Shown here one piece after another: positions 1 through 64,000 of a DNA stretch of 64,000 nucleotides (position 1 is the stretch's first letter; every line of letters begins with the position of its first letter). Under the pieces are notes generated by a model. It saw nothing but the letters and a program-made list of their open reading frames with translations. It made no database searches and had not been told where the DNA came from. The stretch covers positions 1 to 64,000 of the forward strand of contig JBBQRQ010000012.1 of assembly GCA_038214755.1 (NCBI GenBank). Direction: 5' to 3'. The position numbers and the translations under genes were made by a program. Source of the stretch: Verrucomicrobiota bacterium (lineage in GTDB: Bacteria > Verrucomicrobiota > Verrucomicrobiia > Limisphaerales > CANJXF01).

Positions 1-140
1 GCGCAACCGGCAGAAAAAACCGCAGCACAAAACCACCACCGACTTTTTCACCGCCATGAACGCCGAACATCATCGCTACGCCATCCGCTGCCTTCATGCC
101 CGCCAGCCAAGCTTTCAATCATCTTCATGAATTGGCCGTG
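1..140 (+). mobile_element. Probable 3' end of an IS transposase (ISAs1-like) with right inverted repeat
   Basis: Open frame 2..129 (RNRQKKPQHKTTTDFFTAMNAEHHRYAIRCL...SS*). Its stop lies inside CATGAATTGGCCGTG (126-140), which resembles ISAs1 termini. Partial, and recognised by resemblance only. Confidence 0.4.
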
Positions 141-229
141 ATTTCCATCTCACGTCGTCTGAGTTGGATCGACATGGTGTAAATAAAAGATAAGCTTTAT
201 CTTTCGCTCGATTGAACCCGGCGTAACTC

Positions 230-3200
230 ATGAGCTTACTGTGTAAAAAATCCGCCGTTGGTTTTCTGACCGGAATTTTTGTCGCCTTCGCGGGCGTCAC
301 CACCATTCGCGCGGACTACATCGGCTCCGTCAGCACCGTCAGTCCCAATTCTTCCGTGGATTCCGCAGCCTCCGAAATTCTCGGCAGCGGCGGCGGCTCG
401 GGCGCTTTCATGTATAAAGGCGGCGGTAACGCAGTAGATGCAGCGGTGGCCGCAGCGCTGGCCGCGTGCGTGGTGAACCCAGGAAATTGCAGTCTCGGCG
501 GCTACGGCGGTCACATGCTGATTTACAAATCTGGTTGGGACGGAGAACCACCGTTGGTGACGTGCATTGATTTCAACAGTCCAGCCGGTTCGCTCGCGTC
601 GTCGAATATGTTCGGAACGAATGTGGATTCCACGACTGGCAAATGGATTGGCGGAGGACAACCGGCCAATCAGTACGGATGGAAAGCCGTGGGCGTGCCC
701 GGCACTTTCGCCGGTTTATTCATGGCGCAAACTAATTACGGTCGAAAAATAAACGGGACAAATTATTTTCCCTTTTCTGAAATATTGAAACCGGCGCTGG
801 CGCGTATCGCCAACGGCCAAGCCGCCGGGACCGCGTATTACACTTTGACGAGCGTCAGCAATTTGTTGATGGAATTGCTCACCAGCGCCGACCCGTACGC
901 CGCATTTTATTCCGGCGACATCGCCATGGACATCGTCGCCGCGATGGAAGCAAATGGTGGTCTCGGGACGTACGCCGATATGGCGAACTACAGGCCGCGC
1001 GAAGTGACTCCGTGTCTGCGCCATTTCAGTTGTCCAAACGGCACGCCTGCGAGCGTGTATGTCGCGCCGCCTGGCTCCGCCGGACTTTCTGTTTTGGAAG
1101 AACTGGTGATGATCGAAGCGCTCGGTTGGACCAACGGCCCCGGCGGCACGTGGGACAGTTTGCACTACTGGCATTCGCGGGCTGAGGTCGCGCGCTTGAT
1201 GTGGAAGGATCACTTTCAATGGATCGGTGATCCGTGGAGCGGAGTGATACCGCCGGATTTTCTTGGCAATGGCAGCACGAATTTTTGCGATCAAATTCTT
1301 GCGCATGCAACTCGCGGTTATCCGTTCGGTTGTCCATCGGACTCAAATGAAATTCGCCTGACCAACAGTCTCGTCGGTTCCATCATCGAAGCGGTCAACA
1401 ACCAAACCAACGTGCCCATCTTCGTGCATTGGGACGACATCCGATACGGCACGCGCAATATTTCTACCTCCGACAAGTGGGGAAATTGCGTCGCATTGAC
1501 CTTGAGCATGGGCGGCGGTTTTGGCGCACAGGTCGGGGTGCCGAATCGCGGTCTTGTGTTCGGACAAGGAATGGCGTTGTTCGATCCGCGTCCCGGTTGG
1601 CCGAATTCCATCGCGCCAGGCAAGCGTCCCGTGGACAACATGTGTCCGGCCATTGTCGTTCCTGATAATCCAATTTCCCCGACGAATGGCGCGGTCGGCG
1701 GGCGTCCACCATTTTCAATCGGCGGCGCCGGCGGTTCCACCATCGAAAACAATATCGCGATGGAATTGGTTAAATATTTGTCGGACCCGCCTTCCAGCAG
1801 TGTGAGCGATCCTTCTGTGTGGCTGTATAACTTTGAAGCGAACAACATTATTTACATGCGCCCGTCCTATCCCGCCGGAGTGCAAAGTTACTTTGGCAGC
1901 GTTGGGTACAGTGCTCCTGGAAGTCCGCCCTCCGTCGGAGAAGTCTCTCATGTCGAGGCGTGGATTCCGCCGGTCATTGTCACTCAACCAGTGAGCACGA
2001 ACATTTCCAGCGGCAGCCCGGCAACCTTCTCTGTGACCGCAACCGGCTTGCCGCTTTTTTATCAATGGTTCAGAAACGGAATCGCGCTGGTTGATGGCGG
2101 AACAATTTCAGGAAGTCAAACCCCGCTGCTTGTTATCACGTCCGTTACGACTGGCGGGACGTATTCCGTCGTGATCGCCAACGGCGCGGCAACCGTGACG
2201 AGTGCTTCCGCAGCGTTAAGTGTCGATGGCGCGCCTGCGATTACGATGCAGCCCTTGAACAGCACCAACCTGGTCGGAACAGTTGCCACATTTTCCGTCA
2301 CGGCCATCGGCTCTGATCCTTTGACCTATCGATGGTTGAAGAATGGTGTGGCGCTGTACAACGGTGGAAATATTTCCGGCGCGACGAGCAACGTGTTGAA
2401 TCTTGCGAATATTTCCGGGGCTGATGCCGCGACCTACGCCGTCATCATCACAAATTTTTCCGGCAGCGTCCCGAGCGCGCCGGCGACGTTGACGGTTGTG
2501 CCGACAAACTCGCCCGGTGGTCTGTTCCTCTACGAACCGTTCGACTACACGAACATCGGCAGCCCCGTCAGCAGCAACACGCCTGCGAACTGGACCTACA
2601 ATGGAAGCGGCGCAAATGATTTGAACGTGACGAGTGGCAATCTTTCCTGGCCGGGTTTCGCGGCCTCAATCGGAAACAGCGTGACCAACGGCGGAAATGG
2701 ACTCGGTGTGCGGAGATTATTCGGGACAAATTTAAGCAGCGGAAAAATTTATTTCTCGGCGCTGTTCCGAATCAACGATCTCGGCTTTGGTTCGTGGACA
2801 GGACAGTCTTCGCAGGTCGGCGCCTTGACCGCTCCCGACAACACCACGTTTCGCCTGCAAGTCATGGTGAAATCAAATTCTCCCAACGGCTACGTCATTG
2901 GCGTGCAAAAAAACGGAACGGGCGCGACAACTATTTTCGATACGACCGAACGTCGCGCCGGCGACGCAATTCTTTTGGTGGGCAAATATGATTTCACCGT
3001 GGCGGCCAACTCCGTCACATTGTGGATCAATCCCGGCGCAACTAATTTCAGCGCGCCTTCCGATCCCATCACTGGTTTCATTTCCACTTCGACTGGAACG
3101 GACGGATTTACGATTGACCGCTTCAACATGCGCCAAAATGCGGCCACTGGTTCGTCGAGTGTCCCAGCCGCAATGCAATGGGATGAATTGCGATTTGGTT

Positions 3201-3457
3201 TATCGTGGGCCGCGGTGACTCCTTCCGCGTGGTCGGGAAACGTCAAGATAAGTAGCCTAACGAAAATAAGCAGCGGTGTGTTTCAATTTGCCTACACGAA
3301 TGGAGACGGCCAAACCTACCGCGTTTTCTCTTCGACCAATCTGATTGACTGGCAATCCATCGGAACCGCCACACAAACTTCTCCCGGCTTATTTCAATTC
3401 ACTGATTCAAACGCAACCAACGTTCCCTATCGTTTTTATCAACTCCGCTCGCCGTGA
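230..3457 (+). CDS. Secreted gamma-glutamyltransferase-family protein fused to two Ig-like domains, a further beta-rich domain and a C-terminal STNLxDW...FY domain
   Basis: Signal peptide; GGNAVDAAVA, SLGGYG, IDF, GVPGT, NSIAPGKRP and GGAGG GGT motifs; two ITxQP...YQW/YRW...YxVxIxN Ig repeats. Confidence 0.85.
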   Translation: MSLLCKKSAVGFLTGIFVAFAGVTTIRADYIGSVSTVSPNSSVDSAASEILGSGGGSGAFMYKGGGNAVDAAVAAALAACVVNPGNCSLGGYGGHMLIYKSGWDGEPPLVTCIDFNSPAGSLASSNMFGTNVDSTTGKWIGGGQPANQYGWKAVGVPGTFAGLFMAQTNYGRKINGTNYFPFSEILKPALARIANGQAAGTAYYTLTSVSNLLMELLTSADPYAAFYSGDIAMDIVAAMEANGGLGTYADMANYRPREVTPCLRHFSCPNGTPASVYVAPPGSAGLSVLEELVMIEALGWTNGPGGTWDSLHYWHSRAEVARLMWKDHFQWIGDPWSGVIPPDFLGNGSTNFCDQILAHATRGYPFGCPSDSNEIRLTNSLVGSIIEAVNNQTNVPIFVHWDDIRYGTRNISTSDKWGNCVALTLSMGGGFGAQVGVPNRGLVFGQGMALFDPRPGWPNSIAPGKRPVDNMCPAIVVPDNPISPTNGAVGGRPPFSIGGAGGSTIENNIAMELVKYLSDPPSSSVSDPSVWLYNFEANNIIYMRPSYPAGVQSYFGSVGYSAPGSPPSVGEVSHVEAWIPPVIVTQPVSTNISSGSPATFSVTATGLPLFYQWFRNGIALVDGGTISGSQTPLLVITSVTTGGTYSVVIANGAATVTSASAALSVDGAPAITMQPLNSTNLVGTVATFSVTAIGSDPLTYRWLKNGVALYNGGNISGATSNVLNLANISGADAATYAVIITNFSGSVPSAPATLTVVPTNSPGGLFLYEPFDYTNIGSPVSSNTPANWTYNGSGANDLNVTSGNLSWPGFAASIGNSVTNGGNGLGVRRLFGTNLSSGKIYFSALFRINDLGFGSWTGQSSQVGALTAPDNTTFRLQVMVKSNSPNGYVIGVQKNGTGATTIFDTTERRAGDAILLVGKYDFTVAANSVTLWINPGATNFSAPSDPITGFISTSTGTDGFTIDRFNMRQNAATGSSSVPAAMQWDELRFGLSWAAVTPSAWSGNVKISSLTKISSGVFQFAYTNGDGQTYRVFSSTNLIDWQSIGTATQTSPGLFQFTDSNATNVPYRFYQLRSP

Positions 3458-3464
3458 AGTTTCG

Positions 3465-4328
<864 letters not shown>

Positions 4329-4510
4329 GTCAAGAAATTAAACGCGGCCAGTGCGAATATCACGGAAAAGAATTTTTTTTCGAAAGATCACGGAAACATT
4401 TCTCGATGTCCCCCGAGACTTGATCCGAGGAAATCGCGCTCTGTACTACACTGTTGAAGGATCGCGCATTTCCGACGAGATGGGTTCAGGGTGTTTGAGG
4501 AACATTTCAG

Positions 4511-4610
4511 TTCAACGCAGAGGACGCGGAGGTTCTCGCAAAGGACGCAAAGGTCGTTTCTCTGTTCTTCTGCGCGCCTTTGCGAAAACCTTTGCGACCT
4601 CTGCGTTGAA
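4511..4610. repeat. 100-bp palindromic element
   Basis: TTCAACGCAGAGG...CCTCTGCGTTGAA termini with internal CGCAAAGG/CCTTTGCG units. Confidence 0.8.
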
Positions 4611-4674
4611 TCCGATAGTCATTGGGTTGCGGCTCCGCTGCGCTGTGACCCACCGCATCCAATTGCGGACGGCC

Positions 4675-4956
4675 CTACTGAACCGGCGTGGTCTGCGCTC
4701 CACGCAACATTTCTGTATGACTCAAAATCAAATCAAATTCTTCCGGCTTGAGTTTTGATTTTTTTCTCATCTTCGTCATCCAGAAATTCCAATCCGTATC
4801 GCTATAGTTTTTTGGATCGTAAAGTTCATGACATTTGGCGCATTTGAGGACGTAAAGTTTTTCGGCGGGCAGGGGCTGCCTCGAACTATTCGTCGCGCCC
4901 GTCTGGCAGGAAGACCAAACGACTGCGGCGAAAAAGCTCAACAAAAAGAATCGCAT
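4675..4956 (-). CDS. Small monoheme c-type cytochrome, probable lipoprotein
   Basis: MRFFLLSFFAAVVWSSC signal, CAKCH heme motif, downstream Met. ATG overlaps the upstream stop (TAATG). Confidence 0.8.
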   Translation of the reverse strand: MRFFLLSFFAAVVWSSCQTGATNSSRQPLPAEKLYVLKCAKCHELYDPKNYSDTDWNFWMTKMRKKSKLKPEEFDLILSHTEMLRGAQTTPVQ

Positions 4957-5771
4957 TAAAATCCAAATCCGAAAATCAGCCGGACGTTCCATCGTTCATG
5001 GCCTTCGAGTTCCAGCCGCGAGTTGTGATCGGGATCGCCGGTAAAATTCGCGCCGTAAACCTGTGGCATCACCGTGAGCGCAGCCCACCATTTCTCATTG
5101 CGATAGCTTAACACCGGCCCCAGAAAAACCGCGTTATTTTCAAATTCCTTGTAGTCGGGGATTTCGCTGTGGTCGCGCAGCTCCAATCCCAGCGCCCAAT
5201 TTTTATGGAAGAAGCGAGCGAGGCCGAGACTGCCTTCCAATTCTCCTTCCGTGCTTTGAAAATGATCCGCCCACTCGGTGGCGTGCGTCAGATTGATCGC
5301 CCATTTCCATTTGCCGAAACGTTGGCCGAGAATAATTTTCTCTTCAATTTCCGCTTCGCTGCCGGAAAAGCGCGGTTCGAGATACAGCGTTAAACCGATT
5401 TTATGATCGGCGGGATTCAAGACCATGTAACGATTTTCGAGGGAGATGCCGTCAAAACTGAATTTGGAAAAATCACGCGCGGGCGAAGTCGTCACGTCAC
5501 GGAAATTTTCCGATTTCGTGTTCAAATAAAGTTCAACGGTATAATTATCCGTGACGCCGTATTCGACAGACTCTCGGATTTGCCAAAGATTAAAATCTTC
5601 CTGGCCAACGGTTTTATTTCTTTGCGCGCGAAGCGTCAGCCACTGCTCAAATTCCCAGCCTGCCTTGGGCATCGTTTCCGGCTCGTAGGTGTAGGTGAAG
5701 AGACGTTCGTTTGCCAAAGCTCTCCCGCCCAAAAGGCAAATTAGTAATCCGATCCACAGTTTCTGTTTCAT
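4956..5771 (-). CDS. Exported, probable outer-membrane beta-barrel protein (DUF6662-like)
   Basis: Signal peptide, alternating aromatic strands, C-terminal Phe (LIFGFGF). Confidence 0.7.
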   Translation of the reverse strand: MKQKLWIGLLICLLGGRALANERLFTYTYEPETMPKAGWEFEQWLTLRAQRNKTVGQEDFNLWQIRESVEYGVTDNYTVELYLNTKSENFRDVTTSPARDFSKFSFDGISLENRYMVLNPADHKIGLTLYLEPRFSGSEAEIEEKIILGQRFGKWKWAINLTHATEWADHFQSTEGELEGSLGLARFFHKNWALGLELRDHSEIPDYKEFENNAVFLGPVLSYRNEKWWAALTVMPQVYGANFTGDPDHNSRLELEGHERWNVRLIFGFGF

Positions 5772-5856
5772 AAAATATTTTTTACGCCGTTGTTTTAATG
5801 AGACTGAATCTCAACGTCAACAAATGATTTTTGTCTTTTCAAACTCAAGAATGGAG

Positions 5857-6159
5857 TTACGCCAATAATTCTTTGGCCCGGCTGGAGATTTCGTTCTCCA
5901 CCCGGCTTTTGAAAAGCAACGCGGCAAACGGCAAATTGATTTCCACGTGAACCACACTCGGCTCCACCAACACATTGCCAGAGATGGAAAATCCCATCGC
6001 TCGAAAACTGAACATCCCGCGATTGTCCGTCCACGATTCTTTTGCATCTGAGACGTTGTGACCAAATTGCGCCTTCGTTTCCGCAACGAGCTGGGTGATG
6101 CGCCGTTGCGCTTCGTCAGTTCCGAGTTTGTGCGGAATGGAAATTTTTATGGCTGGCAT
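5857..6159 (-). CDS. Polyhydroxyalkanoic acid system family protein
   Basis: IPHKLGxDEAQRRI...W...FSF...G...LPF pattern. Confidence 0.75.
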   Translation of the reverse strand: MPAIKISIPHKLGTDEAQRRITQLVAETKAQFGHNVSDAKESWTDNRGMFSFRAMGFSISGNVLVEPSVVHVEINLPFAALLFKSRVENEISSRAKELLA

Positions 6160-6215
6160 GGCGCAAATGTAAAACAAGAGGTTTTCGATTCAACGGTGGA
6201 ATTTCATCCCGGGTC

Positions 6216-6288
6216 GTAGCGGGGTCTCTGTGAGCGCCGGTGAGATGGGGCATCGTATAATCAGCAGCGGTCATAGACGCGCCGCTAC
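6216..6288. repeat. GTAG...CTAC palindromic element (family TGTAGCGGCGCGTCTrTGACCGCCGC)
   Basis: Related arms at 37210-37236, 46911-46936, 47574-47640 and 54916-54943. Confidence 0.8.
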
Positions 6289-6309
6289 AAATTTTCGAGA
6301 TTGGGAAAA

Positions 6310-6717
6310 CTACCGCTGACGACGTTTGACTTTTAATTGCGCCAAAGAATGGGCGAGCGAGGCGCTGACGAGAGCGGATTCTTCGTCGGTGATTTTCTCG
6401 GCGAGCCTGGCTTCGGCACGTTGACGGGCTTCTTCTGCTTTTGCTTCGTCGATGTTTTCGGCGCGGATCGCCATGTCAGTCAGGATGGCAACGCGACTCC
6501 CCGTAATCTCGGCAAACCCTTCTCCGACGGCGAGGAGTTGATCCTGCCCATTTTTTCGCGCGATAATTTCACCGGCCATAATTTGGGTCATCAATGGAAC
6601 ATGGTTCGGGTAAATCCCCATCTCCCCTTTTGCGCCGGGCAGCGTGACCATTTCCACGTCTTCGGAAAAAGTTTTTGCTTCCGGTGTGACGATTTCGAGT
6701 TTTAGTGTGGCGCTCAT
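6310..6717 (-). CDS. atpC: ATP synthase F1 epsilon subunit
   Basis: LEIVTPE, LPGxxGEMGIYPNHVP, GFAEI, C-terminal helical hairpin. Confidence 0.95.
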   Translation of the reverse strand: MSATLKLEIVTPEAKTFSEDVEMVTLPGAKGEMGIYPNHVPLMTQIMAGEIIARKNGQDQLLAVGEGFAEITGSRVAILTDMAIRAENIDEAKAEEARQRAEARLAEKITDEESALVSASLAHSLAQLKVKRRQR

Positions 6718-6730
6718 AATAAACTAGGAA

Positions 6731-6943
6731 TCATGTTAATTTTCCACCAATCAATCCGAAAATGGCGCCTACACCGCCAGTCACGATGGTTTTACAATAT
6801 TCAAATAAATTCTGCTGCAAAGGATTTGGCTTTTCAACGAATGCCACCGAGATCATTACCAATAAACAAATTCCGGTGATGGCAAGAGTGGCTATAAAAA
6901 CCATCTTGAAATGGGGAGAAGACGTGGAAGTTGTTGAAGGCAT
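6731..6943 (-). CDS. Small two-TM hypothetical protein
   Basis: 70-aa ORF with two hydrophobic segments, tightly packed between co-oriented genes. Confidence 0.65.
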   Translation of the reverse strand: MPSTTSTSSPHFKMVFIATLAITGICLLVMISVAFVEKPNPLQQNLFEYCKTIVTGGVGAIFGLIGGKLT

Positions 6944-6951
6944 TGTTCCTC

Positions 6952-7344
6952 TTATACGAGGCTAGTCTGCACTGGGGACGCACCGGAGAAAAAATAATCC
7001 TTTGCTTTCTGGTCAAGTATCGCCTCACGGGTCACAACGTCATCAACTTTCGCTCCATCGAGTTTGACGCCCGAAAGAAGTGCTGAGGTGAGATTAGCGC
7101 CAGTTAAATCTGCGCTCGACAAATCGACATCGACAATTTTCGCCCCTTCCAAATTCGCGCCCCGAAGATCAATTCCATGTAGATCTACTCCAGAAAGACT
7201 CACTCCGGAAAGATTGATATTTTCCAATTTTGCGCCCGGAAAAAGGACGTAAACATTATCTCCTTTAGAAACATAAACCGAGGGACGCGTAGGATTAAAA
7301 ACTGTATCCAGAAAAACCTTTCCCGCTTTCTTTAACAAGTTCAT
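6952..7344 (-). CDS. Pentapeptide repeat protein
   Basis: A(N/D)LxG-type repeats (INLSG VSLSG VDLHG IDLRG ANLEG...). Confidence 0.85.
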   Translation of the reverse strand: MNLLKKAGKVFLDTVFNPTRPSVYVSKGDNVYVLFPGAKLENINLSGVSLSGVDLHGIDLRGANLEGAKIVDVDLSSADLTGANLTSALLSGVKLDGAKVDDVVTREAILDQKAKDYFFSGASPVQTSLV

Positions 7345-7386
7345 GTGCTAAATATCTCAAAAGATTCTGAAGTAGCAAATTTCAAA

Positions 7387-9015
<1,629 letters not shown>

Positions 9016-9090
9016 TCACCTTTCTGCGGATGTCGAAATGCTAAAGATGTCGCTGCTGCTGGAATATCCGCGTACAATTTTCACACTGCT

Positions 9091-10320
9091 ATGGCAACGA
9101 TTGCAATTCTCGGAACGATGGACACGAAAGGCGTGGAACATGGTTTTGTCGCCGAGGAAATTTTACGACGCGGTCATAAAATTTTGGTGATTGATGTGGG
9201 CATTTTAAGCGACCCGAAATTTAAACCGGACGTGACGCGGGATGAAATTTTGGCGAGCGCGGGAATAGAACTCGCCCCATTGTTGCAGAAAAAAGATCGC
9301 GGCGAAGCTGTCGCGGCGATGTCCAAAGGCGCTCCGCTTGTTCTCGCGAAATTGGCAGCGGAGAAAAAAATTGACGGAGTCATTTCTCTCGGCGGCGGCG
9401 GTGGAACGGCCATTGGCACGGCGGCGATGCGCGCATTGCCGATTGGTTTTCCAAAGCTAATGGTCTCAACGCTGGCCAGCGGAAACACGGCGCAATATGT
9501 CGGCGTCAAAGACATCGTCATGTTTCCGAGCATCGTCGATGTTTCCGGCATCAATCGCATTTCGCGACAGATTCTGACGCGCGCGGCGGGTGCGATTTGC
9601 GGGATGGTCGAGAGCGCCCAAACTGCCGAGACCATCTCGGCAGCACCTGGCGACGACAAACCCATTATCGTCGCCAGCATGTTCGGGAACACGACCCAGT
9701 GTGTCCAGCGCGCGCAAAAAATTCTGGAGGAGGCGGGCTACGAAGTCTTGGTTTTTCACGCGACTGGAATCGGCGGGCGCACCATGGAATCGCTCATCGA
9801 AACGGGTTTGGTCGCCGGAGTTCTGGACCTTACGACGACGGAATGGGCCGATGAATTGGTCGGAGGCGTTTTGGGCGCTGGCCCGAATCGTTTGGAAGCC
9901 GCGGCGCGAAAGGGAATCCCCGCCGTTGTCGCGCCGGGTTGTTTGGACATGGTGAATTTTCACGGGACAGAAACTGTGCCGGCGAAATTCAACGGAAGAA
10001 ATTTTTACCAACACAATCCGCAAGTCACACTGATGCGCACCACTCCGGAAGAAAATGCGCAACTCGGAAAAATCATCGCGGAAAAATTGAATCTCTCCAC
10101 CGGCCCTGTTTCAGTTTTATTTCCGTTGAGAGGAATCAGCGTCATCAGCGCGCCGGGCCAAAAATTTTATGATCCGGTTGCGGACAAAATGCTTTTGCAG
10201 TCGCTGAAAAATTCTCTGCGCAAAGAGATCGAAGTAATTGAAATGGATTGCGCTATTAACGACGACAAATTTCCCGAGGCCTGCGCGCGAAAACTATTGG
10301 GGTTTCTGCGGCCACATTGA
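9091..10320 (+). CDS. Tm-1-like ATP-binding domain protein (UPF0261)
   Basis: GTMDTKGxE, GGGGGT, LPIGFPK, SMFGxTT, FHATG and PGCLDMVNF motifs. Confidence 0.92.
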   Translation: MATIAILGTMDTKGVEHGFVAEEILRRGHKILVIDVGILSDPKFKPDVTRDEILASAGIELAPLLQKKDRGEAVAAMSKGAPLVLAKLAAEKKIDGVISLGGGGGTAIGTAAMRALPIGFPKLMVSTLASGNTAQYVGVKDIVMFPSIVDVSGINRISRQILTRAAGAICGMVESAQTAETISAAPGDDKPIIVASMFGNTTQCVQRAQKILEEAGYEVLVFHATGIGGRTMESLIETGLVAGVLDLTTTEWADELVGGVLGAGPNRLEAAARKGIPAVVAPGCLDMVNFHGTETVPAKFNGRNFYQHNPQVTLMRTTPEENAQLGKIIAEKLNLSTGPVSVLFPLRGISVISAPGQKFYDPVADKMLLQSLKNSLRKEIEVIEMDCAINDDKFPEACARKLLGFLRPH

Positions 10321-10358
10321 ATATTGCGACGAGGGACCCGGAGCAGTAGCGTCCCTTC

Positions 10359-10583
10359 GTGAACCCAATCGATTCGCAGAAAACCGTCATGGGCTACGAG
10401 CCGGACCCGTATTTAACGGCGGATGCCATTGATCCGGTTTTGGAAGTCTTCAAGCGCGATTTGGATTTTTCACTTACCGAAAAAAATCTTCGGCTGACGA
10501 CGGATGAGCGCGCTCAACAACTAGTCAACGCCACTCGTTTTATCCGCAAATTCCGTCCACTGGTCACACCGGAAAATCCTTGA
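10359..10583 (+). CDS. Small protein, probable partner/antitoxin of the downstream nucleotidyltransferase
   Basis: LDFSL.EKNLRLT.DER motif; 3 bp upstream of the NTase gene. Confidence 0.6.
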   Translation: MNPIDSQKTVMGYEPDPYLTADAIDPVLEVFKRDLDFSLTEKNLRLTTDERAQQLVNATRFIRKFRPLVTPENP

Positions 10584-10586
10584 TCG

Positions 10587-11066
10587 ATGATCACGGATTT
10601 TGAAAAAGCGCTGAGGATCCTGACTGAAAATAAAATTGAATTCATCGTGGTGGGCGGTGTCGCCGGCACTTTGCATGGCTCCTCTTTTATCACGCAGGAT
10701 TTGGACGTGGTTTATTCCCGTAGCCGAGAAAATATTCAACGTCTCGCTGCAACACTCCAACTCTATCAACCGTATTTGCGGAATGTTGCAGAAGGGCTGC
10801 CCTTCCGTTGGGACGAGAAAACCATCCGCAACGGATTGAATTTTACGTTGACGACCTCTTTTGGGGATTTGGATTTGTTGGGAGAAGTGGCGGGGGGCGG
10901 AACCTTCATCAACCTTTTGCCATTCAGTCAGGAAGTCAGCGGATTCGGTTTGAGATTCAAGATTGTCAATCTGGAGAAACTGATTGTGTTGAAACGCGCG
11001 GCAGGACGGCCAAAAGATTTGGCCGTCATCGCAGAGCTTCAACGAATCTTAGGGCGGGGAGAATAG
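10587..11066 (+). CDS. Nucleotidyltransferase-fold protein (DUF6036/AbiEii-like)
   Basis: VVGGVA...TQDLD...LIVLKRAAGRPKD. Confidence 0.85.
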   Translation: MITDFEKALRILTENKIEFIVVGGVAGTLHGSSFITQDLDVVYSRSRENIQRLAATLQLYQPYLRNVAEGLPFRWDEKTIRNGLNFTLTTSFGDLDLLGEVAGGGTFINLLPFSQEVSGFGLRFKIVNLEKLIVLKRAAGRPKDLAVIAELQRILGRGE

Positions 11067-11108
11067 AATCACTCAGCTGAGAATTTCCTTCCCAATTTTC
11101 TACGGCCG

Positions 11109-12041
11109 TTATTTTGAGACCAGGTCCCTCACCGCGTCCGCGAAATTGGGAAAACGAAATTCAAATCCCAATTCCAACAGCCGACGCGAAACCACCCGGC
11201 GGCTTTTGAGGATCAATTCAGTTTCTGTTCGCATCAAAAACGCGCCGAGCTCCAGCATCCACTCCGTCGCGGGCAAACCGAATGGCGCACCGCAAACTTT
11301 ACGAAAAATTTTCATCATCTCGCGATTGGGAATCGGATTGGGCGCGGTGATGTTGATGTGGCCGCTCAGATTCTCGTGCGCGACAATCCATTCAACGGCT
11401 CGACAAAAATCCTGTTGGTGAATCCACGAAACAAACTGGCGGCCGCTCCCCATTTTTCCGCCGAGACCCAACCGACTCAGTCGCGTCAGCACCGGCACGA
11501 CGCTATTTTTCGCGTTGCCGAGAACCATCGTGGTGCGCAGGGCAACTTTTCTGGTGCGCGGAGTGCGAGCTTCATTGAGCGCGCGTTCCCATTGCTCGAT
11601 GACCTCAATGGAAAATTCATCTTTGGCCTCAGGTGTCGCGCCCGTTGGACTCGACTCATCCATCGGCGTATCGAACGAATGTTTGTAAATCGTCGCCGAA
11701 CTTGAATTGAGCCAGACGCGCGGCGGCTCCTTGCATTTCGCAATTGCTTCCCCGACCACGCGAGTTGAGTTCACTCGCGAATCAATAATCTCTTTTCGAT
11801 TGCGCTTTGTGTAACGGCAATTCACAGATTTGCCTGTCAGGTTGACGATGACTTCCGCGCCTTCCAATTCACGCGCCCATGCGCCGAGCGTTTTGGTGCC
11901 CCAACCCACTTCACGAATGTTGCCGACCATTTGTCTGGGCGAGCGAGTGAGAATGACGACTTCGTATCCGAGTGTTTGAAAATGAGCCGCGAGTGCGCGT
12001 CCGAGAAAACCTGAACCACCAGCGAGAACAATTCGTTTCAT
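11109..12041 (-). CDS. TIGR01777 family NAD-dependent epimerase/oxidoreductase
   Basis: GGSGFLG Rossmann motif, INLxG, SR..ST, GSGRQFVSWIH. Confidence 0.92.
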   Translation of the reverse strand: MKRIVLAGGSGFLGRALAAHFQTLGYEVVILTRSPRQMVGNIREVGWGTKTLGAWARELEGAEVIVNLTGKSVNCRYTKRNRKEIIDSRVNSTRVVGEAIAKCKEPPRVWLNSSSATIYKHSFDTPMDESSPTGATPEAKDEFSIEVIEQWERALNEARTPRTRKVALRTTMVLGNAKNSVVPVLTRLSRLGLGGKMGSGRQFVSWIHQQDFCRAVEWIVAHENLSGHINITAPNPIPNREMMKIFRKVCGAPFGLPATEWMLELGAFLMRTETELILKSRRVVSRRLLELGFEFRFPNFADAVRDLVSK

Positions 12042-12067
12042 AGGTACTCTCGCTCGTTAACGCAGAG

Positions 12068-12958
12068 TCAATTTTTTTTGAAAGCAGCCAACGCACTTTT
12101 TTGCACCGGAATTTTTTTAAATTTTTTCGTCAGTTCGGTCAGCGAATTTTCCACGGCCAACCTTTCCAGACTTGATGCGCCGACGAAGCCGACGCAATCC
12201 GTGTGTTCGTTGATGTAAGCCGCATCTTCCGGCGTGGAGATCGGTCCGCCATGCGAAAGGAAGATGATGTCTTTGCGAATTTTTTTTGCGCCATCGATGA
12301 TGGATTGCGTTCGTTGCACCGCTTCATCCATCGAGACCACCGCGCCTTTGACACCGATGGAACCGCCGACCGTTGTGCCGACGTGCGCGATGACGGCGTC
12401 GGCGCCTGCTTGCGCCATGGACTTCGCTTCATTCGCCGTCGCGACATAGACGATGCTGAACAAATCCATTTTGCGAGCGAGCGCGACCATCTCGAATTCT
12501 TTCTGCACACTCATTCCCGTTTCTTCGAGCACTCGCCGAAAATGGCCATCGACGATGCAGTGCGTTGGGAAATTATTCACGCCGCTGAAACCCATTTCCT
12601 TCACCTGCAAAAGCCAGTGCCACATGCGACGGCGCGGATCGGTAGCGTGGACACCGCAAATCACGGGAATTTCTTCGACGATGGGCAAAACTTCGTGTTC
12701 GCCGATTTCCATCGCGATGGCGTTGGCATCGCCGTACGACATCAAGCCCGCGGTCGAGCCGTGTCCCGCCATGCGAAAGCGGCCAGAGTTGTAAATGATG
12801 ATTAAATCCGCCCCGCCTTTTTCGATGAACTTCGCGCTGATGCCGGTGCCCGCGCCCGCGGCGATGATCGGCTGGCCTTTTTTCAACGTGGCGCGAAGGC
12901 GATCAACCACTTCTTTACGCGTGTAGGGATTTCCTTTTCCGGTCCAGGGATTGGGCAT
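12068..12958 (-). CDS. TIM-barrel signal transduction / PEP-hydrolase family protein (Tm-1 C-terminal homolog)
   Basis: GAGTGISAK, YNSGRFRMAG, NFPT, HGGPI and GASSLERL motifs. Confidence 0.92.
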   Translation of the reverse strand: MPNPWTGKGNPYTRKEVVDRLRATLKKGQPIIAAGAGTGISAKFIEKGGADLIIIYNSGRFRMAGHGSTAGLMSYGDANAIAMEIGEHEVLPIVEEIPVICGVHATDPRRRMWHWLLQVKEMGFSGVNNFPTHCIVDGHFRRVLEETGMSVQKEFEMVALARKMDLFSIVYVATANEAKSMAQAGADAVIAHVGTTVGGSIGVKGAVVSMDEAVQRTQSIIDGAKKIRKDIIFLSHGGPISTPEDAAYINEHTDCVGFVGASSLERLAVENSLTELTKKFKKIPVQKSALAAFKKN

Positions 12959-13083
12959 AATTAATTTACGATTTACGATTTACGATTTGCGAGCGACTAA
13001 CGGTTTGAAATCTGAAAGCTGTCTCGGCAAATTGCAACTCGCTATTGCTTTGCCAAAGTTGTTTTTCTAGCCTCACCGTGCGA

Positions 13084-13950
13084 ATGAAGATTTTTATCGA
13101 TGGGAAATTTTACGAGGAAAAGAACGCCAAAATATCGGTGTTCGATCACGGGCTGCTTTATGGCGACGGAATTTTTGAAGGCATTCGCGCTTACAACGGT
13201 CGCGTCTTCAGACTGAAAGAGCACATCGAGCGGTTGTTTTATTCCGCGAAGGCGATTTTGCTGAACATTCCAGCCTCGGCGGAAGAAGTGACCAAAGCGG
13301 TCGTTGAAACCTGTCGCCGAAATAATATTCGCGACGGCTACATCCGTCTGGTCGTCACTCGCGGCGCGGGTGGGTTGGGTTTGAACCCGAACAAGTGCAA
13401 GACCCCATCGATCATCATCATCGCGGATAAAATCCAGGTTTATCCGGCGGCGATGTATCAACGCGGGATGGATATTGTGACGGTGGCGACGACTCGGAAT
13501 TTGCACAGCGCGTTGAACCCGGCGATCAAGTCGCTGAATTATCTCAACAACATTCTCGCGAAAATCGAGGCGAACAACGCCGGCGTGCAAGAAGCGATCA
13601 TGCTCAACTCCGAAGGCTTCGTGGCCGAATGCACCGCCGACAATATTTTCATCGTGAAAGGAAATCAGTTGCTCACGCCGCCGCTTTCCTGCGGCGCGCT
13701 TTACGGAATCACTCGCGCGGTGGTGATGGATTTAGGGAAGGAGAAAGGGCTGACGATGGGCGAGCCGAGTTTGACGCGTTACGATCTATTCAATGCCGAC
13801 GAATGTTTTCTGACCGGGACTGGCGCGGAATTAATTCCCGTTGTGAAAATTGATGGTAGAATAATCGGCACGGGAAAACCGGGCTCGATTACTCAGGATT
13901 TGGTAAATCGTTACCACGCCTTGACGAAAGTTTCTGGGGAACCGATTTGA
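13084..13950 (+). CDS. ilvE: Branched-chain amino acid aminotransferase
   Basis: DHGLLYGDGIFEG, KSLNYLNN, LxGITR and FLTGT class IV motifs. Confidence 0.95.
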   Translation: MKIFIDGKFYEEKNAKISVFDHGLLYGDGIFEGIRAYNGRVFRLKEHIERLFYSAKAILLNIPASAEEVTKAVVETCRRNNIRDGYIRLVVTRGAGGLGLNPNKCKTPSIIIIADKIQVYPAAMYQRGMDIVTVATTRNLHSALNPAIKSLNYLNNILAKIEANNAGVQEAIMLNSEGFVAECTADNIFIVKGNQLLTPPLSCGALYGITRAVVMDLGKEKGLTMGEPSLTRYDLFNADECFLTGTGAELIPVVKIDGRIIGTGKPGSITQDLVNRYHALTKVSGEPI

Positions 13951-14012
13951 AAAATTAAATGAATAAAGGATGAGTGGATTGTTGGATTGTTGGATTTAAA
14001 TGAGGAAAAATT

Positions 14013-14219
14013 ATGACACGACAAACCATTGAAGAAGCGCTCAAGCGTAAGCCGTTTCGGCCATTTTCGATTCGGCTGACGGACGGACAACTCGTCCAAG
14101 TCAATGAAGAACATCGGGCCGCAGTTCATCCAGACGTAGAAACAATGGTCATCTTTCAAGCTGGCGGTGGATATCGGATTCTCGATATTCCGCTCATTAC
14201 CGAACTACTAGCCGCGTAA
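14013..14219 (+). CDS. Small hypothetical protein
   Basis: GAGG RBS; PFRPFSIRLTDG motif; flanked by short tandem repeats. Confidence 0.7.
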   Translation: MTRQTIEEALKRKPFRPFSIRLTDGQLVQVNEEHRAAVHPDVETMVIFQAGGGYRILDIPLITELLAA

Positions 14220-14274
14220 AATGACGAAAGTAGAATTTTCAAATTATTCGTAATTCGTAATTCGGAATTAAAAT

Positions 14275-14784
14275 ATGCTCTGCATCATCTGCAAACAAAA
14301 CCAGGCCAAAGTCCATCTGACGCAAATTGTCGGCGACAAAATGCAGAAGGTGGACCTGTGCGAAGAGTGCGCCAAAAATAAAGGCGTCAATGATCCGGCA
14401 GGATTTTCGCTGGCGGATTTATTGCTCGGCCTCGGTGCGTCGCAGGAAATTGACAAGGGCAGCGATGGCGTCCAAATCAAATGCCCCAGTTGCGGATTTA
14501 CCCAATCGGATTTCAAAAAAGCCGGGCGACTCGGTTGCTCGGAATGTTACAAAACGTTCGCCGAAGGTTTGGAAAGTCTGCTCAAGACGATGCACAAAGG
14601 TGTCCGCCACCTCGGCAAAGTTCCGCAAGCTTTGCGACAAAGCCAGGACACGGCCAATCAACTCAAGCAATTGCAAAAGCAACTCGACAAAGCGGTGACC
14701 GATGAAAACTTTGAACAGGCGGCGGGGCTGCGCGACGAAATAAAAACCGCGCGCGAAAAATTTAAACCATCTACTTCGACTTGA
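14275..14784 (+). CDS. mcsA: Protein-arginine kinase activator McsA
   Basis: Four CxxC pairs, C-terminal UVR motif (ENFEQAAGLRDEI), synteny with mcsB-clpC. Confidence 0.92.
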   Translation: MLCIICKQNQAKVHLTQIVGDKMQKVDLCEECAKNKGVNDPAGFSLADLLLGLGASQEIDKGSDGVQIKCPSCGFTQSDFKKAGRLGCSECYKTFAEGLESLLKTMHKGVRHLGKVPQALRQSQDTANQLKQLQKQLDKAVTDENFEQAAGLRDEIKTAREKFKPSTST

Positions 14785-14786
14785 CC

Positions 14787-15899
14787 ATGGACCTCCAGGA
14801 ATTTCTCCCGCCTCCCGCAGAAACGACCCGTCGCACCGGGCCGCACGACCGCATCGTCATGTCCAGCCGCGTGCGTCTGGCGCGCAACCTCAAAGGCTCG
14901 CCATTTCCCGGCTGGGCAAAAAAAGCCGAGCGCATCAAGTCACTCGAATCCATTCGCCCCGCCGTCGAAAGTCTGCCGCAAATGACCAACGCCTTTTCGC
15001 AGTCGATGGACAATTTGACGAACATCGACAAACAAATTTTGGTGGAGCGCCATTTGATCAGCCGCGAGCACGCGGCGAAAAGCGCGGGCAGCGGTTTGGT
15101 TTTGAACAAGGAAGAATCGCTCTGCGTGATGATCAATGAAGAAGATCATTTGCGAATGCAGGCGCTGCGCCCTGGTCTGCAATTGAAACAAGCGTGGCTG
15201 ACGATTGATCAAGTCGATTCCGATCTGGAGAAAAAATTGGATTACGCTTTCAACCCGGAAATGGGTTATCTGACCGCTTGCCCGACGAATCTTGGGACAG
15301 GAATTCGCGTCAGCGCGATGCTGCATTTGCCCGGACTGGTTCTGGCCGAGCAGATCAATCAGATCATTCAGTCGGTCAACAAACTCGGTTTGGCCGTGCG
15401 CGGATTGTATGGCGAGGGCACCGAAGCGCTGGGAAATGTTTTCCAGGTTTCCAACCAGATGACGCTGGGCGAAACGGAGACGGACATCGTTGAGCGATTG
15501 AACAAAGTGCTTTTGCAAATAATCGAGCATGAGGAAAACGCGCGTGTCTTGTTGTTGGAGAAAAAGCCGAAAATGGTTTTCAACCACATTGGCCGCTCCT
15601 ACGGAATTCTCGCCAACGCGCACAGCATTTCGTCCAAGGAAGCGATGAACCTGCTTTCGTTGATGCGATTGGGAGTTGATCTGGGAAATTTTCCGAAGGT
15701 GGAACGCGGGTTGATTGACGAATTATTTATCGTGACGCAGCCGGCGCATTTGCAAAAACAGTTTTCGGAAAAGCTCGCGGCCGAGGAACGCGACGTGCTG
15801 CGCGCAGACATGATGCGGGATCGGCTGAAAAGCGTGGAGCGGCCAACTCAAAAAATAAATGGTGGCACCGGCTCGCTGGACAAAACCAGTCAGCAATAG
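14787..15899 (+). CDS. mcsB: Protein arginine kinase McsB
   Basis: SSRVRLARNL, NEEDHLR, CPTNLGTG and RGLYGEG motifs. Confidence 0.95.
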   Translation: MDLQEFLPPPAETTRRTGPHDRIVMSSRVRLARNLKGSPFPGWAKKAERIKSLESIRPAVESLPQMTNAFSQSMDNLTNIDKQILVERHLISREHAAKSAGSGLVLNKEESLCVMINEEDHLRMQALRPGLQLKQAWLTIDQVDSDLEKKLDYAFNPEMGYLTACPTNLGTGIRVSAMLHLPGLVLAEQINQIIQSVNKLGLAVRGLYGEGTEALGNVFQVSNQMTLGETETDIVERLNKVLLQIIEHEENARVLLLEKKPKMVFNHIGRSYGILANAHSISSKEAMNLLSLMRLGVDLGNFPKVERGLIDELFIVTQPAHLQKQFSEKLAAEERDVLRADMMRDRLKSVERPTQKINGGTGSLDKTSQQ

Positions 15900-15922
15900 G
15901 AATATCACCGCAGGAATCAAAT

Positions 15923-18430
15923 ATGAGCGATGAAGCAATGAACAATTTTACGCCGCGCGCGCAACAGGTGCTGGCGCTGGCGCGCAAGGAAGCGGACCGG
16001 TTCAACCATAATTTTGTCGGGACAGAACATCTCCTGCTCGGGCTGATCAAGCTCAACCAGGGCGTGGCGGTGAATGTTTTGCAAAAGCTCGGCCTCGATT
16101 TGGACACCGTGCGAATGGAAGTGGAAAAACAAGTCGGCACCGGCCCTGACCAGAAGATGATTGGCAATATTCCCTACACGCCTCGCGTCAAAAAAGTTCT
16201 CGCGCTCGCCGCCAAGGAGGCCAAACATCTCAACCATACTTACGTGGGTACGGAACATATTTTGCTGGGACTTTTGCGCGAAGGCGATGGTGTCGCGGCC
16301 AAAGTTTTGAAAAATCTGGACGTCGATATTGAACAGGCGCGTGGAGAAATTTTGAAAGAGCTGGATCCAAATTTAACCGGAGGAGAAGAGCAGCCCACGA
16401 ACGAAGCGGCGGGCGGTTCCGAAAAAGCGCCGGAGAAAAAAGGCGAAGTCAAAACTCCCGCGCTCAAAGCTTTCGGTCGCGACCTCACCGAAATTGCCCG
16501 CAAAGGTGACATGGACCCGGTCATCGGTCGTCAAAGTGAAATCGAGCGCGTCATCCAGATTCTTTGCCGCCGAACAAAAAATAATCCGGTGCTCCTCGGT
16601 GAAGCGGGCGTGGGCAAGACGGCGATTGTCGAAGGACTCGCCCAGGAAATTTCGCGTGGAAATGTCCCCGAAATTCTGCGCGACAAACGCGTCATCACTC
16701 TCGACCTCGCGTTGATGGTGGCGGGAACAAAGTATCGCGGCCAATTTGAAGAGCGCATCAAAGCGGTGATGGATGAAATTCGCCGCGCCAAAAATATTAT
16801 TTTGTTTATCGATGAGTTGCACACGATTGTCGGTGCCGGTTCCGCCGAGGGAACGATGGACGCGTCGAACATCATCAAGCCGGCGTTGAGTCGCGGCGAG
16901 ATGCAGTGCATTGGCGCAACGACGCTCACGGAATATCGCAAATACATCGAAAAAGATGCGGCGCTCGAACGCCGTTTCCAGACCGTGAAAGTCGAAGCGC
17001 CCTCGGTGGAGGAAGCGATTTTAATTTTGAAAGGCCTCCGCATCAAATACGAGGAACATCATAAAGCCGAGATCACCGACAGCGCAGTCGAAGCCGCTGT
17101 GAAGTTTTCCGATCGTTACATCACAGACCGATATTTGCCGGACAAAGCCATTGATTTGATGGACGAAGCGGGTTCGCGCTCGCGCATCGGCGCGATGACT
17201 CGTCCGCCGGAAGTCAAAGAAATCGAAGTCTCAATTGATGAGATAAAAACGCAGAAAGAAAAGGCGATCAAGAACCAGGATTTTGAAGGCGCGGCTTCCA
17301 TGCGCGACAAGGAAAAGCGCGCCAAGGAAAAACTTGAATCGGTCATCAGCGCGTGGAAAAGCAGCCGGGAAGAAAAACGCGTCGTCGTCGATGAAGAAGA
17401 TATTTTGCAAGTCGTCGCGAAATGGACGGGCATTCCGCTGAAGCGAATGGAGCAAGGCGAAGCCGAGCGATTGCTTGCCTTGGAAGGCGAGATGGATAAA
17501 ACCGTCGTCGGACAAAAGGAAGCCGTCGCCGCCATGTGCAAAGCGCTTCGGCGTTCCCGCGCGGATTTGAAAGATCCGAGACGGCCCATTGGCACATTCG
17601 CTTTGCTCGGGCCAACGGGCGTTGGCAAAACTTTGCTCGCAAAATCTTTGGCCGAGACTTTGTTTGGCGATTCCAAATCGCTCATCCAACTCGACATGAG
17701 CGACTATATGGAGCGCCACAACGCGTCGCGCATGGTCGGTTCGCCGCCCGGCTACATCGGTTTTGAAGAGGGCGGCCAACTCACCGAACAAGTGCGTCGC
17801 AAACCGTATTCGGTCGTGCTCTTTGACGAAATTGAAAAGGCGCATCCCGACGTGATGAACATGCTTTTGCAAATTCTCGAAGAAGGAAGATTGACCGACA
17901 ACATGGGTCGCGTCATCAATTTCCGAAACACGATTATTTTGCTCACGTCGAACGTCGGCGCGGAGACGATCAAGAAACAATCGAGCATGGGTTTCTCGCC
18001 CATCACCGACGAGAACAGTTACGAGAAGATGCGCGAAAAAATAATGGACGAAGCCAAGCGCGTTTTTCGTCCTGAATTCTTAAATCGTCTGGATGACATC
18101 ATCGTCTTCCGCTCGCTTACCAAACCTGATCTTATGGAAATCCTCGATCTGGAAATTGGGAAAGTCTTTACGCGACTCAAGGGGAAAAACATTGCGATTA
18201 GTTTGGACACCAAAGCAAAAGATTTCCTCGTCGAAAAAGGATACGATCCCACTTACGGCGCGCGGCCCATGCGCCGGGCGGTCGAGCGTTACTTGGAAGA
18301 CCCGCTCGCCGAAGAAATGCTTAAAGGCAACGTGCAAAACAACGAGCCGATTGCGGTGACCGTTGACGAAGGCAAACTTGTTTTCAAACAAAAAGCGCCG
18401 GCTGTCGAACCGGTTATCAGTCCGAGTTAA
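15923..18430 (+). CDS. clpC: ATP-dependent Clp protease ATPase ClpC
   Basis: Double Clp-N domain, GEAGVGKT and GPTGVGKT Walker A motifs, short UVR middle domain, MGF ClpP-binding loop. Confidence 0.96.
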
Positions 18431-18640
18431 ACCCGAACTCCGAAGTTGGAATGGGTAGCACGTGCGACCCCGTGCCGTCCGGCCACGGGCCGGACGGAAT
18501 GGAGAGAACGCTGGCATTGGAAAAATAGGTACAGAATAGTTTGTGCGCTTCCCCCGTTCCGAGCGGCGAGTCGCCGCTCGGCGCAGGCGGGTCCCCTGTG
18601 CTACCCGGCGGCTTCGCCGCCGCTATTTCGGAATTAGGGT
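18431..18640. mobile_element. MITE-like element family 1 (14-bp TIR, TAA duplication)
   Basis: TAA|ACCCGAACTCCGAA...TTCGGAATTAGGGT|TAA. The left TAA is the clpC stop. Internal GGGTAGCAC...GTGCTACCC palindrome. Confidence 0.8.
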
Positions 18641-18933
18641 TAACAGCGTTAAAAATAAAATGAACGGCGCTCTCGTAGCGTCGTTTTTTTATCAGGACCC
18701 CTCTCTCGTTTTTTCCAGGGACTCCAGTGCGTGCAAAATTTCTTAGGTGTTCCTCGGTCTTCACCTTTCGCCAGATTTTTTGATCCGACCGGCGCTGACC
18801 AGGAAGAAGTGTTGTCCTTTGTTAAGCGAGACCTTGGGACTCAAAATGAATCAGCTAACGAGAAGATTTTTTCTACAGAACCGGTGGCGTTGTCACTGCG
18901 CCGCCGGTCGTGGTGTTTGCATTTGCTCCTCGG

Positions 18934-19620
18934 TCAATGTCCTTTCGGCTGAACCGTCACGTTGAACGTGTTGTGATATTCAATCGTGAAATTAAACACC
19001 GGCAGCGTCAGCTTTACGTCGAGCTTGATGACATGCCTTCCCGGAGACAACGGTGTGTGCAGGATGCCGATGCCTTGGGAATAAATGATCGCATTGACCG
19101 GAGGCGAATTGAAGGGAATCGGCGGATCGAAAGAGAACTGGGTGTAATGGTCCATCGCGTCGTTCCCATCCAAGATGATTTTCCCATCGAGGGTCAGCTT
19201 GAGCTTGAGGTTCTTCTTGAACACCTTGATATCAACAAACGGATCGGCCGTGCCATCGGTATAGCTGGTTCCCAGCGAATCAATCAGCGGCAGGAAAAAC
19301 GGCTGCCCCGCTTTTAAAGTCACGTCGATGCTTCCCGGCGTGCCGTCGCCGGGCGCGTTCGGCAGCGGCATCAGTGCCACGCCCGCTACTACGGCATGGC
19401 CATTCTGGTCCGTGGGAAGGACAACGTTTCCGTTGCCATAAGCCCATCGCCAATAAAGATCCTCGAAGACGGTCAGCAGCGCTTTGGAGCCGAAGAACTG
19501 GTCCGAATCCGAGTCGTGATCGTCGTGCGCACGCGCGGTCATGCACGTTCCCATGAACACGATAGCGGCGACGCTGATGGCGAGCGCGGGTTTGATGAGT
19601 CTTGTCATTTGTTTTTTCAT
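18934..19620 (-). CDS. Secreted hypothetical protein
   Basis: Signal peptide ending ARA, acidic/His linker, 228 aa. Confidence 0.8.
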   Translation of the reverse strand: MKKQMTRLIKPALAISVAAIVFMGTCMTARAHDDHDSDSDQFFGSKALLTVFEDLYWRWAYGNGNVVLPTDQNGHAVVAGVALMPLPNAPGDGTPGSIDVTLKAGQPFFLPLIDSLGTSYTDGTADPFVDIKVFKKNLKLKLTLDGKIILDGNDAMDHYTQFSFDPPIPFNSPPVNAIIYSQGIGILHTPLSPGRHVIKLDVKLTLPVFNFTIEYHNTFNVTVQPKGH

Positions 19621-19730
19621 AGTTTGTCTTTTCCTTTCTGTGGGTTGTTTGTTTGCGGTCTATGGCCGCCCGCCCGGTTCTGGTTTGTTTTGCGGTCTGG
19701 CAGCCAAATCGTTTTCGGGTTTCATACTTC

Positions 19731-19759
19731 TTCAAAAGGATTGGCTGGGAAGAGTTACA
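19731..19759 (-). promoter_or_regulatory. Putative ECF promoter TGTAAC-N15-CTTTTGAA
   Basis: 27/29 identical to 23705-23733; same spacing as 27834-27862. Confidence 0.7.
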
Positions 19760-19882
19760 GGCAATTTGAGGAAAATTTTGTTTGTGCGCGGTGAGTATGG
19801 AAGTTTGTTGTGCGCGCCTTTGTTGAGGCAGCAGCACGATGCGATAGTACCGTTCCGGATCATTTCCAGGATTGTTCACTAA

Positions 19883-20136
19883 GCCATAACTATTCAGTGA
19901 GAAAGTTGCTCGCCCTCACCCTGGCCCTCTCCCCCGAGGAGAGGGGACAGCTATCCGCCTCTCTTGGAAAATTCGTTCGTGACAATCGCCGTCGCTCTCT
20001 TTGAATCATTCGAAGAGAAGAACGCACGACAACCCGGCGCACTCGCATTGCCAAAGCGCGGCAAATAATTCTCCCTCTCCTCGGGGGAGAGGGCCGGGGT
20101 GAGGGCGAGCGTTTCAGTCCATTGACCCGTTACGGC
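19883..20136. mobile_element. MITE-like element family 2 (degenerate) containing a CCCTCACCC...GGGTGAGGG palindrome
   Basis: TAA|GCCATAACTATTCAGT...ATTGACCCGTTACGGC; same architecture as 46981-47178; right TAA absent. Confidence 0.65.
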
Positions 20137-23100
20137 GCAAGGAAGGTTCGCAATCGGTAAAACGATGGAGAAAGCGGCATCGCCTCTGTGTAATTGAACA
20201 CTCCCCCGGCGGGCGCGGTGATAATTTGTTTAGCCATCCAATCAACCAGATTGGTGGAATGCTGCACTTCATACTGATAACCGGCAGTGCCCGCAAAATC
20301 GATGCTGACCGATCCGCCAGAAGCAGAAATAGTCTGCACCCTTGGTGGAACAGGCGCAGGGTTATTAGTCACACCGGTTCCACGCAGAAAAATATCGAAC
20401 GGATTTTTTTCCTCATCATTGCTGGTCAGACGCAGCGAGGCGACTTTCAAGCCAAGAGAGTTGGGGATAAAGCGCAAAGTAAACGTCGTGCTGCCATTGG
20501 GCGTCACGGGTACAGTGGGATTGCTGGTCACGCTGAAGGCGCTTGCATTTGTTCCCTCGATGAGGATTCCCAAACTGGTCAAATCGGCGGAACCGCTATT
20601 GGTAATGGTGAAGATCAGGCTCTGGCTGGTATTCGTTCGCACCGCGCCGAAGTCAATTGTCGTGCCGCGATTGAGATTGGTTCCGAGCGGTTGTTGCACA
20701 TTCAGGCGAGGAACGGCTCCGAAGCCCAGAACCTGTTCAATGATACTGCCGCTACCGTTTAGGCCACCACCACGCGAAATTCCTCTCGCGCGCACGAATC
20801 CGTCGGCAGGGAGACTCAAACCGGTTTTCTCCCATCCGCCGCTGATGCGCGTGCCTGTCCCAAGAGGACTCCATGAACTGCCAACTAATTGTTCAAAAAC
20901 TACCTGCTCGATCTCAGGCGCTGTGCCTCCGCGCAGCCAACGCAGTTGCGTCACATCGGGCTTTTCCAAAGTTTGAGTCGCGGGTTCATTCACGAAGCGT
21001 GCGATGTAATTGCGTGCCGTGCCGCCCACGGAAGTAAAATCGCCCCCCAACAAAATCTTTCCGTCGGCTTGTAATGCTACGCTCCTCACAGCGTCGTCGG
21101 CATTGGGATTGAACGCGCTGTCCAACGTCCCATCCGCATTCAAACGCGCGATGCGATTGCGAGTCGTGCCGCCCACAGAAGTAAAGTAACCCCCCAACAA
21201 AATCTTTCCATCGGACTGTATCGCCATGCTCTCCACATAGCTGTCGGCATTGGGATTGAACGCGCTATCCAACGTCCCATCCGCATTCAAACGTGCGATG
21301 CGATTGCGCGTTGTGCCGCCCACGGAAGTAAAGTAACCCCCCAGCAAAATCTTTCCATCGGACTGTATCGCCATGCTATACACAGAGCTGTTGACATTGG
21401 GATTGAACGCGCTATCCAAAGTCCCATCCGCATTCAACCGCGCGATGAAATTGCGGCCGCCCACTGAAGTAAAGTAACTCCCCAGTAAAATCTTTCCATC
21501 GGACTGTATTGCCACGCTATATACCTCGCTATCGGCATTGGGATTGAAAGCACTATCCAACGTTCCATTCGCATTCAAACGTGCGATGCGATTTTGCGTT
21601 GTGCCGCCCACGGAAGTAAAGTAACCCCCAAGCAAAATCTTTCCGTTGGGTTCTAACGTTACGCTATGTACATAGCCGTTGAGATTGGGATTGAACGTAC
21701 TGTCCAACGTCCCATTCGCATTCAAACGCGCAATGTAATTTCGCGTCGCGCCGCCCACGGAAGTAAAGTTACCCCCCAGCAAAATCTTTCCATCGGGCTG
21801 TATCGCCACGCTGAACACATTGTCGTTGGCATTGGGATTGAACGCGCTATCCAACGTCCCATCGGCATTCAAACGCGCGATGCGATTGCGCGTCGTGCCG
21901 CCCACGGAAGTAAAGTAACCCCCAAGCAAAATCTTTCCATCGGACTGCACGGCCAAGCTATACACGCTGCCGCTGGCATTGGGATTGAACGACAGGTCTG
22001 AGGTGCGGTAGATGCCAATGAGCGAGACTTGAAATGGGTAATGATTCCTGTCATTGCTGATAATCTGTAGCGTGGCTCCGCGCGTTCCCCCACCCGTAGG
22101 ACGGAAAGTAATGCGCACGGTAGTGCTGGCGGAGGGAGCCAGCGTTGACGCCAGGCCATTCGTATCCAACTCATACTCCGACGCAGCTTCTCCAACCAGG
22201 GATTAGAGGCCAGTGATAATGTTGCTGTTCCAGAGTTGGTGATGGTCAATACGACCGGGGCGCTCGTCTGGCCCAAGTCCAGTGTGCCGAAAGAGGCCGT
22301 GCTGAGGCCATTGGTTAGACTCAGTCCATCCGCTTGCAGGACTCCAATGTTAGGCACGGCACCAAAGCTCAACACTTGCTCGATAATTCCGCCGCTACCG
22401 TTGAAGTATCCGCCACGAGAAATTCCTCGCGCGCGCACGAAGCCGTCAGCAGGCAGGCTCAAACCTGTTTTCTCCCATCCCCCGCTGATGCGCGTGCCTG
22501 CGCCAAGAGGACTCCATGAACTGCCGTTGAATTGTTCAAAAACTACTTGCTCGATCTCGGGTGCCGTGCCTCCTCGAAGCCAACGCAGTTTTGTGGCATC
22601 GGGCTTTTCCAAAGTTTGAGTCGCGGGTTCGTTCAGCAACCGCGCAACGTTATTGCGCGGCGTCCCGCCCACGGAAATAAAATCGCCCTCCAGCAGAATC
22701 TTTCCATCGGACTGGAGCGCCACGCTCTCCACAATGAACTCGGCATTGGGATTGAACGCGCTATCCAACGTTCCATTCGCATTCAAACGCGCGATGCGAT
22801 TGCGCGTTGTGGCGCCCACGGAAGTAAAATCACCCCCCAACACAATCTTTCCGTCTGCCTGTAGGGCGATGCTATCCACAGAGCTGCTGGCATTGGGATT
22901 GAACGCGGTGTCCAACGTCCCATCCCCATTCAACCGCGCAATATTATTGCGCGTCGCGCCGCTCACGGAAGTAAATCCACCACCGAGCAAGATCTTTCCA
23001 TCGGCCTGTAGCGCCACACTCAACACAGTGCCGTTGGCATTGGGATTGAACGCGGTGTCCAACGTTCCATCCCCATTTAAACGCGCGATGTGATTTCGCG

Positions 23101-23581
23101 TCGTGCCACCCACGGAATCAAAAGAGCCCCCCAATAAAATCTTTCCATCGGGCTGCACAGCCAAGCTATTCACAATGGAGCTGGCATTGGGATTGAATTC
23201 GCTGTCCAACGTCCGGTCGGCATTCAAACGCGCGATGTAAGTGCGAGTCGCGCCGCCCATGGATCGAAAAATACCTCCCAATAAAATCTTCCCATCCGAC
23301 TGTATCGCCATACTATACACACTGCCGTCGGCATTGAGATTGAATGCGCTGTCCAAAGTCCCGTCCGCGTTCAAATGCGCAATGAAGTCGCGTCTTGCGT
23401 TCCCCACGGTGGTAAATCTTCCTCCCAGCAACATCTTTCCACTGGACTCCACGGCCAAACTATACACAACGCCGCTGGCATTCGGGTTAAAGCCTAAATC
23501 TACGTCTCCAGCCGCCGCGTGAACCCACTGAGGGAAAAAAAGTCCAAAAATTAAACCCAAGGAAACAATTACATTTTTCAT
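20130..23581 (-). pseudogene. Delta-60-repeat beta-propeller surface protein, split by a 1-bp frameshift near 22203 (about 1150 aa if restored; may be a sequencing error)
   Basis: ORFs 21869-23581 and 20130-22169; 6+7 40-aa GKILLGG...RLNADGTLDxxFNP repeats. The Ig-like domain reads ...SLAS then SLVGEAASEYELDTNG in the next frame. Confidence 0.85.
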
Positions 23582-23704
23582 AATCTTATAAGAATAAGCT
23601 TTCGTAGATTAGCTCATGGTTTTGTTAAGAGGCTGAGATTGTGCAGGAGTGGAAAGATCATCAGGTTTGTTTTCATAATCATGCATTGATGTGTCATTAC
23701 TCCT

Positions 23705-23733
23705 TTCAAAAGGATTGGCCGGGGAGAGTTACA
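23705..23733 (-). promoter_or_regulatory. Putative ECF promoter TGTAAC-N15-CTTTTGAA
   Basis: Upstream of the delta-60 gene; near-identical to 19731-19759. Confidence 0.7.
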
Positions 23734-23749
23734 ACAAATTGCAAAAAAA

Positions 23750-23813
23750 ATCGTTGAAGCGGTAAATCGTTGAAGCGTTAAAGCGTTAAAGCGTTAAAGC
23801 GTTGAAGTGTTAA
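23750..23813. repeat. Octamer tandem repeat (AKCGTTRA)n
   Basis: About 8 units; the same unit occurs at 29608-29666 and near 29830. Confidence 0.8.
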
Positions 23814-23988
23814 ACTCGAATTCCGAAGTTGAAACGCAGGATGAAGATGGGGGAGCGCACGCCTCCGGCGTGTGGTTTTCGGCGTCGCGCCGAAAACTCG
23901 TTCCACACTATTGTCCCCTCTGGAAAAGTTTATGGACAAAGGTTCGGGCGCGACGCCCGAACCGGCACGCGAGGACGCGCGCGCTCCC
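23814..23988. mobile_element. Orphan family-1 TIR followed by a GGGAGCGC...GCGCTCCC palindromic element
   Basis: TAA|ACTCGAATTCCGAA at 23811-23827; palindrome 23851-23988 related to 63468-63584. Confidence 0.7.
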
Positions 23989-24044
23989 ATGCCTACAGCC
24001 TTTCCCCCTTGTCAACCAGGCTCCCGGGGCGCAGAATATCGGTC

Positions 24045-24401
24045 GTGAGTAAAAATGATGTCTCAGTCCTTGGGCCGGCTCTCACGCCAGAGGTGCCGCC
24101 GCTGCGGATGGACGCAGAAAAGGTGATCCGCATCGGGACGACGCGGGTGACGCTCGATACAATGGTGGCGGCATTTCAGCGCGGAGATACACCGGAAGAG
24201 ATCGCTCGCAATTACGATGCGCTGTCGCTTGGCGAGGTCTATCAAGCCATCGGTTACTACCTGGCACACCAAACCGACATGGATGCGTATTTGGAGCGAC
24301 GGCAGGTATCACGCGCGTCAGTCCAAAAAGAGGTGGAGGCACAGCATAACCCGAATGGCATTCGCGAGCGCCTGCTGGCGCGCCGGAGGCAACCCGTCTG
24401 A
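24045..24401 (+). CDS. DUF433 domain protein (antitoxin-like)
   Basis: RIGTTRVTLD...GDTPEEI...LSLGEVYQAIGYY; GTG start inferred. Confidence 0.85.
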   Translation: MSKNDVSVLGPALTPEVPPLRMDAEKVIRIGTTRVTLDTMVAAFQRGDTPEEIARNYDALSLGEVYQAIGYYLAHQTDMDAYLERRQVSRASVQKEVEAQHNPNGIRERLLARRRQPV

Positions 24402-24754
24402 TGCTCCGGTTCGCCGCCGACGAAAATTTCAACGGTGCTATCGTTCGCGGCCTGCTCCGTCGGCAACCCACACTGGATTTGGTTCGCGTTCAGGACACCG
24501 GCCACTCGGGGATCAATGATCCTGACTTGCTGGCATGGGCGGCGCGTGAGCAGCGTGTGATCCTGTCGCATGACGTAGCGACGTTGCGGCAGTATGCCGA
24601 AGATCGAGTCCGCGCGGGACTACCAATGCCCGGCGTCTTCGAAGTGGGTGAGCATCTCTCGATTCGCGAGGCTATCGAGGATTTGTTGCTGATCGCCGAG
24701 TGTAGCCAGCAAGGTGAATGGGAAGGACAAGTTTATTTCCTTCCGTTGCAGTAA
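24401..24754 (+). CDS. DUF5615 PIN-like toxin
   Basis: FAADENF...D..LL.WA...R.ILSHD; TGATG coupling to the DUF433 gene. Confidence 0.85.
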   Translation: MLRFAADENFNGAIVRGLLRRQPTLDLVRVQDTGHSGINDPDLLAWAAREQRVILSHDVATLRQYAEDRVRAGLPMPGVFEVGEHLSIREAIEDLLLIAECSQQGEWEGQVYFLPLQ

Positions 24755-24932
24755 CCCCGAACTCCGAAATGGAACGCGGGAACAGGAACGGAGCGCGGCG
24801 GTAAAGCCCCGTACTCGTGCGGCGGCGGCCGCGGGGGGGTTCCCCCCCCCCCAAACCTCCCCCGGGGCCGCCCCCGCCCCCCCCCCCCCGCTCCGGCACA
24901 ACTTTACACGCACGCTACTTCGGAGTTCGGGG
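24755..24932. mobile_element. MITE-like element family 1 (perfect 14-bp TIR, TAA duplication)
   Basis: TAA|CCCCGAACTCCGAA...TTCGGAGTTCGGGG|TAA. The left TAA is the DUF5615 stop. Interior has suspicious poly-C/G runs. Confidence 0.85.
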
Positions 24933-24975
24933 TAAGTCTGACCCGGCGGCGCCGGTGACTGTGATCTCTCGCCCT

Positions 24976-27828
24976 TTACTTCTTCTCAACCCCGCCTTTG
25001 TTGAACTCAATCAGCTTCTGCTTCCATTCGGTGGCTTGGTCGGACCGGCCCGTTTCTTCGTAGAACTGCACGATGCGTTCGAGAGCTTCTTTCAGACGCA
25101 CTTTTTTATCGCGAGGAATTTTTTCCTCCCGTTGTCTCATGCCCTCATAGCCGGAGAGCAGCAGCGTCTCAGCTTCGGCGTATTTCTTTTGGCCGAGCAG
25201 ATCGGCTCCAAGCCGGCTGCGGGCATTGAAAGTGATCCACTCCTCCGGCACTTTCTTTTCGCGGATGACCAGGCATTCGCGGGTGAACACTTCGGCCTCA
25301 GCGAACTTACCCTGGTCCCGCAGCATGACGGCGAGATTATCCATTGAGATGGCCAGGATCGTATCCTCCTGATTAAAAATTTTACGGCGGATGCGCAGCG
25401 CCTCGCGCGCGGCGGTTTCCGCCTCGGGCAAGTTGTGCAGGTCGCGAAGGATGAAGGCCAGGCTGTTGAGCGACCAGGCGACATCGCCGTGCTCGTCACC
25501 CAGGAGTCGGCGGCGCATCGCCAGTGCTTCGCGGTTCATGGTTTCCGCCTGGGCAAGCTTGCCCTGATTCCAGAGTGCGACCGCCAGGTTATTGAGTGAG
25601 ACGGCCAGTTCGTTATGCTCGGGACCCAGGAGTTTTTGCTGCATGGCCAGGGCCTCGCGAAAAACTACTTCGGCCTCGGCCTGCTTCTCCTGCTCCCAAA
25701 GAATCGTGCCCAGATTGTTAATAGACAGGGCGAGGGTCGGATGTTCAGGTCCAATCACTTTGCGCATAATGGTGATGCCTTCACGCTGCAAGGACTCCGC
25801 CTCGGCCAGGTTGCCTCGCCCCCAAAGCGCACTCGACAGGTTCGCGAGCGAAAACGTGAGGTCCAGATCGTCGCTGCTGAGGATTTTTCTGCGAAGAGCC
25901 AAGGCTTCGCGGAGTATGACTTCGGCCTCGGCTAGTTTGCGTTCGGCGGTCAGGACGACGCCGAGGTTGTTGAGCGACACGGCCAGATCAGGGTGCTTGT
26001 CGCCTAGAATCTTTCGTCGCAATGCCAGGGCCTGGCGGTGGGTAGCTTCGGCTTCGGACAACTTGCCCTGGTGCCAGAGCACCGTGCCCAGCCCAGTCAG
26101 CGACTCTGCAACGGTGGTATCGTTGCTGCCTAAGAGCTTGCGCCTCATGCTCAGTGCCTGACGGTGAAGGGTCTCGGCCTCCGCGAATTTGTCCTGGTAC
26201 ATGAGCACGACGGCTAGGTTGTCGAGTGAAGTGGCTACTTCAGGATGCTCGCTGCCAAAGAGCTTGGTCCGCATCGCCAACGCGGCGCGAAACATCTCTT
26301 CAGCTTTCCTGGAGTCTCCCAGGTTTCCATAGACTTCGCCGATGGTGTTTCGCAGTTCGGCTTCCACGCCGGGCTGTTTGCCCAACTCTCGACCCACTCG
26401 CTCGGCGGTCTTATCCAAAATCTCCCGCAGCATCTTCGTGTCGCGGCCCTTCGCGACGGACGGTCCGACCCCGCTGAGCATGTTCTTGAGGAACTGAGCC
26501 ACTTGCTGGCTCTTGGCCGCTTCGCTCGCAACGCGCTGGCGCGCCTGGCGTTCTTTGAGAAACAACCAGGTGGACATTCCCAAACCGAGCAAGAGCGCAA
26601 TCGTCACCGCGCCGACCGCAGCGAAGGCCAGTTTGTTTCGGCGAACCAGTTTCTGGAAACGGTAGAGATTGCTGGGCGGGCGGGCCACCACGGCTTCGTT
26701 GTCGAGGAAACGTTGGAGGTCGCGCGCAAAACCGTTGGCGGTGTCGTAACGGCGCGTGCGGTCTTTCTCCAGCGCCTTCATCACGATCCAATCAAGATCG
26801 CCACGCAGGAGGTTTGGCAACTTGGTTGAGTCGATTTGGCGGCGTTGCGCTACGGTGGTCAGTTCCTGTTCCGTCAGAGTCGTCAACCGAGCCGAGGGAC
26901 GAGGCGGTTCCTTTTCGCGAATGGTGCGCAGGATTTCGTCGAGAGCCGAGCGAACAAATTGTTCCGAGTCGAATGGCTGCTGGCCGGTTAATAATTCATA
27001 AAGCAGCACGCCGAGGCTGTAAATGTCGCTGCGCGTGTCAATGTCCAGTCCGCCCAGGCCAGCTTGTTCCGGGCTCATGTAGGCGGGTGTGCCGATGAAT
27101 TGCTCAAAGGCGGTGAAGAGAGTTTTGTCCGTGAGCCGCTGGTCGGTGGTGGCCTTGGCGATGCCGAAGTCAATGATCTTGGGCATCGATGCGCCGTCCT
27201 GTTCGGTGACGAGAATGTTCGAGGGTTTGAGATCGCGATGGATAATTCCCTTCTGGTGCGCGTGCTGAACGGCTTGGCAGACCGAAATGAAAAGATCAAG
27301 GCGCTGGCGTGTGGAAAGCTTTTGCTCGTCGCAGTAACTGGTGATTTTGACACCGCGCACCAACTCCATGACGAAGTAGGGACGGCCTGTCGGCGAGGCA
27401 CCGCCATCAAGGACTTTGGCAATGTTCGGATGGTCCATCATGGCCAACGCCTGCCGCTCGGCTTCGAAGCGAGCGATGACGCTGCGCGTGTCCATGCCGA
27501 GCTTGATGACCTTGAGCGCGACGCGGCGGCGAACCGGTTCTTCCTGCTCGGCCATATAGACCACGCCGCAACCGCCTTCGCCGATTTGCTCAAGGAGTTT
27601 GTAGTGGCCGATGCGGTCGCCGGGTTTTTCCGCAAGAGGTAGGGCGGGTCTCTCCGAGCGCGCCGAATTAGTCGTGTCAGAAACTTCGGCGGCTTCTTCG
27701 GCGGAATTTTCTTCCGAGGTCAGGCCGAGTTGCAGCAAGCATTTCAGGCAATGGCCGCCGGGCGCGTCGGGCGGCAATTCCGCGCCGCACCGCGAACATT
27801 TTTGTGATTCAATCATGACTGCGTGCAT
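24976..27828 (-). CDS. Membrane Ser/Thr protein kinase with extracytoplasmic TPR array
   Basis: N-terminal CxxC...Cxx[22 protein letters not shown], one TM segment, multiple 42-aa TPR units. Confidence 0.95.
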
Positions 27829-27833
27829 TCACA

Positions 27834-27862
27834 TTCTAAAGCAAAGGCGAGCGGAAGTTACA
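27834..27862 (-). promoter_or_regulatory. Putative ECF promoter TGTAAC-N15-CTTTAGAA
   Basis: Same boxes and spacing as the two copies above; ends 5 nt before the kinase ATG. Confidence 0.65.
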
Positions 27863-27865
27863 AAG

Positions 27866-27955
27866 TTCGTAGCAGCCGAGGTAACGAGGCTCTGATTTGT
27901 TTCCGCGTTCCGAGTTCCGAGTTAAAATGAGCCTCGTTACCTCGGCTGCTACGAA
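27866..27955. repeat. GTAG...CTAC palindromic element, 27-bp perfect arms
   Basis: TTCGTAGCAGCCGAGGTAACGAGGCTC / GAGCCTCGTTACCTCGGCTGCTACGAA; contains the sigma gene stop codon. Confidence 0.9.
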
Positions 27956-28668
27956 GTGGAGATGGCCGCAAAGAGATGGCGGATTTCATCATCAATTTCC
28001 TCCGGGCTGGAAACGGTATGAGCGATTTCGCTGCGCAAGATTTCGCCGAAGCGTCGTCGCAATCGGTGCAACGCGACTTTTACCGCGCCTTCACTCATGC
28101 CCAACTCACCGGCCCATTCTGCGTGCGAGCCAGCAGTCACGTCGCGGGTGAGAGACGGCTCCAGTTTCGCAAAGACATCGGCTTTGCCTCCGGTGATATA
28201 TTCCTGCTTCAGCCGCCCGAGCGCCTGTTCGATGATCGCGCTGGCCCACCGTCGCTCGAAAAGTTTCTCCGGCGTGAGCGATTCTCCTGCTTCACGCAGA
28301 TAAAGCCCCTCAGCCGCGGCCTCGTCCAGAGAGATGATCTGGTGATGGCCACCTCGTTTCAAAGTCTGGCCCTTGTCCCATTCGTTCGCCAAAAAATTTG
28401 TGAGAGCAGCCAGGAGGAAGGTGCGAAACTTGCCTTTGTTCCGGTCCACTTTCTTCAGCGTTTCCTTTTCCAGGAGGAATGCGAAGAACGCCTGTGTCAA
28501 ATCCTCCGCCTCATGGTGGCCGAAGCCACGCCGTCGAACGAACGCGTAAATGGGATACCAGTAACCCCGGCACAACCGCTCCAACGCGGCGGCGGCGCGA
28601 GCGAAGTCAGTTTGTCCGGCGGCGAGCACTACGCTCCAATGCGTCGCGGAAAAAACGCTGGCCTTCAC
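27949..28668 (-). CDS. ECF sigma-70 factor, kinase-associated type
   Basis: FxxTHWSVV N-terminus, EAEDLTQAFF region 2, LGMSEGAVKVALHRLR region 4. Confidence 0.92.
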   Translation of the reverse strand: MKASVFSATHWSVVLAAGQTDFARAAAALERLCRGYWYPIYAFVRRRGFGHHEAEDLTQAFFAFLLEKETLKKVDRNKGKFRTFLLAALTNFLANEWDKGQTLKRGGHHQIISLDEAAAEGLYLREAGESLTPEKLFERRWASAIIEQALGRLKQEYITGGKADVFAKLEPSLTRDVTAGSHAEWAGELGMSEGAVKVALHRLRRRFGEILRSEIAHTVSSPEEIDDEIRHLFAAISTS

Positions 28669-28807
28669 ACTTCCCCTCCCACTTCCCCCGTTTCATGTTC
28701 GGCGCGCTCCATGGGTTTGGAGACAGTCCTAGCAAAAGTCCGGCAAAGGACAAACCAATTCCGCGAGCCGGGTCAAGTTGGGTGCATTTCGGAAGTGCCC
28801 GGCCAAA

Positions 28808-28875
28808 GTAGCGCAGTGCGTCTCGCCTGCGCAGGGAAAAGGAAACAAGACTGCAGGCGAGACGCACTGCGCTAC
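28808..28875. repeat. GTAG...CTAC palindromic element, 23-bp perfect arms
   Basis: GTAGCGCAGTGCGTCTCGCCTGC / GCAGGCGAGACGCACTGCGCTAC. Confidence 0.9.
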
Positions 28876-28907
28876 TATAGCGGTCCCCGCCACTCTAAAA
28901 ATTCCAA

Positions 28908-28936
28908 TTGACAATTCAAACGTGTGTTTGAAATAT
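28908..28936 (+). promoter_or_regulatory. Sigma70 promoter with overlapping TetR-type operator
   Basis: TTGACA at 28908-28913 followed by the palindrome TTCAAAC-GTGT-GTTTGAA (28915-28932). Confidence 0.7.
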
Positions 28937-28960
28937 CTATTTGAAGTGCGAAAACAAATC

Positions 28961-29614
28961 ATGGTTGCGCCACTCAAAACGGATTCCATCCAGGCGGAAA
29001 CCCGCCATCAACTCATCGAAGCGGCGGGAGAAGTTTTTGCTGAAGCCGGGTTTCGCGCCGCCACCGTCCGCGCGATTTGCGAACGCGCTCACGCCAACAT
29101 CGCTGCCGTTAATTACCATTTTGGCGACAAAGAAAAATTGTATCTCGAAGTTCTGCGGCACACGCAGGAACAGGCTATTAAAAAATATCCAACCAACCTC
29201 GGCCTGAAAAAAGATGCATCTCCCGCACTGCGACTCAAAGCGTTCATTCGTTCCTTTCTGTTTCGCATTTTCGATGAAGGCCCCATCGCGTGGCATGGCA
29301 AATTGATGTCGCGCGAAATGATCGAACCCACGGCCGCGCTTGATGCGTTGGTCGCCGAAAAAATTCGTCCGCAAGCCCAACAGCTTTCCGCCATCATCCG
29401 CGAATTGCTCGGCTCGGGCGCGAGCGCGCGACAGGCGCGGCTGTGCGGCATGAGCGTCGTCAGCCAATGCCTTTTTTATCATCACTGCCGCCCGGTGGTG
29501 TCGCGGCTTTTTCCCGAACAAAAATTTTCACGGAGCGACATTGAAGATTTGGCCGAGCACATCGCCAGCTTTTCTCTCGCGGCTATTAAACAGCTTGGGA
29601 AGAAGAATCGTTAA
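28961..29614 (+). CDS. TetR family regulator with CerR-type C-terminal domain
   Basis: GFRAATVRAIC...NIAAVNYHFGDKEKLY helix-turn-helix. Confidence 0.9.
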   Translation: MVAPLKTDSIQAETRHQLIEAAGEVFAEAGFRAATVRAICERAHANIAAVNYHFGDKEKLYLEVLRHTQEQAIKKYPTNLGLKKDASPALRLKAFIRSFLFRIFDEGPIAWHGKLMSREMIEPTAALDALVAEKIRPQAQQLSAIIRELLGSGASARQARLCGMSVVSQCLFYHHCRPVVSRLFPEQKFSRSDIEDLAEHIASFSLAAIKQLGKKNR

Positions 29615-29698
29615 ATGGATAAGTGGTTAAATCGTTAAATCGTTGAATCGTTGAATCGTTGAATCGATGCACACCTTGAGAGTGCTACGCGGGCTGAA

Positions 29699-29799
29699 TA
29701 GTGGAGCAGGCTTCCAGCCTGTCACAGCGGGCATCTTGCCCGCGAATCGTGGTTCTGGGGCTGGAAGCCCCATTGGCAGACAGGATGTCTGCCCCACTA
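29699..29799. repeat. Palindromic element (GTGGAGCAG...CTGCCCCAC) embedded in octamer repeats
   Basis: Imperfect inverted arms with four internal hairpins. Confidence 0.7.
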
Positions 29800-29860
29800 C
29801 TTGGTCGCAGTGGCACGATGCGCATATCGAATCGTTGAATCGTAAATCGTAAATTCCGCC

Positions 29861-31000
29861 ATGTATCATCTCGCCCTCAAAATGCTTTTCGCCGATCGAG
29901 CGAAATACATCATGCTCGTCAGCGGTTTGACTTTCGCCGCGCTGTTGATGACGCAACAAGCGGCGGTTTTTTTCGGCTTGCTCGATTGGACGCTCGGCAA
30001 TTTGAAAAACATGCGCGCTGAAATTTGGGTCGTGGATCCAAAAGTCGAGCAGGCCAACGAAATCAAGCCGATGCGTGACACCGATGTCAGCCGCGTTCGT
30101 TCCGTGCAAGGCGTCGCGTGGGCCGTGCCGATGTTTTGGTCTGTGCAACAAGCGCGTTTGCAGGACGGCAGTTTCAAACCGATTCAAATCGTCGGCATCG
30201 ACAGCACGACGATGATTGGCCGGCCTGGAAATATCACCGCCGGAAAACTGGAAGATTTGCGCCTGCCCAACACCGTCATCATTGACGACATGGCGGTGGA
30301 ACGGCTCAGTCGCGGACGTGCGAAAAAAATCGGCATTGGCGACACTTTTGAAATCAACGACAAAGAGGCGCGCATCGTCGGACTTTGCAAAACGGAGAAA
30401 TCTTTTTTCGGCTATCCGTATGTTTTCACGACCTACGACCAAGCGCTCCAGTTTGCGCCGAAGACACGCAAAATGTTGAGCTTCGTTCTGGCGCATCCCG
30501 CGTCCGGCTGGACGGCGGAACAAACCGTCAAACAAATCAAAAAGGAAACCGGTCTTGGCGCCTACACGGAGAAACAATTTTCCATTTCCACTGTGATTTG
30601 GTTTTTCAAAAACACCGGAATTCCGATGTCGTTCGCGACGACAATTTTACTCGGCTTCATCGTCGGCGTCGCGATTGCGGGGCAAACTTTTTATTCGTTC
30701 ATCCTCGAAAATCTCCGGCACATCGGCGCGCTCAAAGCGATGGGCGCAGGCGACTGGCTATTGACGCGCATGGTGCTGCTGCAATCGTTCACCGTCGGCA
30801 TCATCGGCTACGGGATTGGAATCGGCTTGACGGTTTTGTTTGGCGTTTTGGTTTTGCAAAAAGGAATGCCGCCCTTCGCGCTGCCTTATCAACTGCCGCT
30901 CATCACTTTTTTGGTCATCATGTTTATCTGCGCTTTCTCGGCGGTGCTGGGAATTTTGAAAATCCGGAAACTGGAACCGGCGATTGTTTTTCGCGGATAA
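29861..31000 (+). CDS. ABC transporter permease (DevC/MacB-FtsX type)
   Basis: TM, periplasmic domain, then 3 TM; GALKAMGA motif. Confidence 0.9.
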   Translation: MYHLALKMLFADRAKYIMLVSGLTFAALLMTQQAAVFFGLLDWTLGNLKNMRAEIWVVDPKVEQANEIKPMRDTDVSRVRSVQGVAWAVPMFWSVQQARLQDGSFKPIQIVGIDSTTMIGRPGNITAGKLEDLRLPNTVIIDDMAVERLSRGRAKKIGIGDTFEINDKEARIVGLCKTEKSFFGYPYVFTTYDQALQFAPKTRKMLSFVLAHPASGWTAEQTVKQIKKETGLGAYTEKQFSISTVIWFFKNTGIPMSFATTILLGFIVGVAIAGQTFYSFILENLRHIGALKAMGAGDWLLTRMVLLQSFTVGIIGYGIGIGLTVLFGVLVLQKGMPPFALPYQLPLITFLVIMFICAFSAVLGILKIRKLEPAIVFRG

Positions 31001-31062
31001 ACGCTCGCTGACAATGAGTCACCATTTCAAAATTCATTCCTACTTGGGAGGAAATCCATTTT

Positions 31063-31210
31063 TCATTAACACCGCGGCTTCAGCGCGGTGTTTGAGGATG
31101 CGAAAACGCACGAACCGTTTTAACGGTTTTCATCTCGCGGGAAAACCGTTGAAACGGTTGAAGAACTTATTTCGCGTTCCCAACACCTCGTTAAAACGAG
31201 GTGTTAATGA
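31063..31210. repeat. Multi-hairpin palindromic element
   Basis: TCATTAACACC...GGTGTTAATGA termini; internal AACCGTT..AACGGTT hairpins. Confidence 0.8.
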
Positions 31211-31243
31211 GAACGGCAAGGTGACGGAGAAATACATTTCGTT

Positions 31244-31993
31244 TTGAACACCGAGACAATTAATAATTCCAAAAATGGTTTTGCCGTTCACGTCCGCAAC
31301 GTGAGCAAAACTTTTGGAACGGGCGAAGCGAAAACGCAGGCGCTCAAAGGGGTGGACTTCGACGCGCGCGAGGGCGAACTGCTCATGATCGTCGGCCCGT
31401 CCGGCTGCGGGAAAACCACTTTGCTCAGCGTCATTGCGGGCACGCTGGAATTTGAAACGGGCGAAGTGGATGTTTTTCGCGCGCGCCTGCATTCGATGGG
31501 CAAGAGCGAGATCACGACTTTTCGCGGACGCAACATCGGTTTTATTTTTCAGCAATTTAATTTAATTCCCACGTTGTCCTGCGTCGAGAATGTGAGCGTG
31601 CCGCTGCTCATCAATGGAGTGAGTCGCACGCGCGCCGAAAAAAAATCCGCCGAAGTTTTGGAACTGGTCGGGCTGCGCGGTCGCGGCAACGAATCGCCGA
31701 TCAATCTTTCGGGCGGGCAACAACAGCGGGTGGCCATCGCGCGCGCCCTCGTGCACGAGCCAAAATTAATTATTTGCGACGAGCCGACCTCGGCGCTCGA
31801 TAAAGATACCGGCCAAAAAATTATGGAACTGCTTCGCGACGTCGCGCGCGCGCCGGGTCGCTGCGTCATTGTCGTGACGCATGACAATCGTATTTTTCAA
31901 TTCGCCGACCGCATGACGGAAATGGAAGATGGCCGCGTCAGCCGTGTGCATGAGGCGCTGGGGAAAAGTGAAAATGTTTTTAACCACGAATAA
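31244..31993 (+). CDS. ABC transporter ATP-binding protein
   Basis: GPSGCGKTT, LSGGQQQRV, DEPT, VTHD. Confidence 0.95.
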   Translation: MNTETINNSKNGFAVHVRNVSKTFGTGEAKTQALKGVDFDAREGELLMIVGPSGCGKTTLLSVIAGTLEFETGEVDVFRARLHSMGKSEITTFRGRNIGFIFQQFNLIPTLSCVENVSVPLLINGVSRTRAEKKSAEVLELVGLRGRGNESPINLSGGQQQRVAIARALVHEPKLIICDEPTSALDKDTGQKIMELLRDVARAPGRCVIVVTHDNRIFQFADRMTEMEDGRVSRVHEALGKSENVFNHE

Positions 31994-32014
31994 AATCAAG
32001 GCGGCGGAAGAATC

Positions 32015-32167
32015 AAAACCACAGACGGACGCAGATGAACACAGATAAAAAAGGGCAAGGAATATCATGATGAATCCAAACACGTCGCTCACTCGGAACA
32101 ATGCTGGAAACGATTTCTTCCAGTTTCCCCTCTTCATCTGCGTCCATCTGCGTCCATCTGTGGTTTT
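32015..32167. repeat. Inverted element built of 10-mer units (CACAGATGRA-like)
   Basis: AAAACCACAGACGGACGCAGATG...CATCTGCGTCCATCTGTGGTTTT. Confidence 0.8.
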
Positions 32168-32182
32168 CTTTTTTAGGTTTTT

Positions 32183-33130
32183 ATGATTTTTAAACGATTG
32201 AGTTTTTATCTGGCGCTGGCGGGAATTATTGGCGCCGTGGTTTTGATCAAGAAGCTCAAGCGACAACCACCACCACCGCCGCCCTTGACCGAGCCGGCGC
32301 GATCGCCGTTTACAAATTCTGTGGCCGCCACCGGAATTATTGAAGCGACAAAAGAGAATGTAAAAATCGGCGCGATCAAAGCAGGCTTGATCCAAAAAGT
32401 TTTCGTGCAAGTGGGTTCGACAGTGAAAATGGGCGAGCCGCTTTTGCAAATGGATGATCGCGAGGCGCGCGCCCGCTTGGAAACAGCACGTTCGCAACTC
32501 AAAGTTTTGCAAGCGACCCTTGAGATGGAAAAAGTTCAGGCGGCCGACGTGGCAGATCAATTCGCGCGCATTGAAAAATTGGAGAAAGAAAAAGTGGCAA
32601 GCGAAGAAGAACGAAAGCGAAAAGAATTTATGGTGCAAGCCAGCGCCGCGCGCGTCGCGAAAGTGGAGGCGGACCTCAACGCCGCCAGCAACCAGATGAG
32701 CAGCGCGGAGGTCGATTTGGAAATTCTCACCGTGCGCGCTCCTCGTGACGGAGTGATTTTGCAAGTCAACGCCCGCGCGGGCGAATACGCGAACCTCATG
32801 CCGAGCGAGCCGATGATGATTCTCGGCGATGTGAACACGTTTCAGATTCGCGCCGACGTGGATGAACAAAATGCGTTTCTCATCGAACCGAACCAGCCCG
32901 CCGTCGCGTTTCTCAAAGGCGATACGAAGAATCCGATGCCGCTCCGTTTCGTGCGGATCGAACCATTTGTCATTCCGAAACGTTCGCTTACCGGCGACAG
33001 CGCCGAGCGTGTGGACACTCGCGTGTTGCAAATTATTTTTGAACTCGACCGTCCGAAAACTTCCGTTTACGTCGGGCAACAAGTGGATGTTTTCATTCAA
33101 CGAACGCGAGTTCGCGCTGCGGAAAAATGA
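32183..33130 (+). CDS. Efflux periplasmic adaptor (HlyD-type)
   Basis: N-terminal TM, lipoyl halves, coiled coil, RAPRDG, ERVDTRVLQ. Confidence 0.9.
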   Translation: MIFKRLSFYLALAGIIGAVVLIKKLKRQPPPPPPLTEPARSPFTNSVAATGIIEATKENVKIGAIKAGLIQKVFVQVGSTVKMGEPLLQMDDREARARLETARSQLKVLQATLEMEKVQAADVADQFARIEKLEKEKVASEEERKRKEFMVQASAARVAKVEADLNAASNQMSSAEVDLEILTVRAPRDGVILQVNARAGEYANLMPSEPMMILGDVNTFQIRADVDEQNAFLIEPNQPAVAFLKGDTKNPMPLRFVRIEPFVIPKRSLTGDSAERVDTRVLQIIFELDRPKTSVYVGQQVDVFIQRTRVRAAEK

Positions 33131-33161
33131 GGGCCGCGATTTCTGTTCAGGCAAAAATTTT

Positions 33162-34652
33162 ATGAATCGATTTAAACCCGAATTTTGCGTGAGAGCCGTA
33201 GCGCAGGTTTTTAACCTGCTGTATCGCGGGTTTGCAACCCGCTGGATGTCGCGACGCCCAGCCGGTTGCAAACCGGCGATACAGCAGCTTGCAAAGCTGC
33301 GCTACGTTGCGCTCTTGGCGATCACAGGTTTTTCAGCATTTGCTCAAACCAATTACGAAGTCCGCGCGACGAATTTAATTTCCAAACCGCTCTCTGTCGC
33401 CGAGGCGTTGAACATCGCGTTGGAAAAAAATGCGTCGATCTTGCGCGGCAAAGCGGATCTCAAGGCGGCTCATGGAGTCGTCCTGCAAACGCGGGCCATT
33501 GCCATCCCCAAACTTCGCGCTGGAGCGGATTACCAGTTGACGGATGAAGGCGCGATTGAAGGTTTCACGCCGCAAGGAGGGACCAATTTTTCCGCCGTGA
33601 AAAACAATAATCAAAAATGGTCGGCCAGCATTCGCCTACAGCAATCGATTTACGAAGGAGGTCGAATCAACTCCGCGTTGCGCGCGGCGCGGCTCACGAA
33701 AGAGCAGGCGATTTTAAATTATCAAACCGTCCTCGCCGACACCTTGCGCGACGTGCGCGTGGCTTACGACGACGTTCTGCTCGCGGAACAAAGCATCGCC
33801 GTGCAGGAGGCGTCGGTGAATTTGTTGAGCAAGGAATTTGAAGACACATCGCGGCGTTTCGAAGCGGGCACGGTTCCGCGGTTCAATGTCTTGCGCGCCG
33901 AAGTGGAAGTGGCCAATGCGCGTCCGAGATTGATTCGCGCGCGCAACGCATTTCGCATCTCAAAAAATAATCTGGCGAACCTCCTCGGTTGCGATTTGCC
34001 GCGCGGGATGGGCGAAGATATTCCGCTGCAACTGACGAGCAAACTTGATGAGACGCCCTACGAAATGGACCTGTCCAACGCGTTACTGCGCGCTTTTGAA
34101 AATCGGACGGAACTCGCGGCGCTGCGCAAAGCGGAAAAACTTCGCGGTGAAAATATCGTCAACGCCCAAGGCGGTTACAAACCGAGCGTGCAGGTTTTTG
34201 CCGGGTACGGTTCCCGCAGTTCCGTTTTTGGAGACGATCTGAGCCGCGATGTTTCCGGCTGGTTTACGGGCGCGCAATTGAGTTGGGATATTTTTGATGG
34301 AGGATTAACGAGAGGGAGGGTCATTCAGGCCACGGCGCTGCACGAGCGAGCGGAAGTGGACGTGGAAGATTCGGCGCGGCGAATCGAGCTGGAGGTGCGC
34401 ACGGCCTATTCGACTTTGATCGAAGCGCGCGAAGTTTTGGAATCGCAAAAAAAAGTTCAGGAACAAGCGGACGAGGCGTTGCGTTTGGCGCAAGCGCGGA
34501 TCGGCGCTGGAGCTGCGACGCAACTCGACGTGCTCAGCGCGCAAACCGCCTTGACCGAAGCGCGCTCGACGCAGATTCAGGCGCTGCGGGATTTTTCCGT
34601 GGCGAAAACGCAACTCGAACACGCGATGGGAAATCAAATCGAAATAAAATGA
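33162..34652 (+). CDS. TolC-family outer membrane efflux protein with an in-frame palindrome in the signal peptide
   Basis: Two OEP repeats; last gene of the efflux operon; start inferred at ATG 33162 (alternative 33246). Confidence 0.9.
   Translation: MNRFKPEFCVRAVAQVFNLLYRGFATRWMSRRPAGCKPAIQQLAKLRYVALLAITGFSAFAQTNYEVRATNLISKPLSVAEALNIALEKNASILRGKADLKAAHGVVLQTRAIAIPKLRAGADYQLTDEGAIEGFTPQGGTNFSAVKNNNQKWSASIRLQQSIYEGGRINSALRAARLTKEQAILNYQTVLADTLRDVRVAYDDVLLAEQSIAVQEASVNLLSKEFEDTSRRFEAGTVPRFNVLRAEVEVANARPRLIRARNAFRISKNNLANLLGCDLPRGMGEDIPLQLTSKLDETPYEMDLSNALLRAFENRTELAALRKAEKLRGENIVNAQGGYKPSVQVFAGYGSRSSVFGDDLSRDVSGWFTGAQLSWDIFDGGLTRGRVIQATALHERAEVDVEDSARRIELEVRTAYSTLIEAREVLESQKKVQEQADEALRLAQARIGAGAATQLDVLSAQTALTEARSTQIQALRDFSVAKTQLEHAMGNQIEIK
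33198..33305. repeat. 108-bp GTAG...CTAC palindromic element inside the TolC ORF
   Basis: GTAGCGCAG...CTGCTGTATCGC / GCGATACAGCAG...CTGCGCTAC. Confidence 0.9.
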
Positions 34653-34661
34653 TTCGGAACG

Positions 34662-34809
34662 CGGATAGCATCTGCCTCCGGCGGGTGCGAAAACATTTTT
34701 TGGAACGCCGATCTCCCGATCGGCTCGTTGCCGGGAGGGTCGGTCAGTGCCGATCGGGAGATCGGCGTTCCGGATAGACTTCGCACCCGCCGGAGGCAGA
34801 TGCTACCCG
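34662..34809. repeat. Nested palindromic elements
   Basis: Outer arms match 50521-50602; inner element 34702-34771 is related to 39432-39505. Confidence 0.9.
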
Positions 34810-34895
34810 GCGCTGGACGGAGTCTCGCCCGCCGAATTTTAAACTTTTTCTCGCGCAACCTCCCTCCCGCGACTACAACCTTCGCTCGTTCTTAA

Positions 34896-36101
34896 ATGAA
34901 AAAACCATCGCTGCTGATTATTTTTCTCACTGTTTTTATCGATCTGATCGGCTTTGGTTTGATCCTGCCGTTGATCCCGATTTTCAGCAAAAATTTCCAC
35001 GCTTCCGGTTTCGTCATTGGCGGAATCATGGCGGCGTATTCGCTCATGCAATTTATTTTCTCGCCGGTCTGGGGACGACTTTCTGATCGCATCGGACGCC
35101 GCCCGATTTTGTTGGGCAGCACGGCGTGCGCGGCGATTTCCTACGGTCTTTTCGCCTATGGCAGTGGCTTGCGGGATCACAAAGCGCTCTGGATTATTTT
35201 GATCTCGCGGCTGATCGCTGGAATCTGCGGCGCGAATATCACCGTCGCGCAGGCCTACATCGCGGACATCACACCGCCGGAAAAGCGTTCCGCGCGCATG
35301 GGGCTGATCGGAATGGCGTTCGGTCTTGGATTTATTTTCGGCCCGGCGTTGGGCGCGGTCAGCATCACTTATTTCGGCTTGTCCGGGCCGGGCTGGACTG
35401 CCGCGACCCTTTGCGCGTTAAATTTCGTTTCGGCGTTTTTTATTTTGCGCGAAAGCTGGCAGCCCGCCGCTCATCACGTCGAACAACGGCCGCACTTCGC
35501 GCAATTTTTGCACACGATGGGCCAACCCGCGCTCGGGCTGTTGATTGGGATTTTTTTTCTCGCCACATTTTCTTTCACTTGTTTTGAAACCACCATCGGC
35601 TTGCTCGTGAGCAAAGTTTTTCACCTTGATTTGACTCAAGGAAAAAGCGTGCAAACCGTCGCCTGGCTCATCGTTTATTGCGGCCTTCTCGGAGCGCTGG
35701 TGCAAGGCGGATTGACCGGGCGACTGGTCAAAAAAATGGGCGAACCAAAATTGATTTCCGCGAGTTTAATTTTGGCGGCAATTGGGATTGGTGCGATTCC
35801 CTATTCCACCACCTGGGCGCTGCTTTTGGTGGGTCTGGGAATTTTCTCGATTGGCTCGAGCCTGACGCGCCCGCCGGTTTTCGGAATGATTTCGCTCCTC
35901 ACTTTGCCAACGGAACAAGGCACCACGATGGGCGTCGCACAAGGAGTCGGAAGCCTGGCGCGAATTGTCGGCCCCATTTTTGCCGCGAGCCTTTTCGACA
36001 AACACCCGGCTCTGCCGTATTTGATTTGCGCGGTCGTGTTATTTCTCACCGGACTTTTTTCCGCGCAATATTTACGGAAGGCGGAACCCGTCGTGGCTTG
36101 A
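34896..36101 (+). CDS. MFS transporter (TetA/DHA1-like)
   Basis: GRLSDRIGRRP motif A, GLGFIFGPALG motif C, about 12 TM. Confidence 0.92.
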   Translation: MKKPSLLIIFLTVFIDLIGFGLILPLIPIFSKNFHASGFVIGGIMAAYSLMQFIFSPVWGRLSDRIGRRPILLGSTACAAISYGLFAYGSGLRDHKALWIILISRLIAGICGANITVAQAYIADITPPEKRSARMGLIGMAFGLGFIFGPALGAVSITYFGLSGPGWTAATLCALNFVSAFFILRESWQPAAHHVEQRPHFAQFLHTMGQPALGLLIGIFFLATFSFTCFETTIGLLVSKVFHLDLTQGKSVQTVAWLIVYCGLLGALVQGGLTGRLVKKMGEPKLISASLILAAIGIGAIPYSTTWALLLVGLGIFSIGSSLTRPPVFGMISLLTLPTEQGTTMGVAQGVGSLARIVGPIFAASLFDKHPALPYLICAVVLFLTGLFSAQYLRKAEPVVA

Positions 36102-36355
36102 GAGGGCGGAAGGGTGGGTTGGGCGCATCTGGGGATTATAGCGATTGCCCAAATAAATTTCCGAAACGTGTCAGTGTCAGAATGGAGCGCAGAGCATTGC
36201 TCCGCGCTCCGTTCGATTCGGAAATTTATTTTGAGAACCCCTTTGGTCGTGTCCTGCGCGCTCCGGTTCCTCCCACGTGCGCAAGGCAATTTCTCGGACC
36301 GATGGCCGGTTCGCACTATTGAGAACGGCACGAACGCTGCTCGCCAATCGGGGTT

Positions 36356-37141
36356 ATGGCCCGACAAAAAAAAGATGCTCGCGAGGAAATCGTCCCGGCC
36401 ATCGGCGTCTTGATTTTATTCGGCTTCTTTTTCATTCCACAGTTCCACTCCTATTTAAAGGTCGTTTCGGTTCTCTTTTTGTTGGGATTGAGCGCCTTCC
36501 TCGGCTGCCGATTCTGGAAACGACGGAATTCCGAACACCACCTCAACTCCAGTGAACCGGACAGCTTTTTTGCGAAAGCCCAGCCGGACCATCAGCATGA
36601 TTCTACTCTCTCGGAGCAACTTCGCGCCATCGATTGGTTCCAGTTTGAAAAACTCATTGAGGCGGTTTACCGATCCAAAAATTATAAAGTCGAACGAGTT
36701 GATGGAGCCACTCCCGAGGGAGGCATCGATTTGATCGTGGAAAATCCCGCCACCCGGTTTGTCGTGCAATGCAAGCAATGGAAAAGTTGGAAGGTCGGAG
36801 TGCAGCAGATCCGTGAATTTTTAGGCGCGTTGGCCGACGTGGGTGTCCGCAAAGGCGTGTTCATCACTTTGCAGGGTTACACCGAGGAAGCGAAAGAATT
36901 GGCGGGCAAACATGGCATCCGGATTTTGGATGAAGCGGCCGTGCTCAAGCTTTTGGAAGAAGTGAATTGGAAATATAATTCCGCCATTCTTGCGACTCTG
37001 GTCGAGGCGGACAAACGCTGCGCAAAATGCGGTAGCCCAATCGCTCTTCGAACCGCGACGAAAGGCAAAAATATCGGCGAACAATTTTGGGGCTGCTCAA
37101 CTTATCCGCGATGTAAATTCGTTCTGAATATCCAATCATAA
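36356..37141 (+). CDS. Membrane-anchored Mrr-like restriction endonuclease with C4 zinc ribbon
   Basis: 2 TM, FEKL, GGIDL...VQCK, CAKC...FWGCSTYPRC. Confidence 0.88.
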   Translation: MARQKKDAREEIVPAIGVLILFGFFFIPQFHSYLKVVSVLFLLGLSAFLGCRFWKRRNSEHHLNSSEPDSFFAKAQPDHQHDSTLSEQLRAIDWFQFEKLIEAVYRSKNYKVERVDGATPEGGIDLIVENPATRFVVQCKQWKSWKVGVQQIREFLGALADVGVRKGVFITLQGYTEEAKELAGKHGIRILDEAAVLKLLEEVNWKYNSAILATLVEADKRCAKCGSPIALRTATKGKNIGEQFWGCSTYPRCKFVLNIQS

Positions 37142-37293
37142 AATAAAATTCGTTTTCTCCTCGTCGGACAACAAGGAACTTCTCGATTCGTTGATCGAGA
37201 AATAAAATTCAGCGGTCGTTCCAGACGCGCCGCTACGATTGACCAATCGAAAATTAAGTTGCTATCGGCCTGGGCAAATTTATTTTTTCGGGA

Positions 37294-38124
37294 ATGGAAC
37301 TCCCCACGATTTCTGGCCTGCTACGCCTCCCTTTATTCCTCAATTGTTTTGCTCTGAATTTGTGGACTGCACTGGCCGAAGTGGCGCCGCCAAATTCGCT
37401 GCCCTGTTTTCCCGGCGCGTATTATCGCAAGGCCGTCTCGTCATTCGATCTTTGGACCGGGATCGAAGGGGTAATCACACTTCCGGTTCCCGCCTTTGAT
37501 CCAGCGCGGACGAATGCGGACGGCTACCTCGATAACCCGTCTGTTTACCTCGGCGGTCAAGCGGCGAACCAGGAAATCGACGCCGGCCTGAGTTGGTCGG
37601 GCATCCGCGACGCGACGGGAGCGATCACCAAAGAACGGAAAGCATTTCGAATTTTTTGGCGCAATGAGAAATGGCACACGGGACCCGCTCAGCCTGAACT
37701 TACTTTTTTCCCCGGCGACACCGTTCGACTGCGGTGCGAAACCAGAGAACGCGGAACTTTAAAACTATTTGTGCAACTTGTCGCGCGCGGAGACCGTGCC
37801 CCGGAAGGATTTCGAGATAAAACCAATGGCCTTTTTCAAACAGAGTTTCGCGCGGCGAATTTTGGGCCGGAGCAGACACAACAATTCAAGCGGGTCAACG
37901 CCATCGATCAAGTCGGGCGCGAGGGAAAATCCGTGGAAGCAACCGGCAGCAAAATTCTTAGGGCAACGTGGCGCGAAGTTTTTCTTCTTCGCGGGACAAA
38001 TGGGATTCCAATGACGCCGGAAAAATTTACCGATATGCGCTGTCCAAATGGGCAGCACATCGAGGTGGAAAAAATAAATGAATGCGGGGAGCGCGTTTCA
38101 ATTTTTGGCGGACGGAAAGAATAA
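37294..38124 (+). CDS. Secreted hypothetical beta-rich protein
   Basis: Signal-like N-terminus; GAYYRK, DNPSVYLGG and EIDAGLSW motifs. Confidence 0.75.
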   Translation: MELPTISGLLRLPLFLNCFALNLWTALAEVAPPNSLPCFPGAYYRKAVSSFDLWTGIEGVITLPVPAFDPARTNADGYLDNPSVYLGGQAANQEIDAGLSWSGIRDATGAITKERKAFRIFWRNEKWHTGPAQPELTFFPGDTVRLRCETRERGTLKLFVQLVARGDRAPEGFRDKTNGLFQTEFRAANFGPEQTQQFKRVNAIDQVGREGKSVEATGSKILRATWREVFLLRGTNGIPMTPEKFTDMRCPNGQHIEVEKINECGERVSIFGGRKE

Positions 38125-38126
38125 AA

Positions 38127-38264
38127 GGATTGTTGGATGGGTGGATGATTGGATTGATGGATTTGGGAAATGTCTTGGGGTGACGCGAGAGATTCAGCCG
38201 TTTCAACGGCTTCGGCGCAAATCCATTCATCCACAAATCCATCTATCCAACAATCCATTCATCC
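38127..38264. repeat. Inverted octamer tandem arrays (GGATTGWT)n...(AATCCATT)n
   Basis: About 5 units per arm; half copy at 13968-13996. Confidence 0.85.
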
Positions 38265-38347
38265 AACCCCCGCTGGGGCAGCAAGGGCGTTGACACGTTC
38301 GCATTTCCTGCTTTAACCTGCGGCCTCATTTATAACTCACAGACAAC

Positions 38348-39106
38348 ATGTTGATTCGAATTAGTTTGTTAATTGCCATTGTCGCGGGACTCGCTGCCGC
38401 CGGTCTCGGCTTCCTCAAAGTGAAGGAAAAAATCGTCACCACCATGATTGAGCGCGACGAAGAAAAAAAACAGAAGGAGTCCGCCCAGGCCGAACGCGAC
38501 AAGACCAAGAAAACTCTCAAGACCACGCAGGAGGATCTCGCCACCACGAAAAAAACGCTCACCACCACGCGCAAGGAACTCGAAACCCAGACCGCGCGCG
38601 CTGAAGATTTGGACAAACAAAAAACCGATCTCACCACTCAACTCGCCACCGCCAAAGGCGAACGCGAGATCGCGCAAAATAAATTGCTCGCGTGGGATCT
38701 GATTCAAAAAACGCCCGAGGAAGTCAAAGTCGTCATTTCTGACCTCGCTAAGACCCGCAAGGAAAAGGATGTGGTCCTCGCTGAAAACAAAATCTTTGCG
38801 CGCGACAACCGGGCGCTAAAACAAAAAATTAACGATCTCATCGGAGATACCGAGACCGTCGCGCTCCCGGTCGGATTGAAAGGCAACGTCGTCGCGGTCG
38901 ATCCTAAATTTGATTTCGTCGTACTCGATATCGGCGCCAAAGATGGAGTTTTGGAACGCGGGGAAATGCTGGTGAACCGACGTGGCAAACTCGTGGCGAA
39001 AGTCCGCATCGCCAGTGTCGCGGCTGACCGCAGCGTCGCCAATGTCCTGCCGGAGTGGAAAAATTCCGGGCTGGAAATAATGGAAGGCGATCAAGTTATT
39101 TACTGA
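38348..39106 (+). CDS. Membrane-anchored coiled-coil protein with C-terminal beta domain
   Basis: N-terminal TM, heptads, G.VVAVDPKFDFVVLDIG...GD.V. Confidence 0.85.
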   Translation: MLIRISLLIAIVAGLAAAGLGFLKVKEKIVTTMIERDEEKKQKESAQAERDKTKKTLKTTQEDLATTKKTLTTTRKELETQTARAEDLDKQKTDLTTQLATAKGEREIAQNKLLAWDLIQKTPEEVKVVISDLAKTRKEKDVVLAENKIFARDNRALKQKINDLIGDTETVALPVGLKGNVVAVDPKFDFVVLDIGAKDGVLERGEMLVNRRGKLVAKVRIASVAADRSVANVLPEWKNSGLEIMEGDQVIY

Positions 39107-39107
39107 A

Positions 39108-39395
39108 ATGAAATCGCAACTTGACTCTCCCAGTGAACTCTCTGGTAGCCGCCGACGTGAGGAGGCGGAAACTGGCGCGCCAACCCAAATCCGCCTCCTC
39201 ACGTCGGCGGCTACTATATTCAAGGCGCGAACTGTTTTTTCAGGGGGTTCCCTTTTCGCGATCACAGCGTTGATTTTTATTTCCGCAATGTTGACCGGTT
39301 GCGCCACGACCGATTCGGAAAATGTTTCGTCTCGCCCTTGGAACGCGCCGCAAGGTTGGTCGGGTCTTCCTTCTGGAATCAACGAGGGCCGTTGA
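39108..39395 (+). CDS. Small lipoprotein with a translated palindrome in its N-terminus
   Basis: LTGC lipobox; ATG 1 nt after the upstream stop; palindrome at 39145-39214. Confidence 0.7.
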   Translation: MKSQLDSPSELSGSRRREEAETGAPTQIRLLTSAATIFKARTVFSGGSLFAITALIFISAMLTGCATTDSENVSSRPWNAPQGWSGLPSGINEGR

Positions 39396-39431
39396 TACGC
39401 TCCCGATCTGGTTGCCGAAAAAATTCCCGGT

Positions 39432-39505
39432 GGGAGCGCCGATTTCCCAATCGGCAGGACACTGAACTCTCAGAAACGACGAGCCGAACCGGAGTTCGGC
39501 GTTCC
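39432..39505. repeat. GGARCGCCGA...TCGGCGTTCC palindromic element
   Basis: Related to 34702-34771; lies between convergent genes. Confidence 0.75.
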
Positions 39506-39548
39506 AATTCGCACGACGCTTTTCGGAAAATTTATTTCGGCAACCAGT

Positions 39549-41114
39549 CTATTTCGCAAACTCCACCACGCGTTGTTCCCTCATCACCGTCACCCGAATT
39601 TGGCCGGGATACGCCAATTCCTCCTCGATTTTTCGCGCAATATTTTTGGCCAGCGCAAAACATTCCTCATCGTTCTTTTTTTCCGGATGCACGATAACGC
39701 GCAATTCACGGCCCGCTTGCACTGCGAAACATTTTTCCACGCCCTCGAAAGACAGGCCGATTTTTTCCAGATTTTCCACACGCCGGATATAAGTGGTCAA
39801 CGTTTCAGAACGAGCGCCGGGACGCGACGCGCTCATTGCATCCGCCGCGCCGACCAGAATTCCCAGCAACCCAAGGTGCGGCGCTTCGTCATGGTGCGAG
39901 GCGACCCCATCGACGACTTGTTCGGATTCACCAAATCGTTTGATAAATTCCGCGCCGACAATGGCGTGGGCTCCTTCGATTTCGTGACTCATCGCTTTCC
40001 CAATGTCATGCAACAGCCCGGCTCGTTTGGCGGAGGCGATGTCGATTCCCAATTCCGCCGCCATCAAACCCATCAACCCGGCGACCTCGATGGAATGTTC
40101 AAGAATATTTTGGGAAAAGCTCTGACGAAATTTTAAGCGACCGAGCACCTTGATAATTTCCAAATGCATCGGCGGCAGTCCGAGTCGCAGGACCGCTTCC
40201 TCTCCCGCGCGCAAAATCGTTTCATCGGTTTCATCCCTGACTTTCGCCGCCACTTCTTCAATTCGCGTGGGATGAATTCGCCCGTCCAGGATGAGTCGCT
40301 CCATCGCTTCGCGCGCGATTTCCCTCCGCACCGGATCGAAACCTGAAAGCACCACGGCGTTGGGTGTGTCATCGATGAGAACGGTAATTCCAGTAGCGGC
40401 TTCAAAAGCGCGAATGTTTCGGCCCTCCCGTCCGATGATGCGTCCTTTCATCTCCTCGCTCGGCAACGCGACCGTCGCCGTGGAAGTTTCAAACGTGTGT
40501 TCGCCGGCGTAACGTTGGATGGCCAGGCTGATTATTTTTCGCGCCTTCTCCTCAGCCTTGAGTTTCGCCTCTTCCAGAATGTGGCGAGCCAGATGTCCGG
40601 CGTCGCACATCGATTCCTCCTCGACTTGTTTCAAGAGTTTGGCGCGCGCGTCCGCCGCACTCATCTGGGAAATTTTTTCTAATGCTTCGCGATGCTTTTG
40701 TTTCAGCGCGTCGAGATCGCTGCGAATTTTTTCCAGCGCCTGCTCCTTCGATTCTTGCTCCGTTTCTTTTTCTCGAAGAACTTTTTCCTCTTTCAACAGC
40801 CGCTCCAACTGGCGGTTGACCAATGAATCCCGCTCGTTCAAACGTTGTTCGGCGGTGTCAATGTCATGGCGGCGGCTCGCGAAAAGTTGCTCGGTTTGCT
40901 CCCGTAATTTGAGCGCTTCTTCATTCGCGCCGAGACGGGCTTCGCGCAGAATGGCGGCCGCCTCGCGATGCGCATTGTCCACCGAACTTTTTTCCCGAAG
41001 AGATTGCGCCGCGTGCAGGCCGCGATCTTTCCATTTGAGCAGAAGATAACCGGAGAGGGTGCCAATGGAGAAAATGGCCGCGCCTTCAATAAAACTGTTG
41101 ACCGAAAAACTCAT
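39549..41114 (-). CDS. rny: Ribonuclease Y
   Basis: TM, coiled coil, KGRIIGREGRNIR KH domain, LLHDIGK HD domain. Confidence 0.97.
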   Translation of the reverse strand: MSFSVNSFIEGAAIFSIGTLSGYLLLKWKDRGLHAAQSLREKSSVDNAHREAAAILREARLGANEEALKLREQTEQLFASRRHDIDTAEQRLNERDSLVNRQLERLLKEEKVLREKETEQESKEQALEKIRSDLDALKQKHREALEKISQMSAADARAKLLKQVEEESMCDAGHLARHILEEAKLKAEEKARKIISLAIQRYAGEHTFETSTATVALPSEEMKGRIIGREGRNIRAFEAATGITVLIDDTPNAVVLSGFDPVRREIAREAMERLILDGRIHPTRIEEVAAKVRDETDETILRAGEEAVLRLGLPPMHLEIIKVLGRLKFRQSFSQNILEHSIEVAGLMGLMAAELGIDIASAKRAGLLHDIGKAMSHEIEGAHAIVGAEFIKRFGESEQVVDGVASHHDEAPHLGLLGILVGAADAMSASRPGARSETLTTYIRRVENLEKIGLSFEGVEKCFAVQAGRELRVIVHPEKKNDEECFALAKNIARKIEEELAYPGQIRVTVMREQRVVEFAK

Positions 41115-41128
41115 TCAAAACCTCGCGC

Positions 41129-41707
41129 TCAAGCCGTTGCTTCCAGCCAGCGCGTTGGTGTCAAAATATAATTCACACGCACATCGTGCGGTTCAGTGGG
41201 AATCGTCTCGACGATCTGTTCGTCAAAACAAACTCCGCATTTCGTCCCAGGAATTTGGGCGAGCAATCGGTCATAAAATCCTTTTCCCCGACCGAGCCGC
41301 CGCCCCATCGTGTCGAAGCCTATGCCAGGCACGAGCGCCAAGTCCAGACGGTTTAGGGGTATCTCGATGCATTCTGGATTCGGCTCGCGAATCCCAAACT
41401 GGCCTTGAGAAAAATCGCGTTCCAGATTTTCAACGCGGCAAGCGATGTAATGATTTTTGTCAGCCATAAATTTTGGGAGCGCGACAATTTTGTTGGCCGT
41501 GAACGCGGCGGAAAGAAGCGGCCAGGTATCCGGTTCATTGGAATGAGGGGCGAACAGCAAAATGATTTTTGCGTTCTGCCAAACGTTTTGCTTTTGGAAA
41601 AGTGCGCGGAGTTTTCCGGAAAGTTCGACGCGATCAATTTCAGGAATGGTCGCCAGCCGCTCACGCAAATGTTCCCGCAGATTCTGTTTTTGCGCCTGGA
41701 GCGACAT
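41129..41707 (-). CDS. 5-formyltetrahydrofolate cyclo-ligase
   Basis: VPGIGFD..G.RLGRGKGFYDR, EPHD. Confidence 0.93.
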   Translation of the reverse strand: MSLQAQKQNLREHLRERLATIPEIDRVELSGKLRALFQKQNVWQNAKIILLFAPHSNEPDTWPLLSAAFTANKIVALPKFMADKNHYIACRVENLERDFSQGQFGIREPNPECIEIPLNRLDLALVPGIGFDTMGRRLGRGKGFYDRLLAQIPGTKCGVCFDEQIVETIPTEPHDVRVNYILTPTRWLEATA

Positions 41708-41725
41708 ATCGATATTGCGAAACAA

Positions 41726-42138
41726 TCAGAGCCAACCTAGTTCCGCAAATTCTTCCGCCAACATTTGCGGCGAAACGATTTTGATATTCTGAATTGTTTT
41801 TCCAAGAAACGGCCCAAAGTCGTTACGATCTCCTGTGACAAGGTGTGTCGCTTCTCCAGCAATCGCGCCCCGTAAAATGGGCAAATCTTTCTCAGCCAAT
41901 TCAATTCAACATCAAGTTCCAAAATCACGCTCGGGATCAATTCGCAGTGAGCGACGAGCGCGTCGAGCCTGGAGATGTTTTGAGAAGATTTTAATTCGAT
42001 ATTGCGGCGAGCTTCTTCGACGGCGTAGGCGTTCGTCAAAAAAACAACACGACGCAACGCAGAAGTGACGAGGGTGCGTATCCGACTTTGCGGCAATGAG
42101 GCGGAAAAGAGAATGTTCGCATCGAGAAAAATTCTCAC
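41726..42138 (-). pseudogene. PIN-domain toxin frameshifted by a 5-bp duplication
   Basis: FLDANILFSA start. CAATTCAATT at 41897-41906; removing one copy restores LAEKDLPILRGAIAGEATHLVTGDRNDFG...GWL*. Confidence 0.85.
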
Positions 42139-42362
42139 TAAGATTTTTTAATTCCGAATTTAGCGAGCGCCTCTTCGTTGTTTTCCTCGAATTCCCTCAA
42201 ACGAGCGTCTGAATAAATTTCAACCGGAAGGTTTTCGGTGGCACGAAGCAAAACCCCATCATTGGTTTCCTCCGCCACGACTTGGCGCTGTCCCAACCGT
42301 TGACGCAATTCCTTGGGCAGGGTCAATGTTCCTTGATCATCGATGCTGATGATTTTCATCAT
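42138..42362 (-). CDS. AbrB/MazE-type antitoxin
   Basis: IDDQGTLTLPKELRQRLG...GVLLR. Confidence 0.85.
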   Translation of the reverse strand: MMKIISIDDQGTLTLPKELRQRLGQRQVVAEETNDGVLLRATENLPVEIYSDARLREFEENNEEALAKFGIKKS

Positions 42363-42417
42363 AGTCGTAGTATTCAGGGTTTCAGTTTCTTTTGCAACTG
42401 CGGCAAAGCACATCGAA

Positions 42418-43791
42418 CTATTGGTTCACTTTGACTTTTTCCAATTGCGCCCGCCATTTCTCCACGCGCTCTTTGATCTTCTTTTCCACGCCTTGATCGG
42501 TCGGCTCGTAATAGTGTTTCTCCGCGCCCAGATAATCCTGCGGCACGAAATGATCGGGATGATCGTGGGCGTATTGGTAATTTTCGCCGTGGCCGAGACG
42601 TTTCGCACCGGCGTAATGCGCATCACGCAAATGCTGCGGCACCGCGAGTGTGCGACCGGATTTCACATCCGCTAGCGCGGCGTCGATGGAGGTAATCGAC
42701 GTGTTACTCTTGTGCGCCGTCGCAATGTAAATCGCCGCCTCGGCAATCGGAATGCGCGCTTCCGGCCAGCCAATAAATTCCGCGGCGTTGTGCGCGGCTT
42801 GCGACAGAATCAACGCCATCGGATCAGCCAGCCCAACATCTTCCGCCGCGCAAATCACGATGCGTCGCGTGATGAATCGCGGGTCTTCTCCGGCGTGAAT
42901 CATTTTCGCCAGCCAATAAAGCGTCGCATCGGGATCGCTGCCGCGCATCGATTTGATGAAGGCGGAAATCGTGTCGTAATGCGCGTCGCCATCGCCGTCA
43001 TAGACAATCGCTTTTTTCTGAATGCATTGCTCGGCCACATTTAAATCAAGGTGGATGAAACCATCGTTCGCTGGCGACGTGGTAAGCGCGGCGATTTCCA
43101 AAGAGTTCAACGCCTTGCGCGCGTCGCCGTCGGAAATTTTTGCGAGATGACGCAACGCATTTTCGTCCGCGCGAATTCTCAGGTGACCCAAACCGCGTTC
43201 GTCATCTTGCAAAGCGCGCTGCAAAAGTTCGAATAAATCTTCCTCGATCAACGGTTGCAGTTCGAAAATTTGCGAGCGTGAAACCAGCGGCGAATTGACA
43301 AAGAAAAATGGATTATGCGTCGTGGCACCGATCAACCGCACCACGCCGCTTTCCACATCCGGCAACAAAATATCCTGCTGCCCTTTGTTGAACCGATGAA
43401 TTTCGTCGATGAACAAAATGGTGGATTGGCCGGTGTTCTCCAAACGGTTCGCGGCGGCGGAAAGAACCCGTCGCATGTCGGCGACGTTCGATTCCACCCC
43501 GCTGAGCCGCTCGAATTTATTCTTGGTTTGGTTGGCGATAATTTGCGCGAGCGAAGTCTTTCCCGTTCCCGGTGGTCCGTAGAAAATGAGCGATTGAATC
43601 CGATCCGCTTCGATGGCGCGGCGGAGAAGTTGTCCCGGAGCCAAAATATGTTTTTGGCCGGCATATTCATCCAGAGTCCGGGGGCGCATCCGCGCGGCGA
43701 GCGGTTGGTTTTGAAAAGTTCGCGTCTCCTTTTCAGCCGCGCTGGAAATTTCCGGTGGTCTCATCGGCGCAAACAGATCGCTCTCTGGCAT
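42418..43791 (-). CDS. rarA: Replication-associated recombination protein A
   Basis: PLAARMRP, GPPGTGKT, DEIHRF, HYDTISAFIKSMRGSD. Confidence 0.96.
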   Translation of the reverse strand: MPESDLFAPMRPPEISSAAEKETRTFQNQPLAARMRPRTLDEYAGQKHILAPGQLLRRAIEADRIQSLIFYGPPGTGKTSLAQIIANQTKNKFERLSGVESNVADMRRVLSAAANRLENTGQSTILFIDEIHRFNKGQQDILLPDVESGVVRLIGATTHNPFFFVNSPLVSRSQIFELQPLIEEDLFELLQRALQDDERGLGHLRIRADENALRHLAKISDGDARKALNSLEIAALTTSPANDGFIHLDLNVAEQCIQKKAIVYDGDGDAHYDTISAFIKSMRGSDPDATLYWLAKMIHAGEDPRFITRRIVICAAEDVGLADPMALILSQAAHNAAEFIGWPEARIPIAEAAIYIATAHKSNTSITSIDAALADVKSGRTLAVPQHLRDAHYAGAKRLGHGENYQYAHDHPDHFVPQDYLGAEKHYYEPTDQGVEKKIKERVEKWRAQLEKVKVNQ

Positions 43792-44063
43792 GGAGAAAAA
43801 TTAACAGACGCCGCAAACAATTGCCCGAAAAAGAATTGGCGAATTATGGAAAAAGGCGCTGCTTTCGTGATGGACAACAATGCCGAGGCCTATGGGTGAA
43901 GCGGATAATGAGCAATCGAATACATTTTATGCCGATGATGGTCGCCATTTGAGTTCTTCCAAACCGAAGCGATTTTTTTCGGTTCAGGTTCTTTTCAGTT
44001 GGCTGAATTTCGTTGCGCAATAAAACCGAGCCTTTAAAATTTCGCCAACCCCAAAAATTATCT

Positions 44064-46118
44064 ATGCATTTTGGCGTCAATTATCATCCTGAACATTGGG
44101 TCTATCCTTACGCCGGCACCGCTGAGGAACCGGAAGCGCGCTGGAAGGTTGACGTGCGATTGATGAAAGAGGCGGGAGTCAATGTCGTGCGCATGGGCGA
44201 ATTCGTCTGGGGGCTGTGCGAGCCGGAGGAAGGAAAATTTAATTTCGACTGGCTCCAACGCGCGATGGACTTAATGGGCGAGGCCGAAATCCAAGTCGTG
44301 CTTTCCACCCCGACCGCCGCGCCGCCGATTTGGCTCGCGAAAAAATATCCTGAGATTCTACCCATCGACGAAAATGGCCTGAAGCTGCACGAAGGAACCC
44401 GCCACGCCCTTTGCCTGAATTGCGACGTCGTCTGGGATTATTCCAAAAAAATTATTCGCGCCATGGCGGAGGCGCTGGGCAAACATCCGCAATTGATCGC
44501 CTGGCAAATCGACAACAACGTTGGCGGACACACCCAGCATTCCTGCTTCAATGAGGAAACGCGCCACGATTGGCAGGCTTGGCTCCAGGCGAAATATCAA
44601 ACGGTGGACCGTCTCAATGAACTCATGGGCACGCGTTTTTGGAGCCAGAACGTCAGCGATTGGGGCCATGTGCCCATGCCGATGGCCGCCCCCACCGTGC
44701 ATAATCCCGCGCTGGTCCTGGATTGGATGCGCTTTTGCAGCGACACCGCCGTGGCCTATGTGCGAATGCAATCCGACTTGTTGCACGAGTTGACGCCACA
44801 AGCCCCGGTCACGACGAATTTGCGCGCGTTCACTCAGCGCCTCGATTTATTCGACGTCGCCGAGGCGCTTGATTTCGTGAGCGTGAACAGCAATGCCACC
44901 ATCAAATCGAAGTCAGCCGAGAACGCCTGCGAAATTGATTTGTTGCGCTCGCTCAAAAAAACAGGAATCAAAATGCCCGGCGGCAGCGACAATTTTTGGG
45001 TCATCGAGCAAAAGGCCGGGCATGTCAATTGGCAGGATGTGAATTCACTCGTGCGCCCTGGTGTCGTCCGGCTTTTCACTTATCAATTGGTGGCGCGCGG
45101 CGCGGACGGCGTGCTTTATTTTTTCTGGCGGCAACCGCGCATCGGCTCTGAGAAATTTTACGGCGGCGTGTTGACTCACGATGGCCGCGGCGAGAATCGC
45201 ATTTACAAAGAGATTTGCCAGATCGGCCAGGAGATGGAACTTCTTGCTCCAATTATCAAAGGCACAAAAGTAATGGCGGAGACGTGCATTCTCTACAGTC
45301 ACGATAATGAATGGGCGTTGGAATTCCCGCGCCAACCCAACAAGTTTTTTACACAGCGGAACCACGTCCAACTTTTTCACACGGCATTGCATGATCGAAA
45401 TATGGCCGTGGATTTCGCGCGACCGACGGAGGATTTGTCGAAATACAAAATTGTTTTCGCGCCGTCGTTGCACATGCTCGCCGCCGGCGAAGCGGATGCG
45501 CTGAAACTTTACGTGCAGAATGGCGGAACGCTTGTCGGCACTTTCAACACCGGCATGGTGGACGAACATCACATCGTGCCCGACGGCGGTTTCCCTCACA
45601 ACTTGACCGATCTTTTTGGGTTGGAAGTGCAGGAGTTTGATCCGGTGCCGCCAGAGGAAGAAAATCATTTGACCTTTAAAGGCGGTTTTCACAGCAACCA
45701 TGTTCACACCGCCAAACTTTGGTGCGACCTCATCGAGCCGAAGGGCTGCCAAATTATCGCCAGTTACACCAAAGATTTTTATGCGGGGCGACCCGCCATT
45801 ACGATGAATGACTTTGGCGCGGGCAAAGCGATTTACATCGGCACGATGAGCCAGCAACCATTTTACTACGATCTCGTCGCATGGCTGCGACAGATGGTTG
45901 GCCTGCATCCGCTCTTGAAAGTTCCCGACGCCGTCGAAGTGAGCATGAGGCAAAATGCCGACACGCGAATTTATTTTTTGTTGAACCACCAGAATTCTCC
46001 GGTGCGAATTCAATTTTACAAACCAATGCACGACTTCCTCACCGCGCGAACGTTCACGGGCAATTACGATTTGCCGCCGCATGGAGTTCTCGTGCTCGAT
46101 GAGCATCCGAAGGTGTGA
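44064..46118 (+). CDS. GH42 beta-galactosidase-family protein with atypical active site
   Basis: GVNYHPEHW, RMGEFxW, TPTAAPPxW, WVIEQ nucleophile motif, trimerisation domain; NE motif replaced by NN. Confidence 0.9.
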   Translation: MHFGVNYHPEHWVYPYAGTAEEPEARWKVDVRLMKEAGVNVVRMGEFVWGLCEPEEGKFNFDWLQRAMDLMGEAEIQVVLSTPTAAPPIWLAKKYPEILPIDENGLKLHEGTRHALCLNCDVVWDYSKKIIRAMAEALGKHPQLIAWQIDNNVGGHTQHSCFNEETRHDWQAWLQAKYQTVDRLNELMGTRFWSQNVSDWGHVPMPMAAPTVHNPALVLDWMRFCSDTAVAYVRMQSDLLHELTPQAPVTTNLRAFTQRLDLFDVAEALDFVSVNSNATIKSKSAENACEIDLLRSLKKTGIKMPGGSDNFWVIEQKAGHVNWQDVNSLVRPGVVRLFTYQLVARGADGVLYFFWRQPRIGSEKFYGGVLTHDGRGENRIYKEICQIGQEMELLAPIIKGTKVMAETCILYSHDNEWALEFPRQPNKFFTQRNHVQLFHTALHDRNMAVDFARPTEDLSKYKIVFAPSLHMLAAGEADALKLYVQNGGTLVGTFNTGMVDEHHIVPDGGFPHNLTDLFGLEVQEFDPVPPEEENHLTFKGGFHSNHVHTAKLWCDLIEPKGCQIIASYTKDFYAGRPAITMNDFGAGKAIYIGTMSQQPFYYDLVAWLRQMVGLHPLLKVPDAVEVSMRQNADTRIYFLLNHQNSPVRIQFYKPMHDFLTARTFTGNYDLPPHGVLVLDEHPKV

Positions 46119-46176
46119 TTCGAACTCGGAAAAAACTAAGCGATGCGTTGCGCCTGCGTCTCAATCTGGATGTTAG

Positions 46177-46443
46177 ATGAAGACGCAAACGTTCAAGGTT
46201 GGTGACTGGGTGAGGGTTAAAAAGGTTCCGCCTGACTTGACTGATTCGGAAGGCCTGGAGACACCGGGAGTATTCAAACGAGCGCTCGGCAGGACATTTC
46301 GCATCGCGGGCTTTGACGAGCACGGCCATCTTGAGCTTGTTGTAGCGGAGCGCAGGCCGTCATCGGACAGATATGAGTCAGATACGATTTGGATTGAGCC
46401 TGAATTTGTGGCTCGGGTTGGGCGCAGAGGAAAGTCGCGATGA
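46177..46443 (+). CDS. Small hypothetical protein (SH3-like FKVGDWVRV start)
   Basis: 88-aa ORF with a plausible beta fold. Confidence 0.65.
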   Translation: MKTQTFKVGDWVRVKKVPPDLTDSEGLETPGVFKRALGRTFRIAGFDEHGHLELVVAERRPSSDRYESDTIWIEPEFVARVGRRGKSR

Positions 46444-46510
46444 GTCATCGGTAGGCCACCTGTTATTCGCCAGCTTTTAATTTTTCAAGGCACAGCCTCG
46501 ACGCTACAAC

Positions 46511-46906
46511 ATGCAAATGATGTTCAAACGCGGCCCCCGCAAATCCACCGCGCAACAACGCGTTCTCGCGGAATGGCGCGGAATTGATTTGGCTCCGGTG
46601 GAAGTCGGGCGGGCGAAGTCGGCCAAAAAGGCGGGCGACGTCATGCCTCGCATCCTAAAAGACCTGCGCATTGATCGCCGCCAATCGGAAACTGAAATCT
46701 TGAAAGTCTGGAATCATTTGATCGATCCGAACATCGTTGCCCACGCCCAGCCAACGGGAATCAACAAGGGAACACTTTTCGTCACGGTGGACAGCAGCGT
46801 GTGGCTGGATGAAATCGTGCGCTATCGTCGCCGTGATATTTTGCAACAACTCCAAACTAGTTTCGGGAAAGATTTGATCACGCGAATTTCTTTTCGCGTC
46901 GGCTGA
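46511..46906 (+). CDS. DUF721/DciA-family protein
   Basis: W..LID..I.AHAQP....GTLFVTVDSSVW...I.FRVG. Confidence 0.85.
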   Translation: MQMMFKRGPRKSTAQQRVLAEWRGIDLAPVEVGRAKSAKKAGDVMPRILKDLRIDRRQSETEILKVWNHLIDPNIVAHAQPTGINKGTLFVTVDSSVWLDEIVRYRRRDILQQLQTSFGKDLITRISFRVG

Positions 46907-46980
46907 CCCCTGTAGCGGCGCGTCTATGACCGCCGCCATCTTTCCCCAGTAGAGCGAGACTCCCGTCGCTCTCCATTTAA

Positions 46981-47178
46981 ACCGGAACAATTCAGTGCAA
47001 AGCAACGCTCGACCTCACCCCGGCCCTCTCCTCCGAGGAGAGGGAGAATCTTATGCAGCGCTGGAAAGTGTTCACCGTTTCGTGGCTGGTGGCGCGTGCT
47101 GATGGCAGGTTCCCTCTCCTCGGGGGGGGAGAGGGTTAGGGTGAGGGCGAGCAATCTGTCCAACTGAATCGTTCCGGC
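46981..47178. mobile_element. MITE-like element family 2 (16-bp TIR, TAA duplication)
   Basis: TAA|ACCGGAACAATTCAGT...ACTGAATCGTTCCGGC|TAA; internal CCTCACCCC...GGGTGAGG palindrome. Confidence 0.85.
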
Positions 47179-47254
47179 TAAATTCTTTACCGAATGAAAA
47201 AAGGGGAAATATTAGAACTCGACAGGAGTCTCGTTCTACGCGAGAGAAAACAAT

Positions 47255-47569
47255 ATGAAAACATCCGAGATCATTTTAAGGCTGGTTGCCTTGATCCTTC
47301 TTGGGAGTTACCTGCTTGCCAAACACCGACAGCGCGTTCGCAACTGGCCGGTGAAGGATTTTCCTGACTTACCCGCACGTCCTTTGGAAGCGGCATTGCA
47401 GGCTCGAGTCCAACAAATACGAGAGGACTATTCCGCAGAGTTGCATTCGCCTCGCCACGCAGGAAACCGTCGCGCGAATTTGATCGCTCGCGCCGGGCGG
47501 ACCCTTCGCTGTCTCGATTATTTTCGCGACAGAGAGGCAGAGCACGAACACCAATCCCGCCCCAGCTAA
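47255..47569 (+). CDS. Hypothetical protein with N-terminal TM
   Basis: ATG ORF with a hydrophobic N-terminus; no recognisable family. Confidence 0.5.
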   Translation: MKTSEIILRLVALILLGSYLLAKHRQRVRNWPVKDFPDLPARPLEAALQARVQQIREDYSAELHSPRHAGNRRANLIARAGRTLRCLDYFRDREAEHEHQSRPS

Positions 47570-47642
47570 CTTTTAGCGGCGCGACTTTCACCGCCGCATT
47601 TACTCGAAAAAACAGCGGCGGTCACACACGCGCCGCTACAAG

Positions 47643-49109
47643 TTATTTTTTGACGTTCGGAATTGCATTTGTCGGCGGCGCGTTCGTCGTTGTTGTCGCC
47701 GGCAAACCCAGTTTGGTGCGCAGGCGGGCGGCCGTTTCGGGCGAGACTCCGCGTTCGGGATCGAAAACTTCCTCCCGAACAATTCGCTTCAACTCATTCA
47801 TCGGTTCAAGACCGACGCGTATCTCGGCGCCTTTGATTTCCGATTGAAATCGATTCCAAATTCTTTGCGCCATGCGCTCGTAATTCAACGCCATATCATC
47901 TTCATCCTGTGCGAGCGCGTCGTAGGAGTGACGCAGATAGCCGAGAATCAATTGCGTCGTTTTGTTCTTGTCCGTTTCCGTCACATCACCCATCGCCTGC
48001 GCTATGGCGAACTCGTCGAGGGGAAGTTTCTTTTTATTTTTGTCGAGCACGGCTTGCGGATATTTCTCCGCCAAATAATCGTACCAACGTTTGGCCTCAG
48101 CCTGGCGATTGGCTGTGTAGAGAAAATAAACGGCGGTGAAGAGAAAATTTTTGTGCCCGGTTTTCATGTGCTCCCGCTGGGTGGGGTCCTCGTTCATCAT
48201 CGTCTCATAAATGCCGTTCACTTTTTCAACGAGATCGAGGTTCGGTCCGAGCGTGAACGTTTTATCGAATTTATTTTCGTGCAGCCCGCCGCGCATGAAA
48301 GCCATTTGCATCGTTTGATAAATCGAGCGGCGCAAGGTTTCCTGATCTTCTTTTTTCGCTCGACGCCTTCCGACTTCCGCCCAATAAACCGCGTGCGCAT
48401 CGGGCAACCGCCACTCCAGCGGCCCGTAAAGTTCATCCACATCCTTCATCAAACGCGGCTCCATTTTGTATATATTCGTCACCACTTGCAGGCGGTTGTT
48501 TGCTTCCTTGGTCTGTGGGTTGAGCAAGTCGGCGAAGTTCGGTTTGCCGCCGAACAGTTCCTGCATCTCGCCTGCCCAGGCTGTTTTGTAAAACTGGTGC
48601 GCGTCGTCGAGGTTGTTTCCCATCTTGTGTTGAAAGATCCAGGACAGCTCCCGATAGAGCAGCGTCTCATCGGGATTGAAGCGCAAGCCATCATCGCGCA
48701 ACAAGACGATGCCCCGTCGCACCCAGCGCCAGCGGTCGGCTGGGTCGCTGAATTTCACGGAAATGTTGTAGGCCATGTTCCACGCCTGGAAATACCAGAC
48801 CTGCCCAAAGTGCGGCTCAAGTTTCGTGATCCAATCGGCCAGTTGCACCATCTCGAAAAATTTATCTTCCTCCTGCAAATCGTTGGCGCGAATCCACAGC
48901 GCGTTGGCAATCAAGCCGCGAAATCCGCCGAGCGCGACGGTGGTGAAGGCCAGGACGGGCGGCGCATTTTCGAGGGGAGTGACGCGCGTCAAGCCGAGCG
49001 TCTCGCGGTCGTAATTCATCGCGCGTTGGATGTGAAAAACGCCCACGAAAAAAATTCCCGCCAAGGCGACGAGAGCCGGTTTATAAAATTTCGCGCGGGA
49101 AAAATTCAT
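47643..49109 (-). CDS. Membrane-anchored helical (TPR-like) hypothetical protein, last gene of the SPFH/ABC operon
   Basis: LGGFRGLIANALW and AWNMAYNISV motifs; TGATG coupling to the upstream permease. Confidence 0.85.
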   Translation of the reverse strand: MNFSRAKFYKPALVALAGIFFVGVFHIQRAMNYDRETLGLTRVTPLENAPPVLAFTTVALGGFRGLIANALWIRANDLQEEDKFFEMVQLADWITKLEPHFGQVWYFQAWNMAYNISVKFSDPADRWRWVRRGIVLLRDDGLRFNPDETLLYRELSWIFQHKMGNNLDDAHQFYKTAWAGEMQELFGGKPNFADLLNPQTKEANNRLQVVTNIYKMEPRLMKDVDELYGPLEWRLPDAHAVYWAEVGRRRAKKEDQETLRRSIYQTMQMAFMRGGLHENKFDKTFTLGPNLDLVEKVNGIYETMMNEDPTQREHMKTGHKNFLFTAVYFLYTANRQAEAKRWYDYLAEKYPQAVLDKNKKKLPLDEFAIAQAMGDVTETDKNKTTQLILGYLRHSYDALAQDEDDMALNYERMAQRIWNRFQSEIKGAEIRVGLEPMNELKRIVREEVFDPERGVSPETAARLRTKLGLPATTTTNAPPTNAIPNVKK

Positions 49110-50491
49110 CACGAGTTTCCTTGCGCGGTGGCCAATTCGCGCCGGTTGAAAATGATGATGCCGATAGCGGCGATGATTCCGCCGAGCAACAAAACAATTT
49201 GCAAACCGGCCAAACCGAGTTGCGTCCACGTGATGCTGCGTCCCGTGCTGAGCGCGTCGATGGGTGAAAAACCTTCCACGAGATTTATGACTTTCAAAGT
49301 CGCGCGAAAAAACGGCACGAACACGGAATCAAGAATCGATTGGGCTTCGGCCAGTCCGCTCTCATGGCTGACGCCGAGGAGAGTTCCTTCCTGCGCGACG
49401 CTGCTGAGGGTCCGGCTGGAAAGTCCGACAATCAAAACGGCGAGCGACACAAATGCCGCGACCGGAAACGAAAGCAAGCTGGCCGCAGCCAAACCGAGTG
49501 TCGCGAGCAACGCCAGCCAGCAAAAAATAATTCCCAGACCGCGCGCGAAATTTATTCCGAAGCTGCTTTCGCGATACAAAACTTCCAGACCCTCTTCCAA
49601 CGGAAAGAGCACCGTGGTTTCATTTGGATTGAGAAAAACAATGTCGAGCACGCCATTCTCGTCGAAGAGATTGGGCGGGATGGGAAATTCGTGAAATGTT
49701 TCGGCGGAAAAACTCATCGGCTCGGAACGCCAAACATTTTTTGTCTCGGGATTTCCCACTTGCCAGAGCGCGATGTAAGTGGCGGTCGAACTGCCTTGCG
49801 GAGTGAAGAATTTCACTCGCAAAAAAAGCGGTTGATTGCGCAAAGAATCTTTGGCGCGCCCCAGTTCAATTCTCCAGGGACGATAGCCGCCGGGGCGCAC
49901 GGATTGGATTCCGGCTTTCACCTGTTCTTCAATTTGTTTGCGCAGGGCAGGAATGTTCGTGGGGTTGACCGAACTGGTTTGCAAGCGGCGTTCCAATTCC
50001 TTTTCCACCACGTCGCCAAGGTCAGGCAAAACTTCCTTCACTCCGGCGCGCGCGACCAAAACTTCATTGCGCAAAACCATTTGTTGCTCCGGCGGCAAAC
50101 GTTTGGCCCGCCACTGCAGAAGAAAAAAAACGCTGCCGCCGGCGACAGCGAGGAGGAGCGCGTTGAGGGAAATTATTCCGAGCCATTTGCCGATCCAAAT
50201 TTGCCAGCGCGAAATCGGCTTGGTCACAACCATTTGGATTTGCGCTTCTTCGATGTCGCGCGCCAGCGTACCGCACGCCAGCCAAAGCGTGGCGATTCCC
50301 AGCAGCCCAGTAATGGCGCTCAAAGTGTAAGTCAGCAAAATTTGGGTGAAGCCGCGCGCGGTGCCGTCGTCTTTGATCAGCAGAGGCAGACCCACTACTG
50401 CGCCCACCAGCAGCGCGGCCAAAACCCAAAAGAGCCGATAACGAAAAGCGGCTTTCCAAGTCAACCAAACGATGGCGGTGATGCGTTGCAT
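49109..50491 (-). CDS. ABC-2-type permease with large extracytoplasmic insert
   Basis: RDIEEAQIQMVVTKPISRWQIWIGKWLG; C-terminal FNRRELA. Confidence 0.88.
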   Translation of the reverse strand: MQRITAIVWLTWKAAFRYRLFWVLAALLVGAVVGLPLLIKDDGTARGFTQILLTYTLSAITGLLGIATLWLACGTLARDIEEAQIQMVVTKPISRWQIWIGKWLGIISLNALLLAVAGGSVFFLLQWRAKRLPPEQQMVLRNEVLVARAGVKEVLPDLGDVVEKELERRLQTSSVNPTNIPALRKQIEEQVKAGIQSVRPGGYRPWRIELGRAKDSLRNQPLFLRVKFFTPQGSSTATYIALWQVGNPETKNVWRSEPMSFSAETFHEFPIPPNLFDENGVLDIVFLNPNETTVLFPLEEGLEVLYRESSFGINFARGLGIIFCWLALLATLGLAAASLLSFPVAAFVSLAVLIVGLSSRTLSSVAQEGTLLGVSHESGLAEAQSILDSVFVPFFRATLKVINLVEGFSPIDALSTGRSITWTQLGLAGLQIVLLLGGIIAAIGIIIFNRRELATAQGNS

Positions 50492-50520
50492 GAATTAGAC
50501 ACGACGGGCCGCGGGGCACC

Positions 50521-50602
50521 CGGGTAGCATCTGCCTCCGGCGGGTGCGAAAACAGCCAACGGGAGATCTCATCTCGCACCCGCCGGAGGCAGATGCTACC
50601 CG
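50521..50602. repeat. GTAG...CTAC palindromic element, 29-bp perfect arms
   Basis: CGGGTAGCATCTGCCTCCGGCGGGTGCGA / TCGCACCCGCCGGAGGCAGATGCTACCCG. Confidence 0.9.
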
Positions 50603-50633
50603 ACTTGGATTTCTGGTTGTCGCCATCGGGGAA

Positions 50634-51848
50634 TTAAGATTTGTCCTTGGTCTTGCCGAGGAGCGACGACAATCTCTCGTTCGCTTGGCTGAGGTCAGCA
50701 GGCTTTTCCGGTTCGGGCGGAGGAGGAGTTATTTCCGGCTCAACTGGTTTCGTGAGCGACTCCAATTTTTTATGGGCGACCGATTCTGCGCTGGAAGCAA
50801 CGGTCACTTGCGGCTGTGAAATTTCTGCTGGGCTGGTTGGTGCGGTGAAGCGTTCCAGAATTTTCTCGGTTGATGGTTTCGCATCGGCCTCGCCGCGCAG
50901 ATAGGCAGCCACCCGCGCGCCGGAAATTGCGCCGGAGGTTTCCGCCGCGCTCTGTTTCGCGCGTTCGACGACACCGAGGAAATAGCTTTCCAGATTTTGC
51001 GTCGGGTTATCGACCTGGACTTTTTCCGCCGCCACATCGCGACGAATCATTTCCAAAACGCGTTCCATGGTTTCGCGCGGCAACGGCGGGGTGGTGATGC
51101 GCACGGCGTCGGGCGTGGCGAGCAATTCCTTGAGCGTGCCCATCGCCTGAATTTTTCCGCCGTAATAAATCACGACACGATCACAAACATCTTCGACATC
51201 GGCGAGCAAATGGCTGCTGAGAATGACAGTCTTGCCGCGACGCGCCAGAGCGAGAATTAAATCTTTCACCTCGCGACAACCAATCGGATCGAGGCCAGCG
51301 GTGGGTTCATCGAGAATGACGAGGTCCGGATCGTTGATCAGCGCCTGGGCCAAACCGATGCGTCGTTGCATTCCTTTGGAAAATTCGCCAACGACGCGCG
51401 TTCGCACTTGGTTCAGACCAACCATTTCGAGCAACTGCTCTGAGCGCAGCGCACGGTCTTTCGCGGGGAGATCGAACAAGTTCCCGAAAAAATTTATCGT
51501 CTCGCGCGAGTTCAAATAGCGATAGAGATACGATTCCTCCGGCAAATAACCAATGCGCGCTTTCGTCGGAACATGGCGCGGCGAATGCCCGAAAACTTCG
51601 ATGTGTCCTTTTGTCGGATACAAAAGTCCGAGCAACATTTTTACGGTGGTGGACTTGCCCGAACCGTTTGGTCCGAGCAGACCAAAAACTTCTCCGCGTC
51701 GCACTTCAAAATCGACATTGTCCACCGCGCGCGCTTTCGGGCGGCCCCAGAAATCTTTGAAGACTTTGGTCAGGCCGCGAACGACGATGATATTTTCAGT
51801 GGATTGCCGAGCGCGGGATGCGGAGCGCGGTATATCAAGAGCTTCCAT
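50634..51848 (-). CDS. ABC transporter ATP-binding protein with Pro/Glu-rich C-terminal tail
   Basis: GPNGSGKST, FSKGMQRR, DEPT, SSH. Confidence 0.95.
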   Translation of the reverse strand: MEALDIPRSASRARQSTENIIVVRGLTKVFKDFWGRPKARAVDNVDFEVRRGEVFGLLGPNGSGKSTTVKMLLGLLYPTKGHIEVFGHSPRHVPTKARIGYLPEESYLYRYLNSRETINFFGNLFDLPAKDRALRSEQLLEMVGLNQVRTRVVGEFSKGMQRRIGLAQALINDPDLVILDEPTAGLDPIGCREVKDLILALARRGKTVILSSHLLADVEDVCDRVVIYYGGKIQAMGTLKELLATPDAVRITTPPLPRETMERVLEMIRRDVAAEKVQVDNPTQNLESYFLGVVERAKQSAAETSGAISGARVAAYLRGEADAKPSTEKILERFTAPTSPAEISQPQVTVASSAESVAHKKLESLTKPVEPEITPPPPEPEKPADLSQANERLSSLLGKTKDKS

Positions 51849-51852
51849 AATT

Positions 51853-52215
51853 CTAAGAATTCCTGTCGATTTTTCGGTTTTTGAAACCAGCCATGATGTA
51901 CCAACCAGCCATCACGAGAAATGCAACGCCGAAAAAGTAAAAGGCATCAGGAGTCTGGGAATTGAGGCCAATCAAAATTGAAACTCCTCCAAATATCGCC
52001 CAAAATATCCCTCCCTGAAATTGAGAATTGCTGGCATGGGCGTACGCCTTTTTGTTTTGTTGAATCATCCGAGTAACATCAGTGACCTCAGTCTCGCATC
52101 GGTTTTTGCAGGCAAGGCCTTCTTTCAAATCCGCAGCGCATTCCACGCACAATCCTTTCTGACAGTTTCGGCAAATTCCAACGGCAACTATTTGCGGATG
52201 GTAAAAGCAGTTCAT
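51853..52215 (-). CDS. B-box-like zinc finger membrane protein
   Basis: CxxHP-x6-CxxC-x4-CxxC, then 2 TM. Confidence 0.8.
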   Translation of the reverse strand: MNCFYHPQIVAVGICRNCQKGLCVECAADLKEGLACKNRCETEVTDVTRMIQQNKKAYAHASNSQFQGGIFWAIFGGVSILIGLNSQTPDAFYFFGVAFLVMAGWYIMAGFKNRKIDRNS

Positions 52216-52220
52216 AAATC

Positions 52221-52610
52221 TCAGCCCTTTTTCTCCGCTAATTTCCTAATCACTTCCGCCAATCCTTTTTTATCCATGCGCTTTTGGGCGATGGCGATCA
52301 TGGCGTCGTAGAGAATGTCGTCGGCTCTCGGGCAGTGGATTCCATTTTCTGCCAGGAACGTAATCGCGGAAAGAATCCCCGTTCGTTTGTTTCCATCTAC
52401 AAAGGCCTGGGACTCGGCAATGTGAAACGCGTAACTTGTAGCGACATCAAATAAATCTCCACCGTAATGCCAAGTGTTCCTGGCCGACGCTAACGCAGAA
52501 TCCACCAAACCAGAATCTCCTATGCCAGCCATTCCACCGAAAAGTTCAAGCGATATATCGTGTATTCTTTCCACCTCATTGCGGAAGAGAAAGCGTGGTT
52601 CCTTCTTCAT
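52221..52610 (-). CDS. doc: Death-on-curing (Doc/Fic) toxin
   Basis: SQAFVDGNKRTG variant Fic motif. Confidence 0.88.
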   Translation of the reverse strand: MKKEPRFLFRNEVERIHDISLELFGGMAGIGDSGLVDSALASARNTWHYGGDLFDVATSYAFHIAESQAFVDGNKRTGILSAITFLAENGIHCPRADDILYDAMIAIAQKRMDKKGLAEVIRKLAEKKG

Positions 52611-52798
52611 TGAGCAAGCCGTCGCAAAAGCTCACGGTGTTCTTCTACAGCCCATTTCAGCGAAGCGTTAAATGTGGTTTCTCCTGACTTGTGTGCCTCT
52701 TGCAGAGAGCGCTCAAGCTTATGAACGAAAGAAATAATCACTTCCTGTTCTTTGCGGGGAAGATTTTGAATTTCGTCGATAACTTGAGTTGTGCTCAT
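52607..52798 (-). CDS. Antitoxin partner of Doc
   Basis: C-terminal HRELLRRLAQ; ATGA overlap with doc. Confidence 0.75.
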   Translation of the reverse strand: MSTTQVIDEIQNLPRKEQEVIISFVHKLERSLQEAHKSGETTFNASLKWAVEEHRELLRRLAQ

Positions 52799-52824
52799 GT
52801 GAAAATGGTAATGGAACTGCCTGT

Positions 52825-54900
52825 TTACGCCAACTTCGGATTCAATTCCATCGGCGCAGATTTATTCTCGGGCGGCTCAGCAACCATGGCCTGATACGGC
52901 TCCAATTCCTCACCCTGCCGAACCAATCGGAAGCTGTTGAAAACGACGATGAGTGAGCCGACGACATGCATGATGGCGGCGACAATTGGATTGATATAGC
53001 CGAACGCCGCGAGCACCAAACCGCCGATCACAAATAAAATTCCGAGCAGAAAATTTTGATTAATCACGGCGCGAGTCTGACGCGAAAGTTTTACAAGAAA
53101 GGGCAGGCGGCGAAGATCGTTGTTCATCAGCGCAATCGTCGCGCTGTGGATGGCGACTTCGCTGCCAGCCGCGCCCATCGCGATGCCGAGGTCACCTGCC
53201 GCGAGCGCGGGAGCGTCGTTCACCCCGTCACCGACCACGGCGACGCGATAACCTTTTGCTTTTGTCGCGCGCACAAATTCAACTTTGTTCTGCGGCAAGC
53301 ATTCCGCGACAACTTCTTCACATCCAATTTCGCGCGCGACCCGAGCGGCGACTGGCTCGCGGTCGCCGCTGACCATGGCGATGCGCCGCACACCTGCTTG
53401 TTTCAATTCAACCAACGCCTGACTTGCTTCTTTTCGCGTTTCGTCCTGCAAGCCAACCCAGCCAATGCACTTTCCGTTTTGCGCGACGTAAATGAGGCTG
53501 AATCCTTCGGCTTCTTTGAGGTCAACCGACGCGGTGAAATCATCCGCAATTCCATTGTCCTTCAACCATTGCGCGCGGCCGACGACGATGTTTTTTCCAT
53601 CGACTTCTGCTTTGATTCCCCGACCGGCCGTTTCCGAAAAATTCTGCGGCTCAGGCAACGGCACGCCCGCTTCACCGGCTAATTGCGCCAATGCTTTCGC
53701 CGTTGGATGATTGGAATATTTTTCGGCGGACGCAGCGATGCGCAATAAATCCGCCGGAGCAGTTTCCCCAAGTGGAGCGAGGCGGCTGACGGCAAGTTTT
53801 CCCGTGGTGAGCGTTCCCGTTTTATCGAAGACGAACGCATTTATTTTTGCGGCGAGTTCAATGTCCGCGACGTTCTTGATCAAAATTCCCAAACGCGCGG
53901 CGGCGGAAAGAGCGGCGACCATCGCGGTGGGCGTGGCCAAAATAAATGCGCAAGGACAAGCGACCACGCAGACGGCAATGACGCGTTCCAAATCTTTTGT
54001 AAACGCCCAGATCAATGCGGCGATCAACAAAACCAGCGGCGTGTAAAATCCCATGTATTGATCGACGATGCGCATGATCGGCAGTTTGGTTTTCTCGGCG
54101 GCCAAAATAAGTTCGCGCACTTTGCCGAGCGTGGTGTCCTGGCCGGCGCGGCTGACTCTAATTTCCAAAACACCCGTGAGATTTTGGGTGCCGGCAAAAA
54201 CTTCGTCGCCCGGTTTTTTATCCACCGGCAATGATTCGCCCGTGATGTTGGCCTGATTGAATGACCCTTGCCCAGTCACGATGAGGCCGTCGGCAGCGAC
54301 GTTGTCTCCGGGACGAACGCGAATGACATCTCCGATGGCTAAATCTTTTGTGGCGACTTCCTCTTCAAGCCGACTTTCAGTCGGCGGAACCACGTTTTGT
54401 GCTGCGGGATTTTTTCCAGATTCTGCCGACAGAATGTCGGCAGCACGTTGGATGCGACGCGCTTTTGTCGGAGTCAATTTGATGAGCGATTCGATGGACA
54501 AACGCGCGCCTTCCGCCGTTCGCGTTTCGATGATTTCTCCCAGCAACATGAAAAACGCGACCAGCCCCGCCTCCTGATAATTGCCCGACGAAAACGCCGC
54601 GATCACCGCCAGCGCGACGAGTTCGTTGGTCGTCAAGATTCCGCGCCGCAAATCTTTCAACGACGTCCAGACAATCGGGTAACCGAGAATGATCGCGCCG
54701 ATCATCGCGCTGAAACCGGCGACCGTGCCACCCTTGCCGTAAATCCAATCGATGACGAATGAGTTGATGATGAAAATCAGGCCGAGGACGGTTTGCTGAA
54801 GACGCACGGGCGTATGCGAATGTTCGTGGCCGCACTCGCCGCAACTTTCGTCCTGTGTGTGGTCGTATTCGGTTCGGCTGAGTAATGAAGTGACTTGCAT
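52825..54900 (-). CDS. Heavy-metal P1B-type ATPase
   Basis: TGES, CPC, DKTGT, HP and GDGVNDAP motifs; short Cys/His N-terminus. Confidence 0.95.
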   Translation of the reverse strand: MQVTSLLSRTEYDHTQDESCGECGHEHSHTPVRLQQTVLGLIFIINSFVIDWIYGKGGTVAGFSAMIGAIILGYPIVWTSLKDLRRGILTTNELVALAVIAAFSSGNYQEAGLVAFFMLLGEIIETRTAEGARLSIESLIKLTPTKARRIQRAADILSAESGKNPAAQNVVPPTESRLEEEVATKDLAIGDVIRVRPGDNVAADGLIVTGQGSFNQANITGESLPVDKKPGDEVFAGTQNLTGVLEIRVSRAGQDTTLGKVRELILAAEKTKLPIMRIVDQYMGFYTPLVLLIAALIWAFTKDLERVIAVCVVACPCAFILATPTAMVAALSAAARLGILIKNVADIELAAKINAFVFDKTGTLTTGKLAVSRLAPLGETAPADLLRIAASAEKYSNHPTAKALAQLAGEAGVPLPEPQNFSETAGRGIKAEVDGKNIVVGRAQWLKDNGIADDFTASVDLKEAEGFSLIYVAQNGKCIGWVGLQDETRKEASQALVELKQAGVRRIAMVSGDREPVAARVAREIGCEEVVAECLPQNKVEFVRATKAKGYRVAVVGDGVNDAPALAAGDLGIAMGAAGSEVAIHSATIALMNNDLRRLPFLVKLSRQTRAVINQNFLLGILFVIGGLVLAAFGYINPIVAAIMHVVGSLIVVFNSFRLVRQGEELEPYQAMVAEPPENKSAPMELNPKLA

Positions 54901-54948
54901 AAAATTATTTTAATTCAGCGGCGGTCACAGACGCGCCGCTACAGATTA

Positions 54949-56073
54949 TTATTTTGGTTGCGCGGGAGTCGGTTCGATCACGCCGCTGCGAGATTTTTTG
55001 CGGCGATCACGGGCTTCGTCCGATTCCGCTTCGCGATTTAATTGTATCCTGATTTCGCGCGAGTTTCCATTCGCGCGACGGAGCAGCGGAAATTTATCAT
55101 CCGCAGTGGCCAGGATTTTTCCCCAGGTTTCCGTCAACAACCGCTGCCGAAAAAGATCCGGATTCCTCTGATAACTTTCGAGGCTCGCTTGGAAAGCAGT
55201 TGCCTCCGCGTTGATGCTGCCGAGTAATTTCGTGCGGTCACTCGTCGCGGTGTTCACGATGGAATTGGATTCGCTCAAAGCCGTCGTCAAGAGCGTGGCG
55301 GCGGCGCTGCGGGCGGCGTTGTTCGTCGTGCTCGCTTCCTGCTCGGCGGCAATCGCGGCATCAAAAGAATCCTTCACCTGACGCGGCGGAATGGATTCGA
55401 GCTTGCTCGATTCGACGACGATGCCGACCTGCTGTTGCGCCATCGACCGGCTGAAAAGTTGAACCACTCTGTCTTTGAACGCGCCACGATCCAAGCGCAC
55501 CGCGTTATCCACGTTGAACTGCGAGGACGCCGCGATCAACGCGTTGTCCAGGGCGTTGGTGACGACTTCTTTCGCGTCCTCAAAATTCAAGACGTAACCA
55601 ATTGGATCGGTGATTCGATAATCCAGCGTGACTCGAACGTGAATGATATTTCCATCCGAGGTCATCGTGTAGCCATCGGCTGCGGGATTCAGCGAAGGGC
55701 CGGGCGGAAATTCCGTTCCATCCGGATTCATAAAATACCAGCCGACGGAGGAGGTGACGGTTTGGATTTCGCTGATGGGAATAAAAACTTTTTCATCGAT
55801 GGGATAAGGCCATGACCAATGCAAGCCGGGGCCAAGCAATTGTTCTTTGGCGGCGCTGGCTGGTTTGCCAAAACGGAGCACGACGGCTTTTTGATTGGGC
55901 GGCACGGTGAAAATTCCAGAGCCAAGAAACACAATGACGAGCGCGACCATGATCAACTTCACGATGCTGAAGCTGCTCCGCAACGCTTCCGACAACGCTT
56001 GCGAACCGGCGTCCTCCAGCGGCGTGGGTGTTGGCGCTGACTCGTGTTCGTGATGATCGTGTTGATCGCTCAT
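54949..56073 (-). CDS. hflK: SPFH protein, HflK-like, His-rich N-terminus
   Basis: TM, AVVLRFGK, GLHWSWPYPID, TSDGNI, PPRQVKDSF. Confidence 0.85.
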   Translation of the reverse strand: MSDQHDHHEHESAPTPTPLEDAGSQALSEALRSSFSIVKLIMVALVIVFLGSGIFTVPPNQKAVVLRFGKPASAAKEQLLGPGLHWSWPYPIDEKVFIPISEIQTVTSSVGWYFMNPDGTEFPPGPSLNPAADGYTMTSDGNIIHVRVTLDYRITDPIGYVLNFEDAKEVVTNALDNALIAASSQFNVDNAVRLDRGAFKDRVVQLFSRSMAQQQVGIVVESSKLESIPPRQVKDSFDAAIAAEQEASTTNNAARSAAATLLTTALSESNSIVNTATSDRTKLLGSINAEATAFQASLESYQRNPDLFRQRLLTETWGKILATADDKFPLLRRANGNSREIRIQLNREAESDEARDRRKKSRSGVIEPTPAQPK

Positions 56074-56096
56074 TATTATTTTTGTAGGCGCTACAA

Positions 56097-57011
56097 TTAT
56101 TTCTTCGGCACAGTTTTCAATTGACCGTCCAACAAGTTGAATGGAGGCGTGCGCTCGTCGAGAATCAGCGTCGTGCGTTCTTTCAAAGTTTCGAGCGCTT
56201 CCACTTGCAACAGCAGGACGGCAAGCTCAGGATTTTTTTCAAAAATCTCGTAAGCCTTCGCCGCCTCGGCGTCGGCCTTGCCACGAATCTCCCGCGCCGT
56301 CGCGTCCGCTTGGGAAATAATTCCCGCGCGATCGCGATCGGCGGCGCTGGTGATCTTGCTCGCCTCAGCAACGCCTAGCGCCTGGATCCCCGCGACGACG
56401 CGCATTCGCTCTTCCTTCATACGATCAAAAACTTTTTGCGTGATGCTTTCGGGCAAGCCGAGTTTTTTGATTCCGAGAAAATTAAGGTGGATTCCATACT
56501 GCGTTTGCGCGGCGTTGGAAATCCGGTCGCGAATCTCCCCTTCGATCTGCGCAAATTTTAGCTCCTGCGGATTGGTGGAAATGAAGTGCGAAAATGGATG
56601 CTGTCCGATGACGATATTTTTTTCGCTGTTGACCAGCCGTTCCAGAGTTTGTTCCGCGCGAGGCACCGACCCGGAAAACCGTTCGCGGAATAGCATGGGA
56701 TTGGTAATGGTCCAACCGACGTAAACCGTCACCAGAACATTTTTGCCGTCGCTCGTCAGAGTCTCAGTGAACTTGTCCTCGAAGTTTTGAATGCGCTTGT
56801 CGAACTTTTGCACCTTTTGAATCGGCCACGGCCATTTGAAATAAAGTCCCGGCTCCGGCTTGTCCGGGTTGGTGTTGATGTCGCGCGTCGGCTTGCCGAA
56901 GGTCGTGACGAGCGCGACTTCCGTCTGGCGCACTTGAAAGGTGAAAAGCAACGCGCCGAAAATCAGCACCAGCAAAATTCCAATGGTGAAAGTAAGTGTG
57001 TTCCGTTTCAT
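56097..57011 (-). CDS. hflC: SPFH protein, HflC-like
   Basis: TM, FGKP, PGLYFKWPWPIQ, FDKR, VFDRMKEER, RGKADAEA. Confidence 0.9.
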   Translation of the reverse strand: MKRNTLTFTIGILLVLIFGALLFTFQVRQTEVALVTTFGKPTRDINTNPDKPEPGLYFKWPWPIQKVQKFDKRIQNFEDKFTETLTSDGKNVLVTVYVGWTITNPMLFRERFSGSVPRAEQTLERLVNSEKNIVIGQHPFSHFISTNPQELKFAQIEGEIRDRISNAAQTQYGIHLNFLGIKKLGLPESITQKVFDRMKEERMRVVAGIQALGVAEASKITSAADRDRAGIISQADATAREIRGKADAEAAKAYEIFEKNPELAVLLLQVEALETLKERTTLILDERTPPFNLLDGQLKTVPKK

Positions 57012-57166
57012 AAATTATTTCGTCTGGCTGCGTCTCGAGAGGAGCGCGGGGTTTACGCCGCTTCGCCTTACGAGCGCGGAAGATGGGAACGAATTTCCTC
57101 CAATCCGCTTCCACGTGAGAAACATTTTTCGTAAAACCGCCGCTGCCAATTCCATCGCCGCGCTGT

Positions 57167-57556
57167 TCACGTTGTTTTGATCTTGATTACTTCAAGCCCC
57201 TCCACGTCGTCGAAATCGGAGTCGCCCGCCAGCAGTGGGCAATTTAATTCCAGCGCGGCGGCCGCGATGGCGGCGTCGTAGGGCTTGATCGTCTTGCCCC
57301 GTTTGCGTTGGCCGGCAATGAGCGAGGCCAGATGTTGCGCCTGCGCTTCGTCGAAGGAAAAAACAAACGGGCGGATGTGATCGTCGTAAAAACTTTGTCC
57401 GCGCTGGCGGACGCGCTCATTTTTGACCAGGCGCAGGCCGACCAAAAATTCCGCCGCCGCCATCGCCGGCACCACAAAAGTTTCGCGATTGAGCAGACGG
57501 CGCAACTCTTCGTCGCGCTCGCTCTCGATCAGGAAACTGGTGTCGATGCACCTCAA
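57167..57556 (-). CDS. vapC: PIN-domain toxin VapC
   Basis: IDTSFLI, E, YDAAIAAAA, GDSDF acidic residues. Confidence 0.9.
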   Translation of the reverse strand: MRCIDTSFLIESERDEELRRLLNRETFVVPAMAAAEFLVGLRLVKNERVRQRGQSFYDDHIRPFVFSFDEAQAQHLASLIAGQRKRGKTIKPYDAAIAAAALELNCPLLAGDSDFDDVEGLEVIKIKTT

Positions 57557-57792
57557 CGCCAGCCTCCCGGGACAGCTTTACGGGCGTCCTGCAATGCCGC
57601 CTTCAAGGTGAGCCGGTCCTTTTTGCTGAGGGAGGCGAGGCCCTCGCAGAGTTTTTTCCCGCTGCCGGTCCGCACGCTTTGAATGGCGGCGAAAACTTTT
57701 CCGTGTCTGGCGATCTCGACTTTTTTGCCGGACTGGACGTGCCCCAAAATGCGGGCGGTCTCTCGAGCTAACTCTGAGGCGGTGGCTTTCAT
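57553..57792 (-). CDS. Phd/YefM-type antitoxin
   Basis: MKATASEL.RET..IL..V..G..V.I.RHGK. Confidence 0.82.
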   Translation of the reverse strand: MKATASELARETARILGHVQSGKKVEIARHGKVFAAIQSVRTGSGKKLCEGLASLSKKDRLTLKAALQDARKAVPGGWR

Positions 57793-57956
57793 GGGGGAGA
57801 GCGTAAGGACAAAATACGTAAAACGCAATCCTGCCTTAAACCGTAGCTGAGGCAAAACCCGCGCGTGCGGGCATTGAAACGACGTGAACGTCGCGCTCCA
57901 TCCGCGCTCTCACGAGACGCGGCTACGATTGGTGGCGAGTGGTTTCGTTTCACAAA

Positions 57957-59816
57957 TTATTTCTTGGGCGGCGGCACGGTCACGTCCAACAAGTCCGGCC
58001 TGGCTTTCTCTTCGAGATTGAGCTGGAGAACCTGAGCGTTGGTCGAGGCGATGATGTATTTGCGCGCGCCGGCGCTGGCTCGCGCGAAAGTTTGCAGATA
58101 AAGCCGCTGCGGATAAACAGTCGGCGACGCGGTGAAGGCGGTAACTTGATTGGTGAATTGTCCGGCGCGCGCGACGGCGGCGGCCACTCGGTTCAATCGA
58201 TAAATTTCCGCGTCATGAATTTTTCTTTGCGCCTCTGCTTCCGCCGCCGGCAACGTCTTGGCGCGATAGCCTTGCGCATTTAAAATTCGCCCTTCCTTTT
58301 CCTGAGTCGCGCCGACGACTTTTTGAAATTCTTCCGCAACTTTGACGGGCGGATGAATGTCTTGCAGTCCCACAAATAAAATGTTCACGCCGAGTTCAAG
58401 TTCGTTGGCACGCGCCTGGATTTTTTCCCGAAGCTCCTGCGCCGCCTTGAGCCGGCCACTCGACATAATTTCGATGAGGTCAACGCCGACGAGATAAAGC
58501 ACAACTTCGCGCGTGGCGATTTTTTCGAGAAGCGCTCCGGCATCGGCGTGGTGGTACGACCAGGCTTTCACGTTGCTGATTTGATATTGCACCGGGATGC
58601 TGACGGTCAAAAGATTGGCGGGAACATTTTGTTGGCCGGCTTGATTGGTGGAAAGTTGTTCGCTGCTGGCGACGAGCAAATTGAATTCCTCTTTGTAATG
58701 CGGGCGCGTCCAGAGAACGGTTTTCTCCTTATCCAGTTTTTCATCCGGCACGAATCCGATGTTGAACGTCTGCACTTCACGAGTGGAAATGCGGTTCACG
58801 GAATCAATGGGCCACGGAAATTTGAAGTGAACCCCCGGTTCGATGGGCGCGGTGGAAATGGGGCGACCGAAGCGCTCGATCAAACCTTGTTCGCCCGTTC
58901 CGATGAACATGACGCTTGTGGAAAGAAGTAGCACGACGACTTGCGCAACGATGATCCAGGCCAGCGCTTTTTCGAGGAAACGATAGAACCAGGTTTCGGA
59001 AACTTTGAATCCGAATTGATAATCGAGCGCATGGGCCGCCGTGGAAAAAACGCCTTCCGGTTGTCCGAGCAAACCGGCCACGCGACTTTCGTAAATCAAA
59101 CGTTCGGCTTTTCCGCGAACGCGCGGGCGATAAATTTCCAGAATTAAACTTGCGACCAGTTCGAGCGCGATGAGGCCGAGCAACAAAAGAAAAACTCGCG
59201 CCGCATACAAATCAGCGCGGGCGATCCCGCCCCAAACGACCAAGCCGATGCTCAACGCGACGAGCGCGCAAAGATACGCGCTCAACAAAAGAAAACTGGC
59301 GGAGGGGCGAAGGAGACGTTGCTTTTCGATTCGCGCGAGGCTGGAAGAATATTTTCCAAAGAGAAACAACAGGAGCGCGAACAAACCAAAAATAGAAATG
59401 GCAATGGTGGCGCGCCCTTCGATCAGCGGAAGTGGCGCGCGCAGATTTCTCCATTGCCAATAAATCGCCGCGCCTTGCAGCAGGACGAGGAGCAACGTCA
59501 GACCGGGAACGAAGAAGCGCTCAAATTGTTCGCGGGAACGGCGCGCGGCGAAGGTGTCGGCCTGCGTGGTAAATAAAGATTCGCTGCTTTTGCTTTTGAC
59601 CAGTTCGTCAAATTCCAATTTTTCCAAACGTTCACGTTCCTCGAGACGCATTTGAAAATAGCTGACGATGGCGACGAGAAAACCGGTTCCAAAAATGAAT
59701 GACGCCGCGAGCGCAGAAACGGAATTGAGGAAGCGCGAAACCGCCACCGCCACGATGGTTGCGATCAAGAGGATCGCCCAGTTGATCAGTCCGATTTTAT
59801 GAGGATTTTTTTCCAT
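57957..59816 (-). CDS. SPFH protein (HflK-like) with large polytopic N-terminal membrane domain
   Basis: About 7 TM, then ERFGRP, GVHFKFPWPID, QDIHPP.V...F. Confidence 0.88.
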   Translation of the reverse strand: MEKNPHKIGLINWAILLIATIVAVAVSRFLNSVSALAASFIFGTGFLVAIVSYFQMRLEERERLEKLEFDELVKSKSSESLFTTQADTFAARRSREQFERFFVPGLTLLLVLLQGAAIYWQWRNLRAPLPLIEGRATIAISIFGLFALLLFLFGKYSSSLARIEKQRLLRPSASFLLLSAYLCALVALSIGLVVWGGIARADLYAARVFLLLLGLIALELVASLILEIYRPRVRGKAERLIYESRVAGLLGQPEGVFSTAAHALDYQFGFKVSETWFYRFLEKALAWIIVAQVVVLLLSTSVMFIGTGEQGLIERFGRPISTAPIEPGVHFKFPWPIDSVNRISTREVQTFNIGFVPDEKLDKEKTVLWTRPHYKEEFNLLVASSEQLSTNQAGQQNVPANLLTVSIPVQYQISNVKAWSYHHADAGALLEKIATREVVLYLVGVDLIEIMSSGRLKAAQELREKIQARANELELGVNILFVGLQDIHPPVKVAEEFQKVVGATQEKEGRILNAQGYRAKTLPAAEAEAQRKIHDAEIYRLNRVAAAVARAGQFTNQVTAFTASPTVYPQRLYLQTFARASAGARKYIIASTNAQVLQLNLEEKARPDLLDVTVPPPKK

Positions 59817-59821
59817 CGAAG

Positions 59822-60781
59822 TTACGTTAATTCGCGATCTTCAAACAACGCCAGCGCCAGAGCGAGCGCGGCGCCGACGTATCCCGCCATGTAGGCGAAC
59901 GCTTTTCCGAGATAGACGAGCGGAAACTTTTTGCCGCTCTCGAGAACATCGGCGAGCCAAAACAATTGCCAATTCGGTGTGACCGCGTAAATCGTCGTCG
60001 CCCACCAGGAACCCGCTTCGGCGCGGCGGCCAAATAAATAATCCGACATCAAGCCGAGCAAAAATAATGCGGAACAAATGGCGAGAGTTGGAATGACTTC
60101 GAGACGCGTCGAACAAGCCAACGCCAGCGCGGCGAGAATCCAAAGCGCGAATAACAGCAGGACAGAAGCGGGAACCATTCGCCAATCGATGCCGGTGTAA
60201 GTTTCGTTGGGCGAAACATTTTTTTTCATGAAATAAATTACGATGAAGGCCAGCGTCAATGTCACGACCACACTGAAAACCGCATCGGCCATGAACGGTC
60301 GGCGCAAAAAAAAGTTCGTGAAACCGGCGATGAGATAAGCCGCCAGGAGACCCGCGCTAAAAACGCCCAGCGCCGGAAAATCCACTCCGCCATAAGCGTC
60401 GAAGGCCATGCGAGAGGCGAACAGCGCGGCAATTAAATTCACGTAGGTCAGCACGGCCAGTGCGAGGGCAACTCCGACAAATTTCGCAAGAAGAAATTGC
60501 GCGCGTCCGACTGGTTTCGACAAAACGGCGAGAGCAGTGCCAGTACGAATTTCCCGAGCGAGCGAAGCCGATGCGCTTAACACCGCCGCGAACAACCCCG
60601 CCAGAAACATGACTGCGAGCACACTGTTTTTCACCAGCTTCGGCTCGTCGCCAAAACCGAAATAATTGATGCACGAAAGAAAAACTTCAAACGAAGCGGA
60701 CGCCGTCATGAGCAGCAAAAAAATGGGCTGCCGAATCAATTCCATGAAGGCATTGGTCGCGATAGTGATGAATTGTCGCAT
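59822..60781 (-). CDS. ABC-2-type permease
   Basis: REIRTGTALAVLSKPVGRAQFLLAKFVG; C-terminal FEDREL. Confidence 0.88.
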   Translation of the reverse strand: MRQFITIATNAFMELIRQPIFLLLMTASASFEVFLSCINYFGFGDEPKLVKNSVLAVMFLAGLFAAVLSASASLAREIRTGTALAVLSKPVGRAQFLLAKFVGVALALAVLTYVNLIAALFASRMAFDAYGGVDFPALGVFSAGLLAAYLIAGFTNFFLRRPFMADAVFSVVVTLTLAFIVIYFMKKNVSPNETYTGIDWRMVPASVLLLFALWILAALALACSTRLEVIPTLAICSALFLLGLMSDYLFGRRAEAGSWWATTIYAVTPNWQLFWLADVLESGKKFPLVYLGKAFAYMAGYVGAALALALALFEDRELT

Positions 60782-60958
60782 TGGTTTGGTCGCGAAGATT
60801 ACGTTTCCGAAACGCGCTTGCCAATGGCAAATCTGCGGGCGTGGTATTCAGACATCGGAATGGAAAAGAGATTCAAAATTCACGGCGGGCTTTGGAGGTC
60901 GCGGTGACCTTAAAGTTTCGCGCGGAAGGATTGCCATTCTTTTGGTTTCAAGTATTTT

Positions 60959-61177
60959 TTGCCCGTGAGCACTGCGGAAAAAATCTTTCTCAAAGCTCAA
61001 CTTCTGCCGGACACGGTGCAACAAACTGTTTTGCGCATGGTGGAACGACTTTCCGAAAATCCTGATTTGGAAGAACAAGACTGGGCAAAATTTTCTTTCG
61101 CTTCCGCGATGCAGGGAATGGAAGACGAAGACTGGTCTGACTTAACCAACTCGAAGAGTTTTGAAAAATGGCAATAG
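60959..61177 (+). CDS. DUF2281-like antitoxin
   Basis: LP...Q..VL..VE.L, SFASAMQGMEDED; overlaps the toxin start. Confidence 0.7.
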   Translation: MPVSTAEKIFLKAQLLPDTVQQTVLRMVERLSENPDLEEQDWAKFSFASAMQGMEDEDWSDLTNSKSFEKWQ

Positions 61178-61518
61178 CCGCTGGCCAAATCGCGCTGGCG
61201 CGTTTTCCGCAAGCGGATTTGGAAATCGGGAAAACGCGCCCCGTTTTGTTAATCACTTCGGCTCCCGGAAATTATAACGACTGGCTGGTCTGTATGCTGT
61301 CTTCACAACTGCACCAGGCAGTTCCTGAGTTCGATGAAATTCTAACACCTTCGCAAAACGATTATCGGCTCTCCGGTTTGAATAAGCCCAGCGTTTTACG
61401 CATCAGCCGACTGGCTGTGATTAACGCAACGCAACTGTTGGGCAAAGTTGGCCAAATCGATGCGGAAAGATTGCGGCGAGTGCGGGAAAAAATTTCTGCC
61501 TGGATTTCACCTTCCTGA
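61168..61518 (+). CDS. PemK/MazF-family toxin
   Basis: FPQAD...KTRPVL...SGLNKPS.LR...G. Confidence 0.88.
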   Translation: MAIAAGQIALARFPQADLEIGKTRPVLLITSAPGNYNDWLVCMLSSQLHQAVPEFDEILTPSQNDYRLSGLNKPSVLRISRLAVINATQLLGKVGQIDAERLRRVREKISAWISPS

Positions 61519-62472
61519 CACGTCATTTCTCATCCCCTCCATCACCACGCGGGCGACAGTGGAAATTATTTCGCGTTCGTTGGCGTGATTGACGGTGAAG
61601 GTGACGAGGACAAATTTTTCGCCGCTCGGCAACTTGATGTAGGCCGCGTCGTGGCGCGTCTCGCTGGTCCAACCGGCTTTCGACCAAAGTCTGGCTCCAG
61701 TCGGCAACGCGAGACCGGTGAATCCGTGCGCCTGGTCATCGGCGTTGGTGGATTTCGAAAACGGATCGCGCTTCAACAACTCCATCATTTCATCCGAGCG
61801 TTTTGCGGAAATGGATTTGCGCGTGACGATTTCCGTGAGCAATCGCGCCGTCGCATCGGTCGTGAGCCAATTGCGTTTGGGCGTGAACAGTTTGATCGCT
61901 TGCGTCTCGCGGCCATACGGACCGTCGCCCCACGGTTTTTTGTTCACGTTGATGTTGGTGTAGCCGAGCGACGTGAAGTAGCGGTTCACCGCGTTTCGTT
62001 TGTCATGCCATTCCTCGATCTCCGTCTGCGAAAGTTCCGGGCCGCTCGTCGTGCCGGTGAGCAGATCGACGATGTAATGCGTCGGTTCGTTGCCGGAATC
62101 GACGATCATGTCGCGCATGGCGCGGCGCAATTCCTCGGTGTCTTGAAGTTTGCCGTCTTCCATCCAGCGATGCGCGGCGACGAGGTAAAAAAGTTTGATG
62201 ACACTGGCCGGATAAATCTGTTCGCCGCCGCGATAGCTGGCTTGAACCGGTTTTTCTACGTCGTGCAAATCAATCAGCGTCACGGCGAGTTCGTTCGTGC
62301 CGAGTTTTTTGTCCGTGAACTTTTTCCACGCGGTTTGAACAGCGGAATCAACGACGCTTTGCAATTTCTCGGAATGCGCGGGATTCCAGGAACTCTTCGG
62401 TTCGGCCTGGACGGTTTTCGTGAACACGAGGGAAGTTAATAATAAAGTCAGGAGGAAATGGGGAGTGCGCAT
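61507..62472 (-). CDS. Serine hydrolase, class A beta-lactamase-like
   Basis: Signal peptide; ASVIK, SGN and KAG motifs. Confidence 0.88.
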   Translation of the reverse strand: MRTPHFLLTLLLTSLVFTKTVQAEPKSSWNPAHSEKLQSVVDSAVQTAWKKFTDKKLGTNELAVTLIDLHDVEKPVQASYRGGEQIYPASVIKLFYLVAAHRWMEDGKLQDTEELRRAMRDMIVDSGNEPTHYIVDLLTGTTSGPELSQTEIEEWHDKRNAVNRYFTSLGYTNINVNKKPWGDGPYGRETQAIKLFTPKRNWLTTDATARLLTEIVTRKSISAKRSDEMMELLKRDPFSKSTNADDQAHGFTGLALPTGARLWSKAGWTSETRHDAAYIKLPSGEKFVLVTFTVNHANEREIISTVARVVMEGMRNDVSGR

Positions 62473-62489
62473 TTGGAATTATTTGAAGT

Positions 62490-62802
62490 TCATTGCCCGT
62501 GGCTGACTCTCACAATTTTGCCATCACCTTTCGCAATTTCTGCAATCGCCACGCCGCCCAAACCAGTGCCGTGAAATGTACCCTCGACAGTCCAAATGCC
62601 GTTTTTGAGAGATGTTCGATAAGGCAATATGCTCCTCGCCATAAATCGGCTCCCATACGGCGACAGCAACTCGCGTGGCGGTCTTGGCGTCAGGAACAAA
62701 ACCTTCCTTGGGCTTGGCAGAGTGCTTCTCAGTATCAGCGGCAAATGCAACCGCAATGGAGAAAGTTAAAATACAGATAGCAGTAAAAATTCGGCTTTTC
62801 AT
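62490..62802 (-). pseudogene. Secreted NTF2-fold (YbbC/YhhH-like) protein, frameshifted near 62625
   Basis: GFVPDAKTA...PIYGEEHI in one frame; PYRTSLKNGIWTVEG...GGVA..EI.K.DG..VSHG in another. Confidence 0.78.
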
Positions 62803-62867
62803 ACGCGTTTGTTGTGTTGTTTGTTGAACGCTAAATCCCATTTCTCCACCCGTCTAGAATGCTTTTT

Positions 62868-63452
62868 TCAAGTCGTTTTCCCTCGTTTCAAAAACCGCAT
62901 CACCGTATCGCCGTGCTTGAGCATCTTGGTTTCTTCCCAGATTTTCGGCAAGGCCAGCGTGTCGCGTTTGGTGTGGCCCAAAATAAACAGGCCGTTTTCC
63001 GCGAGCAATTGCGGAAGCGATTCGTCCTCGAGCATTTTCTGCGCGAAAGAAGTGGAGCGACGCCCGACATTTTTTTCGCCGTAAGGAGGATCGGCGAGGA
63101 TGAGATTAAATTTTTCGCCCGCCGCCGTGAGTTGCGCGAGTCCGATGAACGCGTCCTGCACGCGAATCTGCATTTGCGCCGGAGAAAAATTCGCTGCATC
63201 GAGATTTTCGCGAATGAACTGCGCGTGTTTGCCGGATTTTTCGATGCAATGCGCCTGCGTCGCCCCGCGACTCAAACATTCCAAACTCAGAGCGCCCGTT
63301 CCGGCAAACACTTCCAAAACTTTCGCGCCAACGACGCGTTGGCCAAGGCTGTTGAAAATCGCCTGCCGCACCAAATCGGGCGTGGGCCGAACATCAAAAC
63401 CTTTCGGCACTTTCAGAATCGTTCCCGCCGCTGTTCCGCCAATGATGCGCAT
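62868..63452 (-). CDS. rsmD: 16S rRNA m2G966 methyltransferase RsmD family
   Basis: MRIIGG, RPT, FAGTGALSLECLSRGA, DPPY. Confidence 0.92.
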   Translation of the reverse strand: MRIIGGTAAGTILKVPKGFDVRPTPDLVRQAIFNSLGQRVVGAKVLEVFAGTGALSLECLSRGATQAHCIEKSGKHAQFIRENLDAANFSPAQMQIRVQDAFIGLAQLTAAGEKFNLILADPPYGEKNVGRRSTSFAQKMLEDESLPQLLAENGLFILGHTKRDTLALPKIWEETKMLKHGDTVMRFLKRGKTT

Positions 63453-63467
63453 GATTATTTAAAGCAT

Positions 63468-63584
63468 GGGAGCGCACGCGTCTCGCGTGCAGGTTCGGGC
63501 GTCGCGCCCGAACCTTCGTTGCACAAACTTCTTCGGTTGATTACGAACAGATAAAGTCAGCGGAACGAAGTTTTCGGCGCTCCC
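63468..63584. repeat. GGGAGCGC...GCGCTCCC palindromic element, right arm partly deleted
   Basis: Inverted homolog of 23851-23988. Confidence 0.8.
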
Positions 63585-63608
63585 CATTCGCAGAATTATG
63601 GCGAAACT

Positions 63609-64000
63609 TCATTTGAGTTTGAATGGCTCGGTGCCTTCGCTGAGGATTTTGAGATGCGGTTCGTAGGCGAATAATTGATTGCGCTGTCGTCCTGAAATTT
63701 CGCGGACAATCTTAAGTTCCTGCATGCGGCTGAGAGCTGTCTTGACGGTTTGAAAACTTAAATCCAAAGAGGCGGATGCTTTGGAAATCGAAGTAATCGG
63801 ATTGGCTTGCAGAAAATAATGCACGCGTAGAACCGAGCCTGCGGCCAGTCCCAGTTTTTGGATGCGTTGCTGGTCTTTCTTAAACAGATCCAACAAGCGT
63901 TTTGAAGTTTGCACAACTTGAGCGGCGGTTTCGTGAATGCCAGTTAAAAAAAATCGAATCCAATTTTCCCAATCGCCCTTCAAGCGAACCTCCTGCAATA
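63609..64000 (-). CDS. Fic-family protein, C-terminal part (runs off the window)
   Basis: VRLKGDWENWIRFFL and a winged-HTH C-terminus (REISGRQRNQLFAY); catalytic motif lies outside the window. Confidence 0.8.
   Translation of the reverse strand, partial: LQEVRLKGDWENWIRFFLTGIHETAAQVVQTSKRLLDLFKKDQQRIQKLGLAAGSVLRVHYFLQANPITSISKASASLDLSFQTVKTALSRMQELKIVREISGRQRNQLFAYEPHLKILSEGTEPFKLK

Follow-up and report, generated by a model that had tools for sequence, protein, structure and literature searches.

The two short repeats at positions 18432-18639 and 24756-24931 (both plus strand) of the window, by which we mean the whole stretch of 64,000 nucleotides that was analysed, are best explained as MITEs derived by deletion from an insertion sequence (IS) of the IS1380 family, without coding capacity and with REPIN-type cores enclosed. 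We put the probability of this reading at roughly 85%. As such, the repeats are a mosaic of known kinds of selfish DNA, unusual in its combination but not a new kind. We suggest that a DDE transposase acting in trans would recognise the ends of the outer shell, and that insertion would occur into a T-T-N-A-A pentanucleotide, which becomes duplicated. The interiors would be GTAG-tagged hairpin doublets of the REPIN type, of the kind that flanks Y1 (RAYT-like) genes in the present genome (G000) and its relatives, and shell and core would thereafter amplify jointly. A first-pass annotation of the window had already supposed a DDE-mobilised shell around REP-like hairpins, and this general picture is borne out by an IS with matching terminal inverted repeats (TIRs), by target duplications and by an empty site in relatives.

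Element 1, of the E1 family, is a 208-bp non-autonomous IS1380-type element. Its left terminal inverted repeat (18432-18451, plus strand) begins with CCCGAACTCCGAA at 18432, is preceded by the stop codon TAA at 18428-18430 and an A, and resembles the IS end CCCGAATTCCGAAGTGGA in a comparison with the ends of locus L061. The right terminal inverted repeat (18622-18639, minus strand), with 2 mismatches, reads TTCGGAATTAGGG up to its last base at 18639, is followed by TTAAC, and resembles the other IS end (..CCGAGATAGA). Element 2, a 176-bp non-autonomous IS1380-type element of the E2 family, has perfect 13-bp ends, namely CCCGAACTCCGAA at 24756, preceded by the TAA stop of the open reading frame 24401-24754 and a C, and TTCGGAGTTCGGG, with last base at 24931 and GTAAG next to it. 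These are the two elements with common inverted ends and flanking TAA that the first-pass annotation had singled out; the ends of its 14-bp TIR are real, but the first base of that repeat belongs to the duplicated target and lies outside the element. The third left end, which had been placed at 23814, is also genuine (CTCGAATTCCGAA at 23815). It opens element 3 (23815-23991, plus strand), which combines the left shell end (CTCGAATTCCGAAGTTGAAA) with a REPIN-like core of the GGGAGCGCAC type and has no right shell end; in a relative of element 3 at C59:4244-4448 both ends are present, with ATTAA/ATTAA as the duplication. As we read the sequence, about five tandem 8-mers (GCGTTAAA-like; 23768-23814, plus strand) lie just upstream, and their terminal TTAAA abuts the third left end.

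The shell end can be written as 5'-CCCGAAYTCCGAA, composed of two NCCGAAN heptamers and followed by GTTGG, GTAG or ATAG, with about 13-20 bp of the IS ends kept. Within the window alone, the motif is not significantly enriched (n = 6 at up to 2 mismatches, against 3.47 expected). In G000 as a whole, CCCGAAYTCCGAA occurs 25 times, compared with once for the reversed control, and 18 of the 25 sites form inverted pairs at a spacing of 164-212 bp. The other seven comprise three sites within heptamer-array elements and four solo or truncated ends. Counts among relatives range from 0 to 69 (69 in G005, 43 in G024, 34 in G006, 17 in G003), and the motif is absent from 16 of the 41 genomes searched. 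The shelled elements are 97-239 bp long, non-coding and multicopy. About 24 copies of E1 are found in G000, at 77-91% identity, and the family is present also in congeners and, at about 75-78% identity, in G024, the genome of another family. The E2 family has 4 copies in G000, with members at C77:15486-15654 and C25:5208-5376 and a truncated one at C17; other members are present in G002 and G005.

At each element of the window, the shell is bounded by two similar pentamers: TTAAA (18427-18431) and TTAAC (18640-18644) for element 1, GTAAC (24751-24755) and GTAAG (24932-24936) for element 2, with four of five positions identical in both cases. At the CCC/GGG boundary, 16 of 36 elements (7/14 in G000 and 9/22 in relatives) have a 5-bp repeat without mismatch, whereas among 20,000 re-pairings of the flanks such repeats numbered 2.45 on average and never more than 10. 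Shifted boundaries or other lengths yielded 0-3 perfect repeats, with the exception of the nested central 3-mer, which matches in 20/36. The consensus of the target is T-T-N-A-A, position 2 being T in 68 and position 4 being A in 71 of the 72 flanks. The duplication is therefore not the 3-bp TAA of the first-pass annotation; its actual length is 5 bp, and TAA is the centre of the pentamer. Imperfect duplications (20/36, the two window copies included) often differ at the central base alone, and would fit decay or recombination between copies. In the abundant heptamer-array family, perfect duplications at the same boundary are few (10 of 100 pairs, mostly of the shell type), which speaks against the MITE reading.

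A candidate autonomous partner comes from a congener. In G005, C116:1-1531 is a 1531-bp IS that starts with CCCGAATTCCGAAGTGGA and ends with CTCGGAGTTCGGG, directly followed by TTAAG. Its 473-aa protein matches NF033539 with 229 bits (cut-off 180; profile positions 5-419 of 419) and PF13701 with 111 bits, and is on these profile matches a predicted DDE transposase of the IS1380 family, not of the IS5/PIF-Harbinger type that had been proposed at first. The first 15-16 nt of its left end are identical to the GTTGG-type end of the shell, its right end (CCCGAACTCCGAGATAG) resembles the ATAG-type end, and in E1 each of the two ends is similar to a different end of the IS. At least four further contig ends of G005 carry 100%-identical IS end fragments, and the left flank of one of them (TTAAG) matches the right flank of the C116 copy. 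G006, the second same-genus genome with the partner, has a copy of 90% identity. In public genome records, 18 of 33 loci, mostly in Verrucomicrobiota MAGs, contain the full element, about 1.5 kb long and bounded by these ends, and 6 of the 16 copies with both flanks show perfect 5-bp duplications.

The autonomous IS with the same TIR, as envisaged in the first-pass annotation, was thus found in congeners and public records, but not in G000. The G000 assembly has no DNA match to it and no close homologue of its transposase (best tblastn match 24% identical, E = 0.002), and the long-range TIR pairs in G000 (600-4000 bp) are neighbouring separate MITEs without an autonomous element among them. 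Since the assembly lacks the partner transposase, the copies in G000 look orphaned, and we infer that they now are; an assembly of 175 contigs at 97% completeness leaves room for an unassembled copy of the partner. G003 and G024 have many shell copies and no such transposase, and mobilisation in G000, G003 and G024 is deduced rather than observed because the partner is missing there. Several other elements of G000 were considered as partners: the ends of the IS5-type element at C7:57401-58281 bear no relation to those of the shell, the motif does not enclose any of the five DDE_Tnp_1 (PF01609) loci, searches with PF13586 and PF13358 returned nothing with these ends, and the IS1380 copy that G000 does possess (C104) carries ends of another sequence, CCCGCATTTCTC. 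As a separate observation, this C104 copy is flanked by TTAA on both sides.

The insertion of element 1 can be compared with an unoccupied site. Upstream lies a gene for a ClpC/ClpB-type AAA+ chaperone of 835 aa (15923-18430, plus strand; Pfam Clp_N, AAA, UVR, AAA_2 and ClpB_D2-small), whose TAA stop (18428-18430) is within the left target copy and whose 3' end is conserved in 40 of 40 relatives searched. Downstream, a consensus scan points to a terminator-like hairpin with a T-run (18662-18686, plus strand), which would place E1 between the clpC stop and its likely terminator. The congeners G005 and G008 read CCCGAGTTAA followed directly by GCAGC (...GAGTTAA, then GCAGC) at the ClpC stop and terminator, with the element absent. 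The empty sites anticipated for relatives were therefore found at one locus, as an unoccupied TTAA. Three further G000 elements were uninformative in this respect, the flanks lying on different contigs in the relatives or only one flank being present. At the locus of element 2, G013 (DUF433 gene at 83-86% identity) offers no clean empty site because other repeats occupy it.

The left target copy of element 2 likewise contains a TAA stop, that of a DUF5615 gene (24401-24754, plus strand), and the open reading frame upstream of this gene (23829-24401) carries DUF433. The earlier statement that the left TAA is the stop codon of the upstream gene thus holds for both elements, and both reading frames look like real genes by their Pfam matches. 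The suggested general bias towards stop codons stands less firmly: the coincidence is present but weak (4 of 14 elements, 3 of them solid, against 9.4% of permissive YTNAR sites), in a test that is rough because its crude ORF-based gene model also calls reading frames inside repeats. The A/T-rich target itself includes TAA or TGA, and this explains the association; such pentamers would be common at gene ends in a genome of 53% G+C, and insertions would be tolerated there.

The REPIN-like core of E1 (18453-18606) was delineated from inverted repeats I1-I4, a 24-copy alignment and the predicted fold. It consists of two inverted REP units, each GTAG-tagged and with two hairpins, and is closed by an 18-nt outer stem; both arms read GGGTAGCAC and then continue into the hairpins. 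Degenerate tags are GGGAGCGCAC in E3 and P4, and GGAGCGCGG in E2. The DNA fold of E1 has -56.9 kcal/mol (z = -4.5 against shuffles), and a 97-nt relative reaches z = -11.2. At least six core types occur within the same shell, in keeping with the differing palindromic interiors noted at first, which represent several unrelated hairpin families. The palindrome that had been described as occurring without a shell (63468-63584) indeed belongs to the core family of element 3 and has lost part of one REP unit. Seven copies of 206-207 bp of one shelled family are found in G005 and G006, and the composite of shell and core amplifies as a unit.

G000 contains 17 Y1_Tnp matches, several of them flanked by hairpin doublets of 50-220 copies. 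Two core types of G005 shells (the L026 and L027 types) match repeats that flank Y1 (RAYT-like) genes: the GTAGCGGCGGGCG-type shelled core matches repeats on both sides of Y1 genes at G005:C108 and G000:C5, and next to a further Y1 gene lies a repeat that the L027 core matches. The E1, E2 and E3 cores have no match at 19 Y1-gene neighbourhoods (12 of the 17 in G000, and 7 in G005 and G006), so that their REPIN status is assigned by architecture. In Rfam, no family is found at E <= 1 over either element, and the three sub-threshold matches all lie off the elements.

Three other readings of these repeats have to be weighed. If the units were MITEs of the IS5 or PIF-Harbinger type with a 3-bp TAA/TTA duplication, the TAA that flanks both window elements and the central T-N-A match in 20/36 elements would be accounted for, as both the IS1031 group and PIF-Harbinger typically duplicate 3 bp, T-N-A or T-W-A. 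However, the outer two positions match as well, over all 5 bp, in 16 of these 20 elements (also where letters other than T and A occur, with CTCAG, CTTAG, GTTAA and ATTAA among the examples), PF13359 (DDE_Tnp_4, Harbinger-type) has 0 matches in G000, and the element with matching TIRs is of the IS1380 family. We give this reading hardly any chance. The abundance of hairpin-doublet families and Y1_Tnp matches in G000, together with the two core types that match RAYT-flanking repeats, could also be taken to mean that a Y1 (RAYT/TIRYT-like) transposase moves the whole unit as a variant REPIN, with the inverted ends as part of its recognition site. PMC3733652 describes tyrosine transposase genes with flanking TIRs ("TIRtrons"). 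Yet the repeats beside the examined Y1 genes do not carry CCCGAAYTCCGAA ends, and in 18/33 loci it is a DDE transposase gene that lies between these ends. The 5-bp duplications are a further difficulty, since HUH/Y1 transposition is not known to create a target duplication, and we consider mobilisation of the entire unit by a Y1 enzyme very improbable.

It is also conceivable that the repeats are in the first place structured sequences with a host function, such as 3'-UTR stabilisers, terminators or protein-binding arrays, and that their dispersal is secondary. The location of E1 between the clpC stop and a terminator-like site, the stable folds of E1 and its 97-nt relative, and the preservation of the E1 family in the genome of another family would all suit such a role. 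Against it speak the lack of an Rfam match at E <= 1 over either element, the variation in copy number from 0 to 69 among relatives, and the presence or absence of the element at the ClpC site, while the target duplications, like the autonomous IS, indicate that the spread is selfish. A primary host function is in our judgement highly unlikely, although some copies may have acquired a function after insertion.

Returning to the IS1380-derived MITEs, the cores may have entered the shell by RAYT-mediated insertion adjoining the GT(A/T)G after the 13-bp end, and hairpin-promoted template switching or recombination are other candidate routes. A bolder proposal, which we advance tentatively and regard as rather unlikely, is that REPIN doublets, made and moved by RAYT (HUH/Y1) enzymes, have repeatedly been loaded into the shell of an IS1380 element related to piggyBac, perhaps through RAYT insertion beside this same GT(A/T)G. 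If true, REPINs would gain a second, DDE-driven route of spread, and the E1, E2 and E3 hairpin families could persist and cross genomes after the loss of their own RAYT. Should the loading prove active as well as recurrent, the hitch-hiking of one selfish element on another would have a concrete example, and REPINs a way to outlive their RAYT.

The IS1380 family, to which IS1380 and ISEcp1 belong, is described in ISfinder as having ends that start with CC and 4-5 bp repeats. The present elements agree with this description in the CC of their ends and in their 5-bp duplication, and as in other MITEs derived from DDE insertion sequences, the small copies are without coding capacity. What sets them apart from the family is the defined T-T-N-A-A target, the construction of the ends from two NCCGAAN heptamers, and the enclosure of REPIN-type hairpin doublets of at least six kinds; among the papers listed in a literature search, none dealt, by title or abstract, with a link between IS1380 and MITEs of this sort. 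The A/T-rich T-N-A target core is shared with IS5 (IS1031 group) and with PIF-Harbinger MITEs such as Tourist, from which the present elements differ by a duplication of 5 bp instead of 3 bp and by the lack of a matching transposase. The eukaryotic piggyBac transposons use a TTAA target and have CCC...GGG ends. The CCC/GGG ends and the TTAA-centred palindromic target of the present elements resemble these features, as do the TTAA flanks of the different IS1380 copy of G000 (C104), but the duplicated target here has five positions, the central one free, where piggyBac has the 4-bp TTAA. IS1380 transposases appear as the prokaryotic outgroup of piggyBac in PMC10813416.

Tn3-derived TIMEs (PMC4133298) likewise place one set of transposase-recognised ends around varied, unrelated interiors, whereas the transposase family is here IS1380 and the footprint 5 bp. 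The cores invite comparison with REPIN/RAYT systems (PMC3116915 and PMC3337134), and GTAG repeats have been reported in Verrucomicrobia, in Opitutus terrae (PMC3733652). The cores too are inverted GTAG-tagged hairpin doublets, and related doublets flank Y1_Tnp genes in the genomes studied here; the E1, E2 and E3 cores differ in that none of the 19 Y1 loci checked is cognate to them. Classical REPINs, moreover, have neither the terminal inverted repeats of a DDE element nor a target duplication, whereas the shelled copies have both; the shell-less 63468-63584 fits the classical pattern. On the MITE reading, an abundant and previously unassigned class of Verrucomicrobiota repeats would come under a named transposase family, and for this lineage of the IS1380 family the target would be defined as T-T-N-A-A, duplicated over 5 bp. 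Such an assignment should be of use in the annotation of MAGs, whose contigs often break at these repeats, and in the study of bacterial relatives of piggyBac, and it bears on the spread of REP/REPIN hairpins.

The interior of element 2 calls for a separate remark. Positions 24801-24888 are a G/C-homopolymer stretch that differs from the cores of the C77 and C25 members of the family. We compared independent contigs from the one run in which the window is present, a comparison in which rare empty alleles are not visible; the joints in these contigs are repeat-to-repeat joints, not excision. The contigs end at 24800 and resume at 24889, and their loose end resembles a normal core of the E2 family. 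The interior at 24801-24888 is probably an assembly artefact.

The window holds two complete copies of a small element in which inverted ends of 13-20 bp (the shell) enclose a hairpin interior (the core). Read directly from the sequence, element 1 (18432-18639) starts CCCGAACTCCGAA and ends TTCGGAATTAGGG, while element 2 (24756-24931) starts CCCGAACTCCGAA and ends TTCGGAGTTCGGG, and TAA lies immediately outside both ends of each. The left TAA is in both cases the stop codon of the upstream ORF, as the first-pass annotation had stated; the ORF list gives a ClpC/ClpB-type AAA+ protein gene (15923-18430) before element 1 and a DUF5615 protein gene (24401-24754, 3' of a DUF433 ORF) before element 2, both genuine genes by Pfam. 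The third left end that had been claimed near 23814 is also present: CTCGAATTCCGAA at 23815 heads a hairpin-rich element without a right end (element 3, 23815-23991), and a related hairpin element without shell ends lies at 63468-63584. The stretch 24801-24888 of element 2 should not be interpreted, because this G/C homopolymer interior differs from the relatives of the element and because the contigs of the sole public run containing the window, probably from the source sample, stop at 24800 and restart at 24889, with a loose end that resembles the normal core.

In the window alone, matches to the end motif with up to two mismatches are not significant in number (6 versus 3.47 expected). Across the genome that holds the window (G000; 5.1 Mb, 175 contigs), CCCGAAYTCCGAA occurs at 25 sites, versus one for the reversed control, and the ends do pair genome-wide: 18 of these sites form inverted pairs with a spacing of 164-212 bp, the others being solo or truncated ends (4) or parts of another repeat family (3). 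Among 40 relatives searched, the counts reach 69 in G005, 43 in G024, 34 in G006 and 17 in G003, and the motif is absent from 16 of the 41 genomes; such swings in copy number are the pattern of a mobile repeat. BLAST finds about 24 copies of the entire 210-bp unit of element 1 in G000 (77-91% identity), and this family extends to congeners and to G024, from another family of the same order. Element 2 has three relatives in G000 (on contigs C77, C25 and, truncated, C17) and more in G002 and G005. The core family of element 3 and 63468-63584 comprises about 15 loci, with both shell ends at one (C59:4244-4448), the left end only at two and neither at the others, so that a palindrome family does occur with and without a shell. 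One shelled element of G006 (L052, C203:9667-9894) is inserted at TTTAA in or beside another, a nested MITE.

The 3-bp TAA duplication proposed initially fitted some cases, but was replaced since a boundary at CCC/GGG gives a cleaner, 5-bp result. Perfect 5-bp direct repeats flank 16 of 36 complete elements (7 of 14 from G000, 9 of 22 fetched from G002-G008), whereas 20,000 re-pairings of left and right flanks gave a mean of 2.45 and a maximum of 10. Other lengths or shifted boundaries account for 0-3 of the 36, with the exception of the nested central 3-mer (20 of 36). Both outer positions also match in 16 of the 20 elements with matching central T-N-A, including CTCAG, CTTAG, GTTAA and ATTAA, and these non-T/A letters are not predicted by the 3-bp model. 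The target consensus is T-T-N-A-A, with T at position 2 in 68 and A at position 4 in 71 of 72 flanks; the window copies match at four of five positions (TTAAA/TTAAC for element 1, GTAAC/GTAAG for element 2).

A look for empty sites in relatives had been proposed as a check, and one was found, three further loci being without synteny. All 40 relatives share a conserved ClpC 3' end. The gene finishes in ...CCCGAGTTAA in G005 and G008, where GCAGC... and a hairpin with T-run come directly after it, whereas G000 has ...CCGAGTTAA, A, element 1, TTAACAGCG and then a terminator-like site (18662-18686). From this comparison, element 1 plus one target copy is an insertion lying between stop codon and terminator.

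The first-pass annotation assigned the shells to an IS5/PIF-Harbinger-type element, and no candidate in G000 fits: PF13359 has no match there, none of the five PF01609 loci is bracketed by the motif, and the IS5-type element on C7 has different ends. IS1380-family elements have CC ends and duplications of 4-5 bp, and the CC ends with a 5-bp duplication here therefore pointed to this family. Searching with the NF033539 profile yielded G005:C116:169-1380, on a contig that opens with the 13-base shell motif. The insertion sequence (1-1531) starts CCCGAATTCCGAAGTGGA and ends CTCGGAGTTCGGG, with TTAAG directly after it, and contains a single 473-aa ORF (229 bits on NF033539, cut-off 180; 111 bits on PF13701). 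Four or more other G005 contigs terminate in identical fragments of its ends, one with a left flank, TTAAG, equal to the right flank on C116, and G006 holds a 90%-identical copy. Public genome records contain 33 related loci, mostly in Verrucomicrobiota MAGs (Limisphaerales, Pedosphaera, Akkermansiaceae and others); at 18 of them the element is complete, about 1.5 kb long and has matching ends, and 6 of the 16 copies having both flanks show a perfect 5-bp duplication. The autonomous element sharing the terminal repeats, which the first-pass annotation proposed to look for, thus exists in G005, G006 and public records, as a member of the IS1380 family and not of IS5 type. Each end of element 1 resembles one of the two non-identical ends of this insertion sequence (GTTGG/GTGGA versus ATAG/GATAG), as would be expected of an internal-deletion derivative. 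The G000 assembly has no DNA match to this partner (closest protein 24% identical), so the G000 copies look orphaned, or the partner unassembled. G000 has an IS1380-family element of its own (C104:9880-11600; about 477-2201 of locus L062). It encodes a 477-aa transposase that scores 363 bits on NF033539, its ends (CCCGCATTTCTCACCAA) are unlike the shell ends, and TTAA lies on both sides, a piggyBac-like footprint.

The system works like MITEs of an IS1380-family element and shows the features tested for such elements, the one exception being the partner, which the G000 assembly lacks. Set apart from the cases described so far are its defined T-T-N-A-A target, heptamer-built ends and recurrent REPIN-type interiors (paired REP hairpins). 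PiggyBac elements have CCC...GGG ends and a TTAA target, which the CCC...GGG ends and TTAA-centred target here echo. PiggyBac trees have been rooted with IS1380 as prokaryotic relative (PMC10813416). Such mosaics are undescribed among the titles and abstracts surveyed on IS1380 with MITEs and on REPINs, RAYTs and MITEs.

That the shell encloses interchangeable palindromic cargo is borne out in seven genomes (G000, G002, G003, G005, G006, G007 and G008), where the same 13-20-bp ends surround six or more unrelated types of core and, besides these, a heptamer-array interior. The element 1 interior consists of two inverted units, in each of which GGGTAGCAC is joined to two hairpins; an outer stem of 18 nt closes the whole (predicted fold -56.9 kcal/mol, z = -4.5). 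G000 has 17 matches to Y1_Tnp, a RAYT-like transposase, and hairpin doublets from families of 50-220 copies border several of the genes, the classical REPIN/RAYT arrangement and an unusually rich complement. Doublets lie on both sides at C10:59183-60227, C149:11-987, C13:65728-66601 and C37:21404-22306, from families of about 220, 50 and 56 copies. Two core types match repeats flanking Y1 genes (one at G005:C108 and G000:C5, the other at G005:C44); for the cores of elements 1, 2 and 3, none of the 19 examined Y1 neighbourhoods gave a match. Among composite copies the total length is constant (seven in G005 and G006 measure 206-207 bp) and duplications are present, and therefore the shell moves with its core. 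Verrucomicrobia are already known to carry GTAG-tagged REPs (PMC3733652). In several families here the core GTAG directly abuts the 13-bp end, and variants (L023, L024, L026) are set apart by the precise deletion of a 22-nt linker, which hints at junction-specific events.

The claimed coincidence with stop codons is true of both window copies but amounts to a weak association overall. Under a crude ORF model, the duplication overlaps a stop codon in four of the 14 complete elements, three of them solid cases (the window copies and one on C48), versus 9.4% of YTNAR sites not disrupting an ORF (binomial P about 0.04 for at least four, 0.14 for at least three). No more than the target sequence and purifying selection is needed to account for this.

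Several further repeats were noted. A sequence starting (C)AGTAGTGTTCGGCCAAT, multicopy in G005, interrupts REP hairpin stems within shelled elements at contig ends (L029, L032, L033, L036, L037, L039) and looks like an insertion sequence targeting REP hairpins. About five tandem 8-mers (GCGTTAAA-like) at 23768-23814, the last ending exactly at the TTAAA adjoining element 3, may reflect repeated duplication of the target region. Within 23815-24936, the DUF433-DUF5615 pair lies between the left shell end at 23815 and the inverted right end of element 2 at 24931, 1119 bp apart; the DUF433 portion shares 83-86% identity with G013, from a different family, and composite mobilisation or horizontal transfer is possible. 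The interval 19906-20113 belongs to a separate, abundant doublet family with arms CTCGCCCTCACCC..CCCTCTCCCCCGAGGAGAGGG, which BLAST hits about 140 times across the genome and which adjoins a Y1_Tnp gene on C58; it has two sub-threshold Whalefall-1 Rfam matches, and the summed contig depth is very high. The heptamer-array family numbers 59 or more loci genome-wide, each about 170 bp long (e.g. G000:C11:34203-34367, C4:14674-14846, C10:29403-29596), with inverted NNCCGAA arrays (ATCCGAA two to six times, then CCCGAAATCCGAAAGAA..., the outer heptamers varying in number) on either side of a centre, about 60 bp long, that is not a hairpin. Its partners may be the IS1380 relatives whose ends are CCCGAAATCCGAAGTT (L127, L130, L131, L138), and in G003 its members are capped by CCCGAAYTCCGAA, with perfect TTAAA or TTCAA duplications.
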